Shown here: positions 1 to 64,000 of the stretch, one piece after another | Numbering within the stretch: position 1 is the stretch's first letter | Layout of the letters: each line of letters opens with the position of its first letter | Origin: Eremomyces bilateralis CBS 781.70 | Lineage: Eukaryota | Assembly: GCA_010015585.1 (NCBI GenBank) | Contig: ML975158.1 | Strand: one strand, 5' to 3' | Length of the DNA: 64,000 nt | Program-made: the position numbers and the translations under genes | Notes under the pieces: model-generated | The model's input: the letters and a program-made list of their open reading frames with translations, nothing else | Database searches by the model: none | Told to the model about the DNA's origin: nothing

Positions 1-7
1 TTTCGGC

Positions 8-1372
8 ATGTTTCCGACTACATTCTCACCACACCCACTGACAGATCACACCAATACATGCTACCCCCCGCCACGGTCTCGCCACTGTACGTTCGAGAAT
101 CCAGGCATACTAAGTCGCAGTCAATCCAAACGCCTCCATTTCCCCCATCTCGACTCATCTGAGACCCTCCCAAGCGAGCACAGTTCCATATGTGACGCCG
201 TCCACCGTATATCCAGTGGGAATACGGAAGCTTCCGAGACATCTGAGGCCACCCCAACGCTTCGCACGCCGACATCCGAGAGACCCCCAAGTCGACACAG
301 CCATGGCCGCGGTGCCGCTGCATCGGACACACCACCTGTTCGCACAGCGGTTCGGTTCATCAACAACCCGCATGGCACGACTCTCACCACCATCTTCGAA
401 CAACGCTCCTTTCTGACGCTCAGAGCCCAATCATCCGGCCGCTCCATCCCGTCCCTTCAACAACGTTGCAGCTATAGTGCCCAGGTCCCTCTGGGCCTTC
501 GATCACGCCACTCGTTTAGCTTCGACGAGAGTATCATCCGTCGCCGTAGCCGCACGTTTCAACCGTCCAGTGCAGGCTCCGATCCCTCCACGCTCGGCAA
601 CACCACTTTCCCCTTAGCCTGTCCTACGAAGCCTACCCATCCCCCGCACAAACGCACCCCAACGCCCCCTGGACGTCCGCGGTGGCCAGGTGACATCGGT
701 CGTATCCCCCCGACACACCCCTCACTGCCCTCCACCGGTCGAGCCCTCGCTTCGAGCGTCCGCGACTTCCTGCGAACAAGGTCGCTGAGGAGTCAGAGGG
801 GATCCAGAGCTCATCCAACGGGTCCGGTCTCCCCCTCCCCTGGCGGCCCTTCCCCATCCCGGCCGCCGATTCGCTCACCTACTGGCCCCAGGCGCCGCGC
901 TACTTTACCGAGACGAGTCGGACGCGCGTATTGGCAACCTCCCCGGAGCGGGCATGCCACCTGCGGCTTCGAGGCATTGGACCGACACCCCTTCCACGCC
1001 GTCGCATTAGCTCCAGCAACCCTCGCCATGGCACCGTCTCATCCGCTGCAGGCAGCTCGCAGGCACGAACCGGCGGACAGGGCTCGACGACCCAGGCGAG
1101 GTGACAACGCCGCGAATCCGCGACCGAGGATGCTCTCAGGGGTGGCGACGCCGCGGCGTGGCGCGGACAGGCCGCAGGTGAGGACGCCAGACAATGTGGT
1201 GGCTGATGCGAGGGAAAGGGAGAGGAGAGCGACGCGAGCGCGCCGGCAGGCGATGAAGAAGGGGAAGTCGCGGGCGATCGATTGGGCGACGAGGAATTGC
1301 TGCTGTAATGCGAAGCTGGACTTGGCAAGCGACGGTGCAGCGCCGAGAGTCGTTCATGTACAGACAACCTGA
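8..1372 (+). CDS. Hypothetical Ser/Pro/Arg-rich fungal protein (true start could lie upstream of the window)
   Basis: 454-aa open frame of low complexity; no domain recognised. Confidence 0.5.
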   Translation: MFPTTFSPHPLTDHTNTCYPPPRSRHCTFENPGILSRSQSKRLHFPHLDSSETLPSEHSSICDAVHRISSGNTEASETSEATPTLRTPTSERPPSRHSHGRGAAASDTPPVRTAVRFINNPHGTTLTTIFEQRSFLTLRAQSSGRSIPSLQQRCSYSAQVPLGLRSRHSFSFDESIIRRRSRTFQPSSAGSDPSTLGNTTFPLACPTKPTHPPHKRTPTPPGRPRWPGDIGRIPPTHPSLPSTGRALASSVRDFLRTRSLRSQRGSRAHPTGPVSPSPGGPSPSRPPIRSPTGPRRRATLPRRVGRAYWQPPRSGHATCGFEALDRHPFHAVALAPATLAMAPSHPLQAARRHEPADRARRPRRGDNAANPRPRMLSGVATPRRGADRPQVRTPDNVVADARERERRATRARRQAMKKGKSRAIDWATRNCCCNAKLDLASDGAAPRVVHVQTT

Positions 1373-1542
1373 ACAGGCAGGCCAGAGATCTCAATCACAC
1401 CCTAGAGTTCCCTTGACGCATACCAATGCAGATCCGTATTCCTTTTCACTTTGTTGTTGAGAACTGCTGCAGCCGTGCCGGTGCGCTAATATGTTGAGGG
1501 AAACGCCTATCGCTTGGCCTGGAATCGATCCTCCATTTCGGA

Positions 1543-3234
1543 TCATCCCCACAGGTCTCGCCAAAATTCTCGTAGCCCGTATTGCTTCCCCCTCCCCTCG
1601 TCATGCACTTTCGTTTTGCCTGCACCTATCGACCCTCCTATAGCAGCTAGCACTCCTCCTTCGCCGGACCTGAAATCGCCCTTCTTGATCGGCGCACGGG
1701 CTCGTTCCACTATCTCGGAGGCGAGAAGGGGCGCGACGTCAGCATAGCAAGCGTTCAACTCCCGCTCGAGAGAGTAGTATGGCTTCTTAGCAAGATCGGG
1801 CGCTTGGAGGTTGTAGGTGCGCGTGATGGAATTCAGGTTGTCGATGCTGAGCCCCAGGTACGAAAGTTCGGTTTTCTCCCATTCAGGATCGCGGAATGGT
1901 CGACTGAAGTATGGCGGTGGGTCTTGTGGCGCGGATTCAGGAATTTCAGTTACCTCGGCGGTCACCGTGACTGTGGGATTTTCTGTGCTCGTGTCGATTG
2001 TCGGCGAGGATACCTGGACCACATCCGATGTCGTCACCCCTTGCTTCCCTCCTCTTAATGCTCCAGTCAACGAGATGCCCGATACGTGATCTTTGTCTAT
2101 AATCTCTTGTATCACCATCACCTTCGTGACCGTTGGGTTCGCCCGTCGCTCGGCCTCGGCGTACATTTCTGCCCTACGAACCTGCTCCTCCAGCGTCCCC
2201 CCTTGACTAGCCATCATGCGCGCCGCATGCCTCCTCCAATCGCTGCGTAGCCGCGAGCGAAACCGACCGGCGGCCAATACCAACTCTTGCTGCTTTTCGA
2301 TCCACGGCGGCACGATGTCCTGCCTCTGGATGATCTTGTTCAGGAAGTACTCCGTTGTGTCGATGAACGGGCTGCTGGCGTTGTAATCCCTCTCGAGCGG
2401 CTTTCCCCGCGGAAGGTTCTTGAACTGTCCCCGTGCGATCGCGTCCTCGATCCGCTCGTTCGCAAGCGACGCTAGCCCTTGGACCGTGGTAGGCATGGTC
2501 CTTCCGCCGGGTGAAAACCGCTCGCACATCTCCTTCCGGAACCCCTCCTTCTCCTCCTCCGACATACTGGAGTCCTTCAGCATGCCATACGTGGACGACC
2601 GCTCCTTCGCTTCTGAAATGCGTTGCCCTACTGATGCACGGCTCGCAGATCGTCCCACATGGATCCTGATAGGCACTCCGCGGAAAGGCGCTGCCTTGAT
2701 CTCCCCTTGCAACGGCTTATGCGCATCCGTGAGCATCCTCAACGCCGTATCTTCCGCCGACTCTGTCCCAGTCCACGGCGTCGCCCCAGCCAGGTCCCTA
2801 GTCCCCTTCCCCGCGCTTCCTGGAATATCTACCTCCGCGAATGCGCTAGCATTATGGGACCGGAAATCCGCCGTGGCGATTCGCTCCTCGAGCTTCGCGC
2901 GCAGCTCCGCATCGAAGCCGGCTTCCTGGATGGCTTTTCGTCCCGCGCGACCGCTTGTAGTCATTGCCTCTTCTGTCATCTGGGACAGACGACGGGACAT
3001 GGCGCCCACTTCTCCCGGCTCTTCGCGTTCATCGTTGTTGGACTTTCGACCGCCATCGTCTCGGCACGTCGGACTTGTGGAGAATCGGGAGGGGATTGGT
3101 CCGGATGACCTCCGAGGCGGTTGGATGTGCTTGGGCGTGAGTATTTGGCCCCGTAGATGACGGGAGTTGGCACGCAGAACCTCTGTGAACACGGTCATAA
3201 AGAATCGCAAGTCAATGCCAGTGCTGGAAGTCAT
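1543..3234 (-). CDS. DUF1992 (DnaJC28-like conserved domain) protein, possibly mitochondrial
   Basis: Motif LANERIEDAIARGQFKNLPRGKPL...DTTEYFLNKIIQRQDIVPPWIEKQ; Arg/Ser-rich N-terminus; start uncertain (ATG 3234 or 3198; ORF open to 3390). Confidence 0.8.
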   Translation of the reverse strand: MTSSTGIDLRFFMTVFTEVLRANSRHLRGQILTPKHIQPPRRSSGPIPSRFSTSPTCRDDGGRKSNNDEREEPGEVGAMSRRLSQMTEEAMTTSGRAGRKAIQEAGFDAELRAKLEERIATADFRSHNASAFAEVDIPGSAGKGTRDLAGATPWTGTESAEDTALRMLTDAHKPLQGEIKAAPFRGVPIRIHVGRSASRASVGQRISEAKERSSTYGMLKDSSMSEEEKEGFRKEMCERFSPGGRTMPTTVQGLASLANERIEDAIARGQFKNLPRGKPLERDYNASSPFIDTTEYFLNKIIQRQDIVPPWIEKQQELVLAAGRFRSRLRSDWRRHAARMMASQGGTLEEQVRRAEMYAEAERRANPTVTKVMVIQEIIDKDHVSGISLTGALRGGKQGVTTSDVVQVSSPTIDTSTENPTVTVTAEVTEIPESAPQDPPPYFSRPFRDPEWEKTELSYLGLSIDNLNSITRTYNLQAPDLAKKPYYSLERELNACYADVAPLLASEIVERARAPIKKGDFRSGEGGVLAAIGGSIGAGKTKVHDEGRGKQYGLREFWRDLWG

Positions 3235-3632
3235 GAAGTTCCGTCGACAGTATGACGAGTGTTGGGATGTAGTCGGAGATACCTCGGCCTCGGCTTGGCC
3301 TGCCGCCGTGTCATCAGCGATTCGGCCGACTCTAAACGCCTCATTAATCGTCCAGCTCTTTGAATGATTGTTTACACAGCACATCGACATGTCTAAGGAC
3401 TCGGGAAATATGTCATTTCGCTATAAATGCAATTTCATAGACCGAATGCTGCCTGGAATATACTGTACAGATAATCGTGATCCAGTTCCTACAATGCCAC
3501 ATTACCATAGAGTATCACATATGAGATGCGATGATCTCCCTGCCCGATCCTGTCTGTCCTCTTATTTCCCATAATTAGCTGTATTCATCTCTCTTGGCCT
3601 CATTTCATGCCTTCTCCCGGTTCGGCACATCA

Positions 3633-6600
3633 TTAAACAAATTGATAGTGATCGCCGAGCTCTTCGACCGCCCATCGTTTGAGCTCTTCATATTCTTCAT
3701 CCACCACTTCATCCACCACTCCACCAGTCGCCGGCTGCGGCTCTTCCGTTTCAGCACTCTGATCATGGGCGCCGGTCTCTCCTAGTGCATTTTCATCGAC
3801 GGCTGACGTGACCCATCTATTTGACATTGTCTTGCGTCGTTTGGAGCCGGGTTCGCTTTGGTTCGCTTCAAAGCCGTCTCGTCCACCGTGGCCCACGTGG
3901 AAGCCGTGTTTTCTAGGTTTCACGTCCGTTGCGTATGGCTCCTCTTGATCAGATGTGCTCCACATAGAGACCTCATTCCCTCTGTGCATTACATCAAATT
4001 TGAGATCCTCCTTTTGCTGGTCACCTTCATATCCGTTGTCGTCAGCTGCCTGCATTCGGAACTCATCCGCACGTGGGAACAGATCATGTATGGCCTGGTC
4101 AGAGCTGTCGATTTGTCCGTCCATGATCTGAGGACCTTCTGTCTTCCATACTTCCTTCATATTGGCCCAATCATCCTCTTTGGTGCTGGTTAGAGGAGTG
4201 ATTTCAGTCAGGTCGTCGAAATCAAAGTCGAAATCTCCATACTCGTCATCGAGCGAATCGCTCTTTTTGGGCGAAGTAGGATGTGCGGGTTTCATGTTTG
4301 CCTGTATGAAGGGACGTATATCGACGTGCCCTGGCGCTACCATACGATCCGCCACTGATGGACTTACTGCGATAGAGGTACCGCCTCTGTTGGTTTTATT
4401 GCTGTGGTGCTGTTGAGAGACCTCCCGGGCTCCCGTCAAGTCAATCATAGGCAGATTGAGAAACGACAGTTTCTTCTGCCCACTGCCTGCCTTCGGTGCA
4501 ATGGTATCCTTTCTCGAAAGTTTCGACTCCTTCGTACTTCCTGTCGATTTGGTTTGAGAGCCCGTAGCTTCAGCCGTCGACGCTGCCTGGTCAACTGGAT
4601 GTCGTTTGGTCTTCCGTTGCTTAGGGGGCTTATCAACCCCTTCTTTACAGCAAAGATGCCTACACTTCGCCTTGTCCTTGCAAGGGTGATTACATTCCCA
4701 TTTGCCGCTTGGAAGCTTCTTGGGTTCTTTTGGCTCCGATGTATCCGGTGCGGCGAAGAAGCTGACCTTCTGCTGCTGGGACCTTTTCTCTGGCCCTTCG
4801 GCGATCAAGTCGTCGATATCTTGGAAATCATTGACAGCAGCAGCAGCCGCATCGAAATCATCCCAGTCGAAATCGGCATCGTCGAGTTCTTCCGCGGGAA
4901 CTTCATTCGGGAACAGATTGTTGGACTTCTTCTCTGCTTCCTGGGATTGCATCATCCCGCGAATATCTCTCTGGTCGCTCTTCTTCTCCACAAGGTGAAA
5001 AGCATGGGCGGGAAGGGTCGGCTTCAACGAAGCAGTCCTCAGCGTCCCGGCTATAGGTGATCGGCATTAGTTTGCGAAACTAGTATATAAGGGCAGCTCA
5101 CCTTGTTCATCGCACATAACGTGCGCAAAGATCATCTGCGTCGTGCTCGTGAGGTTGGCGCAAAAGAGCACATCTTTCCCGGCATCGAGATGCTTGGCGC
5201 TGATTCGGCAAAAATGTATCTTTTGCCCATCCGACGTCTCGGCAAGGAAACAGATGAAGACCGACTGCCTGTTAAACGTGGCGGGGACGATGTCGTTCAT
5301 GAAGCCGATCTCCGCTCGAACATTGATGGACGCCCCTTCGCCACGCTTGATGCTGGGAGCCCCATTCATTTGCAGACAAACCCGCAGCTTTGGGAATAGT
5401 TTAGCTTTGTCTAGCATTCGTTGGCCGTACGGTGGGTTTCGGGACATGATCATCTCAATCCTATGGGCCGGAGTCTGGTCCAATGTTTCGAAGTCCTTAA
5501 TGCCGCCATTGACAAGCTTTCGTACCGCGACATTCCCGACACCATCAAGCTGTTTGAGGATATTAGGTGAGTCATCCCATACCTCTGCGGCAAGACTGCG
5601 CGAGAAGGCAAGAGCATTGCGAGCGGAGATCGAATCATCTATGTGGAGCTTGCAGTCTACCACACATCGGATCATTCGACGAACATTCTGGAAGATGATG
5701 GCCTTGTCTACGGTGAACTGGTGGGCATGCAGCTTGTTGTCAGGAAGACTTTGCGTGTCGATTGCGCCGAGGATGGATTGAATGATGAGGGACACCTTGT
5801 GCGCAGGCATATCCAAGTTAACTGGAATCGGGAACCGGATCAATGGCAATTTGTTCACAGCCTTGTAGAACTGCTTTTCTCCCGAGCGGAATCTGATCTC
5901 ACGGAATTCGGACGCTTGTGCGATCGCGGACAGAATATCCGACACCTTGGCCTTCGTTGGCAACTGTAAGATGCTCTTCATCGTGTCAAACAACACGTAG
6001 TACCTGGCCATGGCATCGCCATACTCCGTCGCCTTGTATCGTGGTTCGGTCTCGACCAACCCTAGCTCTTGCAGTTGCTGTATATCCTTGCTCAAGATCT
6101 CGTCCAGCAATTCGTCCAGATTGTTGATCCGGGCCCCATCCTTGAGCTTGTAGTATGTAGGATTTTTCTTCAGCCGTACATAGAGAAATGTGCCAGTCAG
6201 CCATCGTTTCGCGGAGGCGATATCCGTGATGGTGCCCAGGCCAACTTCTGCGTTCAAATGCTCGATGAGATTGCGATGCAGACAGCTCTCGAGAATTTCC
6301 TGTCCGGATACCATCTTCTGATAGCGTCCGACTTGCCCAGGTCGGCACATGATCACGGCGACGGCCGAGTCGTCGAATTGCGGGCGGCCAGCCCTTCCCA
6401 GCATCTGCATGACCTCGATGTCCGAGTAATCCCGGATCACATTGTTTGAGTAGGATGCAGTGCCCTTGAGTACCACGAAATGGCATGGCAAATTGATCCC
6501 AACGGCGAGTGTTGAAGTACAACAGATCACATTGATATTGCCGTTCATATACCCTTTGGCGACTGCGCGACGGTCATCGAGGTCCAGTCCGGCATGATGA

Positions 6601-8472
6601 TACGCAACACCAGATGTGAGGCAGTCTAGCAGAGTTCAGTATACAATAACAACGCCAGTCATTCCACTCACCCCTCAAGCCTTGCAGTTTTGATTTGACG
6701 ACCTCCTTGGGGCCGTCCCAGTGTCGATTGTTTAGCCCGCTTCCTGCCCACCACGACGCCAAAGCCTTCGCGGTCTCCTCACAAGAACGTCGCGTGAAGC
6801 AGAACACCATGATGGGTTTCCGCTGACTATAGCGACTGATAACCTCAAGCAACCCGCACAGAAAGTTAGCTCAGCGTTTGAAACCGAAAGAGTAGCTAAT
6901 ACTTCTTGTCCAGGAACTTGCTAAAAGCAAATTCGTTGCTTGACTTCATGTCGTAGCCAATGACATGTTTCTGAAGCTTTACCGGCCTGAACTCCTCTCC
7001 GAATTTCTCGAGTAGTGCAGGCTCGCGACTTCGGTTCGAACTCCGTCCAAGCCACTCTGCAATGTCCTCCACGTTTGGCACTGTCGCCGAAACGGCTATG
7101 AACCGGACCGAGGAATCAACCGACTTCGTGCGACTGACTATTGCCTCCAAAGTTGCGCCACGGTCCTCGCGCAGGATATGGACTTCGTCGATGAGAAAGA
7201 GCTTGATCATTTTCATCAACTTCATATGATCTTTCCACTTTCTCGTGATGCTGTCCCACTTCTCTGGCGTCGTCACGATGATGGTTGCTTCCTGAACATT
7301 CTTCATTTGCCAGTGGTCGGAGTCGCCCGTCAGCTCCTCGCATTTGCAGTCTAGGTGTCGGAACTTGTTGGTCCAGTCTTCCTTCCGCTCGGAGCAGAGG
7401 GCCTTCGTGGGTGCTTGGTAGACGACCTTGAACTCCTCATTTTTGAACTGCTTGATCGCTCGACAGATGGCGAGCTCAAAGACAGCGGTTTTACCGCTTC
7501 CAGTTGGAGACGAGAGAACGAAGTTGTCATCGGTGTTGAAGATTGAGTCATAGCATCTCGACTGGACTGCATTGAAGACAGGAAACGGAAAGACGTTGCG
7601 CAGACGATCGGGTAACTCGTGTGTCGAGACCAAGATGATGCCCTGCACAGTCTGAGCAGACTTATATCGAGGCACGCGATCCCGTGCTTCGGTTGGGTTG
7701 CTACGATGGACAATTGCCTCCTGTTTCTTCCGATCTCTCTCAACCAGCTTCTGTCTGTTTCGCTGCTGCTGATTAGCACGGAATACCGGACTAGATTGCC
7801 CAGCTGGTCCAGATGAATCCCGTGGACTGGAAAAGAATCTGGATTCCTGCCACTGACTATCTGTTGATGGGGTTAGCATAGCGGCTCCGTTAAATTTTCC
7901 CGGGTATTTCTCTAGATCTCTATTATATACCTGGTGTGCGCTGGACTCGTTCGATGGAGTCTGTGTCGGTCAATATCAATGACCTGAACCGGGCGCCTTC
8001 ACTCACATTGGCCTTGGTTCTCATAAACGATATCACGGGGATGATATGAGTTCTCAGTAAGGTAAGGAGTCTGTCCATGGCTGTATTGAGTCTGGTGGGG
8101 CGGCAACGGCAAGCGACCGCGCCCCTGAACAACGTGTCCAATACTCGACTCTGTAGGTTGCCGAAGCATGGCGTAGTCTCCTCATCATCAGCAATGCACT
8201 CCCCAGACCAACCCGAACTCATACTGACCAAACGAATCAAACTGAGGCGGTTCAGGATCGTAGTACACCGGGGCCTCCTGGTCAAACTGCTCTGTGTACC
8301 CATACTCAGCCGGGACCTCATCATACGGCACGTCGTCCATCGGCTGCACGACCTGGTTCCCATACGGGACATGCTCGCTGGGAGGAAATCCCGACCCAGC
8401 TGCTCGTTGCCATTGATCATGTCTCCGCTCAATATTGTCGAGCAGGTCGAAAACTGAGTCTGAATGGTCCAT
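3633..8472 (-). CDS. MER3: MER3/HFM1 meiotic DExH helicase with Sec63 domain, 7 exons
   Basis: SPTGSGKT, IDEVH, SAT, HHAGL, TSTLAVGINLP, QMLGRAGRPQFD, C-terminal WECNHPCKDKAKCRHLCCKEG; exons join in frame across six introns, one of which (6854-6902) has a non-AG end. Confidence 0.93.
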
Positions 8473-9270
8473 GGCTGCTGCTCCTGTGCGCTCGACTGAC
8501 AGTGACGCTCTACTACCCGGACTTCGCTCGCGACAACGGACGCCGGCTATGAATGAAAAACAGATTGACTGTGAACATGAGGAAAGAAGATCAGAGGAAG
8601 GCGGACTGAATAGAACTCGATGTGAAGCGAAATTTGAACATGGTATGACGTCGTGGATTCTGGTGATCCCCAGATGAGGAAGTCGCGACAGCTGTTGCCT
8701 GACGGCCTACCGAATATCAACTTCACCAGCAAAGAGATCAAGCGGCGAAATGGAACACGATGCAACGGCTGAAAAAGCCGTTTAGTAAATTGGTATCTTA
8801 AATCGATGAGTTGTACATGTCATTGAGCTCACGATTGCAGGGGTTTCGAAGCTCTGGTGCACAAGGGATGCGAATCGGGGAAATGGAGACCATTTCTTCC
8901 GCAAAACAAAAAACTGTTGCTCGGTGCGGTGCGCCGAGTCAGAAGCTACCTGTAGTCTTCTAACAAGTCGAGGAAACCCGACGCAAGTAGGACGGGTTCT
9001 CGAGCCTGCAACGGAGATCGTAATGCTCGGCCTGGAAGCCGTTCCTTGCCAAATCGTATATCAGACGCTCGCTGTGTGGCCCGTGAAGCAAATAATCCTC
9101 CAAATCACCCCAAAATAGCCTCGCGCCGAAATGAGATGCGGCGTCTAGAATTCAAATCCGCAAATCGAAAGCACCGCATTTTCATGGTGGACGTCGTAGC
9201 GCCGGGTAACGCTCGGGTCGCTGGAAGACTTTGTTTGTTTTTCGCAATGGAAAGCAAAGAATCGAAGAAT

Positions 9271-10720
9271 TCATGATTCGCGCTTGTCGCGCTGGTCGTA
9301 TTCGTTGCTAGCTCGTAGAGGTATTCGCTCGGGGCTTCCTGACGTGTCGCGCCTCGACTCCTTTTCATATTCGGAGCTCGAGCCGTCCATGGATGATTGT
9401 GAACGATGGTCGCTATTAAACAATGTGGTGGACTCCTCGTGATTTCGGCCCTCCTCTTCTTCGATGATAGGGTTCGATGAAGGTCTCCGGTCAGGGCTGC
9501 TATAGAGGTAGGTCGCATATAGTACGACGGCGGTACCGATCACATACTAGAAAATATCAGCATCTATCCCAATCTAAAAGGTAGATTGTACTCACATTAA
9601 TGGTGATCGTGAGCCCAAAGAAGTAAACGCTTGCCACGAAGCTAATGACAATACTCAAACTGGTCGCGAAGTTCTTCGCAATATTGTCGGCATAGTTGAC
9701 CACCAACGCCACGATGAGCCCGCCGAGGGCTTGGAAGGTGATGGCTAGCCAGACCACCCAGTTGTAGCCCGCGAAAAACCCATCCCGTTGGATCTCGCGA
9801 CCCTCCTTCAAAATAACGCCGAAAATAAATGCAGGGAACAGCGAGTAGAAGGACAGTTGCACGTTCCGCACCCAGAGCGACGCGTTCTTGTTGCTCTCTT
9901 TGAGGACTTTCTCGAAGTACACGCCTGCCAGGCCGGAGATGGCGCAGGCGATCATGACGGCCACCAACCCAATCGTGGCGCTGCCTTGCGCATGCTCGCT
10001 TTGCTCGATGCCGCCCCGTGCATGCTTTTGGGGCACCATGTTCTCCGGCACGGGCATCTGCACGATGGCAACCCCGACCATGAGCAGCACCAGCGATATC
10101 CATTTTCGAATTGAGAGCGACCTGCGGAGCATAATGACGCTGAACAAGGCTGTGGTGAGGATCTTCAGCTGGTAGGTGACCTGGAACGTCGCGGCGTCCA
10201 GATTGCTGACGGCGACATATTGCAGAGTGTTTTGGACCGTATAGAGGACGGCGGGGATGGCCAATTTCCAGCTATCGCCGGTCGACAGCGAGGAGAAGAA
10301 GGTGTGTGTGAAGGAGAAGGGAGTCGAGGTGACAGATGCGGAGTTCGAGGTTTCGTATGCGACCATCGCAAGGGATAGGGTGAGTTTGATGACCTCGTTC
10401 AGGAACACAGCGGTTGACGCGGAATATCGTTTACCGTCCACGAGAGGCATTACTCGGGAGTATCTCATGATCTATTCCTCGTTGTTAGCTACTGTCGTTC
10501 CGCATTATTTTACTTCGACTGAAGCGATCGGCTGATTGGCGCAGCACGCGACGACTCCCGACGTACCAGAATGAGGGCAGAATTCTGAACCGTAAGCTGT
10601 CAAGACGTTAGCACCCCTTTCGAATCCGGCTTCTGAGTTCTCAGACACACTCACCGTCACAAGAGATATGTATTTCAGCGGGACGCCACCCATGGTGGCC
10701 TTCCGCGACGACTCGACCAT
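9271..10720 (-). CDS. gms1: Golgi UDP-galactose/nucleotide-sugar transporter (SLC35A family), 4 exons
   Basis: LKYISLVT|LTVQNSALIL|IMRYSR, STAVFLNEVIK, TFQVTYQLKILTTA, GVYFEKVLK, YADNIAKNFATS; three canonical introns. Confidence 0.9.
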
Positions 10721-12609
10721 GATGCCGACGTCGTTCGACCGAAACGAAACAAAATGGTGGGTGAACTCGCAGGATGGGTAAAATGGCAGCTATGAAAGGA
10801 ATGTGGGTCGATCAACGTCGAGTTGACGGTGACGATAGAGGAGGTGACGGAAGCAGAGGAGAGGGGGGACGGAGGGAGATGAAGATTGAAATTGATGATG
10901 GCGAGGTGGATTTGAAGGATAGCGGTTGGGATGGAGTATGGACTGATGGGAGGGTTTATTAGTTTATTACGGGAGACGGATGATTGGGAGATGCGTAGCG
11001 TGACAACGAGTGCTCGGCCTGTGCAGGGGCGCAGTAAGCCGATTGCTAGGCGCTTTTAGTTACCGTATTCCAGTATTACCGGTACCACTGTCAGGATTAC
11101 AACCCTGAAGCCCCTGGAGTTCCTCCTCCAAAATCCTTCTAAGCTCTGGCCCTGGACGCCACCGGTGTTTTTCCGGTTCAGCCCAGCGGGGTGTGAAATT
11201 GGTCCTAATATTTAGGGATCTTGGAATTGGCCAGTGGTCACATCTCCTCGGAAATCAGCGCTGACTAACTTAACTTAGAGTAGCTGCTAATGGAACGAGC
11301 AGGTCTCTAAACCACAGCTTGAAATTATCTCCTCGAAGGATCCACCTTGCTCCGGTGGTGCCGGATATCAAGTCGATCTTCTACTTCGGCTACGATGCTT
11401 TCCCGGGGAATTACTCCACACATGATCTCATGGCCGATAAGAATTGTACGATATTAGGTACCAACCACCATATCGTAATTGATCTCCTCGCAGTTCTCCG
11501 CCGCTGCGCCGCATCACTATCAAGTGAGTATCGGAATACCTCACCCAACATACCCTTACATGGCGAAGATATACTCCATACAGCTTCTCATGATATCATC
11601 GACTGCATCGAACGCTGGCTGTGCGATGATCTCTTCCCGTCGGCCATGAACCCATCGTTGCTCCAGTCATCTCGCGTCATACCGCCCGATCGTTCCCTCT
11701 GATCTTGTGCTCCGAACTCCGAAGGTATGAACTCCCAAATATGTCTCGGGTACCAACACCATGATATCCCGCTGGGGAGCAAGCTGGAGCGGTCCATATA
11801 CCGTGCCTTTCGCTAGAGCCTGCAGGTTCGTAATTTTGCTTCAGACTCCGACACCTTCGTGCAGCGTCAATATCGAAAAGCAGGTGTTGTCGAAATCATT
11901 GAATGGTTGGAACTTGGAAGACATTCAAATCGTGTTCCCCTTTCGTAGGTACGCTTTGTACCTGGATACAGCGTACCGTTGCACCTTATGACCCTGTTAC
12001 ACTACGGTCACCAAACAGTGTCCCTTGCTCCAACCTGAACAGCGCGATAACGGTTCGTAATGAGTGAGTGATTCTTCAAAGTCCGTGTGAGACACCAGAA
12101 CCTTCGCCATTTATGATCGTCTTCTTGCTGAATAAGAGTAACTTTCGATGGACGATGGTTAGCGTGGCTATTACTGGAGCACTAGCGTACCATACTCGTA
12201 GGTCATCAGATCCATCAGGTGGTTGTCTAAAATTAGAGTAGTGTCCTGCGGCCTGCAAGGATCAAGTTTCATTACAGTGGAGGCATTCATTGCAGGGCGG
12301 AGTGGTCAGACAACTTCGGTTTGTTGTTTAGCCGATTGATATCCACGGACTACAATTGTAACAGATCAGGTTTATCTTTATTTCATCGTACTACCTATCA
12401 TAAGTTGAAAATATACTATAGAGAATTGGAACAGGACTCGTGAGACACGACAAACACTAACCCTCGGCTGTAACCAAATAACGTGAACTGGGATATATAC
12501 TGATTCGCGTGCTTGCAATAGCGGGCATCCATATCTTAACTGAGAAATGGTCGAAAATCAGTCCCTGGCATCATTAACGAGCTTCCGACCAAAACTCCAT
12601 CTTAAAACC

Positions 12610-14704
12610 TCATCCCAGGGCACAGAGGACCCCGATGACGATCAAAAAATAATGCCACCCGCTAACTCCCATCATCTGCCTCCTAGCCGCTCCCGTCGCG
12701 CTCGCACTCTTCGACGCAGCCGCCACAGCCGCCGCACTAACACTTGCCACGATCGACTCTTCCGCCTTCGCAGCCACGCTCGTCGCTGCAATCAGCGCCC
12801 CCACCTCCGTATCGAATGCAAGACACCGCGTCGGCAGCGGCACGGCCGTATCAAACAGCGACACGGCCGTATTGAACTCCGGCAGCTGCCGCACGCCGAT
12901 GCTCGCCCCTAAGGCAAACGCCAGCTCCAGCTCCGACTCGAATGATGGCGCGATATGCGTCATATTTCCCACGATTCCTGCCACGAGATCCGGGATGTTC
13001 GCCGAATCGTTCGCGTCGAGCGTCTGCGTCTGTGTGCCGAGGAGTCGGGGCGCGGCTAGCGGTGCGCAAGAGGCGTCGAAGGCGGCGGTGGAGCGGGAGG
13101 AGAAGGAGGCGTTGAAGGCGGGGAGGTCGAGGCCGAGGGAGAGGACGGCCTTGATGCGGTTTTGGAGGAGCTGGAAGCCGAGGTCGATTTTGGGCTTGAA
13201 GGAGAGTTGGAGGCTGAAGTCGCTGCCGGTGGTAAGGTTGGAGGTGAAGGGGAGGGCGTCGACGGTCACGTCACTTCTGGAGGTGGGTCAGCGGCTGTTC
13301 GGTTCATTCATGCCGGTTTCTGATGCGTGACTTACAATCCGACGCTGGATGAATTGGTCAGATTCGCCAGGTCAATGAAGACCCCGGAGTCATAGGGCGC
13401 CTGGTCAATGTCAACACCAAAGTCTACCAGTAGGCTTGAAGCACCTGCTTACTCTAACGTCAAATCCGAAGGAAAAATTCAGGCTCAGCTCAGTCTCCCA
13501 GCTTACAATTAGCTCGGGGGCCACGGTCAGTCCAGCAACACCCAAACCCGGTATCTTCGTGGACCGTTAGTATGACCATCAAAACCAGAAGAGGCTTGGT
13601 ACGCACGTTAAACCCGAAGACGGGATATTTAAACAGAGTAAAAGGAATCGCTCCATTAGCTCCGATCTCTCCTTGCAGTTCAATATGCGCACCGAACCCA
13701 AGAAGTCGGAGCTCAATCGACCCCGACTCCAGCAACGAAGCGGAATCAGTTTCGTTGTCGGGCAGATCGAAGTTTCCGAGCTCGAACTCTCCCTGCCTAA
13801 GCTCTAGGAGTCCTGTTGTGGTGCAGTCCTTGCATCCGATGGAGACAGGAACATCGGCTAGCCCCACCGGGATCTCGAGATTGGAATCCATTATGGAATT
13901 GGTTAGGTTGACGGTCTGCTGGTTCGAATTGGGTCTTCCGGAAGGCAGAGGTACCGCTATCACGGAGGAGCTGCTAGATGTCGGTAGCGTATTTTGGCGT
14001 CGGCGTAAATCTCTAGTCCTCGTAATGTAGTGAGATGGATTACTTTGGCTGATTGAGATATGGATCGATTGAAACGATTCGGCCCAGTCCGCTTCGGAGA
14101 CATGGAGAGTAGCGGAGTTGGCGTCGCTCATTATATCCAACCCCTCGACCCTATATAGCTTAGCAACGTTTCTTTAGCTCATGCAGTGCGTCAAGACTTA
14201 CCTGTAGATACCCCTTTCTCCATCTTCATTACAGCTATGATGCGCAGTAATGGCGAATGATCCGCGAACGCCTTCCAACACTTCCCGAGCTTGAGAGAGG
14301 ATATCATTTGATCGAAAGGTTAAAATCAGTTGCGAGCTGGTGCAATCGACCCCTGTGAGCAAATGCTCGATCTCTTCGATAGCCAGGACTGGTTTCTCAT
14401 GTTTAACACTAACTGTAGAGATAAATACAGTCTCGCGGGTTGGGTTATCTGTGAAATGTTCGTTATGTCCGAATTTTCACCGGAATTTGCTGGATGGGTT
14501 CATACCTTCACAGTATGAGAGCGTCAGTCTCGCTCCAGCAGTGATCTCTTCATTTCTTCTTAGCAGATCAGATCTCTTCGATGCTGCTCTCAGTGTGACA
14601 GCTGGTATACCGTCCAAGACATCAAGCCTGGCAGTGGAAGCACTTGCTGACACGACTTGCGCCAAAAGGTGTAGTCCGATATATAAATTACTCATAGGCA
14701 ACAT
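12610..14704 (-). CDS. Secreted, probably GPI-anchored cell-surface protein, multi-exon
   Basis: N-terminal signal-like segment; HHSCNEDGERGIYR|VEG exon junction in frame; IGCKDCTTTG motif; Ala/Ser-rich stalk and hydrophobic C-terminus (WHYFLIVIGVLCALG). Confidence 0.75.
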
Positions 14705-16031
14705 TGCAAGTTCATAGACATCCCCTATCGCAGGGAGGATGTACTTCGAATGAGGAACAAGACATGCAAGACAAATTGGAACAAAACCCTTCCATATTAT
14801 GGCTTGGACAATGCAATAACTTATGGGAAATTCAATGGGGGCACAGAGATTGGTCACCCTCGAGTTGGATATCCTGAAGGAGGACCTTTCGAGGGTAACC
14901 TCGCCCCTGCATACAAGGACTGCTAGGTCCTGAAGGCCGAAGTAGATATGCAAGCCAGCTGCACAACTTGACACACTTTCGAGGAAATTATCGTACGCTA
15001 AACTGGAGCAATGATCAAGGACTTGGACTGAATTGTGAGCGAACATTCAGCTTCAAGCCGGAGACCCTGACAGGCCGTCCCATCGTGATGGGTTAGGGCA
15101 AGGATCCTTCACCATCTGAAACACTTCGCCGCAACACGCCATGTTGGAATACGAAAAGCACTCTTTCGCTGAATAAGGCATGATGAGACCCTGGATGAAC
15201 CGGTCTACCGGGAGTGTGTCCCCTATGAAAATCCCATTGCGAAGCGCCTTATAGAACAGGCATGGTGCTTGAACAGCGTGATGCTCATGAAGATGTAAAC
15301 TACGATTGACTTACAGGGGTAGGTGGTTCTCTCCAATACCATATCGCTGAAAGCCGGACGAAAGTAGATATAGCGATACGATGAAATAAACCGTCATCCT
15401 TTGCCATGTAGTTCATATAGCCAACATGACCTCGACCAAACTCAAGGCTGTCGTGAATCGTTCACAGCGTTAACGAGAGGCACTCCACTCTCATGTACCC
15501 CGAATGGTCGTGCCGAGACAACTGCGATTATGCATGCAGAACGATGCAATATATTGCGGCGAGTGACTGCGGGGTGGCGCATTTCATCATTCATAGGAGT
15601 TGAGTTGAGAGAGTAGTACAGTTCAAAGTTTAAGAGGTTCAAAGGAAACCGCGGCGGCAAGCAAGCGAGAAACATTGGCATCCAGCAAAGATAATAAACG
15701 CTTTCCTGTGGTTCGCATAAATCTTGTCGCAGAGTTGATAACACAAGACAACTGGTGCGCGATATTAGACTTTAAGTAACTCGCTTATAGCGTTGAAGTA
15801 TCAGTTGCGGCGACGTCGCAGAATGTTTCGTGGCTATCAAGGAACCGTTCAATCCTCGCTCAAGGCAAATTTCAAGGGCACAATCGATGCGAAATGCAAT
15901 GAAATGAGGAAGGAGACTAATGAAACCTTAATTTGACTCGAAATAGGCCGAATTAAGGACGGAAACTAGGGTATACTGTTTTGACTGCGGACCATTTTAT
16001 AGACAAAAATGCGTAAAAAAACTTTATTGAC

Positions 16032-16125
16032 GGCGACTTGGCCGAGTGGTTATGGCGCTAGTTTCAGGTGACTCAGTTACTTACTAGTTTCGAAAGATTC
16101 CGGGGTTCGAGTCCCCGAGTCGTCA
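16032..16125 (+). tRNA. tRNA-Leu(CAG) with canonical 13-nt intron (16069-16081)
   Basis: Acceptor GGCGACT/AGTCGTC-A, A box TGGCCGAGTGG, anticodon stem CTAGT/ACTAG with loop TT-CAG-G, long variable arm, T arm CGGGG-TTCGAGT-CCCCG, T-run terminator. Confidence 0.92.
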
Positions 16126-16352
16126 TTAATTTTTGCTCTTTTTACCTTCATTGAAGGTTTGATTTTTGCTTGAGGATGATTTCCAGAAATTTACCAAATG
16201 ATGTGATGATTTTTGGGGGTGTTGTGCGCTGCTTCAAATTTGAGGCCAGCACAGTCGCATAGAATGCATGCCTTGCTTTGAAATATTTCAAACCGAAGGA
16301 AATGACATCAAAATATCAACTAGGCATAGCAAACACATAGTTAACTAACTTA

Positions 16353-16378
16353 GTTAACTTAAGTTAACTTAAGTTAAC
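16353..16378. repeat. 26-bp perfect palindrome built from a (GTTAACTTAA)n tandem repeat
   Basis: gttaacttaagttaacttaagttaac equals its own reverse complement. Confidence 0.9.
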
Positions 16379-16599
16379 AGGAGGATAGTAGTACTACGGT
16401 GTAAAGAAACGCTTGATCATCTGTCATTCCTATTATAGGAAATGCCCAATACTCTCTCGACTGTGTACACCAAATAGTCGTGCAAATTGTTGAGGTATCT
16501 CCACATGAATTTGCAAAGAATGATCGATCATGTAGTGTAGACCAAAGTTAAAATTGCCATAAATTTGAAATTGCCGACTACTTCAAGAATATTGCAAAT

Positions 16600-16752
16600 G
16601 GCAAGGTGGCCGAGTGGTTAAGGCGCTGTGTTTAGGCTTTGCAATTAGTCAAAACCGCAGTGGGAAACCGTAAGCCTACCCAATTAAAATCTACTCAAAA
16701 TATCACAACTAACAGCTCCCCTCAGTCGCGAGTTCGAATCTCGTCCTTGTCA
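16600..16752 (+). tRNA. tRNA-Leu(UAG) with canonical 18-nt intron (16637-16654) plus a 56-nt spliceosomal-type intron in the variable arm (16670-16725)
   Basis: Acceptor GGCAAGG/CCTTGTC-A, A box, anticodon stem CTGTG/CGCAG with loop TT-TAG-G, variable arm TGGGAAACC|TC, T arm GCGAG-TTCGAAT-CTCGT, T8 terminator. Confidence 0.88.
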
Positions 16753-17416
16753 ATTTTTTTTCATTTTTCATTTTTCATTTTTCATTTTTCATTTTTTTAT
16801 TTTGAGAAATACTACTTCTTTCTCATGGAGTACTTTGAAGCCAGATTCAGCTTTATAGGATCGGGTTTGGTGGAGTTATGGGCACTGGTGATAGGTATGG
16901 CAGCAGAGGAGGATAACCATACTCCAATAGCCTGAATCTCAGCAAAGACCTACATACACTTCATACTTCATAAATTTAAAATACTGGTCCCATAGAAGCA
17001 AGCATCTAGTGATATTGAGGTAAGGCGAATTTTCTGTCATGAAAGTAAAGCATTGTAATATGCTGGGTGCATGTGCCGTCCTGGACTTAATTTTATCATC
17101 CAAGTCGAAGCAATTCTCTTGCCAAGAACAAGTCCAGCCAATTTCTTTAGCTAGTAAGTTTGCTAGCCATCCCTTAGGGAATCAATGCCTTAATTCATGG
17201 CTTGTCATTCCGGTATGAAGAAGACTAGGTCTAAAACCATACACACTCTTTTGCTGATGGCACAATGTCCATGGCACGCTGACTGAAGTTTTCTCATCGT
17301 TCTCACTATAATTCCATTGCCACTCCTTACTCGATGATCAAGTCTTGTGCCAATCTTCCTCCTTCTTTACCCCATCTCAAACCCTGTATTATTCCCCTCC
17401 TTCGCGGTCTCACCAC

Positions 17417-18142
17417 CTAAAGCACCTTCCGAAGGCAGAACCTCCTCTCCTGATCCGTCCTCCTCCCTACCTTCGGATGCCCCCGCTTCCTGATCCTCAT
17501 CGTCTTGGTCCCTCGCCTCCACTCGAGGATCCGCCCTTGGGGCACCTTGATGAAGCACGTTGGAAGCGTGTCGTACTGCTCCAGGAGGAATTTCAGCTCC
17601 ACAGGTATCTTGTTTGGGTTGATCCCTTCCACCTCGATCCATTTGGGCTGGCCGGGCGGGAACCGGTGGGTGGGGACGAAGTAGCTGGTGGTGTGCTGGG
17701 GTTTGGTGGTGGGCTGGGGGCTCGTGGCCTGCTTGGGGCTTGTAGTCTGCTGGGGAGACAAAGAGTAGTCGGAGGAGTCGACTGGATCAGACCCGGCAGC
17801 AATGGGGGATGATGGAACGTAATCCGAACATTGGAAAGAGATGCAGGGATTGTACGGGATAGTCGACTCGGGGAAAGCTTGAATTGGCCGTTCTGGAAAG
17901 GGCGCATCGAGGGCAGATGATAGAGGTAGGGAAGGTCGAATATCGAGGGAGGAGTCGGGAACCGCTGAATTATTATTAGTTCATGAACTCAAAGTCATTC
18001 GAATGGATACGTACGTGGAAGGTCCAATTCATCGGGGGTGGGGGAATCGCCGGCAAAGGTGGAGCTCACATCTGCGGAATATCAGTCAGTCAATCGTTCA
18101 GGAGGAGTCCATTAATGGTGGACCTATTCGTACTTCGGTCAT
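17417..18142 (-). CDS. Hypothetical Pro/Ser-rich protein, about 3 exons
   Basis: Exons MTEVRI|DVSSTFAGDSPTPDELDLP|PVPDSS... join in frame to ORF 17417-17761 across two GT-AG introns with branch sites; no known domain. Confidence 0.4.
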
Positions 18143-18638
18143 GGTATCTCCATCGAACTTGAGGGGTGTCTGTCCTCACCACTGGCGGCGAGGAACTAGA
18201 GGTATATTCCTCCTCTGGTTGAATGTTAGTTACGAAAATCAGTGCTGGAAGTCGTGAGAGTTATGACATACCCTTAATCGGTGTGACCTTAGATTTCCTT
18301 GGGCGGCCGATCGGCCTTCCAGTTGGCTTTCGACCCATCTTAACTGTAATTACACAGATGCCTTTGAATGGATTCACAACTGACTACAAAATCTTTCACG
18401 CCTTGAATGATGCTAAAAGATAATCGGGAGGATAAGTGGATCACGAGTGATGGTATGGTCGGAAGGTGAAGATTGAAGGATGAGTGAAGGTATAATCCGA
18501 AGGTGAATGTCGAAATGGGGCGGACGGAGAAAGACCTTGGAGTAAGATGAAAAGTGACGGAACAATTCACTTCATGCGAAATAGCACGCGAGTCGATCCG
18601 TGAAATTGATCTAGTGACCATCACATGCCTTGACCTGC

Positions 18639-20045
18639 TCATGTGGATGAATGAAGCAGACTCTGTCTTTCACCTCTCCTATCCATAGGTGATGATGGTC
18701 GTCGAATCGCTATGCTGGGTGCGTTTCTTTGCTGCTGCCATCGTTCCCACCGTACTTTTCCTTTCAAGCCCAGATGCCAGAGAACACCCGCGGCGAACCC
18801 CACGGCATCGTTGCCAAAGGCGAGCATACCCGCGACGGTGGCAAGCATCACATTCCACCGCTCCATCCGCTCAGATCCAGTGTATTCAGCCGCTTTCCGG
18901 GACTCACCCAGTCCTGTACGACCGCTCGCCTGGTCGACCTGCCAGTTATCCGACATCCCCTCGTTCAAGCTCGCGGCGACTTTCGCTAGCTCGATGCCAG
19001 CAACGATGACCATGATTCCGAGGAGGCCTTTCGGGAACGTTTGCAACAAGTCAACCAGGCCCTCGCCCACAAACAAGCCGAGAACAAGCTTTAATAGACC
19101 GAGAACAATGACGCTGGCGCCGGATCGAGCGCCGAATCGATGCTGACCAGCAAGCCCGCCTGAGCCATGACAAGCGGGCATTCCGCCAAAGGGACAGGAT
19201 ATCAAATTGAGGACTGCGATGGAGATGCCGATCTCATGCACACTTGGGGCTGGGATCGAGGGGAGGAGATGGGAGCTCAGATGAGCGGTCGCAATGATGG
19301 AGTTCAGCACCGTCAACGGCAGCTGGGCAAGAGCAGAGTAGAACCCAGTCAACACAGTCTCCTTCTCAAAGCTTGCATGTACATGAGGATGCCAGATATG
19401 AAAACCATAATCGCCGTCCGGAGGAAGGGTGAGATGCAAGAAAGCAATTATGAGGCCGACAATGAATAGAATCAGTGCATATGGGATACGCACCATCATC
19501 GATGATATGATCAGAAAAATGAAAGCTGCAATCACCCAGATTAGGTTGTCGGTCAACGAAGGATGGATCCATCCCAGGGACTTCAGAAGGGACGACCCAG
19601 CTGCGATCACGAGCCGTAGTCCGGCGCCCATTTGAATGCCTTTGACAATCGGAATCGGCACGACTCGAGCAAACCAGGTAAGGAGTCCCGTAATGCTCAG
19701 TAGCCCAACGACAGCCGAGACGATTAGGCCCGAGGCGGTGGTCTCGGCTTTCGAGAAGCGGTTTGATATGGCGATGGCAGCGATCGCCTTCATGGGTTGA
19801 ACGGGTAACGGGACGCCGAATAGGACTCCGGTTGCGATGTTGGCGAGGCCGGTGAAGACGAGGGTCGTGGGGAGAGATATTGAATGATTCATTGTGAGAG
19901 CAGTCATCAGGGGTAGCAAAGTCCCCAAATCTCCTAACGCTCCGGAGAGCTCTCGGAGGGGTTGGGAGCGGAGGGTCTGCCAGTTGTACCGATTGATGGA
20001 GAGAATGTCATGTCGCCGGAACACTGGCTGTCCGTCGGTTTCCAT
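18639..20045 (-). CDS. Molybdate transporter (MOT1 family)
   Basis: ELSGALGDLGTLLP, PLPVQPMKAIAA, FGGMPACHGSGGLAGQHRFGARSG; likely start METDGQ at 20045. Confidence 0.9.
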   Translation of the reverse strand: METDGQPVFRRHDILSINRYNWQTLRSQPLRELSGALGDLGTLLPLMTALTMNHSISLPTTLVFTGLANIATGVLFGVPLPVQPMKAIAAIAISNRFSKAETTASGLIVSAVVGLLSITGLLTWFARVVPIPIVKGIQMGAGLRLVIAAGSSLLKSLGWIHPSLTDNLIWVIAAFIFLIISSMMVRIPYALILFIVGLIIAFLHLTLPPDGDYGFHIWHPHVHASFEKETVLTGFYSALAQLPLTVLNSIIATAHLSSHLLPSIPAPSVHEIGISIAVLNLISCPFGGMPACHGSGGLAGQHRFGARSGASVIVLGLLKLVLGLFVGEGLVDLLQTFPKGLLGIMVIVAGIELAKVAASLNEGMSDNWQVDQASGRTGLGESRKAAEYTGSERMERWNVMLATVAGMLAFGNDAVGFAAGVLWHLGLKGKVRWERWQQQRNAPSIAIRRPSSPMDRRGERQSLLHSST

Positions 20046-20524
20046 CTTTAACGATACTAGGAATAGTTTGTTTATTGAGAGGTCGTTGATTGATATGGCG
20101 GAGATGAAGTTGGATGCGTCCACCGGTAAACGTGGGATTGAAGTGATAAGGTTCCACGCAATGGATGAGCTAACGCAGCTGCCGATCGGCAAGAGGTCTG
20201 GTACCAGAGCACGAGCGCATAAGAGATTTATGAATCAGAGGCCTAATTGACTCCAAAAGTTATTCAAACCAGGATATTTCTAACAATAATTCTCGCATGA
20301 CCACTTTGAATGGCTATTTCTATTGCAGGGTCAATGGTCTCCTATCAAGTCAAGGATTCAGGGGCCGCAAAGCAACCACTATAGCAGTATGATAGTGTAG
20401 AGTGTGATCCATAAAGCGTAAATATGTGCAGGTATAGTACATTGATATTTGTACACGCGCTGTAGATGGGCGAATCTGTTGCATAGAGGAAAACCGATAG
20501 TTTTCTCGATAAACCAGCTTCCGG

Positions 20525-21327
20525 TCAAAGTCGCTCACTGACCCAAATCGCACCGCGACATCCGGCTCTAATCACACCCGTAAGCAGCTCATACGGCTTC
20601 GCTTCCTTCGCATCATGCTCGAGTGCATGGTCTAAATGTTCCAGCTCCTCATCCCGTATTCGTCGGACCGTCGCCAAAAGGTCCTTCATATCCTGCGACG
20701 GTTCTTGCCCTTTGGCTGCCAACTCCTTCTCCCACTCCAAAAGGTTTCGCACCTGATCGTTATAATGTTCGCCTATCTCCGTCTCTACCGCCTCCGTACA
20801 TGCCATGGCTGCTTCCCTTCCCATCATCGCCGTGCTCCAGCCGAGGGCCGTGGCTGCCACGGTCCAGACGGGGTACATGGCCGTTGGTCGGATACGATGT
20901 TTGGTGAGGAGGTGGCTGAAGGTTTTGAAATGTCCAGCTTCTTGATCGTACATATGCTTCATGAGAGATCGAAGATGGGGATGTGCGCGGACTATCGGGG
21001 GTGTTTGGGCGCCATAGATCAGGATCGCGGCTAGTTCACCGGCATGATTGACTCGTAGCTGCATTACATCAGTATCATGGTCAAAAGTAGGAGGTGGATG
21101 TCCTATACTGCGCTGTCTAGAAATTCCTTCTGCTCCTTGCTGAGCTCCGGAGCTGGACTTTGCCTTTCGGGTGACGTTGGCGATGTTGATGAGACATTTG
21201 AGGACAAATACCTAGACCCACCACAATGGGCTAGATATCGATTATATGAACCCCCATGCTGAAGGCCTGTACGCCTATGCAACCCTTCACAACGGGAAAG
21301 GAAACCTTGTGCAGCCGGGCGAGACAT
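20525..21327 (-). CDS. COQ7: 5-demethoxyubiquinone hydroxylase COQ7/CAT5, 2 exons
   Basis: FLDSA|LRVNHAGELAA, EAAMACTEAVETEIGEHYNDQ, IRDEELEHLDH di-iron motifs; presequence-like N-terminus. Confidence 0.95.
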
Positions 21328-21940
21328 CCCGACAGGATAATGGCGAATGGCCTGACAGCCAAAGAAGTCGTGATTTAAGCAATCAACAGGAAATGTTATA
21401 TGCAGTGCAATGGTGAAGCTGTCCGATAATCCATATCAAGGGAACCATCCATTGCTGCCTCCCCCGTTGATCCCATTCAATAAGAACTTGTGAATTCGAA
21501 TGATGACGATAATGATAATGCATCTGGAGACTCAGACTAGTAGGGGATATCCATTCAGCCAATGAGCGTGCAACATAAACCGGCAGAACTTCGGGTATAT
21601 CTTCAGTACTCTAGCGCCGTGCGTCCATCGGACTTCAACTCTAACTTCTTGCGCTTCATAGATCTTGAAGATTGACAGTAATCATACCATAATTTCCACT
21701 GAGCATTTCGACTTCAATATTGGATCCTCATAATTCCCACTATCATCTCATTTCGAATTTCAGAAGAGTGCTTGCGCTCCTTCGACGACGCCGACCGACT
21801 TTAGACCTCCCGGTGGATACGACCTGTCACCGCGACCTGTCATCCTGACTGCTTCTCCTGGCCGTCGAGAGTCCACGGGTACCGACACCTCACGCGATCC
21901 AAAGGACCGTCTTATTAAACAGAAAGCTATATCCATCAAG

Positions 21941-23802
21941 ATGTCGGATGACGATCTGGACGCGCAGCTCCTCGCGCTGGCCGCTGATTCTCCCGACGCG
22001 GAAGGCGAACCCGCTGATGATATTGTGTTACCTCCCGTCATAGAAACCGGAGGTTCTTCTTCACCGCCTCCACAGACCGAACAATTGAAACCATCGGAAT
22101 CACCGAATGGTCAACGAGGTGTGGCGACGAAGAAGGTTCCAACACAGAATAAGGCGGCAAGGCGACAAAGTCAGGCAGAAGACCTGGAGTCGGAAGAAGA
22201 TGGAGAGGCGTAAGTGAATGTAATCCGTGACAGTCAGGCGGCGTAACTGATAAATCCTTTTTTTTTTTTGCAGATCCTCGCCTGCACCATCTCACAACTC
22301 ACTCGGTTCGGGTGATATGATCGAATCTGATTCCGAAGCCATCATCGACGATCTAGACGACGACCTTGAGACAGATAAACTTGTTTTCCCACTTGAAGGT
22401 AAATATCTCCACGAGAAAGACAAAGCCATGATTGAGGGACTCCCGGAAATCGTGCGCGAGCAGATCCTCGCCGAGCGAGCGGCGGAGGTCGATCGGAAGA
22501 CCCAGGACATGCAGCTCCGCCGCCTCCTGCAACGCCGACGCGGCGAAGAAGCTCAACAGGCCGAGAAGAAGAAACGCAAGGCCGCCACCGCGGAATTGGA
22601 AGAGGGTCCTCGTAAGAGCTCCCGAGCGAAGACCAAGGCGAGCGAGTCGCTGGAGAGCTACAAGCGTCAACGCGAACTTCGAAACCAACAACGTCGAACC
22701 GATCAAGACCGTCGCGTCCGAGACCCCTCGCGATCTCGCGAATCTTCCGAACGGGATGCCGATGGCGAAAGTGACGTCGAATGGGACTCGGGTGTTCGAA
22801 CGGTCACCAGTGCACCGCAGCCGGAACTCAAGGATTTCGAGAGGATCCGTGTTGGTCGATCCAACTTTGCCAAAGTGTGTTTCTATCCCGGATTCGATGA
22901 GGCCATCGCCGGTTGCTTCTGTCGCGTCAACGTGGGCCTTGATCCTGTCACCCGCCAGAATGTCTATCGGATGGCTCAGATCAAAGGTATTGTACCCAAA
23001 CCTTGGCTCGGTGACAATCTGCTAACAACTATACAGGATTCTCCACAGGCAAGCCGTACAAGATGGAAGGTCCTACTGGTCCTTTCATGACCGATCAAAT
23101 GGCAATCCTTACCTACGGGAAATCGGACAAGTCGTGGCCCTTCGTGTCTTGCTCCGATTCCAAGTTCACCGAAGTATGACCACTCTAGGACTATGCTCCC
23201 ATCAATTCTAACAATCCCAGGTTGAATACCAACGTTGGCTGCGAGTCTGCGAAGCCGAAGGGGCCAAGATCCCCAAGCTCTCCTACCTTGAAGCGCGTTG
23301 CGACGGCATCCACAAACTCCTCAACCACACCTGGACCGACTCTGAAATCAACGAGAAGATCCGCCGCCAGGACAAATACGACATCAACGAATACGACAAG
23401 TCCGCGCGCAACGGCGCCACTAAAGTCGACCGCCTCGCCGCGATCAACGAACGCAACCGCAAAGCCAACGCCGAGGAAGTCCGCCGCGCTCTCGTCCACC
23501 AACGCAAACGCGAACTCGCCGCTCGCGAAGTCGCCGGCACGAAAGCGAAGGCCAAGGAAGAGGAGCAGAAGGCGTTGCTAGAGAAGGAGCAGCGGGAGAA
23601 GAAGGGGGGGTTGCTGGCGCCCAAGGACGAGCTCTTCGGGGACGGGAGCGATGTTAGCCGCACGGCCACTCCCGCAGCGCGGTCAGGTGCGAGCACGCCG
23701 GCGCCGAAGAAGGAGCGAAAGGGATTACCCGGGTTCGCGAGGGTGAAGATGGACGATGAGATTATCGGGGAGTTGGACTTTGGGATTGATGTGGATATCT
23801 GA
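21941..23802 (+). CDS. RTF1: Paf1 complex subunit RTF1 (Plus3 domain), 4 exons
   Basis: MSDDDLDAQLLALA, FPLEGKY...LPEIVREQILAER, Plus3 (GFDEAIAGCFCRVNVG), INERNRKAN, C-terminal DDEIIGELDFGIDVDI; three canonical introns join in frame. Confidence 0.93.
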
Positions 23803-25448
23803 TCCGATCCGATCCCAGGATCCTGCAGTCTTCAGTCTTCACCGATGTCTCGGCTTTTAGCGTGGATAATATGGAATGGGATGGTGGACGAGTGTCCGGG
23901 TAAAATGCGAGTGACGCAATTGGCCACCGGGGTTTCCGCATCCGGATATGGATACCACGATAAGGCAGCACTTTAACTTTCATGAAAAGCGAACGTCAAG
24001 AATGGAGCATGTTAATATTCGGCTGGGTTCCCTGCCTTGCCATAACGTGCCATAAGAGTGGCCCTGTGTCCTGACGACCCCTACCCGATATTGTCCGCCT
24101 CTACCTTGTCGACACTCGACAGGGCGATAGCTGTCGATCGCGGAACGGCACGCCTCTCCATTGCCTAGTCTACATGCGACTCCATCTTCATGATCTCCAT
24201 TCCCCATTGGTATTCAATCCCACCGATCCGGAACGTGCATCGTTCACCGATCCTGCATATCAGGCCTTCGACGACCCGACCCCGGGGAGTCGGGAGATCG
24301 CATCGACAGCAGCGATGCGCCGTCGACCCTCTGTCGATCTGTGATCCCGCCGTCGGGTATTCTCGTAGGCGTCGACTGTGGAGTGTGGAGATCAGAACCG
24401 GGGACACATGGTGCTGACTGCTGAGGCCTGACATGCGGTTCCTGTAGGAGTTCTACCCTTCTCTCGGGAGTACTCCCTTTACCCGGCCTCCTTCCCTTTG
24501 CGACTTGCGTGCTGAGGCTCACTATTAAGGAGGCACAGCTCACAAGTTTTACTCCGTATAGATCATGGGGTTCACATTGCAGACGCTCTAACCTGTTCTC
24601 TGGCTGAGAAGGTCAGTCGGTTCCTGCAACTTCGCCATCGGGCACATTGCCATCACGGACAAGAGATCTCGTCTATCCACGGTTCTTTCGTGGAAATGTA
24701 CCTGGAGTTCCGACTCGAGGAATCACAACCCTGGCTTCTCCCGTCATCTTATACCTGGTGGGATATACCGTATACGAGACCGAGATCCTTCGGTTACTGC
24801 TTCCCAAGTGTAACTCCAAGTCCTTTCCGTGATAGCCTCTCACTTCCCATTTCTCTCGATCCAACAGTATGTCAACTATTTTAGACCCGTGACCACAGCA
24901 ATTTCGAGGCGTTAACCGTCAGCTCTTGTTTATTGCCGGCGCTTCTGTCGCTCGTTTCAATGTTCTCTCGGGCGTTGTCCGACTGCAAAGCACTTTTGAG
25001 TATGGCTGCCAGTCATGGAGCTGGGAGATGAGATATCCCTCAAAGCCAGCAGTCTTGCCGTCTTGAACGTCCCATGGCCTCATGGCGTACTCCACAGTCG
25101 TCTGATTTCTTCATGTTCTCAAAACTCTCCGCCTTAAAATCTTTTTCAGGGAAATCCAGACTGCTCCAGTACCCACAAAAGTGGTCCGAATTAGGTAATT
25201 GTAGCCACCAGCATCGCATCCTCAGCGGCAAGCCGACCGATGTAACTGAGACTAGGGTGCTTAGCGCGAAGCCGATGCGACACCGTTCCTTTCGCTGCTC
25301 TTCGAACCGACAGCTCAACCACTTTACGCAAAGATCGCCATCGTCAACTTCGGTTCAACACCACGCGAGCTTTTCTCACTAAGCCTTGGACCTGAGCGGA
25401 GACTCCACGATAGGGCGTTTTTGCAATCTCCGCATGTTCATGTGATAT

Positions 25449-25498
25449 CCGGGGTACCCGCAAAGTTCATTCGCTATTAGGGAATCTGGGGACTGGGG
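25449..25498 (+). promoter_or_regulatory. Clustered CreA/Cre1-like SYGGRG sites upstream of the sugar transporter
   Basis: CCGGGG at 25449, tandem CTGGGG at 25486 and 25493. Confidence 0.45.
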
Positions 25499-25670
25499 AT
25501 GGAATTGTTGGAGGGAAAATATGGATATCATACCGCTACATTATTCCCTTGCCTGGGGGTGATGCGTGTATAACTACTCCATTCGCCCTTCTCACGATGA
25601 TTAAATTCTTCCTTACCCTCTCCCTTCTCCCTTCTGTGTCTCATCTCCTTTGCTTTCACTAATACTCATA

Positions 25671-27535
25671 ATGGGCGTCGAAGTCACAGAACCAACTAGC
25701 GCGCAGCTCCGTGCCGAGTTGGCGTACAAAAACCGATGGCGGACTCTTTGGAATAATCCGAAGATTATCTTCATTGCCTTTTTCGCTTCGTATGCATCCC
25801 GATTTCCCTTTGATTGTCCGTGTTGCTGACTCTCTTCCAGCTTTGGTGGTTTTGAATATGGCTACCAGCAGGGTGTCCTCGGCCAGTCTTTGGTCATGAC
25901 CAAGTTCGTGGACAATTTCCCGTCCATCGTGAATTCGCCCGGTGCAACAGGGTGGTTGACTTCTATCCTTCAACTGGGTGGTATTCTGGGTTCGCTTACC
26001 GCCGGTATCTTCGGCGAGGTTTTCTCACGGAAGTATACCATGTTCTCTGCCTGTTGCTGGGTGATCCTTGGTAGCTACCTGTATATTGGTGCTACTTACC
26101 ACAATCCGGCAATGCTTTACGCTGGTCGGTTCTTCACCGGTGTGGGTGTAGGAACCTTCAGTGGTGTTGGGTAAGCTGACTCAAGACGTGTACGATGTTC
26201 CTCGCTCATTATTGATAGGCCACTCTACAACGCTGAAATCGCTGCCCCCGAGCTTCGTGGTCTCCTGGTATCATTCTACCAGTTCGCCACGATCTTGGGT
26301 ATCATGTTGTCCTTCTGGATTGGCTATGGCGCCAACTACATTGGCGGCACCGGTGAAGGGCAGACAAACCTGGCGTGGATGCTCCCCTCCATCATCCAAG
26401 GTATTCCTGCCGTCCTCCTTGCGCTCGGTATATGGTGGCTTCCATTCTCCCCTCGTTGGCTGGTCAAACAAGGACGGGATGAGGAGGCGTTAAACACCAT
26501 CTCATACCTCCGCAAGCTTCCCATTGATGACGAGCTCGTCCAAATTGAGTTCAAGGAAATCAGAGCCGAGCGCATCTTCGAGCAGCGGAACTTCACTAAG
26601 AAGTTCCCTAGCCTGGCTGAGAAGGGTTCGAACGTCTTCGTCCGCGAGTTCGCTCAATATTGGGATATCGTCCGAACGTGGGACAACTTCAAGCGCGTGT
26701 CCACGGCGTGGCTGGTCATGTTCTTCCAGCAGTGGTCAGGAATCGACGCCATCATCTAGTGAGTCCTCATACAAATCACCTTTCTTGAATCAATCTAACC
26801 ATGATTCTAGCTACGCAGCTCAAGTCTTCCAAAGCCTCGGCTTGACTGGCGGGACCACGGCGCTGCTTGCCACCGGTGTGACCGGCGTCGTCTTCCTCGT
26901 CAGCACTCTGCCCGCAATGGTCATCATTGACAAAGTCGGACGAAAGCCCATGCTGCTCGTCGGTTCCGTGGTGATGCTGGTCTCCATGGTCCTTGCCGGA
27001 ATCATCGTCGCAAAGTGCCAACATGATTGGGTCGCCAACAAGGTCGCGGGTTGGGTCGCGGTGGCCTTCATTTGGGTTTATGTCGGTGCATTTGGTGCCA
27101 CTTGGGGACCTGTCTCTTGGACGTTGGTTTCGGAGATCTTCCCTCTGTCGATTCGATCGAAGGGTGCTTCCATCGGTGCCTCCAGCAACTGGGTGTGTAT
27201 CTCTTCTCTGATTCTCGTATCGCCTTACTAACTGAGGCCAGCTCAACAACTTTGCCGTCGCCTTCTACGTTCCCCCTATGTTCGAAACTTTGGAGTGGGG
27301 TACCTACATCTTCTTCGCCGGTTTCCTTGCTGCTGGTATCGCCTGGGTGTTCTTCTACCTTCCTGAAACTAAAGGTGCCACTCTCGAAGAGATGGACCGG
27401 GTATTTGGCAGCAAGGTTGGTGCGGAGGATGCAATTCTCCTTGCCGAAGCACGGCAAGAAGTTGGCTTGAACGCCTCCGTTGAGAACATTGCGATTGAAT
27501 CCATCAGCGAGAAGATGTCTGGAGGAAAAGTCTAG
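25671..27535 (+). CDS. MFS sugar porter (LAT-1/LatA-like pentose or polyol transporter), 5 exons
   Basis: FGGFEYGYQQGVLGQ, LYNAEIAAPELRG, LPFSPRWL, FFQQWSGIDAIIYY, WGPVSWTLVSEIFP, PETKG; four canonical introns. Confidence 0.9.
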
Positions 27536-28266
27536 CTTGTAACTATAGACAAATAATAATCAGTGAAGTCCTTCGGCATTGACCCGTTGAACTTAAAAGA
27601 TCATCAAAGATCATTTCAAATTGTCCTCACCTCATGCGTATATTGTGGTTTCTTCTAAATTAGCGGTGAAATAAGCCTATTCTAAATCCCGCTTTCTATA
27701 GGCACGAAATATCCATATACAATCCACTGCGATTGACCACAGTCCCCACCAGTCGCGAATTCAGCCTACAGATTAGGCTATCATGAAAGAAACACTGCTT
27801 CCGGCCTTCAGCCGCCCTGCAGGACTCGAAATCTCGAACGCCAAATTTCGTACGCGCAAGGGGGTAAATCCTTCAAAACCGCTAACCATTAGCCGCTACC
27901 CTCCCATAGAGGCCTGGACGGCCATCTAACGGGGCTCGCCTTCTGTCATCGGGAACTGGGGCTTCGCATCGGCGCATCCCGATCATTTCAACCAAAAAAT
28001 AATGGGAAATCCGGTTCAATGCCGGGTAGGGATGCCGAAATGCCTCTAGGTACCTTAGCGCTGCGTCGGCTGGGGATGGGGTCAGTGGATACCGATACGA
28101 CTAAGTCATCGGCCGGGGAAGAAATTTTCTTTTGTTGTGAACCTGAATGCTGGGAATAGGATTTTATGCCGACAGTTATATCCCGGTCTTTGCGTCAGGC
28201 TGCTTATGGCGATCCGCCACATGGATTTACCAGGGGACCGAATTTTCAGAGGTTGGGGAGGTGACA

Positions 28267-28527
28267 TGTGAGATAAATAGCGGTTTCGCTCATTCGGATA
28301 ATTAATGCAGCGACACGGTGGGAAAACCCCGTTAGATTCCAAAAGAGCGTAGATAGATTGAACTTGATCCTGAAGAGCCGGGTCCTACGAAAACAGGCTG
28401 TTCCTGCAGCTATTTTATATGGTTTACAATGGTGATCTATTCCTTAAAAGGGAAAGAATAGGAGTATAGAATCGAATACGGAATGAAGCCGTGGGGAAAC
28501 GCCAAGAAATACAGATATTCTGTGACA
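28267..28527. mobile_element. Solo LTR, copy 1 (261 bp)
   Basis: TGT...ACA termini; near-identical to 55914-56177. Confidence 0.8.
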
Positions 28528-29049
28528 TGAGTGGTGAGTACCAATATACTGGAGTGAGGATCGAATCCTGGCATCGATCTCGTGAAGACAGGTATGGTCG
28601 TCGTTGGCACGTTGCATGATCTGTAGTACAGTAAACTACGATTTCCAAAAGAGAGAAGCATAATTAGTCGGATCTAGATTGCGGGAGTATGGCCTGTGGA
28701 TACACGTCAAGTCATCAATAGAGGTTAATATTGTTCACATTTACGCGCTGCTAGTTTCCCAGACACTGCACCACACGGAGATCTTTACGGAAATAAGGCC
28801 GAAGTTATGGTCTATTATTTATTTCTTATGACCAACGGCTATCCATGGCATAGGTACATTCGGAGTATTGTGACATAAATCCTTGCTCCCAACAGGGTGC
28901 GGCCCACGTTCCCCAGTTTAGCTAACTGTTAATGCCGCTATCGCACCATGAGATGCGGAAAATTCCAACGGAAAAGACTATGTGGGAATGCGGGATGCGG
29001 ACGTGTTCCGTCAATCTGTGTGGTTGAATGCCCGAAACGGTCTTTAGCT

Positions 29050-30137
29050 TTATGCGAAGATCCTCAACGGCTTGTGGAGGTAGAACCCAGGGTCGTTGAA
29101 CCTCAAGCCCTTATCCAAGGCACTGATGGCCTCGAGCTCCTCCTTCGTCAGATCGAAGTCGGTCACCTCCAGATTCTGCTTCAGTCTGTTGACATTGTTG
29201 GACTTCGGGATCACGGCGATATTTCGCTGGGTGGCCCATCTCAACAAGACCTGCGCGGGAGACTTGCTAGTGCGCTGAGCGGCGTTCTTTACGACCTCGA
29301 CGTCGAAGAGGAGAGTTATATCCTTTGTTCGGCGGCGGAATGCCTCTGGGAGCTCCAGGAACGATTGTGGTCCGAAAGATGAGTAGCCGGTGACAGCGAT
29401 GTTGTTTTCCTGAGCCATGGCAATGAGCTCCGGCTGGGCGAGGTAGGGGTGATGTTCGATTTGGAGGGCGGAGATGGGGTGACGGGCATACGTCTGCAGG
29501 TCATAGAGAGTCTGCGCGTTGGCGTTGGAGATACCGATCGATTTGGCGATGCCGGAGTCGACAATCTCCTCGAGGGCCTCCCAGGTCTCGTGGAGAGGAA
29601 CATTCGCCTTCTCGATCAGCTTCTGCTCCTTGTCCATCCACCAACCCTGTGCATACGGCAGTGAGCTTCAAGGACTATGCTAATCAAGGAAGAGAAAACC
29701 TACGGGGAACTGGAGGGTCTCAGGCTCAATGTACTTCAGTGGAACCGGGAAGTGAATGAGGTACAAGTCAATGTATCCCAATCCCCATGCCTCGTTCTGC
29801 GACTTGGCCATTTTCAACGCATGGTTCTTCTCGTGGTAGTTGTTCCATAGCTTGGTCGTGACAAAAATCTCCTCTCGCTTCACGAGGCCCTCATCAATGG
29901 CCCTCTTGATGCCTTGACCAGCCTCCTTCTCGTTCGCATAGTCGTATGCTCCATCGAACAATCGGTAACCGGTTTTGATCGCCTGCTATACGTTAGATGT
30001 GATCCGATTCCAACTCTCTCGCCGGAACACACGTTGTAAACAGTCTCCGCTGCGGTATCAGCTGGGACTTTCCAGAGACCGAAACCCACGAGGGGCATTT
30101 TGTGGCCGGAGGCCAGTGTGACAAGATCTCCTGGCAT
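29050..30137 (-). CDS. NAD(P)H-dependent aldose (xylose/arabinose/galactose) reductase, aldo-keto reductase family, 3 exons
   Basis: [59 protein letters not shown]. Confidence 0.93.
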
Positions 30138-30556
30138 TTTGAAATAAATTGGCTTCAAACTTTGATGATGAAGTAAAACAAGATAGGTTCTAGACACAAA
30201 ATTTCGAGGTTTGAATTAATTTTTTGAAGTGCTCCTCAAGTCTGGCAGCTTGGGTATTATGAGATCATCTTTATTTTACTTCTTGACGACCCGATTGGGG
30301 GCGGCGGAAATATTACTGGAAGCGGTAAGGTGAAGCGCAACTTAGCCGTAAAGGTGGAGATACCGTGGTCGGTAGAATCATCTTTAGCCTAAACCACCGG
30401 GCCGAACGCCCAAGCCAAGGCCGTATCCACGCTAAGTTACAATTGTTCAGTGCAACCGCTCCTTGCCAAAATGCCGTTCAGAACTCGGGAAGCGAAATTG
30501 GTTATGGTCTAGGCTCTAAACGAAACTGGATTTTCATCTAAGAGGGCATACCTGCA

Positions 30557-31999
30557 TCACAGACTCACATCGACATCGTCGATAATCTGGACCTTAATAC
30601 CGCCTTTAGTGATGTCGGAGCAAAGCTGAAGTGCCTCAAGCCCGTTTTCGAGAGGGAATGTATGCGATATGAGTTTCTTCAGATCCAAGATGCCACTGCT
30701 CAGGCACGCGATGCCTGCGGGCCAGGTATCACGGTACCGGTTGATGAATTTGAGGTCGATCTATCATACGAACTTAGCCGCTGTCGAGTAGCGTCCGATT
30801 CGTGTGAATTGACTTACCTCGGCAAGTGATAGATGCATGAATGGGAGATTGTTCATGATTTCTCGTCCAACACCGATCACCATGACTGTCCCACCTCTTC
30901 TGACCGCAAACGCGGCGGTGCAAACGCTGCTTTCGACTCCGGTACACTCCAAAACCGTCTGTGGAGCAACATACTCAGTCTCGCCGTACAACTTTCGGAT
31001 CGCTTTGGCATTGCCTTCAGCGTCTAATGAGCGGTCAATTTGATAGGTGGTGCAGGAGGGAACGAATTCTTTGGCAAAGGCAAGTCGTCCTGGATCCAGA
31101 TCGGTGATAACGATAGGATGAGCACCTGATGCTCGTGCTGCTGCCACCGCAATGAGCCCGATGGGACCAGCACCGCAGACGAGAGCCGGATGACCAAGAC
31201 TCAGTCTGGCTCGGTCGATGCCATGCATGACAACTGAAAGAGGCTCAACTAGGGCGCCTTCGGCGAATGAAACATTGTCGGGGAGCCTGGATTCTATGTC
31301 AGCGCGGTCCAAAAATGTCGATGCTGTAGTTTGGGTATATCTCCGGTCTCTCACGGTCGATGGGTGCCTCACTTGTGTAACCACTTCGCAGGATGGACCT
31401 TATATCTCTGAAGACTGCCATGGTAAGGATAGACGCCAGCAAATTTCACGTCTCCGCAAAGGTTATATCGGCCGTCCATACAGAGGAAGCATGTTCCACA
31501 AGGCACGCCCGGCTCCATCGCCACTCTGTCGCCTGAACAATGTTAGCCATATATCTACCCTGGAAATCATAGCGGTCCTTACCAGGCTTCAAGTCAGTGA
31601 CCCCCTCTCCGCATTTCAAAACGATGCCGGCAGCTTCATGGCCTAAGATGCAGTCGCCTTCAACAACAAGCGATCCAATCCGCCCGGTTTTCCAGAAATG
31701 GATGTCTGACCTGTATCAAACATCGATATGAGCGTTTGCCCACGAATAGAACCATGCAACAGCGCCGCATTCTGGACTCACCCGCAAACCCCAGTCGCCT
31801 TGATATGTAGAAGGACTTCCCCTCGTCCGGGAGCGTAAACTGGAGCGTTGACTTGCTTGATCTGATGATCTGCGGTAACTTGTATCGACGGATTCGAAAG
31901 GGTGGTCGTAAGAGTTGTAGGCGGAACGGACTTTGCTGGAAGGATGGGAGTAAACTGCAAGTGGTCTCTCGTTCTGTTTTCCAGCACTGCAGGTGCCAT
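30557..31999 (-). CDS. Zn-dependent polyol dehydrogenase, LadB/LadC-type (galactitol or L-arabinitol dehydrogenase), multi-exon
   Basis: NPSIQVTADHQIK, ATGVCG|SDIHFWKTGRIG, GHEAAG, structural Zn cysteines, GAGPIG, LPFMHLSLAE, FINRYRDTWP. Confidence 0.88.
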
Positions 32000-32962
32000 T
32001 GTGCTAACTTTCTCGACTGGTGAAGTTCCAGATGGATAATCCCGGGAATTTTGACAATATGTCATATATCGATGAAGCCGAACTCAAAGAGAATATAGAG
32101 CACCTTCTGCCCTGCGGCTCTCCTTGCGCCGAAGGTGTCGCAAATTGTTCGTACACAGTAGACAGTCCAGACCCTGAGAAGCGCTTACCATTACGCTTTT
32201 AGGGCTAGTTGAGGAATGAGAAGTTTCCTGGGGGCGACTGCCAATAGTTATAATTTCTCCGAGGGTACTAGTCGGTCCTGTTACCGGTAGAGTTTATGAG
32301 GAGCCTATTATTATTAATTATTGTAGTACCGCATCGTGGTTCCAGAGTTCAGAGCTCCTCCCCCCCTGGTGGACATCTTCAGGCCTCGAAACTTCAAACC
32401 CATAATACCTAAGCAAGGAATGATGGCTGTGATTAATTCTTGGGTCGCAGATGATAGTTTTATCGTAGCAGAACATGTTTGCAACCCTGGGAAGTAGAGC
32501 CTCAGGACCTAGAACCCATTGTCCCTCACAGTGCTTGATCAGCACTTTGAATTGCTCAGTCATTGTCAGAAGATCACCACAATCAATCATGCTAGTGGTG
32601 TACTGTAATAAAACTCTACCTGGCATAACGATCAAATTTATGAGGCATTAAGGAATAAGTTGAGATGTTTGATAAATAAACCGAAGGGTTCGAAGAGATA
32701 TTACGTTTGCGACACGGAATCCTTCAGGTTGAAGGCAGGGCCAGTCGGTCATGACCAGCTAATCCTAAAAAGCCCAGTGGTTGTTTGTCTGCCCCCCAAG
32801 CTCCAAAGTACTATTATTCCTTTGGGGTCAGATCTCTTTTGCTTCTTAACACCAACGATGACCGAGTAACTCCTAGGTGCATATCTTAACGTATCTCAAT
32901 TAAATAAATAAAAATTCTACAAAATATAACATTCTGTAACAATGCAAAAAGATATTATAATT

Positions 32963-33045
32963 GGGCCCAACCGCGAATTGAACGCGGGACCTCCTGCAAT
33001 TAAGCTAAGCCCAAAGCAGGAATCATACGACTAGACCATTAGGCC
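32963..33045 (-). tRNA. tRNA-Pro(UGG) with canonical 11-nt intron
   Basis: Minus strand reads GGCCTAA TG GTCTAGTCGTATGATT CCTGC TT-TGG-G [intron] T GCAGG AGGTC CCGCG TTCAATT CGCGG TTGGGCC C. Confidence 0.92.
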
Positions 33046-33189
33046 AATTTTTATATAAATAATACCTCTATTTGGTATATTAAGTTTGTTTGAAATAAGC
33101 TGAGGTTATGGTTAGAAATTGACCAGGTTGTCGGAGAGTTGTAGAGTGTGCTTTGTCGTTGGACAAGGAATTTGAGCAGCTGTATAAAA

Positions 33190-35097
33190 ATGCAGAGCTG
33201 TGTGCGATGCGAATATCGCATTAACTATGTTGTACGACTTGAAGCTCGAATTCCAAGCCAATCGGAAGTCTGGTTGGGGAAACACCACGAATGCGGCCGC
33301 TCTTTCTTTGCCGCTGGGGAACGTGGCTGTCGGATTTGCGACATCTTTATGAGGTACCACTTACGTACTTATGGCAGTTTAGACGAAAATTTCAGAAGCA
33401 GCGCGTTATTGGTACTTATATCTCAATCTAGAACGCTGGCGGCATTCATCGTCCTTACGGTGGAGCACTGAGAGAAGCATTGGCAGCCAATTTCGCACTA
33501 CACGCAGCTTCGACTTAATGTTTTCCTAGAAGATGATCCAAGCTATCATCGCTCACTAGAGACTTGTCGCAGCTCGCCATTAAGCGAATCCATGGATGAT
33601 CCGGCTGTGTTCAAATTGGCAGCTCAATGGCTTTCAAATTGCACCACCGAATCATTAGGCCACGATAATTGCAATCGATCAACAACACCAGGGTTTCGCC
33701 CGCGCCGACTTCTTGATATCCGTGGAGAAACATTTTGTTTGTCTCTCGATGCTCTTGGAACAACCCAGGAACCCTATTGTGCTCTATCGTACTGTTGGGG
33801 TGAGGGACCAACGCAACTTATCCTGACTACATCGAATGAGGAAGAGTTTCGCAGAAATATTGCCTTTCCCTCGCTTTCCAAAACAATTCAAGATGCCATT
33901 TATGTTGCGAAAAGACTAAGAATTAATTATATCTGGGTTGACAGCCTTTGTATCATCCAAAAGGGCGACGGAGGGCAAGATTGGATTGAACACTCGAGCA
34001 CAATGAGCAATATATACTCGAACTGCATCCTCAATTTATCAGCTGATCGGGCGAGATCAACCGCCGAGGGGTTTTTGGGCCCACGAAACTGGCCTCCTAT
34101 CCGACCTATCTTCAGGAGCAGCGAAGCTGAGAAAATTCTTTCAACACCTTCAAAGAAATACGTATTAATTACTTTCAGCAATGTTGCGGATTTTGCCCTT
34201 GCATCCGAACCTCTTGGCTCTCGGGGATGGGTCCTCTCCGAACGCATTCTCTCCCCAAGAACACTTCATTTTTGCGCTGGTGAGATATTTTGGGAATATG
34301 CTGGATGTCCAATTGCCAGCGAGTCATGTCCGGCTGGCTTTGTAACCGCTCAGAAGAACTACATCTATACCGATTATTGGCTTACGAAATCGGACAGTGA
34401 ACGCGGCCGGATACGAGACTGGATTGATATCTTGAACAATTATTCGCTCCTCTCGCACTCCAATCCTATGGCGGACAAGTTGGTTGCTCTGGCTGGAGTA
34501 GCCCGATTCTACGAAGAGACAACCGGGAACAATCTTGTCGCGGGCATCTTGAAATCTGCCCTACCAAAGTCCCTTCTCTGGGAACGAGATAAGGCGGCTT
34601 CAGCTGAAGTGACACGATCATCAACATATCGCGCCCCATCTTGGAGCTGGGCAAGTATGGACGGCCCGCTGAACTTTTATCAGAGTCAAGACCCGCATGG
34701 ATTGCCAATGGACGTTGCCAAAGCTTTAGACATTTAGGTGAAACCCGTCGATGGCTACAACCACCTTGGTCAGCTTGAAGATGGAGCTATCACAATCTGC
34801 GGACCATCAAGTTTGGTGAAAGACTTGAGTCACCTGGACCCCCATCTTCTCTGGGATAGGCAAAATAGTGAAGAACTAAATGACGCAGTTCTTGCTCTCT
34901 TTTTGACCGTCTCTAGCTTTAAGAGTTTCGACTTAGCTTATGCCATCATACTCGACCCAGTCAAGAACGAAGAAGTGTGGAAAAGACTGGGAGTATTGAC
35001 TTTGCAATTCAAGTATGGGAGATCTGTGGCCTCTAATGCTTCAAATTGCCGGGAATTCTTAGAAAGGAGAACATCGAAAATGGTCACTATCGTGTGA
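33190..35097 (+). pseudogene. HET-domain protein gene with in-frame stops (TGA 33469, TAG 34735)
   Basis: YCALSYCWG, YIWVDSLCIIQ, MSNIYSN, RGWVLSERILSPR, YRAPSWSWAS; ORFs 33148-33471, 33592-34737 and 34738-35097 share one frame. Confidence 0.75.
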
Positions 35098-35346
35098 TTG
35101 CTTCGAATATCTTGCAGGCTTATGGTCATGGAACAGGGCAGCAATAATATCGTTGCCGATTACCCCTGCGCTAAACCAAATTAAGACTGCTCAGTCCTTT
35201 CCTATGTATGCATCGTTAACTGTTTTGCTAGTTAGATCTTTCATCTCGACAGTGGGAATTGCCAATAATTGATAGCCTGCGTTGTGTCACTGTAGTAGCT
35301 GAGCTTATGCAGCGAACTTGCATAATCATCACTCAGAAGTCCCGCA

Positions 35347-35426
35347 CGGTGGGCAGTCCGCATGGTAGGCAGTTTGGACGGTATGCAGTTTGGACGGTAT
35401 GCAGTTTGGACGGTAGGCAGTCCGCA
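35347..35426. repeat. Minisatellite of five 16-bp units
   Basis: CGGTGGGCAGTCCGCA TGGTAGGCAGTTTGGA CGGTATGCAGTTTGGA CGGTATGCAGTTTGGA CGGTAGGCAGTCCGCA. Confidence 0.9.
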
Positions 35427-36279
35427 GGGACTCTCAGGTGTCCGAAAATAGATACGCTGACGTTACAAAGACGGAAATAGTAGAAGATGATCATGCCTGG
35501 AGGAACGTAGTGCCTTGAGGAACGAAGAGACTCAAGGTTTATGCCGCCGTCCGTTCCCAATTCGAAATCGCCAACTCGAGCTTCGTTCCTCAAGGCTCTT
35601 TTTGGGCGAACCGCTTGCCGGTTCGCGTCTCCTGTCTTGCCTTAATTAACCGGTGTTTCAGGCCTAGGTAGGGGAGGATGTTAGACCAAGGCCGGGAGAA
35701 CATCAGAGGGTATGAGGCACGTGATTGATACTCTGTATATAATACTCTCTTTTGTGACGCATGCGACTTTCGAAGATCGTAATATCGATAGCTGTGGGTG
35801 AGGTTCATTGTTCTGTTTACTAAGCTGATATTCTGTTGCGCTCTTCGTAGTGCCCACCTATTTGGTCCAGTTTTGGGTTGAACCGTGTTGCTCATCGATC
35901 GCATTATTGCACAATATTTCCTAAACAATAATATTGAATACTTCTCTATGAAGGACGGATAATTTATTGGGATTTTATTGTTATGAAATCTACCCCCAGA
36001 GCGCTAAACTGACCATCTCGAAGGGAAGAAATTGATGATCCTGGCTCCTGAAGCATTCTCCCCGAGCGTTGATAACTCTCAATCGTTGTCTGCTTTCGCC
36101 TCCTGTTACCTGTCTAAATATATCGAGTTCCTCCTTTATATTCCCTTTAATTTGGGAGGCCAATACGATTCTCTGTTTTCGTATGCTGGAGATTGACGTC
36201 GAAGGTGAAGGGCAATCAATTTCTTCCACCCTGGATGGACTAGACTCCGTCAACTTTCCTCGTTTGATGCTAGACAACA

Positions 36280-37768
36280 ATGGAGTCAATTATGTCTCCT
36301 TTTCCGGAGGGGGACGACTCTGTCTCTCCTATGACGACTTGGAGTCTTCAAGGATCGATCAACGACCCGGCATTCCTCGCTTCGCAGGATGAGCTTCGGG
36401 CGCTCTTATTCACCACAGCCCAGACACCTGCGCCAAGTAGGAGGGGAAGTCTAGGTTCTCATGCTGAGACGGAAAGAGGCGATACAGATACCGCAGATGT
36501 TGGGGGGGCGTATCGGCAGATGCAACAGATTCTTGCAAGTCATCGGCGACTGGAGTATCTTAAGAATTATATTGGCCAAGTAGCTCCATGGGTATGCTAC
36601 AACTATGAGACTTCGTACAAATATAATTTGGCTGACGACGATCCCTAGCTTGACATGTTCGACTCTCATCGAACATTTGGTATACAAATTCCGGCATTGT
36701 GCCGAAATCCTGCCTTACTCTATTCCATCCTCGCCCTCTCTGCCAGGCAAATGGAATTGAAGGAAGGCAAGCGGCACACATACGATAGCCTGGAGCTATA
36801 CCAAGTAGCGATCAAATCGCTTAAACCACTTCTCCAATCTCGTGACCAAGACGCGATCGCCGTTTGCGTCATATTATGCTGCATGGAGATGATGTCTGCC
36901 AGTGGAGAAGATTGGCATCGACATCTCGATGGCTGTGCCGCCCTTTTTGATTCTTTCAATGTACATGGCTTTAGTAACGGCCTATGGCAGGCTCTCTTCT
37001 GGTGTTACGCGCGGATGGGTAATTGGCTCCCCCCCTGGCTTAAACGACATCCTGAGCGCTGACATGACACATACAGACCTCTGCGGTGCGTTAATGTCCG
37101 ATGGGACACAAGGAACTTTGATCCATTCTTCCAAATGGCTACCTCCAGGAACTCCGGCCAACGATGCTCATACGCTGTTTGCGCAAGCCCATTCATCAGA
37201 CATGCATGCGAACTACGCGGTATATCTCTGCGCGCAAATCTGCGAGCTCCTCGCCGACCGGACGAAATACGTCGAACTCGGCGAGGAGAATGGCTGCACA
37301 GACGAGGTTTATGTGGAGCGATGGATGCAACTGTGGGACGACCTGCAGTGTTGGCTCGACGATCGACCAGCAGAATTCCTGCCGATCCAAACGATCGATG
37401 CAGAACCCTTTCCGTTTATTCTATTCCTACATTGGGCGGCGATCTCAGCTAATCAGCTGCACCATACCGGCTGTATCCTGCTCCTCAATATGGCTCCCAA
37501 GTCGATGAAGGGCAAAGTCAGCGTGGCGGATGCGACGCTCGGTTATGCGAAGCGGATTTGCGGTATTTCAGTGACGAACCCTCATCAAGGATGCTTGAAC
37601 AACGCAATCCAACCTTTGTGGATCGCCGGACGCCATCTGACACATAGATCAGAGCATGCCATCATCATCAAACTCTTCAAGAACATCGAAGACATAACTG
37701 GCTGGGTAACCAGCTGGCGAATCGCAGACCTGGAAACAACTTGGGGATACAAGATTCGCAAGCCTTGA
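36280..37768 (+). CDS. Fungal-specific transcription-factor-domain protein with no Zn2Cys6 cluster visible, 3 exons
   Basis: YLKNYIGQVAPW|LDMFD, LLYSILALSARQ, ALFWCYARM|DLCGAL, ISANQLHHTGCILLL, CLNNAIQPLWIAG. Confidence 0.8.
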
Positions 37769-37815
37769 AGGATACTAGGTCTTCGTACCCTTCACAAAAG
37801 AAGCGATTTAGCCTC

Positions 37816-39653
37816 TCAAACGAGCGCCACTGGCCCCCAGCACCCCCTCAAGTCATTCAAAAGAAACCCAGCATCGAATCCTGTAAGGGTTCGGATTCTT
37901 TCGAATCCATCCAACAATGCTTGCTGTTGCGAACCATGCGTCATCCGTCTAGCTGCTAAAAGCAAAGACGCAAGAAGACACGGATCCCACGTCTCACGGT
38001 GGCTGTTGCTCAGCGCTATCCCACACAACCGCTCTGCATGCCAAAGTGGAGACGTGTAGGATGAAACGGCAGATAGTCTGAGCGTTCGTGGCTTGTGGAG
38101 CAGGAGGATGAGCATGGCAGTGTGATGCAGCTGGTTTCCGAGTATGCTGCCTCCATTGGTGAAGATAATGACGGGAAACGCTGAGTTTTCTACTCGTCTT
38201 GGGCCGCGTCCTACCTCGAGATCGACGATCGGGAGGAATTCGACGGGTCGGAAATTGTACCATCTTTCGAGTTCATCGTACAAGTGTTGCCATCTTTCAA
38301 CTAGTGGTCTTCGAGGCGTTTCGGGGTGGGATATTTCTGGTCCGCCCCAGCATACGTTTGCCGCTTCAACGCAATAAAGGATGGCTTGGTGCGTGTATTG
38401 GATCCCTTGCTCAAAGACATTGATCATTTGTTCTCGCAAGGCGGTTTCAACGACGGGTGGGATTGTAACAGGGGAAGACTCCGCCAGCCCTTTACCGAGT
38501 TCCAGTCTTAACCAGAGCCATAAAAATGAAGATCCCAACCCGGTTGAATAATCTTGCGGCCAATTTGGTAGATCGGCGGGATTGGCGTTCACTAAAAGTT
38601 CCTCCTTCCAGGCTCCCGGCATGTCATGTAAAAGGGGTACGAGAACGGAGAGGACCGAGCAAGCAAACCACGCCAATGGATTGGTTTCCTCACTCAGGTG
38701 AGATTTCATGAGTTGTAGGTACGCTCTGGCTTGGTTGTTCGTTGAAGCCTTTGGAAGCTGCAGTGTACCTGTCATGGACTGTGATGAGAGTGCTAGAACG
38801 GCGTAACGCAGAGCTGGAGACTCCATCGCGAGTCTAGGTAGGACAAGCCCGAAGTCCTGTTCCACATCACATATGTCCAACCACGGCGCAACTTCATATC
38901 TGAAATACCGCAATAGGTCTAATACTCGCTTCTCCGACAAGTCCACTTCCATCGAAGGAAAATCATCTTGGCCAGGTAGATGATCAGGTATGCTGAATCC
39001 AGAGATCGGAAGTCGAGCATCTTCGAGCATCAAGTCCGCTGAAATATCGTTCGTGGAGTGGATCGGTACAGGGAGATGCCGTGCTGGAGATGGACTTTGC
39101 AAGGCTGAGTTCCTTGACCCTAAAGCAATTAAGCCATGAAGGGCAGACTCATACGAGTCACCCGGTGGTATTTGGTCTAACCCTTCATGAGGGAGATCTG
39201 TTGGGGTATTCTGGGGGTCGATGTCCACTTCGGCATGGGTTTGAAAGGACACATGATGAGGAGAAGGATTGGCTCCCCTGGTCGCAGGAGATGTGGAATT
39301 GATAAGCTATGCAACAGTTAGCTTTGGTCACATGTGTTGATGCTGATCCGAAACATACGGTCAGATTAGTATACGTCGGTATCTGCTCAGGTTTCGAGGA
39401 TTCAAGCACTGTGTATGCATTTTTGGCAAGAAAGGTAACTGGATTCGCATAGCGACACTCAAAGTTCTTCGATATACAGTTCTGACACTTCGGCTTGCCC
39501 TCGTCGCCTAGATCGATCAGCCAAAAGCTTCAACGCCATACGGTAGTCGTACAACGTACATTTCCGTCGTCTTTGCCGGCACTTGAGACAACCGGTTCTA
39601 GTTCTCTTTCGTGGTGGTTCGGCTCTCTTCGGAGCTGGGCTGGCTTGCGACAT
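37816..39653 (-). CDS. Zn2Cys6 transcription factor, 3 exons
   Basis: RTRTGCLKCRQRRRKC|DEGKPKCQNCISKNFECRY; RYFRYEVAPWLDICD; GNQLHHTAMLILL; WDPCLLASLL. Confidence 0.9.
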
Positions 39654-42598
39654 TGGGATTGATCAGCATTACTAGGCTCGCGTCCTGACTGCTGGCCCGT
39701 CTTTAGGGCTCATTGCATGCAAAGGACAAAAATCCGGGGAAGAGAGGCTCTGACAGCCGCTTTCGGGACGGAGAAGCGGATGACGCGCCTTGTAGCCCCG
39801 TAGCCTCAGGCAATAACTGGGTCCAGATGCACGTCATGTGGTCAGGGGTTCGATTTGTCTGCAATCGCCGCCAATCGGCAGCGGTTATCTCGGCCACATG
39901 GATGATGGATTTGAACGGGGAGGACACAGGACTAGAAGTCCAGAACACGTTCAGGATGCCTCAGTCAGGAACAATCACCCAATCAATCTGCAATCTTAAA
40001 GCAACCCCCCCCCAGAACCACCTCAATTCTCAAATAGCAACGACTAGACTGGAGCAAACAATCTACACCGATCACAGCGACACCCATAATAATGAACAAT
40101 GACCGCATAAGATTTACAATGTCAAATCATGCAAGTGCTACTCTATACGTCATTTGCCAATTTGTTCTGGGCAGCTTCGCGGTTCCCTCCCAGACTGAAC
40201 CCCATAAGTGTCTGCTTGGAGTCATGAATCTGATCAAGTACATTTTCAGTGGCATCTGACTCTGCGCTTAAAGTTTGTCTTTGACTTCTCTATCTCTCAT
40301 TAAGCCGTCTTTGGGCGGTTTGGCTATCCGAATAGCGAGATCGCAGTGGGTACAGTCACCTCTAGGACTCTTTCCTGCCATTTTAAATATCTATTCTACA
40401 GAAGTTCGAGTCATGCACTGTTCTGGGGAGCCACGTTTATTACTGAGAAATACTAACTAACTATGCATATTTCAGGGCTTTAAGACATATTTCTACCCTC
40501 TCTAAATCATTCGTTGATTTCGCCGAACTCTCCACTTCAGGGTCCATTTCCCCTTGCTCCGCCTTAGTTGCGCATCTTCCTCGATTTCTCTGTCTTGTGA
40601 TCAAGCATATTTTTCATTTTTTATAGTAGAAGCATCAAGATTCGTTGGATCGTTTTGGGTCAGAATGCCATGCTAAGCTTCCTTCAATGTCATGTCACGA
40701 TCATGTACAGATAATCTTGAAATCCAATCTGGACAATCAACTTCATCATGGTTGGTCGGGAGAAAATACTAGCAGCCTACAACCGTGTGCTTAGCATGCC
40801 GGATCGTCACGAGCCGAGCCTAGCAGGACGGGGTCCAACCATTGGGTGACCCATTCTTGATATACGAAGCCCTTGGTGGCTCATCAAGCTCACTTCTTCT
40901 CTCGAACGTCGTCTAGAGTTGATATTTCATCCAGCCTTGAAGATCAACCGAATATACTTACCACTAACATGTAACCCATTACCAAAATGCTGACCACTTC
41001 TTCTCTCCATCATGTAGTCCCACAGGACATTGGCCATCATTCAGTTCAACGAATTAATCTCACCAATTCTGTACCGTGAGCGCTCTATTCCGTATCAGGT
41101 GCATTTTGCCAAGAGTCAATCGGTTAGAATACGTCACTTTGCCGTCAGATCCTTCTAAGGTATTGCATTTTGAACCTCTCGCTTCCTGATCGGCCCTTCA
41201 ACCAACATATTCGAGAGCATGCCATTTAAGGAACCACGCATTCATTCCCGTCCGCACACAGGCATGTTCTCTTGAAGACCACTTGCACCACCATTCCAAT
41301 ATCGCTAGCCCTATATGTAGCGAGAAGGCGCCTAGGATACCGACATGATTTCGAATTAGGAGAGAGCCTTTGTGACACTTGGTAGATCGGCTGGATCAAG
41401 CCAAAAGATATCCCGTCAAAAACTGTATATCCATTCTAATTGTCTTGTTATATAGTATTTGCATGCGAACCACGCATCGTAGTATAATTAATCCGCCTCG
41501 CCTCGAGAATCCGAACGAGCAATTGCGAGGATTTTGAGGGGCCTCTATCACTTACCTCACTTCCTACCTTTACATAAATCTCTCCACAGGCTACCTCACA
41601 ATATCTGCTTCCCCTTGTAGTCTATCTCCCGCTGTTTAACGTATAGTTTCGATACTCTAGTTAGTTATTATAAGTAAGTTAAAGCGACATGATAGAGACA
41701 GCTTAGTAGGCATTGCTAACTCGGATATTGACCCTAAACATAACTCACTTAGCTCTATGCTAGCGTCGCCCGTTACGATAACCTCGGCCTCTGTGCCAGC
41801 GTGGTCCTTTGCGCCAGCCTCTCCGCCAGCGCCAACCTACCTCCTTCCATTCTGTTGTGTTTCTGCTATGGCTTTTATATCTACAGTCTAGTTTCAAAAC
41901 TGTGAAGGATCGAAGACTGAATTCAGTTTGATGCCTTGGGGTGTAGGTGCCCTATGGCCTTACGATGTGTTGTGTTCACCCCGAGGCCTACTTATCATTC
42001 CCTCACACAGCGGCTTGTATTTAGATCTTCCTTCCTCCTTTGTAGAATTGATTCTCGTATATGACGAATTAAAGAGTTTGACCTCATTCTTTCGTGCCCT
42101 GACAAGAACCAACTTCTCTGTTAGTAAAGAGACGAATAGAGTTGCTACGTTGTCAATACAAGAGGATGAGGATGAGCATGACTGAAACGACTGAAACGAC
42201 TGAAGCGACTGTATCAAGGCAAAATATAGTCTCTCTGTAACGGTTCACAATCAATGAGTATTATGAATGGTGGAGACATTATCAAATTGCCAGAGAAAAG
42301 AAGAGGAGGAGGAAAAGGCCTCTCTCTCCTTCCAGAGTTCTAAATATACGTTTTGCTCATTCACACAATACTGGTCTGAGGCCGCCCGGCCACAACCAGC
42401 AGTCTGGGCGTACAGCCCAACACTCTTACACTCTACTCATGATATAACGTTGGAAATCTGCCTTTCGTTTCCTTTATAACATATTCTGCGCACTGAATGT
42501 CTTATATTCCCCTAGCATTTTATACCACCACCGGCCGACCTTAGCAACACAATCAGCCAACATCCACAGCGACTCGACGACGCAGAATTCGAGTACAG

Positions 42599-43670
42599 GT
42601 GCTAATCGGTTTGTTTGAAGCCGGAAACGCAAATCTCGAGGCTGGTGGCACACGTGGGATCCTTACATTTACCAATAGAGACCGAGAAATCCGTAGCAGT
42701 ATTCCATCTCACACTGAACCTATCATGGACCTCACTTCTCCATGCCTTCCATCAATGATCTCTGCGGTTGAAGCCTTCGTGGCTGGTATTCAAGAATATA
42801 CCGCGTCCCATCCTAGGTCGATCGGTTCCGACATTTTGACCTCTCCCGATATGATGTTGGCAGCCTATCAAGGAGGTTCCACTCCCACGACAATCCAGGG
42901 ACGAACGATAATGGTCACCTTGGGCGAACGTCTACTGCCACAAGTGTTTACCACCCAGATAATTCGGAAGTCATTTTTCGGCAACGGATCATCCTCATCG
43001 GATATGGTAGAGCGCATTTATAACCGCCTGTGCAAATGGGAGTCTCTTACGGAGACTATTCCAGACTCCCATACAGCGCCCCTAGCAGGGAAGGGATTTC
43101 TCCCATTTGTTAACTTTTACCTTTGGGCTAAGGTGAACAATTTGGATCGGAGGGCTGCTTTACCTCTTCTAAAGGAATACTTACCTGCGGTCAACCCGAT
43201 AATTATTCTTGCATAGATTCAGAGTACGCTTTGTCCCAACCCATCCTCTACCATTTGACCATTTAAACCTTCTTCAACCTGTGTCGGTTTCTGAAGCCAA
43301 TTTCCAGCATACAAAATGACTCACAATGGGTGGTATTGAGTTTCAGCAGGGGCCGTTTCCCTAGGATCCTATGGAGTTGGCTACGATGTCCACACCTATC
43401 GAACAGGAGCCAAATTCCACCACTCCATTGGCTACATTGGATATTCGGAATCGAGATTCCACCGGGGGTCCGTCATTTTCTAGAATAGAGGGTTTCTCTA
43501 CCAGTCGGGGATAGGAGCCTCCCTGTTTAGGATGGGGCGATGGTGGATAACGACGAGAAGCTGGAATTGGTGGAAAGCGAGCGTGACATCAGCAATCTGG
43601 AGGAGTGGTGGTCGGAATTCAACAAACACAATTGGGTATTTCTCAGCGATGAGAATATCGCATGATGGTA
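42599..43670 (+). pseudogene. Degenerate or fragmentary hypothetical coding region
   Basis: 205-aa protein-like ORF without a clear ATG context, followed by a stop-interrupted fragment (MVDNDEKLELVESERDISNLEEWWSEFNKHNWVFLSDENIA*) and a GTAAGT donor. Confidence 0.35.
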
Positions 43671-45593
43671 AGTATACCTCCGGTATCTTGAGACTGTCCG
43701 ACTTGTGGAAGGCTTCTTACCCCAAGAGTCCGGGACGCTATGCAAGACAATCATGATAGATAACTTCTCGTAGCGGCCTTCCATTCACGAAGACTTCCCA
43801 AAGCTGTATCAGCATCTCAGAAAGTAATGTCGCGATATGATAAATTGATGAGGACCTTGCTAACCTCGAATAGACCATAGTGTTGTATTCCAGAATGCCG
43901 AAATTATTACAATGGCGGATATGTGACGCTGGCTAGCGAGCCGAACGCTTGCACTGCGAACCGGATCGATCTGTTACCAAGGAAAGTATACTCGACAAGA
44001 ACCGAGTGGAAAAATATTTGTCTTCAGCGTGCTGAAAGGAGGCTTTACTACCATTATCAAATTTGATAATGTGGCAATCAAGGTGCTGGACGATCCGGAC
44101 AAGTCCAAAGCGGCAACTCGTCCCACGCTGGCCAGTCCTATTTTCTGTCCCGCACTGCCTGCTCGTTATTGTGTTTCGGGGAGGCCTTCTACAACACTCT
44201 ATAACATTTGAACAAGCTCTTTATACCCGGATGTTCGTATTTCGTAGATATATCTCCATATACCGAGCTCCATACCCGCCTCGTGTTTTTCTCCATGGAG
44301 ATTCGAGGGAAAGGCATCAACGTGAAGCGGCCATTGCCCAGCGCGGAGCTCTCGTAATATCTGAGCGCAGGTGGAAGGGCACACAGAGAGCAAGAAACCG
44401 ATCCTGTCTGCTTCATCAGACGACGGGATGCTATAGACCTCTAGTAAACGGTTGGGTCCGAAATCGTCAGGGAAATGACGGGCCAGGGCCTGGACACCAG
44501 GACGCTTGAACGATGCTACCTGTCCCGGCTGCCAAAATTGAACCTGACGAAGGTGGCATTGCTCGAGGTTCGGGTCGAAGGTAATAGTGAATTGGGGTGA
44601 ACGTATGTGGTGCTTCAGATACATGCACTGCCACCCCCCAATTTCAAAACAACCTTCCTTAACTCATTCACCACAGCACCACCCTCACCTTCAGGTCTTC
44701 TACTTCTGTCAGACCTTGCATCTTGCATATTTATTTAACTTCAATAAACTTCAATCGTTCACGCATTCTGAACAGATTCAGCATAACCGACGATCGAAAC
44801 TGCACATCTTTATATATCTTGAAAGTCTTATCCATCTCTTTCACAGCACTCACACTCGTTGGAAACGAAAAGCATAGCTTCAATTCCAACAAGCTGGATC
44901 CTAGCATCTCCCACATGCTAGTCAACATCTTCATCCATGTCTCTGCTCAACAGACGCTGACCTCGCATTGTTCTGGCAGACACAGCTCTTCAGCAGAAGA
45001 GCATTCGATTTTCAGGACTCATAAGTCCCTTCAACTGCTTCCTCTTGATTCATTCTCCTGCCCAAATAGAGCCCTGAACGGTCAATGAATGCCCACCACG
45101 ATGCCCTCATATCCTCCTCCAAAGCCCCCTCGAGCGAAATGGACCATGTTCGTTCTGTTTTGATTGAGTCACTGGTCCGCCCGTAGGAATCCCCTGGAAA
45201 CTCTGCGAGTGTTCCAGCCGTGCCGGATTTCACATTCACTTCTTGGGACTCGATCGAGCCTGAAGTAGACGAATGGGCTACCCACCTCCACATTCACTGG
45301 ATCCAAAATTGACTCAATAATTAAAACACCTAACACACGACTGCCTCCCCTCCAACTTACGTTTCGATCTTACTTCTCTTACTTCTCTTCCTCTTCCTCT
45401 TTCCTTCATCTCACTTTATTGCCCGCAATTTGTGCACACAGCATATCGCGCACCTAAGCACTCACACATTTATCTCCAACAATCATCAGTTCCACATTGA
45501 AGAGACTCGGACGAGTCGTGTCCTTTTTCTGCCGACAAAAACTCACTGTTTACCAAGCAGACCTAACATTCCTTCTCTTCTCTGGTAATTAAA

Positions 45594-47567
45594 ATGCCAC
45601 GAGGAGAGTACTCCGAGGCCAACGACCGGCTTATCTGCCACTTGAAAGAGGCAGATAAGCTGTCTTGGCAGGACCTCGCTGTCAAGTACAACGAGGTAAA
45701 CGGTGGCAATAACAGCCAAGGGTCTCTGCAGGTGCATTACGCCCGGCAGATCAAAGGAAAGATGGTGTTCTCGCGAACCCATCCGAACTTTGGGGCGTCT
45801 CTTCCGGCGCCCACACCCGCGGCAACCACCGCTCCTGCCAACGCGGCAGGAAAGACAAAGGCTTCCGCGAGAGCGTCCACTTCGCGGAAGGCCGGTAAGT
45901 GCCATTCGAGCCCTCAACTAACCTTACTGTTACTGATCGTGATTGTAGCCGCCGTGTCGTCCGGCCGACCTCGCCGGGCAGTTGGCAATCCTCCTGCAAC
46001 TGCCGTCACGGAATCCTCCCCCTCCGCCTCGGCCCCCGATGGCATTGATCACCCCCCAGTGTCGGCCTTAGCACACATGGCAATCCCGGGTCCCTCCACC
46101 CGTCGGAGTGCCAGAATCACAACGTCGGTGTCAGCTGACATGGTGCTGGGCGGCCGTGTCATCAAGTCCCGTGCGGCGTCCTCCAAGCCTCAGGAAATCT
46201 CCTCGAAAGCTGCTGCAGCGACGACGTCTAGCCAACCGGTAGAGACTCAATCTGCTGGTTCTCAAGGTGAGCAATATCATTAGTCTTACCGCGGAAAACC
46301 ATCCACTGACATCTTCACAGAACCCACGTCGTCTGCCGCATCGCAGACCATTGGCATTGCTCCGGCCTTCCAGAGCCTAGCAGTCACTAACCGGTCGTCA
46401 AAATCCCAGGTGTTGGAGAGCCAGCCTGCGGGTAACCTAGGGGAGAAAGTCCTCTCTGGTCACGTGACCAAGAGGGGCAAAAAGCTAGATAGCAACGCCG
46501 TGTCCTCTGGCACTCAGAGCAGAAAAGACGCGCTGGCATCCGCCAGTAGCGGCCTGCTCTATCCTGTCGTCCCTCCTCCACTCGCAAGCCAATCCATCGA
46601 AGTGGAGGATACTGAAACCCACACCAACATCGTCTACAGCGTTGAAACTCCCGCCGTCCTCGGCGCCGCCAGACCTGGGAGGGTCGAAGGGGCGGGGTCT
46701 TCCCAGCCGGTGCGCCGCTCCGGCCGGGTAGCGAAGCCCACTCATAAAGCCAAAGAACCTGGGAGAGGCATCGAGGGCCGACAAGCCCGTGACCCGAAGC
46801 GAGCTCGCTTTGCTAAGCGGGTCGTTTCCCCTCCTCCTACTGCTGCTGGACGCAAGAGGAAGGTCCAAGAGAGGGAAGTTGAGGGGCTGCCTGAGGGTGG
46901 CTCCGTAGTAGATCAGTGGGGGCTCTCCCGCATTCGAACAATCCAGAAAAATAAGAATGCGGAGTCTAGGCGGTCGGAGACCGCGGCCATTTTGGCCAGA
47001 GTCGATCCTCCTCCGGCCCAGGACTGGGAGCCCTTGAGATGGCAGGATCAACCACCTCGCCATCGGGTTGAACCTCCTGAGGTCCCGATGACCAAAGACG
47101 GATACAGTGTGCGCGCGTTCCGCCCGGGCGATGGTTCCGACAATATGGACATGTCCAACTACCCAGTGTGGACTAAGCCCGAAGAATCACTGAGGAAGTC
47201 CCAGGAGGACATCGCCCGGGCACCGGACTCAACGCGTGACATTCGATGGCGCCCCTCTAAGGAGATGATCGAGAGTCGAAAGGCGAAACGAGAAGCTCAA
47301 CGTAAATTGGATGTGGAGCAGCGAAAGCGGCGCAGAAATGCTTATGGGGGAGACGAAATTGGGGGCAAGGCCCGAAAGTATGTCCCTGGCAAACGATCAA
47401 CCCAATGGGAAGATGACGATGCTCGGCCTGTGCATTCGTTCACTCCAACTGAGTTTGATCCGTTTCTTGACTCGGGGCATGGTTGGCAATACCAGCCATG
47501 GGTGCTTCCTGGTGGTCCGGCGGCGAACAAGCCTAAGCGGACTAGGAAGCAGAACAAGAAATGGTAG
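45594..47567 (+). CDS. Hypothetical protein with an N-terminal Myb-like helix-turn-helix and a long disordered body, 3 exons
   Basis: DRLICHLKEADKLSWQDLAVKY...GSLQVHY; introns about 45895-45948 and 46267-46320 join in frame to ORF 46410-47567. Confidence 0.6.
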
Positions 47568-47761
47568 GCAGCACGTATCCATCGGTAAGTAGAGGTGGTT
47601 GACGAGCTTGGATAATCCCGAGAACGATATTGAGATGGAGTTTGGAGTTTGGACTTGGAGTTGGTTTGGATTTTGGATTTGGTGGGATTGTCTGGTGGGG
47701 TATGGCTGTGAGGAAATGCAGGGGCGTGGACTTTCAGTGTTTTGATTGGCCACACACACAG

Positions 47762-47776
47762 ACGCGTCGGACGCGT
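47762..47776. promoter_or_regulatory. Two tandem MluI cell-cycle boxes (ACGCGT) upstream of MRC1
   Basis: gACGCGTcggACGCGTcgg about 240 bp before ATG 48017. Confidence 0.65.
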
Positions 47777-48016
47777 CGGAATCACTCAGCCCGTGTCAAT
47801 TATCAACCTCCCTCACTCACTCGCGTACTCACTCACATCCCAACCACACAGTTTCCCCTCATTACATACACGTTCTATCACCAATTCCTCTTCATTGTTG
47901 CTGTCTTCATTTGTATCCTCGATCAGTTCTCATTCTCATTCTCGATTTTAGCTTTCGGTTTCTTCTCGAGCAGTCCCTCACCTGGCAACGGCTACAATTG
48001 CAGCAAGTTTATCGCG

Positions 48017-51000
48017 ATGGAGACAGGCGACGCAATGGCAGACTCGCGGCCAACACGGAAGGCGAGCAAGAAGGCTCTAGAAGAGATGGCAAGAGAGACA
48101 CAGCGGTTGACTCGGTCCACGCAACTCACGCACCAAGCACGAACCAAGAAACGCTTCCCAGTTGCAGACCTTCTCAAGCGGTTCAATTACCGATCTGGAG
48201 CCCAAGAGCTCACATCCCCAGCCGAGAACGACGAGCCTTCACCTGAAGCTGATCAGCCTTTTTCTGACCAGGAGCACCGTGGCGCAGATGTTGAGACACC
48301 ACCAACAAGTCCAGCTGCAGCGCCAGTATCCTCGCACCGAGCCAAAGATTCACAGCATGATGAACCCCCAAAGTTGCCTTTCGATCCGTTGTACGATGAG
48401 TCCGACGATGAGCTTCCCACACTCAATGAAGCATTGGCACGAGCAAGCGAAAACAAACCAGTCAATGAGAGCAAAGCTGATTCTAGACCAAGCGACGGGC
48501 TGGGCACCACGAAATTCACTTCACTTTCCCGCAACAACAAATCTGTTGGCAGAAAATTCACTTTCTCGCGAGCAGCAGATAAAGCCCAGACTGGATCTTC
48601 ACTTCTTCAAAGACAGCCTCATTCAGATTTGCAATCATCAACCGCTCGAGCACACAAGCGCATCATGGATCGAAGCTCACTTGCCCACGACACCCTTTCT
48701 GATTCCGATGATGACTTGGAAATAATCCGCCCTCACCGATCACATCTTCCGATCTTTGACGATATCCCTTCTGCAAAAGCAACTGAGCCCGACTCTCTTC
48801 GCGTCTTGCGGACACTTGCCCACATTCATTCCCCAAGCAAAAGCAAGCGGTCACCTATCCACATGACTGCATCCGAACTGCAAACATCACTTCAGCGACG
48901 CGCCAAAGCACAAGCTGAGAACGAACGACAAGAACGCATCGAAGCATTGAAAGCAAAGGGCATCGTCGTTCAAACAGATGAAGAGCGTGAAAAAGAACAG
49001 CTTGAACTCGACAATCTTCTTGAGAAAGCTAGACGAGACGCAGCAACACTTGCAAAAAAAGAAAAGGTTCACAGAAAGCCTGGCGAAGACGAATTGCCTA
49101 GCAGTGATGAAGATGATGAATTTGAAGCCAGCGCTGAAGAAGACGAGGATCTGGAACTTTCTGGATCAGAGGATGATGATGCTTCCGATGCAGATGAGAG
49201 CATTGCCGGCATACTTGTGGACAACGAAGCGGACGACAGCGATGAAGACAGTCAAGCTGACGGTTTTATCTTTGCTTCACACATCAAGAGTCATGAGAGC
49301 AACACCATAGAGGGCATGAAAAACGACGCTCACGAAATGCGGGAAGAATATGGAAGCAATCTCGTCACAGGCAAACTACAGAGTTGTGCACCTCACCAGA
49401 CGGACAAGTCATGTACCTCCAATCTGCACACGCAGACGCATGAAGGGGAAGGTGGTTCTGTCTTGCCCAGTTCCGCTGAAACCTCACGTCTTTCCACGGG
49501 CATGCCACGGCCCTTCTTATCACACACTAGGACGGATGATGGGAAAGTCTCGGAGGAGGACCTTGACAGAACCACACGTTCAGAACGAACACATGATTTT
49601 GAGGTCGGAGAGGAGGACTCTGGCCGAATTTCATGTTCAAAGACGGGCCAGTCAAAGCACTGCGATCCGCACCATCCATCGAGGTTGTCCCGAAAGCGCA
49701 GGATTATTCTCGACGATGACGATATGGAAGACAGCGATCTCGTCTCTGATTCCAAGATTCCCTTACCAGCTCATTCACACGCTCACTCACCTGCCGCTTC
49801 TGACCTCGAGCAACCGCACTCCACGAACCAAGAGGACTCGCTCGCCGCTGCATTTGGCATCTCTGACACCGCTACCGATTCGTTGCCTGGCTTGACACAA
49901 CTTTTCGCTGGAACCATGGCCGACAGTTCACAAGAAGAAGCACCGCAAGGAAACGCAGATGATCTTCAGGAAGACTCGCTCGATTTTCTAAGAGCTATTC
50001 CATCGACTTTACCATCATTCGATAATTTGGTGTTTGGCTCTCAGAATCACGCTACACAGCACATGCAACCCGACCATTCTCAGTCCCACCCGACACGATC
50101 ACAGCCTCTCGACTTGGGCATCACACAGCTTGCATCACAAGAGCCATCGCAATTTCTGTCGCAATCCAACATGTCCGACTTCCCAAATCCAACACCTGAC
50201 GCCGGGTTTCAATTCAGCCACTCACCCATCGGAGCACCACCGCTACCTCACTCCACGATTTCCACTGTCCCTGTTCAGGACCCTGAATCACCAGTTCAAC
50301 GCCGTGGCCGACTTCAACGTCGCGAGCATCTGTCGAACTCTCCGTCTACCCAGGTCAATTCCGAGTCGAAATCACTCGATGATGTCCTTGAAGTACCTGG
50401 CGAAAATGGATTGGGTTCCCAATCACCAACCACGGCAGCTGGACCCTTGCGAATGATTCACTTTTCAAGCCGTCGATCTTCCCGGTCGGATGGTTCCGGT
50501 CGAGTTCCTGTCCATCGTAGCGGTCGAAATCCTGGAGAAAAACCACCGATCGGTCGGCGTGCGGCTGATGCGACTCGTCAAAGGTCGCACCATGAGGTTG
50601 TTTTCAGTGACGAAGACGAAAATGACGAGGGCATTGTCGGACTTGCGGGCAATGAGGAGGTGGAACACCTTGATGCGTTTAAGATTCTAAAAAAGCGTTC
50701 TGTGAAGCGGGCAGAGCAATCATTTGACAAGAAAAAGAGCGGTGCAAAGAACATGGTTGATGAACAAGCCGAAGAATCCGAAGACGAATATGCTGGTCTT
50801 GGCGGTGCCAGCGATGATGACAGCACAGGAGAGGTTGATGAAGAGATGCAGAAGATGATTGATGAGAGCCACATCGATGTGAATGAGAGAGAGCTCGCAG
50901 CCCTTTACGCCGGCAAGGCTCGGGCAGACGAAGAGAAACTTCTCCAAAAACTCTACAAGGACATCAACACAGGGGGGTTGCGACGCAAGCGAGATGGGTT

Positions 51001-51946
51001 GGACTTGAGCGATTCAGAGGATGAAGCGGTGGAACAGCGACGCAGAAAACAGAGAGATTTCGCGAAGATGCGAAAGGCGTTGCTGGAAGACGAAAACATT
51101 CAGACCATCGCGAGCAATCCGAAGCGGGAAGCATTCCTCCGCACACTCGAAGATCATGACGAAGATCTGGGAACTTTCACTGTTACTGAGGAACCAGCTG
51201 ACATGGCTCTCGATTCCCAAACTCAAGATTCTCAAGACTTTCAAGATCATCCAGGAGCAAACTCTACCAGACTCCAGTCACCCACCGATCACGCTGCTGG
51301 CGACAAAGTCAACTCTCTCAAGCGGTCACGAGATTCCAACGACGAGCAGGAAACTCGGCCACCTCCCGCTCTCCGCCGTACCGCCAACCCCATTCGCAAG
51401 CCAACCACGATTGCCGACATCCGCGAGAATGTCTCTTTCCTTATCGGCGAAGACGATTCACAAACAATCATCCCATATTCGCAGGAAAGCGAATCCGAGA
51501 CCGAAGAGTCTCACACATTCACACGAGTCGACACCGATTCAAGCAGCCAGTCTTATAGAGACCGCTACTCCGCCCACCGCGCAACGACATCCGCTAGCAA
51601 CACATCTCACAAATCAGCGTTCGTCACCTCGTCTCAAACGGACCGAAGCACAACATTCAAACCGCCAACCTTGCTTCGACGCGTCACTGCACGTACGAAC
51701 TCCACCGACAGCGGATCCGGCACGGGCGTCACGACTCGCGTGTCGACATCCGGTGGATCCAGTGAAAGCTCCGTCCGAATCGGCGGGACAAAGAAGGCGA
51801 ACATCCATCATCAGGCTCGTGAGGCGGAGCGGCGGGCGGCGATTGAGAAGGCAACATCGTCGGGAAGCGTCGTCATGAAGAAGAAGAAGACCGCACAGAA
51901 GAAGTCGGGGCTGGGTGCTTTGTTGGGTGGAAATGGATTTGAGTGA
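48017..51946 (+). CDS. MRC1: Mediator of replication checkpoint MRC1
   Basis: RKASKKALEEMARETQRL, MVDEQAEESEDEYAGLGGASDD, LYKDINTGGLRRKR, IASNPKREAFLRTLED; many SQ/TQ motifs. Confidence 0.9.
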   Translation: METGDAMADSRPTRKASKKALEEMARETQRLTRSTQLTHQARTKKRFPVADLLKRFNYRSGAQELTSPAENDEPSPEADQPFSDQEHRGADVETPPTSPAAAPVSSHRAKDSQHDEPPKLPFDPLYDESDDELPTLNEALARASENKPVNESKADSRPSDGLGTTKFTSLSRNNKSVGRKFTFSRAADKAQTGSSLLQRQPHSDLQSSTARAHKRIMDRSSLAHDTLSDSDDDLEIIRPHRSHLPIFDDIPSAKATEPDSLRVLRTLAHIHSPSKSKRSPIHMTASELQTSLQRRAKAQAENERQERIEALKAKGIVVQTDEEREKEQLELDNLLEKARRDAATLAKKEKVHRKPGEDELPSSDEDDEFEASAEEDEDLELSGSEDDDASDADESIAGILVDNEADDSDEDSQADGFIFASHIKSHESNTIEGMKNDAHEMREEYGSNLVTGKLQSCAPHQTDKSCTSNLHTQTHEGEGGSVLPSSAETSRLSTGMPRPFLSHTRTDDGKVSEEDLDRTTRSERTHDFEVGEEDSGRISCSKTGQSKHCDPHHPSRLSRKRRIILDDDDMEDSDLVSDSKIPLPAHSHAHSPAASDLEQPHSTNQEDSLAAAFGISDTATDSLPGLTQLFAGTMADSSQEEAPQGNADDLQEDSLDFLRAIPSTLPSFDNLVFGSQNHATQHMQPDHSQSHPTRSQPLDLGITQLASQEPSQFLSQSNMSDFPNPTPDAGFQFSHSPIGAPPLPHSTISTVPVQDPESPVQRRGRLQRREHLSNSPSTQVNSESKSLDDVLEVPGENGLGSQSPTTAAGPLRMIHFSSRRSSRSDGSGRVPVHRSGRNPGEKPPIGRRAADATRQRSHHEVVFSDEDENDEGIVGLAGNEEVEHLDAFKILKKRSVKRAEQSFDKKKSGAKNMVDEQAEESEDEYAGLGGASDDDSTGEVDEEMQKMIDESHIDVNERELAALYAGKARADEEKLLQKLYKDINTGGLRRKRDGLDLSDSEDEAVEQRRRKQRDFAKMRKALLEDENIQTIASNPKREAFLRTLEDHDEDLGTFTVTEEPADMALDSQTQDSQDFQDHPGANSTRLQSPTDHAAGDKVNSLKRSRDSNDEQETRPPPALRRTANPIRKPTTIADIRENVSFLIGEDDSQTIIPYSQESESETEESHTFTRVDTDSSSQSYRDRYSAHRATTSASNTSHKSAFVTSSQTDRSTTFKPPTLLRRVTARTNSTDSGSGTGVTTRVSTSGGSSESSVRIGGTKKANIHHQAREAERRAAIEKATSSGSVVMKKKKTAQKKSGLGALLGGNGFE

Positions 51947-52801
51947 ACGCGACGTCGCACCGGCGGCGTGTCATTGTTGGAAGGTTTTGTCATGCTTGCT
52001 TGGTCGATCGATGAGTCACGGGGTTGTTTCGTGTATGGTTCTGCGGTTTCGAGCATGGGTCGGACGGACGCGATATCGATGCTAGTCAACGACATGTCAT
52101 CGTTGGAGGGCTTTGACATGTTCGTTCGGTCTGGCTAGGAGCGTGTGGTTCTGTCAAACACGAGTGCTTTCAGGGCGGAAACTGGTTTGAATGAAGGAGG
52201 GATCGTATGCTCGATCGGCGGCATGTCATCGTTGGACCTTGGCATGCTCGCTTGGTTCGGCGATGGTCCTCGGGTTTCTCTTTTCAAAATGGGCAGGTCA
52301 TTGGTTCATGGGAATGGGGTTATGGTTCCTTTTTCAAAACTGGGATGGTCACTAGGTTCGGGGGATTGTTTTATGGGTTTATGGGTACGGGGTTTTCATG
52401 GGAATGGGTCTGCGGATGGGATTTCACTAATTACATATGGTTAACCTACTTGTTGCTCCCTGTTTATCATGGCTCGCGCCTTGCGAGTGTCAAAGGTGTG
52501 CTTTAGTGATGATAGCCTATGTTTAATTGTATGCCTGTGTTCAAGTTTGCGTCGAGTTTGCAGTGCGTTAGTAAGAACTAAGAAATAAAACAAACGCTTC
52601 CGGCCTCCCCCTCGAAACTATCATCAAAATCCCGCAAAGGAAACGCTGGCAAAGACGTCTATTGGGGGACTTCTCTACACCTGAGGGGAGATCCCGAACT
52701 GTTTCATATGAGCTATATACAGTGTCTAGATCTTTTGCTAAAGAATTCTCCGAGATGAAACGCAATCCAAACAACCCAGCATACTACCGTAGACCCACCT
52801 C

Positions 52802-54958
52802 CTATGTAACGACGACTCGAACTCTCCCAAGGTTCGTAGCTCTACCAAAAGCAGAGGCATTTCCTCGGACCAGATCCTGCCTTGCCGAAACGCCTTTCAG
52901 TACCGGGAAATAAGTTCCTGGTTGCGAGAAAGTATACGACGCTTTCACAACCGCTTGTCTGCCAGTTCCGTCCCTCAACTGGAGCGGTGCGGACACAGGG
53001 AAAGCCCCAGCGCCGTCGAAATCGAATTCCGCGGCGACGACACTGCCACCGAATGGTGGAACGGAAATCGTCCCGTTGAATTCGACCGCTACGCCGACTT
53101 TTGCGTTTGCGCGGGCTGTACCATTCACTGACAGGTTCGTGACCGGCTGGACGCCCTTTCGTTCATCCCCACTCGGGGGTAGAACCAGTTGGCCGTCGAC
53201 GAAGGTGTAGTTTGTGCTTGGTGGGGGCGGCAAGTCTTTCTCCACCCAGTTAATGAGGTCGCGAAGGGCTTGCTGGATGATAGGTGTGTACGACACGATA
53301 CGAGTGGCCTCAACAGGACGTGGCTCTTGAGGAGTTGGTTTCTGGGGGGATGTGTGCATACAGTTTTCCACCATCCACAACCGGAATCGAGAATCGATTG
53401 CGGAGCCCAAATTTTTCTTGACTTGCAGTTTGTACCAGTCGGCCTGCCAAGGGAAGGCGGCTTCGTCCATCCCGGCTTCAATGACGATCATCTTGCCTCG
53501 GAATTTCCCTGTCTGCGCGGTGCCAGTGCCGCTAAGGGCTGCTCCAAGCTGGGAAAGCTGCAGGCGTTGAGGGTATATCGGTTTGCCTTGACTTTGGAAT
53601 TGTTGCCAGACTGGAAACTCGGGACCCGGGCTCTGGTGACGATGATAGGTCTGCGATGCGAGGTAGAGGTCGTTGTCCAAAAATAGACCGTCACCTTCCT
53701 TCAAACCGAGCACCGCTTGAAGATTGGTTGCGCCGAATCCGATGATAACAGTGGAGTTGACAATGCCAGCAATGAAAAATCTACTCCCAATGTTAGGTCC
53801 AGATGTCAGTGTCAAAGACGCTCCTTGAAGATCACCGGTCGGAAGACTGGTCAGAATGACCGCCGCTGGGACGTTAGTCAGTCCACCACCAAGATTTCCA
53901 GGGAGCGTAACGGGAAGACCAAGTCTCCGAGCTTCATCCGCAAATATGATCCTCTGAATCGACGTGTTATGGTGAATCCGCGCGTCTGTTAGCGACTTGG
54001 GTGGATCGGCTCCGAGATAGCCTGGTTTGGTCCAGAAGTCCTGGAAGTAACTCCCATCGATCAATGCCAATGTGTCCAGCAACGCGGAAAACACGCCGGT
54101 ATACCCGACCGCAATCTTCTCATATCGGAACCAGGCCTGAGGAGGAAACCCCATCTTCGTTACTTCTGCAAGAGCCTGACGTTCTTCAACGTTGAGTCCA
54201 CTGTACATATCACCGCTTCCACCAGGTTCGATGCTGTCCACAATCATAGGAAACTTGGAACCCAACAGCCTCATAGCATAAGCTTGGCTGGTGAAGACGT
54301 TCGGTATACTGGCAGGAGAGCCAATGATGAACGGGACAGCAGCATCCCAAACTTCGGTATTCTCCATGCAAGAAATAGTCTTGAAACCACCACCGCTGCC
54401 CCCAAAGACATATCCGTATGGATGACGAGAACCATACATCTGCTGAGCTATTTTGCGCGAATAGGTAGCGGCTGCTCCACTCGCTCGAAACCCCGTAATG
54501 GTCTGGTCGAGTCCAGGGAACGCAGTAAGGCTTCCTTGGTTCGATTCAACGACATATGCCCCTGATTCGAAAGCGAACGGCGCGATATCGTCTATAATTG
54601 CGCCCAAGGCTTCCGGACTCAAAACAAGCCTCTCGTTTCCAGAGACTGCAGGGAGTGGCTGAAAAAAGCGGCCTTTGTACAAATCCTTCGGAGGAAAGTA
54701 GAATGAGAATCGCAAGTCTGTCCCATTGAACCCCCCATGAACATAGCGATGCCGCAAAGGCTGATCACGCCACTCATCTTCGTCAATATATGGCGAAGTA
54801 TAGAGCGAACTCGAGTCGTTTCTGGCTGCCTGTCGTCTGGTGATGGCACCTTTATTTTGCGTAGCATACGACACGCGGAGGATGGCTGAAAGGAGAACTA
54901 GCCATGCTGTAAATGAGATGACTGACTTGTTCATATTGGCTGACTTGTACAGAGACAT
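52802..54958 (-). CDS. Secreted alpha/beta-hydrolase-like (tannase-like) protein with C-terminal PKD-like domain, intronless
   Basis: Signal-like N-terminus (start 54958 or 54934); GGSGGG nucleophile motif; DEAAFPWQADWY; beta-rich C-terminus ending NLGRVRVVVT. Confidence 0.75.
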   Translation of the reverse strand: MSLYKSANMNKSVISFTAWLVLLSAILRVSYATQNKGAITRRQAARNDSSSLYTSPYIDEDEWRDQPLRHRYVHGGFNGTDLRFSFYFPPKDLYKGRFFQPLPAVSGNERLVLSPEALGAIIDDIAPFAFESGAYVVESNQGSLTAFPGLDQTITGFRASGAAATYSRKIAQQMYGSRHPYGYVFGGSGGGFKTISCMENTEVWDAAVPFIIGSPASIPNVFTSQAYAMRLLGSKFPMIVDSIEPGGSGDMYSGLNVEERQALAEVTKMGFPPQAWFRYEKIAVGYTGVFSALLDTLALIDGSYFQDFWTKPGYLGADPPKSLTDARIHHNTSIQRIIFADEARRLGLPVTLPGNLGGGLTNVPAAVILTSLPTGDLQGASLTLTSGPNIGSRFFIAGIVNSTVIIGFGATNLQAVLGLKEGDGLFLDNDLYLASQTYHRHQSPGPEFPVWQQFQSQGKPIYPQRLQLSQLGAALSGTGTAQTGKFRGKMIVIEAGMDEAAFPWQADWYKLQVKKNLGSAIDSRFRLWMVENCMHTSPQKPTPQEPRPVEATRIVSYTPIIQQALRDLINWVEKDLPPPPSTNYTFVDGQLVLPPSGDERKGVQPVTNLSVNGTARANAKVGVAVEFNGTISVPPFGGSVVAAEFDFDGAGAFPVSAPLQLRDGTGRQAVVKASYTFSQPGTYFPVLKGVSARQDLVRGNASAFGRATNLGRVRVVVT

Positions 54959-55680
54959 CAATTCGGGTGGAAGAAAGACAGATTAACCCGGAAATGAGGC
55001 CCAGGATGGTATTTCGACCCTCTGTAAGAACTTCAGACACAAGAGATGGCCGAGCATATGGTACGCATTCCCATAGATGAGTGGAACAATTCGGGGCATC
55101 GTGAAAGTCTGTATATATATCAATGTCGTTGATCTACGTATGCTAAACGAGCACCCGATAGTTGAGGATCCGAGGCCACTGATTCCCCCCTTCAACATCA
55201 ATTCTGACCCCCGCTTTCAAGTGTATAATTTTTGGTTTCGGTGGACCATCCAAAGAGGGCCAAGGCATGCCTATACATTTTTGACCGCATCAATGATTCG
55301 GGATGAATTTTGGAAATCAGCATCCCCTAGCAGAAGATATCTAATTCGCCGAGTCGAACCCTTGACTTTCGTACAATCCATGACGGACCGGATACGAGTA
55401 AGGACCAGTATTGTGCCGAGCTTGTTCGAAATATTTTTGTGCCGCCATTGCATAAACTCCCGGGACCGAAATGTGCAGAGTGACTTGAATTTGATAGAAA
55501 CACGGGGTCGCAACAACTTCAGGGCATGGTATACATAGTAGAGCTATGGAAGGAATATATGCAGAAAGAGACGGAATATTACTTATCAATTATCATCGAA
55601 ATATCTGCTCAAAGTTTAATATCGGCAGGACTATGATATGTCAGAGATACGGATAACTAATTAATGGAATTGGGATAAGA

Positions 55681-55913
55681 AGGTAGGGGCCCCGATTTCT
55701 GACCACCCCACACACATTCTGACCATCTCAAATGGGAATATTCGTTCCTAGATAATTAGCCAAATTGAACAATGCAAAAAATTTCAAGCACGATGTATTT
55801 GTGATTACTACGCCTCGCATAAATGGAGAAGCAATTTCTCAAGCTATTGAAGCTTTCAGAAACCAAAAATACCCATCAATCCATAAATGCGCGGAGGCCT
55901 ACCGCCTAAACTA
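55681..55913 (+). mobile_element. 5' remnant of a pogo/Fot1-like DNA transposon, truncated at a solo LTR
   Basis: Doubled TTCTGACCA motif at the putative end; frame from 55810 reads (T)PRINGEAISQAIEAFRNQKYPSIHKCAEAYRLNY, resembling a transposase N-terminal HTH with ATG changed to ACG. Confidence 0.6.
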
Positions 55914-56177
55914 TGTGAGATAAATAGCGGTTTCGCTCAATCAGGCGATTAATGCAACGACACGGTGGGAAAACCCCGTTAGATTCCAAAAGAGCGTAGA
56001 TGGATTGAACTTGATCCTGAAGAGCCGGATCCTACGAAAACAGGCTGTTCCTGCAGCTATTTTATATGGTTTACAATGGCGATCTATTCCCTATATAAAG
56101 GGAAAGAATAGGGGTGTATAATCGAATGCGGAATGAAGCCGTGGGGAAACGCCAAGAAACACAGATATTCTGTGACA
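55914..56177. mobile_element. Solo LTR, copy 2 (264 bp)
   Basis: TGT...ACA termini; near-identical to 28267-28527. Confidence 0.8.
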
Positions 56178-56796
56178 GAGGTCTATCCCACCCAAAACAA
56201 AGTATGTATGGGGGGTCACGGGAAGGAAAACGGCAAATGCCGTAAAACAGAGATATGCTGTAAACCTGACCTCTGACTCGGCTGATGGGAGAAATCTCAC
56301 CAGCTTATGTAAATACATAGGAGATGAGTGAGCAGCCCTAAATAGGCTTAGCCTAGGGGTAATGGGCAGAAGAAAAATGTTTCGTGGCAGTAGAAACGAA
56401 CAGGGGCATCTTACGACACCTGCAAATCCTTTGCCTGCGTCTCCTCCTGTTGCTCTTGAAATCGAATCACTTGTTGAATTGAAGATATAGTCACTAGCGA
56501 AATTGGCTTCTGCGCAAGCACAGCCAAAACTTTATTTCAACCATGAACCAGTCACCAAAACATTAGCCACAGCAGCTATTATGTTATATTGTCGCAGGCC
56601 AAGGCATGAGCTCTAGGAGCCTCAGGCTATAAACTGCATTAATAATCTCGCCATGACTCTCTTATATCTGTAGGACCGGGGAACCAGGCATTGACATAGA
56701 ACACACAACATAGAACAATGATTATCTATCAACCACAATTCAGCTCATGCAACATGGTCAAGACGTAATAGTCTTGTCAAAACGGGCCATATTGAT

Positions 56797-57790
56797 CTAC
56801 ACAACAGGGAGTTGACTCATAAGACCATTCCTCTTCACCGCAACAAAGAGAGTCGCATTGCCCGGAGCAGTCGCAAAGTAAAGGTGGTTCCGCATCGCAT
56901 CTCCTGAGAGCCGGTATTGTATACCCGTTCCAGGAAAAATTGCTGCGACTTCCTCAAACCACCCTGTAACAGAGGTACCATCCAGCTTGATAATTTGCAT
57001 CTCTATCATGATCTGCTGCCGATATGCGATGCCATTGGTTGTCTCTATAGGATACGCACCAAGGTCGCCAAGGTACGTCAATGGATTGTACTGGAGTGCC
57101 GCTAAATCTATTAATAAGACGGTCTGAATATTTGAGCCAGTGTCGTTCATGATCTCGACGGCAGTAGTAATACTTGGGTCACCACCAAACATCGCTGGGA
57201 GTCGGAACCTGGCAAGAATCTTCTGATGTTAGAAAGCCACATGGTTGAGAGAGGTAAATATACATAGTTACCTCATGCATGCTTCCAGAAGCATTTAACC
57301 CAAAGGACGTTGCCTGCGCCATTTGTATAGCTCCCGACTATTATTACAATCAACCCAAGGCTTTAGAATAGAAATATTTTCTATTCGTAAGAATCTACTG
57401 CCAAAGCAGCTGGGCTTGACTGCATAAGTTGATGGCCTATACTCTAGACGAAGAGAAAATGAGCCAAAGTAACGGAGATAAGGGTAGGGGAAGACGGACC
57501 GCTTCCCTCCATATTGCTTTACCAGTAGAACCCTTGGGCATCTTGTTGACGACCACGCCATCTACAAGCCAAATAGTTTGGCCCGGTTCGGCAACTTTCC
57601 CACCATTCTCATAGTAGTCGATGAGAAACTCAATGTTCTTGCGCTGACGTTGCATCTGGATCGAATCGTCATTTAGTAGCTCCCGTAAGTAGCCGAGCTT
57701 GAACTTGACAAGGTCAAAAGTTCCAACACGGGCAGGCGAGAAAGCAATGTCTTCGCTTCGTTCTTCTGTTCGTGCTTCTTGGTCCAACAT
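56797..57790 (-). CDS. Hypothetical multi-exon protein with a retropepsin-like DTGS motif
   Basis: Exons MLDQE...IWREA | SIGHQLMQSSPAALA | SGAIQMAQATSFGLNASGSMHE | ...ILARFRLPAMFGGDPSITTAVEIMNDTGSNIQTV...RLSGDAMRNHLYFATAPGN; splice model inferred. Confidence 0.55.
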
Positions 57791-57837
57791 GTTGAATGAT
57801 TCTCAAAGAGTATGGAGATGGCTATAACACCAAATGA

Positions 57838-60447
57838 ATGCCTAGGTGTTTGCAAGAGGAACATCTGATGCTTGACAAGCGACAGGCACCACTTCTGTGG
57901 CCTTACCTTCTGCAAGACGGGTTTGAATATGATGGCCACGACTTTGATGGATATCCGCAGCGCTGCGGATGGGACTTCTCAGAGTGGTACTCCACAGACC
58001 CATGTGGTGCTGGGCTGGATATTCAAGACTGGCTACTTCGTCAAAAGATGGACATCGAAACTCGAGAAACGATGGAAGCCGAACTTGCGGCTTTTCTACA
58101 AGCGTGGCTCTTCTTTGGCCTCTTAACCTACCTTTGCGACCCTATCCTGATTCATACCGCTCGTTTTATCCTCAATTTAAGTTGTTGCGGTCAATCGCTT
58201 TTGACCACAGCAAGTTTGGAAAGTCTTTTGGTAGAATATCGCAAAACCTTCTTCGAAAGGTACCCCAGAGAACGAAAGGAGGCATGGGAAGACGAAATAT
58301 CGAGACTGATGTCGCTCTTAGACTCGGCTCACCAGATCCAATCGACCCTTGGATCTGATCTCGACGAAGATTCCCTCGAGATCACTAGGTTTGACGAGAT
58401 ACATTTCTTCTCCGGAGTTTTGGTCGGGACCCTTGCTCATTTCGTGGAATACCAACTTGACGTACCCTCGGAGTATATGGCCCCTCTTTGTCTTGGTGAA
58501 ATACCAGTTCTTCAAAAACTATTAAGAGTTGAAGGCTGGTGCAAATATTCGAGGCAACAGTTCACGAATCTGAACGAACCCGATATTCAAGCATATGCTT
58601 TTGGATTGATACGATATCGCCGGCGCCATTGTTTTGACAAAGATAAAACGCATCATTGCCGAGGGACACAGATTGGGTTGATTCTCAATGGCCGCATTCA
58701 CTGCACCTGTCCTTGTCACAAATCCGGGCACGATGAGCACCGAAATGTCGGCCAGTGTCTCTGCAAGGCAGAGCCCAAGGACCCTTCACAGATTGCCAAC
58801 CCGTCAGGCCCAGCTAGACTCTTGATTGAACCTGCCACTCCAAAGGGACCTGATTGCAATGCATCGGATGCTTGTACTGGGCATGAATGTGTTGCAGCCA
58901 AGGCAGGTGATGATTTCGAACCTTATCACCTCCTGCGAAACTGTGTTTGTCAACATGAAGGGCCTCCGATGAGCGAAATCATCAAGTTGTTAGAGGATGG
59001 GCATATACCGGTTATTGAAGCCCACCTTCCCAAAAATTCCTCCTCTCCTTTTTCATTTACGGTGAGGAAAGCCGTTCTAGGAGAATACGTTGCCCTATCT
59101 CATGTCTGGGGTGACGGCCTGGGAAATCAGAAGAACAACTCCATACCCCGGTGCCAGCTAATCTTTTTACTCCAAGCTCTTCACGACCCAGTCGTGGGCG
59201 ACAATGGTTGTACCGCTTTCTGGATCGATGCATTCTGCATCCCGGTTGGGAAAGCATATCAGAAGCTCAGAGACTTTTCCATCCAAAGGATGCATGCAAT
59301 CTATAAGGAGTCGTGTTACGGACTGGTCCTCGACGCGGACATATCCCTATCCATGTCCAAACGCGCCCAACCGGCAGAAATATTTACTCGCGTCCTCCTT
59401 AGCAACTGGGCAGGGAGACTCTGGACCTTCCAAGAGGGTGCGCTTCCTCCTGTCCTCTTTCTACGGACCCGAGATGGTAAAGTCCGGTACGACAACCTAC
59501 TAGAAAGGGTTGAGGATTACAGGGGCCCAGTAAGCTTGATGAGGTCCTCACTTGCCCGACTTAGTGGTGTCGTGGCTCAGAGGGAAAACCCTAGAATCCG
59601 TCAACGCTCGCTAAATGATGAAGATACACAGTTTGAAGACGTGAGTCGGTCCGAGGACTGGGGTCAGTTCGAAGACTTGGGTCAAAGTGTACTGAGTGCA
59701 TTGCAATACCGGAGTACCAGTCGAAAGGACGATGAGGCTGTTTGTATCGCCACCACTCTCGGGCGCCCTACGGCATCGATTCAGAATTGTCAATCAGCAA
59801 ATGACAAGATCGTGGCCTTGCTGAAGCTGCTCCCGGTAATTCCTCCCAACATCTTGTTCAATGACAGTGTCCGCGAGTGCCTCCCCCACCCCGGCTACCG
59901 ATGGTGCCCAACTACCATGCTGCTACCTCAAAGTGGAATCGGGCTTTATTTGAACCGAGAGATCGAATGCGCTTCCGGTCATCTGTATCGCCGCCCGTTC
60001 GTTCGACTCCACCCACGAGGACGGGGGGTTGTTTGCCATTGCCATGCGATTCGGATCTTTCCCTCCGCTGATAAAAGCCTGCGCTGGGACATCACTCTGA
60101 CCGGCGGTCGTCGGTGCCTTTTAAGCTTACATCCCCGAGATGAATTGCCTGAAGCCATGAAGTCTCTGGTGATACTTTTACCCCACCCAATGGACGCCAT
60201 TGACTCGAGGACGACTGGAATCTACTGTCTTTTAGTGACTGACCACGAGACTTCGGTAGGTACATGCCCACAGTCCAATCATGAGCCAATGGCTTCGGGC
60301 ACGATTATACTTCGAGGCGACCTCAAGCCCCACTCCTATGATATCGAGAGCCTAGACAGGGACGAAGTATCTAGAATCCAAGGGGAGTTGATGGAGCCTC
60401 GATGGTGGGTACTGGATGGAACTGCCCCGTTGTCATCTTCTGTTTAA
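57838..60447 (+). CDS. HET-domain protein (869 aa) with a Cys/His-rich central insert
   Basis: FLQAWLFFGLL, YVALSHVWGDGLGN, FWIDAFCIP, MHAIY, WAGRLWTFQEG, RSTSRKDDEAVCIATTLG. Confidence 0.88.
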   Translation: MPRCLQEEHLMLDKRQAPLLWPYLLQDGFEYDGHDFDGYPQRCGWDFSEWYSTDPCGAGLDIQDWLLRQKMDIETRETMEAELAAFLQAWLFFGLLTYLCDPILIHTARFILNLSCCGQSLLTTASLESLLVEYRKTFFERYPRERKEAWEDEISRLMSLLDSAHQIQSTLGSDLDEDSLEITRFDEIHFFSGVLVGTLAHFVEYQLDVPSEYMAPLCLGEIPVLQKLLRVEGWCKYSRQQFTNLNEPDIQAYAFGLIRYRRRHCFDKDKTHHCRGTQIGLILNGRIHCTCPCHKSGHDEHRNVGQCLCKAEPKDPSQIANPSGPARLLIEPATPKGPDCNASDACTGHECVAAKAGDDFEPYHLLRNCVCQHEGPPMSEIIKLLEDGHIPVIEAHLPKNSSSPFSFTVRKAVLGEYVALSHVWGDGLGNQKNNSIPRCQLIFLLQALHDPVVGDNGCTAFWIDAFCIPVGKAYQKLRDFSIQRMHAIYKESCYGLVLDADISLSMSKRAQPAEIFTRVLLSNWAGRLWTFQEGALPPVLFLRTRDGKVRYDNLLERVEDYRGPVSLMRSSLARLSGVVAQRENPRIRQRSLNDEDTQFEDVSRSEDWGQFEDLGQSVLSALQYRSTSRKDDEAVCIATTLGRPTASIQNCQSANDKIVALLKLLPVIPPNILFNDSVRECLPHPGYRWCPTTMLLPQSGIGLYLNREIECASGHLYRRPFVRLHPRGRGVVCHCHAIRIFPSADKSLRWDITLTGGRRCLLSLHPRDELPEAMKSLVILLPHPMDAIDSRTTGIYCLLVTDHETSVGTCPQSNHEPMASGTIILRGDLKPHSYDIESLDRDEVSRIQGELMEPRWWVLDGTAPLSSSV

Positions 60448-61412
60448 TGGAGAGACAGAAAAATGTGGCTGTGAAAGTCGAAGTATAGTGGAAGTTATCG
60501 ATATTGAGGAACGTTCACGTATTCAGATACTCGACCGATACTAACTGCAAGGGAACATGGGGTTCTATGAATGATGACATGATGAATCCAATTTTACCTC
60601 CTTCATATTCTGCGTAGTCGATACTATAGATAATAAGCTTCCATTATAATACAGCCTTCTTAACAGCTACCATGCAGCTATCTGACGTGAGACTGGACTG
60701 AGAGTTTCTCCCCACCTCGCTGGGATGCGTCGCGGCAGATGGACAGCCGTCACCCCTCACCAACGAGGAATTTGCATGCCAAGTCCGGGTTAAAGATGCT
60801 CTTCTGCCACTTCGCAATGCTGGCATCATCAGGTTCGTCAGTCCGATTGCAGAAATCGAGAGGGAGGCCATCAAGGCTGGGGAAGCCAACGGCAGGCTGT
60901 CGAAACTGGGATCGGCCCTGTACGGGTTGTAAACGACACTGGGTGTTCGGTCTCCGTTAAGGAGATGTAAATTGAAGTCCTATAAGAAAGTTCTTGGTCT
61001 GTTGACGACGTGCTGTACTGATCGTAGACAGAGGGCGAAAAGCAATGCAGCCCCATAGGGTGGTGGATGTTCGAATGTCGACCTTAAAGCGTTGGAGTTT
61101 TTCATCGACGGCCATGACAGAGTTCTACTAGAGCGAACCAAAGCAAACAGCCTGGATTATATCAGCTGAACGTTTTCATTTATCTGTTAGGCACGTTTCT
61201 CGACCCTACAACTGTCCCACACTGTAATCGAAGATCAAATTAATTTCTTTCGGCTATCCGGAGGGGCTGAATACCCAGTCTCAATGCCATTAAAGCATTC
61301 ATTCAGGCCACCAGATACCAGAACACAGCCAGCCCATCATCCAAAGCATTGATATGCACTGATGTAAACCCCAGGGCTCAGGGCTCGGAGCGCTCTACGC
61401 CTTCGTCATCCA

Positions 61413-63050
61413 CTACCTAGAAAAATTCAATAATCGTCCAGCACTTATGATCTGCCGATTCGAAACAGCACCGGGATTGTACACGACATCTGTAACAGCT
61501 CGGGGAGAAGTCCAGTCACTTTCTCCAGAACCAAATAAGACGAAATCTGCAGGTTGGCCTTCATGAAGACCTGGAGACGGAATGGAATCTAGGCCGATTG
61601 CGGATTTCGCTCGGGAGGACACGCAGTTCTAGGGGGGATTGTTAGCATTTGGGAGTTCATCCACTGAGAGATACCGGTCAAGCAAGAAAACACGACTCAC
61701 ATATAGCAGACTAGCATCGAACTTCGTTCCAGCACTGTACAATCCAACCCCTAGACTTGCGACCGTGATTGGATCACAACTCCCCTGTGGCGTGAACGCA
61801 TTTCCAACATTGTTCACCGCGATCGCGGCGTTCAGTTGATGATCTCTCACCAGCTCGACGGGATTCAACGTCGACTTGTCCTTCATCATGAACAAGTCGC
61901 TGGTCGGCAACCCGACGAAACTGACGTCCAGTTTCGCCTCTTCGATCTGCTCCTTCAGCCGCCTCCACTCCGCGGGCGTCCACCGCGCCAACCGCGTGCA
62001 ATGGCCCAGACACACCGGTTGGGTATCAGACCTCTGCTCAACCCAGGCCACGGATTTCAAAATCGAAACCACATCATGCACCATCGGCTGCCTCTCGATC
62101 CCGAAATAATCCAGATGGAAATCCAGCGCCTTTCCCTCTCCCTTCGCCAACCCAGCTAACCACCGCACGTTCATCCGCGCCTTCACCTCTTCTGCCTCCA
62201 CATACGGTGCCGACCCCACCACCGCCACCTCACCCCGCTTCGCCGCCTCCCTCATCAACTTCCGCGCCGCATCCCCGCCGTCCGTACCCGAGAACAACGG
62301 CACCTGCGCAAACGCACATAGCTGGATCTCGCACAACCCGCGGAACTGCTCCTGCAGCTCAATCCCGGCGTCCAGACAGAGCATCTCGACCGTGGCGTCC
62401 ACCTCCACAAACGCTCGCATGGCAGTGACGCCCGCGCGCAGACTCTCGAGGACGAGCCGCCGACCGCGCCGCAGGAGGTCGTCGTGGGTGAACCGCGCTT
62501 TGGCTTGCTGGGTCAGCGACATGGCTTCGTCGAACGTGCCGTGCTGGATCGAGAGGTCGGAGTAGGCGGGGTCGGAGAGCAGGAAGCACTTGTCGAGGTG
62601 GATGTGTGCGTGGCAGAGGCTCGGGGCGATGAGTCGTCCGTTGCCGAGGAGGATGCCTGGGAGGTGGGAAAGCGAGGGCATGCGAGGGTTGTGAGGGGAG
62701 ACCTCGGCGATCTTCCCCTTCGTCAGGAGGATGTCGTAGAGCTTTTGCGGGGATCGTCGGGGGAGGCGGACGCCAATGATGCGGTGGATGTGGGTTGCGC
62801 TGATGGATTGAACGGCGGTTGCGGTGGTATTGTTGGAGGAGTCGAGCGCGGATATGGAATTGAATAAGATGTTTGGTTGTATGGCGGTATCAGAACGCCG
62901 TTTGGAGGAGTTGGCCAGAGATAAGGAAGGGGAGTATGCGGGTGGTGGAGAGGTTGAGGTCAAGGTTGAGGGATTGTTCGTGCCGAATTGGATCTTTGCC
63001 ATCTCGGCGTCGAGATCGATCCCATGGGATAAGAGGTATTGCCCGGCCAT
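61413..63050 (-). CDS. Cytosine-deaminase-like metallo-dependent amidohydrolase, 2 exons
   Basis: PSLCHAHIHLDKCFL, GVTAMRAFVEVD, DFHLDY, LGHCTRL, GLPTSDLFM, NNVGNAFTPQG; exon 2 NCVSSRAK...PADFVLF. Confidence 0.88.
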
Positions 63051-63748
63051 TTTGTCCGCTTTAAGAGATATTGAAACGGAGATTGACTTTGAGCTGGTTT
63101 GAGATAACTACGGAGACAATAAATGGAAAGGTCGGGCTAGCCTACAGCCGAGTATCTGAGTGCAGTTACTCCAAAGTGAATACGCCTTCCTCGTCAATAT
63201 TTATACGTCAGTTAATTCAGCAACATAGTCTGATAAGTATAAAAGGACTGAAGGAGGTCTGGCTTGAGGCAATTCGTGTCGCAGACTGCGCAACGACCTG
63301 GAAATCGGGCCTGTATGGATCTCGGGTGCAGTCTCAGAGAAAATCACATGTCTCAGATTTCTCGCACCCGGAATTAAGGAATAACTGCAACCAAGTACTT
63401 CTTCCGAGAAGAGTTGTCATACATCCGAGTAGAAATTTGTGATATCGCGAATCACCAAAAGGATGATCATAAGGATGATGTGTGGTGGTTAGACTCGACG
63501 AATCAGATACCATAGTGGGGCAGCCAGCTATTTGCAACCTCCCCCAAGGAACGAATTCCTCACTCTGATAGACCATGACAATAGTCTTTTCTGTCTATAG
63601 AGTGCCTGTATAACAAGATGGATGAAAGACGAGAGCAGCTCGTTTCATCCTAGCCAATTTTACACGTCCACACTTGGCTCAATTTGCGCGACACGTTTAC
63701 ACGCTACCAACCGGCGCATTCTACAACATCTGATTCTAGCAATCGACG

Positions 63749-64000
63749 ATGCCCATCCAAATATTGCCTCCGGCTCCGGCTATCTCGCTTGGGAATGAAG
63801 GGGCCCAGGCGGTCGACATTGATGACGAGGGAGATGTCGATATGGGAGGATTATCGTTGAAGACCGCCCTTGAATCCCACGCCGCAATTGTCACCCCTGG
63901 GGAGGTTATCACAGATGATCCACAATGGATGCGGTAAGCAGGGCTCTGGAACCGTTGCGCGACATGCATTTCCAAATATTCGTGCTGATCATCTTGGATA
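63749..64000 (+). CDS. RRP4: Exosome subunit RRP4, first exon and start of intron 1 (runs off the window)
   Basis: IVTPGEVITDDPQWMR followed by a GTAAGC donor at 63934. Confidence 0.85.

Follow-up and report, generated by a model that had tools for sequence, protein, structure and literature searches.

Introns of the spliceosomal kind are not confined to messenger RNAs. According to the accessible text of PMC5855946, the genes for U6 snRNA carry mRNA-type introns in Schizosaccharomyces pombe and in numerous other fungi (Tani and Ohshima 1989, 1991; Canzler et al. 2016, cited therein). The same text describes the interior of the U6 introns as unconserved and gives reverse splicing as their proposed origin. 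As U6 is a Pol III transcript, the view that Pol II transcripts are the sole substrates of the spliceosome has a counter-example. In its available part, this source also lists spliceosomal introns in the U1, U2 and U5 snRNA genes of Rhodotorula and in ascomycete nuclear rRNA genes (Takahashi et al. 1993, 1996; Bhattacharya et al. 2000, as cited there). Since GT-AG introns are thus found in Pol I transcripts, the action of the spliceosome extends beyond Pol II mRNAs.

The introns of tRNA genes are usually treated as another subject. Textbooks and the reviews consulted separate spliceosomal introns from the tRNA introns that are cut by an endonuclease (PMC12530127; PMC4090602, each in its accessible part). 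In its available text, a 2025 paper (PMC12530127) presents the introns of tRNAs and those of the spliceosomal kind as having no relation to each other, and the word stem 'spliceosom' is absent from the accessible portion of a tRNA-intron review (PMC4090602). That portion describes canonical nuclear tRNA introns, at position 37/38, as removed by the SEN endonuclease through a ruler mechanism. In Cyanidioschyzon merolae and in archaea, tRNA genes can be interrupted repeatedly, carry introns outside 37/38 and are missed by ordinary finders (available parts of PMC3728597 and PMC4090602). The ectopic introns in these organisms are described there as cut by the endonuclease and defined by a bulge-helix-bulge (BHB), a motif with one or two 3-nt bulges, a 4-bp helix between them and flanking helices of more than 2 bp (PMC3728597, accessible text).

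We analysed a window of 64,000 nucleotides from contig ML975158.1 of Eremomyces bilateralis CBS 781.70 (assembly GCA_010015585.1). On its plus strand, at 16600-16752, lies a Pol III-style tRNA-Leu(UAG) gene that is interrupted twice. Intron 1 is a normal tRNA intron of 18 nt (16637-16654) at the canonical 37/38 position. The second interruption, insert 2, is a spliceosomal-type intron sequence of 56 nt (16670-16725), located in the variable arm of the otherwise intact gene. The U6 cases described in the available text of PMC5855946 are the nearest known parallel; the likeness is that of a short intron with canonical splice and branch sites in a small, structured Pol III non-coding RNA gene. 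Unlike U6, however, the host here is a tRNA and no component of the spliceosome, and the insertion cannot be put down to proximity to the catalytic centre. Moreover, the tRNA-Leu(UAG) transcript would also need the tRNA endonuclease and ligase, and its splicing is predicted here from anatomy. The snRNA and rRNA introns share with insert 2 the GT-AG borders and a branch site within non-coding RNA genes, Pol I transcripts included; they differ in belonging to other polymerases and RNA classes, and, in the accessible part of PMC5855946, none of them is in a tRNA and none involves two splicing systems per molecule.

The comparison with tRNA introns is equally mixed. As judged from the accessible part of PMC4090602, intron 1 is an ordinary member of the canonical nuclear class. 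Insert 2, in contrast, is located in the variable arm, about 20 nt further along in the numbering of the mature tRNA, and exceeds the canonical introns found in the window (11, 13 and 18 nt) threefold in length. With the genes of C. merolae and archaea, as presented in the available parts of PMC3728597 and PMC4090602, the tRNA-Leu(UAG) gene shares the repeated interruption, the intron outside 37/38 and the escape from ordinary finders, but their ectopic introns are BHB-defined and endonuclease-cut, whereas insert 2 has no BHB and carries spliceosomal signals. The original prediction of this locus held that no spliceosomal intron in a tRNA is established, and our search agrees with it: open-access papers and bioRxiv yielded no description of a tRNA gene with a spliceosomal intron.

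The gene was recognized by one program and overlooked by another. On the unspliced DNA, the Rfam tRNA model RF00005 matched 16600-16752 on the plus strand over its whole length (model positions 1-71) with 39.9 bits, above the gathering score of 29; the E-value of this match was 6e-05 window-wide and 9.4e-07 locally. In the alignment, the large insert was left unaligned and the anticodon stem was marked as unpaired, because the model cannot place exon 2. ARAGORN in default mode called no tRNA in native 16600-16752. It had been suggested that standard finders would probably miss such genes, as ARAGORN in default mode did. We then made four constructs by coordinates and submitted each of them to ARAGORN: the native sequence, the sequence minus the 18 nt of intron 1, that minus the 56 nt of insert 2, and that minus both. 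Removal of 16637-16654 only gave no call. Removal of 16670-16725 only gave a wrong Lys call, which turned into Leu with an 18-nt intron when the intron option was used. When both segments were removed, the program called tRNA-Leu(tag), and this was the sole construct so called without further help. With its intron option, ARAGORN placed the 18-nt intron two bases earlier, which gives the anticodon TAA. The assignment of the anticodon as UAG rests on the canonical 37/38 rule, not on measurement.

The three exons account for a complete tRNA. Exon 1 (16600-16636), delimited by the sequence, the Rfam alignment and the base pairs, contains the 5' strand of the acceptor stem, the D arm, the 5' strand of the anticodon stem and the loop up to G37, with the anticodon TAG at 16633-16635. 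Exon 2 (16655-16669) is only 15 nt long; from pairing and folding, it consists of position 38, the 3' strand of the anticodon stem (CGCAG) and a variable hairpin T-GG-GAAA-CC. The anticodon stem between exons 1 and 2 is made of the pairs C-G, T-A, G-C, T-G and G-C. Exon 3 (16726-16752), again from sequence, Rfam alignment and pairs, provides the final two bases of the variable region (TC), the T arm, the 3' strand of the acceptor stem and the discriminator A. All of the 20 stem pairs checked in the spliced tRNA are standard, 17 being Watson-Crick and three G-U, and the conserved positions U8, A14, G18G19, U33, G37, the T-loop TTCGAAT and the discriminator A are present. The 79-nt product folds as a cloverleaf without constraint (-26.5 kcal/mol). 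Altogether, the original prediction of a tRNA-Leu(UAG) with paired stems, A and B boxes, discriminator A and a T8 run, of a first insert at 37/38, and of a 79-nt tRNA upon exact removal of the segment from GT to AG is confirmed at the coordinates given here by the Rfam score, by the anticodon-loop helix of intron 1 in the fold, and by the ARAGORN Leu(tag) call and unconstrained cloverleaf of the sequence spliced in silico.

The same locus has the layout of a Pol III transcription unit. An A box, TGGCCGAGTGG, was read from the sequence at 16607-16617, and a B box, AGTTCGAATCT, at 16731-16741. The distance between the two boxes, about 125 nt, is stretched by both inserts; stretched distances of this size are tolerated by Pol III. 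Directly 3' of the discriminator, one A is followed by eight T residues (16754-16761), and T runs are the termination signal of Pol III. From its sequence, the gene is thus predicted to be a Pol III unit, with A box, B box and oligo-T terminator all in place. Leucine identity depends on a long variable arm and on the discriminator A73. A73 is present; the spliced variable region is 11 nt long, with a GG-GAAA-CC hairpin whose stem has 2-3 bp, compared with 13 nt in the paralogue tRNA-Leu(CAG).

This paralogue (16032-16125, plus strand) was used as the in-window reference for exon homology. It sits 475 nt upstream of tRNA-Leu(UAG), in tandem on the same strand, matches Rfam with 46.3 bits, and, by ARAGORN with introns allowed, contains a 13-nt canonical intron and no second insert. 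In the alignment of the two genes, a GAAA-capped hairpin is also found in tRNA-Leu(CAG) at the place that exon 2 provides for the variable arm. The variable arm predicted after splicing is short, but it is built like that of the paralogue. In default mode, ARAGORN ignored this intron and, as an artefact, labelled tRNA-Leu(CAG) 'tRNA-???' and gave it an anticodon of four bases (cagg).

The window contains one further tRNA gene, an intact-looking tRNA-Pro(UGG) at 32963-33045 on the minus strand, with an 11-nt canonical intron as found by the intron option of ARAGORN. This gene gave no Rfam match at the gathering score, nor at E-values up to 10, and its D loop has AGTCGT in place of the expected G18G19. 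The introns of tRNA-Leu(CAG) and tRNA-Pro(UGG), 13 and 11 nt long, occupy the same 37/38 place as intron 1, which pairs with the anticodon loop in the predicted fold of the pre-tRNA. A motif scan of the window for further split tRNAs found an A box paired with a B box in the three known tRNA genes only.

Insert 2 reads as an intron of the mRNA type, on the basis of its sequence, the constructs, the folds and motif statistics. It begins with the donor GTAAGC (16670-16675), which fits the local consensus GTRNGY, carries ACTAAC as its branch site at 16708-16713, the branch A (16712) being 13 nt from the end of the intron, and finishes with a 3' splice site CAG (16723-16725). The sole earlier AG after the branch point comes 2-3 nt past the branch A; an AG so close behind the branch A is skipped in splicing. 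To place these signals in their genomic background, we collected GT..AG candidates that join open reading frames and then hand-picked the 19 best-framed ones. Because this set was pre-filtered with the same motifs, its likeness to insert 2 is partly built in. The 19 mRNA introns have a median length of 54 nt and range from 46 to 105 nt, insert 2 being 56 nt long. Their donors are GTGAGT, GTAAGT, GTATGT, GTGAGC, GTATGC, GTAAGC and similar sequences, and their branch motifs, CTAAC, CTGAC, CTGAT and CTAAT, lie 7-24 nt from the YAG. GTAAGC itself is the donor of the mRNA intron at 13445-13506 and of a supported one at 26171, which is 48 nt long and joins open frames of 113 and 179 codons. The other mRNA donor named earlier, at 63934, is situated close to the end of the window. 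These data agree with the earlier claims that the insert displays GTAAGC, ACTAAC and CAG at these positions, that the hexamer also serves as an mRNA donor at 26171, and that the insert has the length of the mRNA introns, the latter in comparison with a hand-picked, motif-filtered set. Measured against this same selected set, insert 2 appears as a wholly typical intron for the organism, which, judged by these intron features, resembles a filamentous ascomycete.

We also estimated how often such an arrangement would arise by chance. A loose intron pattern was found in 3 of the 127,888 56-mers of the window (both strands), and a strict pattern requiring CTAAC in a single one, insert 2 itself. When the borders were shifted within +/-4 nt, one of the 81 combinations fitted, and this combination has the borders that restore the tRNA. 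In a composition model, the modelled joint probability per placement is about 2e-5 for the loose pattern and about 2e-6 for the strict one. Even allowing for the freedom of the variable arm, chance is not a credible explanation for the signals of insert 2. The insert follows the variable hairpin, with 2 nt separating it from the T stem, and hence lies outside the canonical 37/38 position.

The composition of insert 2 is unusual. It is A/C-rich, with 7% G and 21% T, and its G content is the lowest of the 20 introns compared, the mRNA introns ranging from 12 to 33%; three of its four G's are those of the splice signals. This low G content keeps the insert from pairing with the body of the tRNA and is perhaps an adaptation, for which this is a single example. 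The longest T run in the insert is 2, and Pol III would therefore not stop inside it; TTTT is present in 7 of the 19 mRNA introns. As evidence for compatibility with Pol III, the avoidance of T runs was rejected, since it is not significant: 12 of the 19 mRNA introns lack TTTT and 7 have no run longer than 2. No copy of insert 2 was found elsewhere in the window, the best other match being 11 nt long, and an interpretation of the insert as a repeat or mobile element was ruled out, as it is unique in the window. By self-BLAST, the only long repeat of the window is a dispersed pair at 28266-28527 and 55913-56177, of about 265 bp and 93% identity.

Both leucine tRNA genes are located in a spacer of low GC content (36-43%, approximately 15800-17300), in which no stop-to-stop frame of more than 99 codons was found. 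A frame of exactly 99 codons (16636-16935) overlaps the tRNA gene and scored 16.2 bits against a Pfam cut-off of 23.7. As no frame exceeds 99 codons and the Pfam score is below threshold, insert 2 is not the intron of an overlapping protein gene. This candidate explanation was rejected also in view of the flanking frames, which have only 33 and 43 codons. The insert was itself picked up by the ORF-joining intron scan, as a segment joining these two frames. Because it joins short open frames, gene predictors could mis-annotate a spurious spliced ORF over the tRNA. Immediately downstream of the T8 run, at about 16762-16806 on the plus strand, a T-rich heptamer (TTTTTCA-like) is repeated in a short tandem array, in effect a back-up row of oligo-T. 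As for codon use, 13 long ORFs contain 686 leucine codons, of which 64 are CTA; the codon is used, and the cell therefore needs a CUA decoder.

How should the second interruption be understood? The anatomy as a whole supports a U2-type spliceosomal intron inside tRNA-Leu(UAG), a reading that would fit it fully, and we find it somewhat more probable than the contrary that the spliceosome removes insert 2 and that the gene is functional. The main rival, which we regard as rather unlikely but serious, is that the spliceosomal-intron sequence was inserted in one copy of a multi-copy tRNA-Leu(UAG), for instance by reverse splicing and retro-recombination, and is not removed. The gene would then be a young pseudogene, and other copies would supply tRNA-Leu(UAG). 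The failure of a standard finder (ARAGORN default) to see the gene and its short spliced variable arm of 11 nt are compatible with such a disabled copy, and nothing in one window dates the insertion. The exons, however, are without decay, since the 20 stem pairs are all standard and the universal positions are intact, and the terminator is intact, as are the canonical intron and its helix. The G content of insert 2, the lowest of 20 introns, also looks fitted to a tRNA context, although this is a weak argument. Could the endonuclease remove the insert instead, the GT..AG borders and the branch motif being coincidental? Nuclear tRNA introns outside 37/38 do exist in C. merolae, and most ectopic introns of the Guillardia nucleomorph cannot form a BHB either (PMC3728597; PMC4090602, in their accessible parts). 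At this locus, by contrast, no helix joins the ends of insert 2, whether the fold is free or constrained to the cloverleaf, and an ad hoc scan of 16 registers gave at best two of the four central-helix pairs. As no BHB was formed at the borders of insert 2 in the folds or in the 16-register scan, the endonuclease-type alternative fails the structural test. It would moreover require the triple coincidence of splice signals, at about 2e-5 per placement, in a window whose other tRNA introns are short and canonical, and we consider it very improbable.

A different partition of the same sequence has to be weighed as well. With its intron option, ARAGORN reports on the native sequence a tRNA at 16599-16753 with the anticodon TTA, which would read the stop codon UAA; this amounts to one canonical intron of 75 nt (16636-16710) that SEN alone would remove. 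This solution offers a perfect alternative anticodon stem of 5 bp (GCTGT/ACAGC), and the folding energy of its product is similar (-27.3 versus -26.5 kcal/mol). Folding energy was uninformative for separating the two-intron and one-intron readings, with -26.5 and -27.3 kcal/mol and shuffle z-scores of -0.5 and -1.2, respectively. The single intron, on the other hand, needs G32, loses position 26, leaves a variable region of 11 nt unpaired and produces a stop-codon anticodon, and the minimum-energy fold of its product is not a cloverleaf. It also turns the tRNA-like exon 2 and a complete set of splice signals into accidents. We counted for the two-intron reading the fact that exon 2 gives exactly the 3' strand of the anticodon stem and the GAAA hairpin. 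The single long intron is accordingly given hardly any weight. Equally little is given to the idea that the insert is kept, either in a mature tRNA-like RNA with a 67-nt variable region or in a tRNA carried as a passenger in a longer Pol II transcript. Giant variable arms are known in some tRNA-like RNAs, but the variable region together with insert 2 folds at only -3.4 kcal/mol, the insert being nearly unstructured, unlike real long variable arms. Both the T8 run directly behind the discriminator and the A and B boxes, which are intact, point to a unit transcribed by Pol III, and retention leaves the splice signals unexplained. Taken together, the endonuclease, single-intron and retained-insert readings retain a minor share of the overall probability.

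Returning to the preferred reading, in which two introns are removed by two splicing systems, the following scenario may be proposed. Pol III would transcribe the gene from its internal A and B boxes and stop at T8, as the gene anatomy suggests. The SEN endonuclease and the tRNA ligase would remove the 18-nt intron at 37/38, as indicated by its position and by the helix between anticodon and intron. The spliceosome would excise the 56-nt insert from the variable arm, with U1 binding to GUAAGC, and U2 and the branch-point factors to ACUAAC, whose branch A is at 16712. The 3' splice site would be the first AG that can be used, which lies 13 nt beyond this A. Joining of the sequence ending in GGGAAACC to the one starting with TCGCGAG would then yield a class II tRNA of 79 nt. 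As to its origin, we speculate that the insert may have arisen as proposed for U6, a free intron being reverse-spliced into the RNA, which would then have been reverse-transcribed and recombined with the gene. The claim made for this locus rests on anatomy, from which we infer that the gene is transcribed, spliced and functional, as well as the order in which its two introns are removed. No precedent was found in open-access papers and bioRxiv for a spliceosome acting on a pre-tRNA that is made by Pol III, uncapped and tightly folded.

Relatives of the gene were sought in three collections with a pattern built on exon 1, in which the anticodon stem was left free and the D arm was fixed, the pattern being narrow for this reason. 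Among metagenome contigs, this narrow pattern retrieved a single locus, an unrelated intron-less tRNA-Leu(UAG); prokaryote genome contigs and viral contigs gave no match with it. The contig that carries the unrelated gene (L001, 1-721) is a dense cluster: its 721 bp contain six Rfam matches to tRNAs on a single strand, the intron-less tRNA-Leu(UAG) included. The search of public sequencing runs for 12500-21000 gave one run of uncertain kind, with 0.67 of the words, and no RNA run.

What would such a gene mean for the fungus and its relatives? With somewhat less than even confidence, we suggest that it is a working CUA decoder, possibly the only one of the genome, that needs both the spliceosome and the tRNA endonuclease, and that it is one of a class distributed across filamentous fungi. 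If this is true, uncapped and tightly folded Pol III transcripts would form a new class of spliceosome substrate, and the U6 snRNA precedent would be extended to the translation apparatus. The occurrence of mRNA-type introns in small non-coding RNA genes would now include a tRNA, in combination with a tRNA intron, and the locus would offer a natural setting in which to test the gain of introns through reverse splicing into abundant RNAs. Annotation of the tRNAscan and ARAGORN types would under-count tRNA genes in such fungi, and tRNA genes that are 'missing' from fungal annotations would be explained. Finally, the capacity for translation would be coupled to the capacity for pre-mRNA splicing.
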